Notes: generated by a model from the sequence alone, not told the origin. DNA of 14,067 nt from Candidatus Sigynarchaeum calidifontis (GCA_030587475.2 JAUQYZ020000110.1:1-14067), one strand, 5' to 3'; shown: positions 1 to 14,067, counted from the stretch's first letter. Translations and numbers: made by a program.

Positions 1-833
1 TTCTTGAGCATCTTCTCCTCTTCATCGAGGAATGCTTGTACTTGGGTCGGATCCTTGACCTTGACTTCAGCATCGAATTCCGTCTTGGTGATTTCTAAGG
101 CAGCGTCGATAAGCGCGATCTTGACGTTTTCGAGGCGCTTGGGCATGGCCATCGAGACGACCTCCTTGTCGACGATGATGCCGGCGACCATTTTCGTATC
201 GTGTATCGACTTGCCCTCTTTCTTGATGATCTGGATCTGCTTGATGTCACAGATAGATTTCCCGTCGCGCTGCTCCGTGATAGCGAGGCAAGCATCGACG
301 CAGATATCGGCCAGCATCTCCCTTTCGCCCGCAAGGCCCTTGCTGTTCATGCAAGTGATGGCGAGATTTTTGAGCACCTTTTTCTGGTCGGTTTTTGTTA
401 TCTTTATGGCATTGGCATTGAGCATCTCCAGGGCCTTGTCCATCGCGAGCTTGTACCCTTTCGTGATGACGGTCGGATGTATCCCTTGATCCAGCAATTC
501 TTGCGCGACCTTCAACAGCGTGCCCGCGATGAGCACCGTGCTGGTCGTCCCGTCACCGACTTTCTCGTCTTGCGCTTTGGCCAACTGAACCATGGTTTTT
601 GCCATGGGATGTTCAACTTGCATCTCATCCAAGACGGTGGCTCCATCGTTCGTGATGGTAACATCGCCGAGGTTGTCCACCATGAGTTTATCAAGCCCCT
701 TGGGGCCGAGGGTCGATTTGATAACCTCACTGATCGCAACCGCTGCTGCGATGTTACTTTTTTGTGCGTCTTTTCCTGTCCTGTGCTCAGTTCCCTCCTT
801 GAGTACAAGAATTGGCATATTCTGAAGGCTCAC
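1..833 (-). CDS. ths: Thermosome subunit (group II chaperonin, Cpn60/TCP-1 family), 3' end outside window
   Basis: Not in the ORF track because it has no stop in the window. Manual translation from GTG at 833 (alternative ATG at 818): MSLQNMPILVLKEGT...KSTLGPKGLDKLMVDNLGDVTITNDGATVLDEMQVEHP...AQDEKVGDGTTS...GIHPTVI. These are the TLGPKG, TITNDG and GDGTT signatures. An in-frame TGA just upstream limits the start. Confidence 0.97.
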   Translation of the reverse strand, partial: MSLQNMPILVLKEGTEHRTGKDAQKSNIAAAVAISEVIKSTLGPKGLDKLMVDNLGDVTITNDGATVLDEMQVEHPMAKTMVQLAKAQDEKVGDGTTSTVLIAGTLLKVAQELLDQGIHPTVITKGYKLAMDKALEMLNANAIKITKTDQKKVLKNLAITCMNSKGLAGEREMLADICVDACLAITEQRDGKSICDIKQIQIIKKEGKSIHDTKMVAGIIVDKEVVSMAMPKRLENVKIALIDAALEITKTEFDAEVKVKDPTQVQAFLDEEEKMLK

Positions 834-1087
834 GTTAACACACCATCACACCATTTGATTGCAGTGATGATAAGTCTAGTATGTATCTCGAAATGCATGG
901 GTCTAAAAAAATTTGATCGATTAGGACTTCTATATATACAACTGCAACATATGGCTTGCCCAAGACACGTCGAGGCTTTCTACAGAAAAGTGTTATATTG
1001 CACATCAAGGATTGAAAAAACCGATCGAAACATACAAAGATAGCTTGCGTTTATCCTCAAAAATTGCCCCCGATTCACTTGCGGGAT

Positions 1088-1103
1088 GAATAAAGTTAAA
1101 AAG
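1088..1103 (+). promoter_or_regulatory. Putative BRE/TATA promoter for the trp leader-trpB2 transcript
   Basis: Purine-rich GAATAAAG followed by TTAAAAAG (1096-1103). The expected TSS (~1120-1130) lies upstream of the leader ORF. No comparable TATA was seen between 1300 and the trpB2 start. Confidence 0.5.
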
Positions 1104-1169
1104 TCCCGTCGGAATCAACATAATAACGCAATACTCGGATGGATTCTGATGACGTGCCGAAGGATTCTG

Positions 1170-1205
1170 ATGAGGACCATTGCATGGGCTTGGCGGGTCC
1201 ACTAG
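1170..1205 (+). CDS. trpL: Putative tryptophan attenuator leader peptide MRTIAWAWRVH (longer in-frame starts at 1149 and 1086)
   Basis: ATG AGG ACC ATT GCA TGG GCT TGG CGG GTC CAC TAG, with two Trp codons (1185-1187, 1191-1193). AAGGA SD-like sequence at 1160-1164. It ends 158 nt upstream of trpB2 and overlaps attenuator-like hairpins. Confidence 0.7.
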   Translation: MRTIAWAWRVH

Positions 1206-1306
1206 ACACGCACGAGCTACCGCACAGTTCCCCGAGCTAGCGTCCCTCGTTTCTTGAACCGTCCGCGTGCGTTTTGATGCGCGCGACGGGAACGTTTTTC
1301 TTGTTT
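1187..1306 (+). promoter_or_regulatory. Putative Trp transcription attenuator (1:2, 2:3 antiterminator, 3:4 terminator)
   Basis: 1:2 is GGCTTG-GCG-g-GTC (1187-1199) with GAC-a-CGC-a-CGAGCT (1205-1218). 2:3 is ACGCACG (1208-1214), the perfect complement of CGTGCGT (1266-1272). 3:4 is 1259-1272 with 1277-1289, followed by the U-rich tract at 1295-1306. Confidence 0.65.
1248..1306 (+). terminator. GC-rich hairpin plus U-tract (attenuator terminator) upstream of trpB2
   Basis: CCGTC-c-GCGTGCGT (1259-1272), loop TTTG, then ATGCGCGC-GACGG (1277-1289): 13 bp including 2 G-U pairs. A lower stem pairs CGTTT (1248-1252) with GAACG (1290-1294), immediately followed by TTTTTCTTGTTT. Confidence 0.65.
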
Positions 1307-1363
1307 GATGCAATATTCGAGAAGAAATCGTAGTATTCCAGAACATGATAGAAGGTAAGAACC

Positions 1364-2752
1364 ATGGATGTAACAAACCCTATCATCCGGCTCCCGCCGG
1401 AAAAGCTTCCGAAGAACTACCTGAACTTGGCGGTTCACCTGGGCTATAACTTGCCGTTGATCAGCCCGGTGACCATGAAACCCGCGACGCCAGAGGAGGC
1501 GCTCATGATGTTCCCGCAAGGCGTCGTGGCGCAGGAGATGAATTTCGCCGATCGCGAGATTCCCATCGACGACGAGCTACGCGCTGCCTATTACTACGCG
1601 CAGCGCCCCACGCCGCTCCACCGCGCATTTCGACTGGAGAAGGCTCTCGGTCTCTACGACGGCGTTCACATTTACTACAAGAACGAGTCCGTCTCGCCGA
1701 CCGGCAGCCACAAGACGAACACGGCCATTGCCCAGGCCTACTACGCGAAAAAACAAGGCATCAAGGCCTTCGCGACCGAGACCGGTGCCGGTCAATGGGG
1801 CTCCGCGCTGTCCTACGCGTGTGCCCTCTTCGGACTCGAATGCCGGGTCTACATGGTACGCGCCTCTTACCGCCAGAAACCCTACCGTGGCATCCTCATG
1901 CGCACGTACGGCGCCACGGTCGCCGAATCGCCGTCCAACTTGACGGACGTCGGCAAGAAATTCTACGAGAAGGATCCCAACCATCCTGGCTCGCTCGGCA
2001 TCGCGATCTCAGAGGCCATCGAGGACGTGATCAAGCACAACGACACGACTCGCTACTCGCTCGGTTCGGTCATCAACTCAGTCCTCCTCCACCAGTCCAT
2101 CGTCGGCCAGGAGGCAAAGATGCAGATGGAAATGGCCAAGGAATACCCCGACGTCGTGATCGGCTGCCACGGCGGCGGTTCCAATTTCTTCGGCTCCGCG
2201 TCCGCATTTCTCGCGGATAAGATCGATGGAAAGGCGGATCCAACGATCATTGCGGCCGAAGCAGCGGCTGCTCCCAAGCTCACGAAGGGAGTCTACAAGT
2301 TCGATTACGGCGACACCGGCCACGTTGCGCCCATTGCCAAGATGTACACGGTTGGCTCTGACTTCATCCCGGCGCCCGTCCACGCGGGAGGTTTGCGGTA
2401 CCACGGCGCTGCTATGCTCGTCTCACTCGCTCTCAGCAAGAAACTCATCAGCGCGGTTGCATTGCAGCAGCTCGAGGTCATCAAGGCCGGGATCACCTTT
2501 GCAAAAAGCGAGGGCTTCGTCCCCGCGCCCGAGACCTGCCACGCCATCTGCGAGGCCATCAACCAGGCCAAGGCCGCAAGTGACAAGAAACAGAAAAAGG
2601 TCATCTTCTTCAACTGCAGCGGCCACGGGTACTTCGACATGGCAGCGTATGGCGACTTCATGGACGGGAAGCTCATCAACTACGAGTTACCCGACGAGAA
2701 GATCAAGGATTCTCTCTCCCGGCTTCCCAAGGTCGAAGGTCCTTGGGTGTAA
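1364..2752 (+). CDS. trpB2: Tryptophan synthase beta chain 2 (TrpB2, PLP-dependent), stand-alone
   Basis: 462 aa. YYKNESVSPTGSHKTN (PLP lysine), TETGAGQWG, GSLGIAISEA, GCHGGGSN, HAGGLRYHG, PAPET and NCSGHG are TrpB2-type motifs. No trpA is adjacent. Confidence 0.95.
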   Translation: MDVTNPIIRLPPEKLPKNYLNLAVHLGYNLPLISPVTMKPATPEEALMMFPQGVVAQEMNFADREIPIDDELRAAYYYAQRPTPLHRAFRLEKALGLYDGVHIYYKNESVSPTGSHKTNTAIAQAYYAKKQGIKAFATETGAGQWGSALSYACALFGLECRVYMVRASYRQKPYRGILMRTYGATVAESPSNLTDVGKKFYEKDPNHPGSLGIAISEAIEDVIKHNDTTRYSLGSVINSVLLHQSIVGQEAKMQMEMAKEYPDVVIGCHGGGSNFFGSASAFLADKIDGKADPTIIAAEAAAAPKLTKGVYKFDYGDTGHVAPIAKMYTVGSDFIPAPVHAGGLRYHGAAMLVSLALSKKLISAVALQQLEVIKAGITFAKSEGFVPAPETCHAICEAINQAKAASDKKQKKVIFFNCSGHGYFDMAAYGDFMDGKLINYELPDEKIKDSLSRLPKVEGPWV

Positions 2753-2783
2753 ACAGAAGCCACGAGCAACCAGTTCCGTACCG

Positions 2784-2809
2784 GTTTTCCTTATTTTTTA
2801 TCCACTTTC
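2784..2809 (+). terminator. Pyrimidine/U-rich archaeal terminator after trpB2
   Basis: TTTTCCTTATTTTTTATCCACTTTCC about 30 nt after the stop, in the gap between convergent genes. Confidence 0.45.
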
Positions 2810-2828
2810 CCATATAGAACGAACCTGT

Positions 2829-3521
2829 TCATTCTTTCCGGCGGTGCGTGCACGTTTCCTTGAGCTCGCAGTGTTCGCACGGAGATCCGGATTCCTGGCC
2901 GAGAGGGCGCGGCCCGGCGCCCATGATAAAGGATACCGACTTGATCGGCACCATGAGCATAGACGGCTCGAGTCGGACGCCGATCACCGCGACCTCGTCC
3001 TTGAGTAAATCGAAGATGGCTTGTTGGCCGGCGATGGGCCACGCCGACTCGCCTGGGCCAAGCGGGATGCTCGCGTGCCAGCCACGGGCCTTGTAATGGT
3101 CAAATTGCAGCCGCAAGGCGAGCTGTTCCCGGATGGCGCCAGCCGCCCACGATGCCAGCAGATCGAGCACGATGCCGTGGAACGTTTCACCTGCGCTCAT
3201 GTATTCCTTGGCCTTGTGTTCCATGCCCGGGCCGATCGTGCACACGCCAGCAACCAGTTCCGTGGCGCCGCAGATGACCTTCACCACGGGACCCCCGCCG
3301 ATCCGCACACCGTTCGCAAGGACGACCTTGTCGTGTTCGATGCCCGTGATGGGGAACACTGCCCACGCCGCAGCCGGCTTGGCGAGCTCGGCGAGTTCTT
3401 TCTTCGCTGTCTCGATGATCGCCATGTTGCGCTGTGACTTGAGAACGCGCTCCGCTCCCTTGCCGAGCCGCTGCCGGATCATGGCGTCATCGACGGCCAG
3501 GTCGAAGTCGGTCGTGATCAC
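2829..3521 (-). CDS. Vitamin B12-dependent methionine synthase activation domain-like protein (stand-alone)
   Basis: C-terminal part of track ORF 2829..3914. Its N-terminal part overlaps leuA and is spurious. Motifs GVCTIG, LGPGESAWPIAGQQAIFDLL, IGVRLEPSMLMVPIKSVSFIMG and C-terminal CEHCELKETC. Start is probably GTG 3521 (alternative ATG 3482). Confidence 0.8.
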   Translation of the reverse strand: MITTDFDLAVDDAMIRQRLGKGAERVLKSQRNMAIIETAKKELAELAKPAAAWAVFPITGIEHDKVVLANGVRIGGGPVVKVICGATELVAGVCTIGPGMEHKAKEYMSAGETFHGIVLDLLASWAAGAIREQLALRLQFDHYKARGWHASIPLGPGESAWPIAGQQAIFDLLKDEVAVIGVRLEPSMLMVPIKSVSFIMGAGPRPLGQESGSPCEHCELKETCTHRRKE

Positions 3522-3540
3522 GATGGGATCATTGATGGCG

Positions 3541-3560
3541 GGAGGGAAAAAAAGGAGAAG
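3541..3560 (-). terminator. U-tract terminator after leuA
   Basis: The minus strand reads CTTCTCCTTTTTTTCCCTCC about 30 nt after the leuA stop. Confidence 0.45.
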
Positions 3561-3586
3561 TGCCGGAAGACTTGACTTTTCACAGG

Positions 3587-5254
3587 CTAGAAGGTCGGGC
3601 GCGCAGCGGTCGTGTCCTTGCCGTCGGGGGTGCCTTTCTTGCGCATCTTCATGAGCTTGTTGAGCGCGTTCATGACGGCTTGCACGCTCGACATGACGAT
3701 GTCCTCGTGGGCAGCGTGACCAGCGACTATGATGCCGTTCTCGTCCTTGATCTTGATGGACGTGACGCCGAGCGCATCGGTACCACCAGTGACCGCCTCG
3801 ATCTCGTATTCCAGGAGCTCGACTTTGCCGATTTCCTTGAAGGTCTTGAGGATGGATTTGACAGCGGCGTCGACCGGGCCGACCCCGATCGACGAATCGA
3901 TGCGCTGCTCCCATCCGCCGTTGATCCGAACGCGGATCTTGGCAGTAGCCGTGGGCGTGACCGAGCCCGTGAGGACCGTGAGCTCATCGAGGATGACTGT
4001 CTTGTCTTGCTGGGCCATCTTGCCCGTGACATCGTTCGCGATCGTGAGCAAGTCGATATCCAGGATCTTTTTCTTTTTATCCCCGAGTGATTTCAATTTT
4101 TCCATTATCTCGGTAAATTGCTCGTCCGTGTACGTGACGCCGAGCTCGTCGAGCTTGGCCTTGAGCGCGTGGCCGCCCGTGTGCTTGCCGACCGTGATCG
4201 ACTGGGCGACGATGTCGGACAAATCATCGGTACGCGGGTAACCGATGAGCTCGGGCGTGAGCGGCTCGTACGTGCGCGGGTTCTGGATGACCGCGTGCGC
4301 GTGGATGCCGGACTCGTGGCGGAAAGCGTTCTTGCCGATCAAGGGAAACTGCACGGGGATCTTGATGGACGAGAAGCGCTCGATCATCTTGGAGGTCTTG
4401 TAGAGTTCCTTGTAGTTAATGCTAGTCTTGACACCATAGAGGGCATAGAGGGCCGTCGCGACTTGTTCAAAGGATGCGTTCCCCGCTCGCTCGCCGATGC
4501 CAAGGAACGTCGTGTGGATGACCTCGGCACCGTTCTCGACGCCGGCTAGCGAGTTCGCGACCGCAAGGCCGAAGTCGTTGTGACAATGGGCACATATCTT
4601 CACGCTTGCCGGGATCTGCTCGCGATTCTTGGCAACCACGTAGCCGAAAGCCTTGGGCGTCGTTGTGCCGACCGTGTCAGGAATGTTGATCCGGGTCGCG
4701 CCAGCTTTCACGGCGGCAAGGTTAGCTTGGATCAAGAAATCCAGGTCGGTACGGGTCGCGTCCTCCGCGGAAAACTCGACAGTATTGAAGTGCGACTTGG
4801 CATAACTAACCATTTCCGTGATCCTGGTCAACACTTGCTCGCGAGTCATCTTGAGCTTGTCGCGCAAGTGTAGATCGGACGTCGCGATGAACACGTGGAT
4901 CGCATTCATGTCCGCCGCGATCACCTCGTCGATGTCCTTTTTAGCAAGCCGAGCGAGGCCGATGACCTGGGCCTTCAAGCCGAGGTGGCTGATCTGCTTG
5001 CATGACTCGAAATCACCCTTTGAGACCACGGGCATGCCGGCTTCGATGATATCGATACCCAACGCGTCGAATTGCTGGGCGATTTTCAACTTCTCGTCCA
5101 AGGTGAACGAGACTTCCGGAGTCTGCTCGCCATCGCGGAGACTCGTGTCGAAAAAGTAGACGTGTTCAGGGAGTTTGGAAGAAACGAGGTTTATATGTGG
5201 ACTGACATAGATGTCCTTCTTGTCGGACTCTTTACGAGCCGAGAAAATCATCAC
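3587..5254 (-). CDS. leuA: 2-isopropylmalate synthase / citramalate synthase family (DRE-TIM) with C-terminal LeuA regulatory domain
   Basis: DTSLRDGEQTP, EFSAEDATR, IPDTVG, HCHNDFGLA, GIGERAGNA, HESGIH and GKHTG, plus regulatory domain GVGPVDAA...GGTDALG...DIVMSS. LeuA versus CimA cannot be settled by eye. Start is GTG 5254 or ATG 5251. Confidence 0.88.
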   Translation of the reverse strand: MMIFSARKESDKKDIYVSPHINLVSSKLPEHVYFFDTSLRDGEQTPEVSFTLDEKLKIAQQFDALGIDIIEAGMPVVSKGDFESCKQISHLGLKAQVIGLARLAKKDIDEVIAADMNAIHVFIATSDLHLRDKLKMTREQVLTRITEMVSYAKSHFNTVEFSAEDATRTDLDFLIQANLAAVKAGATRINIPDTVGTTTPKAFGYVVAKNREQIPASVKICAHCHNDFGLAVANSLAGVENGAEVIHTTFLGIGERAGNASFEQVATALYALYGVKTSINYKELYKTSKMIERFSSIKIPVQFPLIGKNAFRHESGIHAHAVIQNPRTYEPLTPELIGYPRTDDLSDIVAQSITVGKHTGGHALKAKLDELGVTYTDEQFTEIMEKLKSLGDKKKKILDIDLLTIANDVTGKMAQQDKTVILDELTVLTGSVTPTATAKIRVRINGGWEQRIDSSIGVGPVDAAVKSILKTFKEIGKVELLEYEIEAVTGGTDALGVTSIKIKDENGIIVAGHAAHEDIVMSSVQAVMNALNKLMKMRKKGTPDGKDTTAARPTF

Positions 5255-5369
5255 TACCCATCACGGTTCACGCTCACGACCCCAAAAAGCCGGGTCACGA
5301 CGAAAGAAGGCAAGATGACATTTAAACGATCACGTAAAACCGACGAAATAACGATGGATCCCAGCCCGC

Positions 5370-6065
5370 TCACATGTCCCTGACGTCGGGATTCATCGTC
5401 GGCTTGGTCTTTTTCGGTGCGGCGCCTTGCCCGTATGTCTGGTACAAGCCGGTACGGCGCGCACACTCGGTGAAAGCACGATACACGTTCTGGGCAGCGG
5501 GCATGATGGCGATCGAAGGATACACGAGCGGGTTCCACATGTTGAGCTCGTGGCCTGGAGGGTACATGAGCCCCTCTTGTGTTAAGAGATCTTCGACCTC
5601 CTGAACCGTCAAGACGTTCTCGAGATCAACCTTGTTGAGCATGACGATCAAGGGGATTTTACTTATGAGATCATCGCCAGCTACTGATTTCAGCTCTTTC
5701 AAGCTTTCCACGTTATCTTCCCATCTATCTCTTTGCCCGTCGAACACGAAAATAACGCCATCAGTTCCCATGAAGATTTTTTTTCGGAGTGGGCTGAACC
5801 GGGCCTGCCCGGCAACGGTATAGCAGTGAAAATAGATCGAGTTCTTCTTGGTCGATTGAAACACGCCCCTGTCGAAGTATAGCGTGCTACCAGAAGCCAT
5901 GGCGATTTTCACGAGATTGCCGGTGGGAACGACATCAAGTTTTTGCGTTTCGGTGAGATGGTATAGCGTGTCCACTGCTGTCGTTTTTCCGGAGGCAGCG
6001 CTTCCCCAATAAAGTATCTTGATGAATACCTTGTTATCGGACACCCGAACCAAATTAAATCTCAC
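5370..6065 (-). CDS. Small Ras-superfamily GTPase, MglA-like
   Basis: G1 KILYWGSAASGKTT, G2 STLYFD, G3 YTVAGQ (MglA-type TVPGQ rather than DxxG), GTDGVIFVFD and G4 NKVD. Start is uncertain (GTG 6065, TTG 6053 or GTG 6044). Confidence 0.9.
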   Translation of the reverse strand: MRFNLVRVSDNKVFIKILYWGSAASGKTTAVDTLYHLTETQKLDVVPTGNLVKIAMASGSTLYFDRGVFQSTKKNSIYFHCYTVAGQARFSPLRKKIFMGTDGVIFVFDGQRDRWEDNVESLKELKSVAGDDLISKIPLIVMLNKVDLENVLTVQEVEDLLTQEGLMYPPGHELNMWNPLVYPSIAIMPAAQNVYRAFTECARRTGLYQTYGQGAAPKKTKPTMNPDVRDM

Positions 6066-6107
6066 CAGGCTTAATTCTTGACTCGAAATCGTTAATTATT
6101 TTCTCTG

Positions 6108-6138
6108 ATCATTGAATATCTTCAATGATTTTGAAGAT
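6108..6138. repeat. Two overlapping perfect inverted repeats upstream of the GTPase gene
   Basis: ATCATTGAA-tatc-TTCAATGAT (6108-6129) and ATCTTCAA-tgatt-TTGAAGAT (6118-6138). Confidence 0.6.
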
Positions 6139-6585
6139 CCGCACCAACCCGCCTTTTAACTTGATGGCCTTTACGACATATTGGATGAGATCACGAAACC
6201 TATCTACATTAGATATGTCTCATGGACATTAAAACTTAATCGCAATGGACAATCGTTTTTCAAAGGGGATTTGACCTTCTCAGCGACTCGGACGTTTATG
6301 CTGTCGAAAATACCAGCATCTCAAATCGACGAAAATTCCCAATTCTCGATAATCTGGATGCGCGTGTCCTCATCCGAGAATGTTGTTGTACGCGCTCGCT
6401 TGGAAATGCCATTTCTGGCTCTAAAGGAACGCTTCAATCTGGCATGGCTGTTCGGTGGGAAAAAAGTGGGCTTGAAATGCATAGATATTTTCGGATGAAT
6501 TGTTGTCATGTGCCATTGCTGGCATAACGTATATGAATGGCGATTTTATTAAACCGCTATCTTCGACAAGAACCAGGTGGGAATC

Positions 6586-6735
6586 GTGCTGAACCGCAAA
6601 GAAATAGAGAAGATATTGAAGTCCATGAAGTTGAATAAGGAAGCTATCTCGATCGTCGAAATCTTGATATGCCGGCTAGCCCCGCGAGCGTCTCCTTTTT
6701 TCCATTTTTCTCCACAAGAAACACCCGTCGCTTGA
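6586..6735 (+). CDS. Possible small protein (49 aa) MLNRKEIEKILKSMKLNKEAISIVEILICRLAPRASPFFHFSPQETPVA, or a gene remnant
   Basis: GTG start with AGGTG SD (6575-6579) and TTTATTAA TATA-like box (6545-6552). The first ~28 codons look protein-like (amphipathic helix). It is shorter than any ORF in the track. Confidence 0.35.
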   Translation: MLNRKEIEKILKSMKLNKEAISIVEILICRLAPRASPFFHFSPQETPVA

Positions 6736-6796
6736 TCGTGTCCATGCTACTTGATGGGATAGTTTATAACGCCGGGTGAGCATTACGGGCAAGAAC

Positions 6797-7480
6797 ATGC
6801 GAACCTCCGAGTTCTTGCAACATGTCAAGTCGACGAGCCCCTACCCGGTCCAGGTAAAACAAGGCTTCATCACGGCGGAAAAGGATGGTCGCTCGTTCCT
6901 GATCGATGGCTACGGCGGCGATCTCTTCGCCCAACCGCTTGTGCCGGGGAAGCAGGTTCTGGAAAGGATTCGCGCGAAGCAATGCCCCGCGTGCTTCAAC
7001 TATGCATCGCCAGAGGCAACGTTCAACTGCATGCATTACGTGGCCGAGGGTTACGTCCATCCGGTTCGGATCTGCGTCGTCGCCGAGTTCCAGGACGGGA
7101 AGATGGCCGAGATCATCCGCGCGAACCAACGCCTCGGCAGCGTCGAGTACACGCCCGTCCAGCTCAAGATCCTTGCCATGCTCTTTGCAATCCACGAGGA
7201 CAAGATGCCCGACGATGTCCAGCGGAAGATCGACGCGATCCCGTCCCAGGAATCGTTGCTCAGCGGTTCTTGCCCCTTTTTCATCGGCACGCGGGACATG
7301 AGCATACACTTGCTCACTAAAAACATCGCCAGGCAGCAACGCAAGCGGAGATTTCTTGATGTCCTCAAAGGCATGCAATTCTTGAGTGCGGGTCACCATT
7401 CGGTCGGCGTAAGCTATTTTGACAGGAAGATCACCGAATTGCAAAGCGCGCTTGCGAAGATCCGCGCTTCTTTCGCGTGA
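6797..7480 (+). CDS. Hypothetical protein with CxxC-x11-CxH putative metal-binding motif
   Basis: Track ORF 6776..7480. TTTATAA at 6763-6769 favours ATG 6797 (MRTSEF) as a near-leaderless start. Codon usage resembles neighbouring genes. Motif CPACFNYASPEATFNCMH. Confidence 0.75.
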   Translation: MRTSEFLQHVKSTSPYPVQVKQGFITAEKDGRSFLIDGYGGDLFAQPLVPGKQVLERIRAKQCPACFNYASPEATFNCMHYVAEGYVHPVRICVVAEFQDGKMAEIIRANQRLGSVEYTPVQLKILAMLFAIHEDKMPDDVQRKIDAIPSQESLLSGSCPFFIGTRDMSIHLLTKNIARQQRKRRFLDVLKGMQFLSAGHHSVGVSYFDRKITELQSALAKIRASFA

Positions 7481-7559
7481 ATCGCGCCACCATGGCGTGA
7501 GAATAGGTTTTAAAGGTTCCCATCATTCCATCACTTGATTCAAACCTAGGTTCATCAAC

Positions 7560-7889
7560 ATGGCAAAAAAGAAAGAAGCCGAGAAGAAAATAAATCCTAT
7601 CACGATAAACGCGGAGCAGCTCTCCTTTAATCACGACAAGGAGATCGACAACCTCGCCAGGTATCTAGAGGAGCGGATCCCGAAGGCCAAGGGTCTCGAG
7701 GAAGTCGTGCGCTCGAAAAACATGCTATCGTTGACCCTCACCAAGCAAGTTTCGAAGCGCGATGTCAAGCAATACATAACGAAGTTCCTCCACCGGGCCG
7801 GCTTGCGCCTCGATTACCGCTGCCTTGCCACCTACCAGGAGAAGGATGGCGACTTCATGATCTATCCAAGGAAGGTCTACGAAATCTGA
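7560..7889 (+). CDS. rpl22e: Ribosomal protein eL22 (L22e) homologue
   Basis: 109 aa and basic. NLARYLEERI resembles eukaryotic NFEQFLQERI. VRSKNMLSLT...VSKRDVKQYITKFLHRAGLR..YRCLA resembles ERSKSKITVT...[27 protein letters not shown] (human eL22, recalled from memory). TTTTAAAG TATA-like box at 7508-7515. Confidence 0.85.
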   Translation: MAKKKEAEKKINPITINAEQLSFNHDKEIDNLARYLEERIPKAKGLEEVVRSKNMLSLTLTKQVSKRDVKQYITKFLHRAGLRLDYRCLATYQEKDGDFMIYPRKVYEI

Positions 7890-7890
7890 C

Positions 7891-7911
7891 GTTTTTTCTC
7901 CTGGTTTTTTC
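7891..7911 (+). terminator. Tandem U-tract terminator after rpl22e
   Basis: GTTTTTTCTCCTGGTTTTTTC directly after the stop codon. Confidence 0.55.
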
Positions 7912-8007
7912 GCATGTTCCCCGTCTTTATGCACCTACCATGCCGCCGGGCTTGCTTCATCGCCATGAATTGTGCCAATGCCGATTTGTTGGAAAAAGGG
8001 AGATGGA

Positions 8008-8832
8008 TTACTGCAGCATCGCATCTGCAAGCTTCTTGGACTTGATCGTTGCCGCCTCGACGGCGCGGGCAAGGGTGCCGCGCAGGTTACCGTCCTCGAG
8101 TGCCTGGAGTCCTTCCACCGTCGTCCCGCCCGGGGACGTGACCTGATCCTTGAGCACCATGGGATGCTTCCCGGTCTCCAGCACGAGCCGCGTCGAGCCC
8201 ATGACCGTGTCGAGCACGAGGGCCCGGGCAAGATCACGTGGCAAGCCCATTCGGACGCCACCATCGATGAGACCATCGATGATGTAGAACACGTATGCTG
8301 GCCCGCTGCCGGATAATCCGGTGACCGCATCGAGCAGCTTCTCCGCGACCTCGTGCACGTTACCCGTCGCACCGAGGATCTTCTTGGCATCCGCCTTGAA
8401 TTCAGCACTTGCCAGCTCGCTGAACGCGACCGCCGTCACCCCCGCGTTGATGAGCGCCGGCGTGTTGGGCATGCACCGCGCTAGCGGGAACTTCTTGCCA
8501 ACGATTTTGTCGTAGAACGCCATCGGCACCCCGGCGACGATCGAGATCATCGGTTTTTTACCATCCAGCACCCCCGCGATCTCGGCGAGGACATCCTTGA
8601 GCACTTGCGGTTTCACCGCCATCACGAGGATATCCGATGCCTTCACGAGCTCCACGTTTGACGCGAAGGCCGTGTTAATTCCAGCATCAGCCTTGATGGC
8701 ATCCAGAGCCTCCTTCCTCGTGTCGAACGCGTTGATCTTGGCCGCCTTGACGATGCCCTTGTTGATCAAGCCCTTGATCATCGCCGTGCCCATGTTGCCG
8801 GCACCGATGAACCCGATGTTCGTTATCGTCAT
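8008..8832 (-). CDS. proC: Pyrroline-5-carboxylate reductase
   Basis: IGFIGAGNMG, AVKPQ, ISIVAGV, RCMPNTP, TGLSGSGPAY and VTSPGGTT. Confidence 0.97.
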   Translation of the reverse strand: MTITNIGFIGAGNMGTAMIKGLINKGIVKAAKINAFDTRKEALDAIKADAGINTAFASNVELVKASDILVMAVKPQVLKDVLAEIAGVLDGKKPMISIVAGVPMAFYDKIVGKKFPLARCMPNTPALINAGVTAVAFSELASAEFKADAKKILGATGNVHEVAEKLLDAVTGLSGSGPAYVFYIIDGLIDGGVRMGLPRDLARALVLDTVMGSTRLVLETGKHPMVLKDQVTSPGGTTVEGLQALEDGNLRGTLARAVEAATIKSKKLADAMLQ

Positions 8833-8847
8833 TTTATTCTCACGCGA

Positions 8848-9732
8848 TCAGTTGTGGGCGAGGAAGAATTCCGTGAGCTTTCGAAGCTTGCGCGTGTTCT
8901 GAGCGAGGCCTTGCTCTTTCTCCTCGAAATAGGCCTTGAACACCTCCCATGAAGCTTTCTTTTCGGCAGGTGCCTCCTGGACAAACTTGCGGACGGCTTG
9001 CATCTCCATCACGTCGACGTAGACATCGGACAACTTGTTCGCTTCGCTCGACAGCAAGAACACGTAATACACGCACAGATCTTCCGGGGCCAGCACGGTC
9101 GGTGGCTTCTGCCCATCGCCCGCGTTTTTCCCCCGTAGCAGCCTCGTGTCGACCATCGTGGGCAAGACCATGGAAAACGAGATGTTTTCCTTGGCATATT
9201 CCGCTGCTATCGATTTCTGGAAGCCCGCGACCGCCCATTTCGATGCCGCGTAGCAAGCATATTTCGGCATCGTCTCTGCATTCGGGTAGATAGCGCTCCC
9301 CGTGATGATGAACCGCGCCCGGTCGGCCTTGTCATCCTTCTTCATAAGCGCGTATGCGGCCTTGAACGTGTAGAACACGCCGAGCACGTTGACGTTCATC
9401 ACGCGAGCAAACGTGGCGGGATCCAACTCGTGGGTTTCTTTCTTCCAGTAAGTTCCAGCATTGGCGATCACCCCATTGAACGGGCCGAGAACCTGATTCA
9501 TTTCCTTGAATGCAGATTCAACATCTTCATATTTAGTGATGTCGCCAGCCTTCACGAAGACCTTGCTGCCTGTCCCGAGATTTTCGATATCTTTCTTGGT
9601 TGCTTCGAGCTCGTCTATAGTTCTGGCGAACAGGCCCAGGTTGGCACCCTCCTTGGCGCATGCAATGGCGACGGCGCGGCCGATTCCTCTACCACCGCCG
9701 GTGATGATGACATTTTTCCCCTTGAGCATCAT
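8848..9732 (-). CDS. Classical short-chain dehydrogenase/reductase (SDR)
   Basis: TGGGRGIG, NAG, catalytic Ser (ITGS), YAASK and PTMVDT. Start is ATG 9732 or 9729 (track gives 9744). The 15-bp gap to proC suggests co-transcription. Confidence 0.92.
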   Translation of the reverse strand: MMLKGKNVIITGGGRGIGRAVAIACAKEGANLGLFARTIDELEATKKDIENLGTGSKVFVKAGDITKYEDVESAFKEMNQVLGPFNGVIANAGTYWKKETHELDPATFARVMNVNVLGVFYTFKAAYALMKKDDKADRARFIITGSAIYPNAETMPKYACYAASKWAVAGFQKSIAAEYAKENISFSMVLPTMVDTRLLRGKNAGDGQKPPTVLAPEDLCVYYVFLLSSEANKLSDVYVDVMEMQAVRKFVQEAPAEKKASWEVFKAYFEEKEQGLAQNTRKLRKLTEFFLAHN

Positions 9733-9825
9733 GCTTCGTATCATCCAATTGGAAAGTGTTAATTGGTGATCTTGCTTGGTTACAAAATAAACCTTTTAGT
9801 AAAAGACCACATCGGGTAACCAAAC

Positions 9826-10359
9826 ATGATTTTTCCAAACCAGAAAGGCGACATGCCCCGGATACACGAGTCAGCATTCATCGCGCCCGGGGCGACGATC
9901 ATCGGCGACGTCGAAATTGATGAAGGCACGAACATCTGGCCTGGTGCCGTCATCCGCGGCGACATGTGCAAGATACGAATTGGCAAACGATGCTCTATAC
10001 AAGACAACTGCGTCGTGCACTCTGAGGCTGGCACGAGCATCACGATCGGTGACGACGTACTCATGGGTCACGGCGCGATCGTTCACGGGCCAGGCGACAT
10101 CGGTAGCAATTGCCTCATCGGCATCGGCGCCATCAAAATGATGAAGAAAAGCGTCGGTAAGGGCTGTATCATCGGTTCGGGCGCCCTCGTGACCAAGGAC
10201 ATAGAGGAATATTCCAAGGCCATGGGCGCCCCAGCAGAGGTCAAGGGGAAACTCGAGCCAAAAGACACGATGCCACAAGCCACCGGCGCGACGCTGTATT
10301 TCGAACTTGGCCAGGCGTACAAGAAAAAAGGCCTCGACCAGCGAGAATACAAGGGATAA
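9826..10359 (+). CDS. Gamma-carbonic anhydrase family hexapeptide-repeat protein (YrdA/PaaY/CaiE-like)
   Basis: PRIHESAFIAPGATIIGDV, IWPGAVIRGD, IQDNCVVH and GHGAIVH, which supply three His in the metal-ligand positions. Confidence 0.92.
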   Translation: MIFPNQKGDMPRIHESAFIAPGATIIGDVEIDEGTNIWPGAVIRGDMCKIRIGKRCSIQDNCVVHSEAGTSITIGDDVLMGHGAIVHGPGDIGSNCLIGIGAIKMMKKSVGKGCIIGSGALVTKDIEEYSKAMGAPAEVKGKLEPKDTMPQATGATLYFELGQAYKKKGLDQREYKG

Positions 10360-10377
10360 AGAAAAATTGAGATTCTG

Positions 10378-11661
10378 TTATTTCTTCTTATTTTGTGCCA
10401 TGAGCTCGACGAATGCTTCCATTCGGTTCTTCATGGGTTCCTCTGCATAGGCACGGGGATCGTCCATGTCACAATCCATCAACCAGACCGGGATACCCTT
10501 GTCGTTTTGAATGGCGTTCTTGAGATCGATCATCCCGGTGCAAGATGGACGACAAGAGAAGTTGGAGTGCAAGATGACGCCGTCCAATTTATACTCGTCA
10601 ATGACCTTCTCGAAATAAGCAATGCGCTTGTCGAGCGGATAACTATAGGGAACATTTATCATCATCTTGGCGAGTTCCCTGAGCGTCTTCTCGAATGAAA
10701 GACCGAGTTGCTTGCGCGGGCCGAACGAATACGTGTAAGGTTCATAGGTGATGATGGCGCCGTAATTGGCGAGCTCGTGGAAGAACTTGATCTTGTACCA
10801 CATTGGAATGCCCTCGAAGAGCACGCGATATTTTTCTTGCTCCTTGGTGAGTGCCCCGACACCACGGGCAACGCGATCCTTGATGTCCTTGAGCAAGGCC
10901 TCGTAGAACTTGATACCGATATCGAGGCCGGGCAAGATAACCATCGGGAATATAGCGGCCATAGTGTCTTGGAAGGCCACTGGCGTCGGGAGAAGCTTGC
11001 GATACTCGTATATCTCGTGCCAGAGCTCGCAAAGCCTATCCGATTTCTGGAGGATCGAGAAGAATTTTTGCTCGGAAAATTTTTTTCCCGTCACGTTCCC
11101 GACGAATTCGATAAAATCCTTGTATTGCGCAACGACGTAATCGACATATTCTTCCATGCGCGGGTCATCGGTGCCGCTGACCGCGCTGGGAATATCGAAG
11201 CAAAAGTACGGGACGCCGAATTTCCTTGCCTGGATCTGGAACCATTTCACGTGCGTGTCGCAGATCGTGTTCGTGCTTGCACAGAACGTGGGCTTGCCAA
11301 TTCCGCCCTTCGTAATGCCGACCTTTTTTTCAACAGCGCCAATGTTTGTTTTAAAGTACGAGCACAAGTCACGGGAGAACCCTAGGCTTTCAGCATACTC
11401 TATTAGCTCCTGTGACACTTTCTGTGTTCCGGCCACGCACGCAGCATTTTCCGGGTGCATAGGAAATATATCGAACATGTAGCACACCTCGACAGGAAAA
11501 CCTGCGGTCACCCATGCCGTTTTTTTCCACGGCAGCATTGACATAAGCTTGGACTTTAGCAAGTAATTCGGGATGATTTTATTGAGCATCTTTGTCGACG
11601 GTAGCCGTTCGACCCGGGTTACCGTCGAAGTCATAGTAGATCCTCGCGTTGACTCGGTCAT
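10378..11661 (-). CDS. 2-hydroxyacyl-CoA dehydratase / benzoyl-CoA reductase family subunit (HgdA/FldB/BcrB-like)
   Basis: 427 aa. PVE...PENAAC, GFSRDLCSY, TICD, and DGVILHSNFSCRP (three cluster Cys), plus DMDDPR. GGAGGTG SD and an ATGA overlap with the upstream subunit. Confidence 0.9.
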   Translation of the reverse strand: MTESTRGSTMTSTVTRVERLPSTKMLNKIIPNYLLKSKLMSMLPWKKTAWVTAGFPVEVCYMFDIFPMHPENAACVAGTQKVSQELIEYAESLGFSRDLCSYFKTNIGAVEKKVGITKGGIGKPTFCASTNTICDTHVKWFQIQARKFGVPYFCFDIPSAVSGTDDPRMEEYVDYVVAQYKDFIEFVGNVTGKKFSEQKFFSILQKSDRLCELWHEIYEYRKLLPTPVAFQDTMAAIFPMVILPGLDIGIKFYEALLKDIKDRVARGVGALTKEQEKYRVLFEGIPMWYKIKFFHELANYGAIITYEPYTYSFGPRKQLGLSFEKTLRELAKMMINVPYSYPLDKRIAYFEKVIDEYKLDGVILHSNFSCRPSCTGMIDLKNAIQNDKGIPVWLMDCDMDDPRAYAEEPMKNRMEAFVELMAQNKKK

Positions 11662-12704
11662 GTTTTTACACCTCCTATCTCAAGAAATGCCTCGAGACGG
11701 TTGATCGCTTGTGTATCCTTCACGGGGCTGAACTCGCGCTCGATATGGATATACTTGTATCCTTTTGCCCTCATGATCTTTTCGATGTGAACCGTATCGA
11801 ACAAATAGGGTTCACAGAATTTCACGTTCTGGGAAACCACCGTGTCGAGCCCGCTATCCGCCAATGCCTTGAGCAAGAAGTCCGTCCGTGGGTCGGGTGG
11901 GTTCTTGGTCGCTGGTCTAGGAATGGAGAACCGGTATTCCACGAGCGCGTCCAGTGGATCCGCTTTCTCGGGGATGAGCGTGGCGAAGTATCTCTCGCCG
12001 ATAGACAAGTCATCCCGCACGACACGAATTTTAGCGGCCTCCAAAGTGTCCATGAATTCGGGATACGTGATGTCGGAGCCCGTGAGAAGCACTTTTTTCA
12101 TTCCCGTGGGGAATGGAGGGCGAGCCGACCAGTCCTTCAAAGTCTCGTCGAGTATCTTGATCACGTCATCCTTGGCCATCGTTATTGCCTTCACGCACAC
12201 GTCAAAGTAATCACGATTCGGTATATCCTTCGTGGCGCGCAAGGCTGAGAGCCGCTGCAGCCGCTTCTTGACATCATTGGATTCCTTGATGGCAGCTTGT
12301 AATTTATCAGGCGTGATGGACACCTTGAAGTGATTTTCCAGTGCCTTGATGAGCCTCTCCATCTCCTTCTTGAAGAAATTCGCAGCGGATTGCGTTCCGT
12401 AGACCATTGGCACGTTTAACCAGTATATGAATGGAGTTTTCACGTGTTTTTTCCAGATATCAAAGCTGCGGTGGGTAATATCGCAACCATGCGAGACGAT
12501 AATGCCTTCCCAGTTCCCTGAATGTGCCAGCGCGTCCGTGAGAAAGCTACGAGCAGCGGGGCACAAGAAATTTTGTAGATATTGATCCGCTGGGGCATTG
12601 TCTACCTTCACATCGCCAAGGATCTTCACCGGAACCAGGCCCGCGGCCATTGCTATCTCCTCCGGGAAATCATGCGAGCTGTCGAAATATGCTATCGTTT
12701 TCAT
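11658..12704 (-). CDS. 2-hydroxyacyl-CoA dehydratase / benzoyl-CoA reductase family subunit (HgdB/FldC/BcrC-like)
   Basis: 348 aa. PEEIAMAAGLVP, FLCPAARS, HGCD, VLLTGS, DDLSIGERY, KFCEPY and NRLEAFLE. Confidence 0.9.
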   Translation of the reverse strand: MKTIAYFDSSHDFPEEIAMAAGLVPVKILGDVKVDNAPADQYLQNFLCPAARSFLTDALAHSGNWEGIIVSHGCDITHRSFDIWKKHVKTPFIYWLNVPMVYGTQSAANFFKKEMERLIKALENHFKVSITPDKLQAAIKESNDVKKRLQRLSALRATKDIPNRDYFDVCVKAITMAKDDVIKILDETLKDWSARPPFPTGMKKVLLTGSDITYPEFMDTLEAAKIRVVRDDLSIGERYFATLIPEKADPLDALVEYRFSIPRPATKNPPDPRTDFLLKALADSGLDTVVSQNVKFCEPYLFDTVHIEKIMRAKGYKYIHIEREFSPVKDTQAINRLEAFLEIGGVKT

Positions 12705-12859
12705 TACAATAAAACACCTCGATTTAACGTTCTTGGTTGATCTTTGTTCTGAATATTATCAAGCTATGCGACGATTCTAAACCATCCGTAATCGGGAATC
12801 AAGCCTTATATGTCTCGAAATCGACGTTTAACCACGCGATAACTGGATTGGTGATTCGA

Positions 12860-14067
12860 ATGGGCGAAGAGACAAAGAAGAGCGAATTGTTCCCGGGCGT
12901 CGTGTTGAACGCCGCGGAGACCAAGCCCTGGTTAAAGGCCTACCCGAAGAACGTCCCGGAACATATCGATTATCCGAAGGTAAGCTTGTACGAGAAGTTG
13001 ATGCAATCGGTTGAAAAATATGCAAACGAGCCGGCCTGGGATTTTTCCATCGCAACCCAGACATACAAGCAGTTCGGCGCCGACGTAGATAAATTCGCAG
13101 ACGCGCTCGCCGCGGCGGGCTTCAAGAAGGGGGACGTCATGACCATCAGCATGCCCACTAGTCCCCAAGGTATCATCGCGGTGTACGCGGTGAACAAGCT
13201 CGGTGGCATCGCGTCGATGATCCACCCGTTGAGCCCGCCGCCCCAGATCAAGATGTATCTCAACTTGAGCAAGAGCAACTGGGCGCTCACGCTCGACGCG
13301 TTTTACCAGAACTTCAATGCCGTGCTCAAGGATACTTCCGTCCAGAAGTTGATCCTCGCGTCGATCCCGGATTACTTGCCTGGTATCGGGAAACTCATCT
13401 TCAAGCTGACGAAAGGCCGGAAGATTCCAAAGGTTCCTGCCGACGATCGCGTCATCTGGATGAGGGACATGATGAAAGGGAGTTTCCCCAAGGTAAACAA
13501 GGCCGATATGAAGCCAGATGACACCGCCATCATCTTGTACTCGGGGGGGACGACCGGAGAGCCAAAAGGCATCGAGCTCACGAACATGAACATGATCTCT
13601 GAGGGAATGCAAGTGAGCGTCTGGGGAAACATAGTACCAGGGAACTCAATTCTCGCGATACTGCCGATATTCCACGGTTTCGGGCTTGGTGTTTGCGTGA
13701 ATGCTGCATTCATGAATGGTGGCAAGACAATCTTGATCCCGCAGTTCACACCCGAGGATGTCGCCAAGATCATCAAGAAGAAAAAACCGAACTTCTTGGT
13801 GGGCGTGCCTACCTTGTTCGAGGCCCTGGCGTCGAACGCGGATTTTTGCAGCGCCGACCTCTCGTGCCTGACAGCGACGTTTTGCGGTGCAGACACGCTG
13901 CCACGGAAGACAAAGGAAAAGTTCGAGGCGGCGGTCAGGGCCGGCGGTGGCAACACGAGTTTGCTTGAAGGATACGGTCTCACCGAGGCCGTGACCGCGA
14001 TCATGGCGATGCCACTAGGCAATTATCGGGAGGGCAGCATCGGGGTGCCGTTCCCCGACATGCTAGC
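12860..14067 (+). CDS. fadD: Long-chain-fatty-acid--CoA ligase (ANL/AMP-binding family), 3' end outside window
   Basis: Not in the ORF track because it has no stop in the window. ATG 12860 follows GGTGA SD (12850-12854). Translation: KPWLKAYPKNVPEHIDYP...GFKKGD...ILYSGGTTGEPKG...LPIFHGFG...EGYGLTE...GSIGVPFPD. Confidence 0.93.
   Translation, partial: MGEETKKSELFPGVVLNAAETKPWLKAYPKNVPEHIDYPKVSLYEKLMQSVEKYANEPAWDFSIATQTYKQFGADVDKFADALAAAGFKKGDVMTISMPTSPQGIIAVYAVNKLGGIASMIHPLSPPPQIKMYLNLSKSNWALTLDAFYQNFNAVLKDTSVQKLILASIPDYLPGIGKLIFKLTKGRKIPKVPADDRVIWMRDMMKGSFPKVNKADMKPDDTAIILYSGGTTGEPKGIELTNMNMISEGMQVSVWGNIVPGNSILAILPIFHGFGLGVCVNAAFMNGGKTILIPQFTPEDVAKIIKKKKPNFLVGVPTLFEALASNADFCSADLSCLTATFCGADTLPRKTKEKFEAAVRAGGGNTSLLEGYGLTEAVTAIMAMPLGNYREGSIGVPFPDML

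Follow-up and report, generated by a model that had tools for sequence, protein, structure and literature searches.

Genetic context of trpB2 and its upstream region

The window, i.e. the whole stretch of 14,067 nucleotides that was analysed, is contig C203 of the Candidatus Sigynarchaeum calidifontis genome (4.99 Mb, 269 contigs, 54% G+C, 89% complete). A preliminary description of this DNA, prepared from the sequence alone, guessed that the host was probably an Asgard archaeon, and the genome is indeed that of a member of Promethearchaeota, the NCBI name for the Asgard phylum. The gene that the description took for trpB2 is located at positions 1364-2752 of the plus strand, on which the other features of the window described below also lie. 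It encodes a protein of 462 aa, a TrpB-like PLP enzyme of the stand-alone type, whose assignment as a TrpB2-type tryptophan synthase beta homologue is confirmed by matches to NF009057 (603 bits) and TIGR01415 (564 bits), together with a match to PF00291. The neighbouring genes of the contig, i.e. leuA, a gene for an Arf-like small GTPase, proC and genes for 2-hydroxyacyl-CoA dehydratase subunits, fall outside Trp synthesis.

Upstream of trpB2 there is a gap of 320 nt. At its 3' end, 7 nt before the start codon, the SD-like sequence GAAGGT (1351-1356) can be read, which is a putative ribosome-binding site of trpB2. The sequence GAAGGTAAGAACCATGG at this site is identical in L006, a relative of the same genus, and nearly so in L126, the closest relative.

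The leader ORF and its putative promoter

At 1090-1108, a promoter box of TATA-like sequence, ATAAAGTTAAAAAG, is accompanied by a conserved GTCCCG flank. This block is nearly identical in L126 and L006, and transcription from the box would start near 1120-1128. Boxes of the TATA type (TTTATATA, TTTAAATT and TTTTTATT) occupy an equal relative position upstream of every leader in the family. Further downstream, a 12-nt direct repeat, GGATTCTGATGA, is present in two copies within 1141-1173 (1141-1152 and 1162-1173), each of which provides an SD-like GGA and an in-frame ATG (1149 and 1170, respectively). Both copies are retained in L126; L006 has the first start only. A C/D-box sRNA reading of the CTGATGA repeats was rejected, as there was no D box at the right distance and no Rfam match.

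The leader ORF (1149-1205) can be read in a long form of 18 aa, MTCRRILMRTIAWAWRVH, starting at ATG 1149, and in a short form, MRTIAWAWRVH, starting at 1170. The latter, with its two Trp codons, is found exactly at 1170-1205, where the preliminary description had placed it. The Trp codons are at 1185-1187 and 1191-1193, and the stop codon TAG is at 1203-1205. Since the opening ATGACGTGC of the long form is common to L006, which has no second start, the ATG at 1149 may be the true start of the leader. The distance between the leader stop and the trpB2 start is 158 nt. With its two Trp codons and a spacer architecture of its own, the window leader represents a G+C-rich family.

Conservation of the leader among relatives

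The comparison set consisted of trpB2 loci from 40 relatives of the same order, to which 12 more were later added. Of 41 loci of the order, 29 have a sense-strand mini-ORF with W(x)W, an ATG and a near stop in front of trpB2; the antisense strand of these 41 stretches, used as a control, contains none (0/41). The counts overstate the statistics because the genomes are related and are not independent samples. Conservation of the Trp codons in relatives, which the preliminary description had put forward as a check, is observed.

In the family of the window, the leader peptides read MTCENRTIAWSWRR, MPSNLWTISWAWH and M..GTRTFPWAWRP, and the leaders of relatives end, immediately before the stop codon, in ..RTIAWSWRR, ..WTISWAWH, ..RTFPWAWRP and, in L126, MRTIPWVWRAH. 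The last of these was added by a metagenome scan with a degenerate pattern, which returned mostly chance matches, L126 being the one true relative among 80 loci. A large A+T-rich family has leaders of the form M[AV]T[DE]KN.FW[RC]WQWPWR[FS] or ..SWQWPW[RHQ]WQ, with three or four Trp residues, and a nearly fixed spacing of 156-164 nt between the leader stop and the trpB2 start. The relatives carry TATA boxes approximately 50 nt upstream of the leader start and SD-like TGATTT or TGGTTT sequences 9-12 nt upstream of it, and alignment gaps within the leader ORF are of 3 or 6 nt.

A highly conserved near-palindrome, TTGAATTCCAA, accompanied by a TATA-like stretch, was noticed in the A+T-rich family approximately 50 nt upstream of trpB2. 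The two elements may form a second, factor-controlled promoter, which would make read-through of the leader less important in that family. No box comparable to this near-palindrome was seen in the window.

The main trp operon of Ca. S. calidifontis is split over contigs C208 and C17 (trpD-trpC-trpF-trpB, then trpB-trpA-trpE), and it is preceded by a paralogous copy of the leader. Upstream of trpD (C208), a TATA-like box is followed by a leader ORF, MVLPRTIAWSWRG, whose stop is spanned by a hairpin, CCUGGCGC/GCGCCGGG, with C/U-rich tracts coming next. Six further genomes of the order likewise have a W-rich leader before trpD. Most genomes of the A+T-rich family have no trpD, yet they retain the leader together with trpB2, which makes sense for a salvage enzyme controlled by the supply of Trp.

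A short ORF with the WxW pattern is in itself not rare in a genome of 54% GC. Among the 57,995 short ATG ORFs found in six frames of the whole genome, 378 contain WxW, and 26 of these lie in intergenic DNA ahead of a gene. What gives the finding its weight is therefore conservation and not the single sequence. These counts, together with the modest z-score of -1.47 obtained for the fold of the whole region, are what could be expected if a chance ORF and chance hairpins had arisen within a long intergenic region. Against such a reading, the leader is conserved across three families, with the antisense control remaining empty, and has a paralogous copy before the trp operon; moreover, the peptide motif T[IFLV][APS]W.W[RHQ] has exactly two matches in the six-frame translation of the 5-Mb genome, both of which are leaders before Trp genes (trpB2 and, on another contig, the trp operon). 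A chance origin is scarcely credible in view of this conservation, the paralogous copy and the rarity of the motif, and it may be considered already effectively refuted.

The connection between the leader ORF and Trp genes, which had been proposed for trpB2, thus extends across the order and to the trp operon as well. Judging from the order-wide conservation, the trp-operon copy, the two-match motif and the leaders before trpD, a Trp-specific cis element is in all likelihood the only reasonable reading of this region.

A crude genome scan for leaders of other amino acids, which looked for mini-ORFs enriched in one residue, yielded candidates of the HHH, TTTT and FF.FF types. These were rejected: of the six downstream genes that were checked, five have no connection with amino-acid synthesis (GTPase, molybdopterin oxidoreductase, ABC ATPase, ceramidase-like and DNA methylase genes), and the sixth has no Pfam match. 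Within the window, no Leu leader precedes leuA, where approximately 40 nt separate a TATA-like box from the start and contain no ATG.

The stop-spanning helix and the substitution pattern

Helix 1:2 (1187-1218), in which 1187-1199 pairs with 1205-1218, was found where it had been predicted. It comprises 12 bp and has an energy of -15.6 kcal/mol (z -3.68), and none of 200 shuffled sequences was as stable. Its 5' arm is formed by the second Trp codon and the later codons, the first Trp codon contributing only G1187, and its 3' arm is the segment just past the stop, so placed that the stop codon is divided between the loop and the first closing pair. Equivalent stop-spanning hairpins of other sequence recur in the relatives, with compensatory changes among L019, L021 and L026; in 8 of 34 leaders (1.7 expected) the hairpin beats shuffled flanks at p<0.05.

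The comparison of the window with L126 revealed 7 substitutions in the 128 positions of 1120-1247 (~5%), a region that runs from the 5' UTR through the leader and helix 1:2 to the 30 nt beyond, 20 in the 59 positions of 1248-1306 (34%), which hold the C/U tract, hairpin 3:4 and the T-tract, and 9 in the 57 positions of 1307-1363, which complete the spacer before trpB2. Downstream of the leader, conservation is highest in 1208-1247, where only 2 positions differ from L126. Within this stretch, ACGC..AGCU (1208-1218) can pair with AGCU.GCGU (1233-1243), a candidate pairing that excludes helix 1:2 and does not overlap 3:4. The window, L126 and L006 share the same sequence in both of its arms and differ in its loop, and its energy is not above chance when compared with shuffles. 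The C/U-rich tract CCCTCGTTTCTTGA (1244-1257) has four substitutions in L126. Tracts of the same kind (CTCTTTCTTG, CTCGTTCTTGAA, CCTCCTTCTTGA and CCTCTTTCT) occur after the trp-operon leader paralogue and after leaders of other genera.

Hairpin 3:4 and the T-rich tract

Hairpin 3:4 (H3; 1259-1289) is a G+C-rich structure of 13 bp with one bulge and the loop UUUG, for which energies of -19.4 to -21 kcal/mol and a z-score of -3.43 were obtained. In L126, the change 1271G>U is compensated by 1278U>A, wobble pairs are retained at 1280C>U and 1286A>G, and a single pair is lost, through 1279G>C; the L126 version still folds (z -2.16). The base of the stem reads CCGGC/GCCGG in L006 and CCGTC/GACGG in the window, which is again a compensatory difference; L006 also has a large insertion inside the hairpin. 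The protection of this pairing in a fast-evolving stretch argues that H3 is functional.

The T-rich tract TTTTTCTTGTTT (1295-1306), a candidate archaeal termination signal, is less constant. The preliminary description had combined it with H3 into a terminator consisting of a 13-bp stem and a U-tract. The hairpin part of this claim stands, as H3 is present and kept in both L126 and L006; the U-tract is also present, but it begins 5 nt (GAACG) past the stem and is not conserved in L126, where 11 of the 16 bases of 1291-1306 differ, the sequence reads GCATATAATGATTGATAG, and the sole T5 sits inside the H3 loop. A consensus-based terminator scan called no site, and several G+C-rich relatives have no T5 near the hairpin. 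In the 110 nt that follow the stop codon, 26 of the 34 leaders have a T5+ run and 3 have a run of A5+, and the mean base content of this region is 0.40 for T and 0.27 for A; in one subgroup of leaders the first T5+ run is at a fixed position, +31. Such an excess of T5+ runs on the sense strand favours termination signals of some kind.

Evaluation of the proposed bacterial-type antiterminator

A bacterial attenuator of four segments was the model originally drawn for this locus. According to it, a ribosome stalled at the Trp codons would free segment 1208-1214 to pair with 1266-1272, and this would block the 3:4 terminator made of the hairpin and the U-tract. All the segments are indeed in their places, 1:2 and 3:4 are significantly stable, and the geometry of the ribosome footprint with respect to segment 2 is as first proposed.

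The weak point of the four-segment model is the antiterminator. The 2:3 pairing ACGCACG/CGTGCGT (1208-1214/1266-1272) exists, but its energy of -12.0 kcal/mol is what 1000 shuffles give on average (-12.0, sd 2.3; p 0.48), so that the pairing does not rise above chance. The relatives show it degraded, with one pair broken and uncompensated in L126 and only 4-5 bp left in L006. The thermodynamic form of the switch was rejected on the basis of equilibrium folds of full and truncated transcripts with the ribosome mask placed at the first Trp codon, the second Trp codon or the stop, or with no mask. The 2:3 pairing was never populated, its probability being 0.00 in all ribosome-masked folds, including transcripts that end before segment 4 with segment 1 masked, and 3:4 was never lost, the probability of H3 being 0.93 whether the mask covered the Trp codons or the stop or was left out. 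Constrained folding without a switch between 2:3 and 3:4 had been named beforehand as a result that would speak against the model, and this is what was found.

Further difficulties for the four-segment model are the U-tract lying 5 nt off the stem, with GCATATAATGATTGATAG in its place in L126, and the absence of a site in the terminator scan. In addition, archaeal RNA polymerase is not known to depend on a hairpin for termination. On the other hand, the terminator of E. coli trp likewise surpasses its antiterminator in stability, and given this precedent, kinetic trapping could rescue a switch between 2:3 and 3:4. On balance, we consider the four-segment attenuator unlikely. The designation of the locus as a complete bacterial-style attenuator went too far, since the antiterminator fails and the U-tract neither is conserved nor abuts the stem: the half of the proposal that concerns a bacterial-like Trp sensor is supported, and the half that concerns the switch is not supported as drawn.

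Other pairings of the spacer were considered as well. The 5' UTR can pair with an H3 arm (1120-1146 with 1256-1276; -19.2 kcal/mol, p 0.011), and this pairing is weaker in L126 and absent in L006. A long-range pairing of ATTGCAT (1179-1185) with ATGCAAT (1308-1314), taken from the MFE fold, was rejected, the change 1182G>C in L126 being uncompensated, as was the pairing of the C/U tract (1248-1255) with AAGAAATCG (1322-1330), which is broken by the L126 changes. RNAalifold applied to 13 A+T-rich leaders gave weak consensus helices only. Overall, no conserved antiterminator was identified in the spacer by shuffling, by comparison with L126 and L006 or by masked folding.

Proposed mechanism and its possible outputs

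Based on our observations, we suggest that the region 1090-1363 is reasonably likely to be a cis-acting, ribosome-read tryptophan sensor for trpB2, whose output is probably premature termination. The tiny leader with its Trp codons very probably lets the ribosome gauge the tryptophan supply. The promoter near 1090-1103 would drive a leader transcript carrying the leader ORF, in which a single codon lies between the two Trp codons and another four, the stop included, come after them, and in which the second Trp codon and the later codons would form the 5' arm of the stop-spanning hairpin 1:2. When charged tRNA-Trp is scarce, the ribosome would stall on the Trp codons and occupy this arm; when Trp is plentiful, it would get to the stop and depart. 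These two states would be read in the spacer of approximately 160 nt, most likely as termination at hairpin 1259-1289 and the surrounding U-rich tracts, and trpB2 would be made mainly when Trp is short. Translation of the leader, stalling as the signal and the whole output step are what we infer from this arrangement of elements.

In archaea, RNA polymerase stops at oligo-U with no need of a hairpin, and untranslated RNA is in addition subject to factor-dependent termination by FttA. Conditional premature termination of this archaeal kind is our preferred reading of the output. We tentatively propose, as a possibility that should not yet be given even weight with its opposite, that the locus is a case of Asgard-native ribosome-mediated attenuation, in which a bacterial-like sensor would be coupled to an archaeal output, in place of the bacterial 2:3/3:4 switch. 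This output would be hairpin-independent U-tract termination, FttA-dependent termination or stall-dependent protection of the transcript.

The same sensor might also act through an output other than termination: the stalled ribosome could shield the transcript from 5'-to-3' decay, or it could alter the translation or processing of trpB2. Such a model gives the right sign, i.e. TrpB2 up at Trp scarcity, and as it needs no antiterminator, it fits the failure to find one. It also agrees with the spacer architectures, which differ greatly among genera, and with the trp-operon leader of G002, which has a clear SD-sequestering hairpin (CCCTCCTT/AAGGAGGG). However, masked folding revealed no systematic change in the accessibility of the trpB2 SD: the unpaired probability of the SD/AUG was unchanged across the masks in 22 leaders (means 0.54-0.57), and SD sequestration was rejected as a candidate output. 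The strong sense-strand excess of T5+ runs points instead to termination signals, and the conservation of H3 is left unexplained. An output of this other kind therefore does not seem likely to us.

It may be asked whether the leader is read by the ribosome as a sensor at all, as the mini-ORF or its UGGC repeats could serve another role, i.e. encode a functional small Trp-rich peptide or constitute a TRAP-like protein-binding RNA site. Around the Trp codons, third positions show an unusual degree of conservation, which suggests a constraint at the RNA level too; TTGGCAGTGGCC is invariant in 13 aligned leaders of the A+T-rich clade (alignment A2) and TTGGCAGTGGCCTTGGCG is present in most of them, and GGACCATTGCATGG is found in 3 of the 4 leaders of the G+C-rich family compared (the window, L006 and the genome's own trp-operon copy). 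Much of this nucleotide conservation is nevertheless accounted for by helix 1:2, and the ATG, the SD-like motif, the frame and the near stop are kept while the peptides drift. As regards TRAP, no homologue (MtrB, PF02081) was found in the 89%-complete genome, the control being found in B. subtilis, and no (G/U)AG repeat array of the TRAP type is visible in 1120-1363. Another role of this sort is thus highly unlikely, and the tryptophan sensor with conditional premature termination remains the reading that we prefer.

Novelty and significance

Leader-peptide attenuation is a textbook bacterial mechanism that relies on coupled transcription and translation. No archaeal leader-peptide attenuator was found in the full-text literature that was searched, and the wider literature may hold one; a tool paper mentions in passing that uORFs regulate archaeal genes and gives no example. 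If the proposed sensor is real, the logic of attenuation would extend to the eukaryote-like transcription machinery of archaea, and the locus would offer a concrete and easily mutated case for studies of how the ribosome communicates with archaeal RNA polymerase and FttA. If it is in addition Asgard-native with an archaeal output, the prokaryotes most closely related to eukaryotes would possess a distinct solution.

The role of TrpB2 as an indole-salvage enzyme has long been debated. Expression of the stand-alone TrpB2 on Trp shortage, as the proposed sensor would entail, bears on this debate.

Comparison with known regulatory systems

Trp-dependent control of archaeal trp genes is known from the TrpY/TRP-box system of Methanothermobacter, which the present locus resembles in this respect. 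TrpY, however, is a DNA-binding repressor that acts at TGTACA boxes. No TGTACA box is located near the leader promoter, the sole TGTACA of the window being at 2343, inside trpB2. As a separate observation, TGTACA-N4-TGTACA pairs precede a leader of a different type in another Asgard family.

The proposed sensor also resembles erm-type leaders, as in mRNA stabilisation in Bacillus, in which a ribosome that stalls on a short ORF alters the expression of the downstream gene through mRNA stability or translation. The difference from the erm leaders lies in the proposed signal, which would be the lack of charged tRNA and not a drug, and in the window having no evident SD-sequestering helix.

The closest comparison is with bacterial trpL, from which the locus differs in several ways. 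It occurs in an archaeon, and its Trp codons have the arrangement W-x-W, whereas those of trpL are in tandem; no antiterminator is supported, and the U-tract is non-abutting and unconserved. Archaeal termination proceeds via U-tracts and FttA, and not by hairpin-driven release. The cmscan search of the whole window (E<=1) gave no match to the Rfam family RF00513 (Trp_leader), only a weak snoRNA-like match being obtained elsewhere in the window. In its sensor half, the element would act like the enterobacterial trpL attenuator. As in the trpL, his, leu, thr and phe leaders of bacteria, cognate codons are placed near the stop of a short ORF before biosynthetic genes; as in trpL, a hairpin joins the regulatory codons to the segment after the stop, and a G+C-rich hairpin and a U-rich tract are located further on. 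The Arg codon that follows the last Trp codon is shared with E. coli trpL.

Variable elements of the trpB2 leader region

The leader ORF upstream of trpB2 (window 1149/1170-1205, with in-frame ATGs at 1149 and 1170) owes its two potential starts to a 12-nt direct repeat, GGATTCTGATGA, whose copies at 1141-1152 and 1162-1173 (plus strand) constitute an in-frame doubling of the ribosome-binding region and start codon. The duplication is present in the closest relative found in the metagenome scan (L126) and absent from the same-genus relative L006. The inferred 5' UTR (1120-1146) can additionally pair with 1256-1276, the 5' arm of hairpin 3:4, at -19.2 kcal/mol (p 0.011 versus shuffles). L126 shows a weaker form of this pairing and L006 none at all; the pairing may be either a lineage-specific antiterminator or a coincidence.

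In relatives from three genera (L006, L002 and L003) an additional 100-150 nt separates the leader from trpB2. This insert carries a conserved block of E-box-like repeats, CGCGTGCACGTGA-N8-CACGTGA, located approximately 60-120 nt upstream of trpB2, which is absent from the window and from L126 and could represent an operator or a second promoter.

Other amino acid biosynthesis genes of Candidatus Sigynarchaeum calidifontis

The leuA gene of the window (3587-5254, minus strand) is preceded at 5255-5369 (minus) by a TATA-like element, TTTAAATG, and about 40 nt without an ATG, with nothing more, and no Leu-codon leader was found in this interval. For the gene that follows leuA, the longest ORF (2829-3914, minus), which weakly matches the Met_synt_B12 activation domain, overlaps the 3' end of leuA by 328 nt, and therefore its true start probably lies further downstream.

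Elsewhere in the same genome, on contig C208, a paralogous Trp leader, MVLPRTIAWSWRG* (approximately 3107-3366, minus strand, locus L051), precedes the trp operon (trpD-C-F-B...). This leader has a TATA-like box of its own, together with a hairpin that spans the stop and two C/U-rich tracts. Judging by a same-genus genome, trpD probably begins 90 nt further downstream than the start of its longest ORF.

Trp genes and leaders in related genomes

In the A+T-rich family f4 (relatives G006-G040), the majority of near-complete genomes lack a trpD match but retain trpB2 and its leader, which suggests that these organisms would make Trp solely from scavenged indole. Among genera possessing the trp operon, the leader before trpB2 is often missing.

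After the trp-operon leader of genome G002 (L053), ..LTWPWHWPLPA*, come a clear hairpin that sequesters the SD, CCCTCCTT/AAGGAGGG, and an upstream duplicate AGGAGGG; this layout looks more like translational attenuation than termination. In another Asgard family, f9, a distinct leader, M..YQWHWGPRGPV*, lies about 160 nt upstream of trpB2 in 4 of the 12 sampled genomes (L198, L203, L204 and L206), and its 'GPRGP' codons fold as a GGGUCC-N4-GGACCC hairpin. Immediately upstream of the TATA box of these f9 leaders are TGTACA-N4-TGTACA-like pairs, which are similar to the TRP boxes of TrpY.
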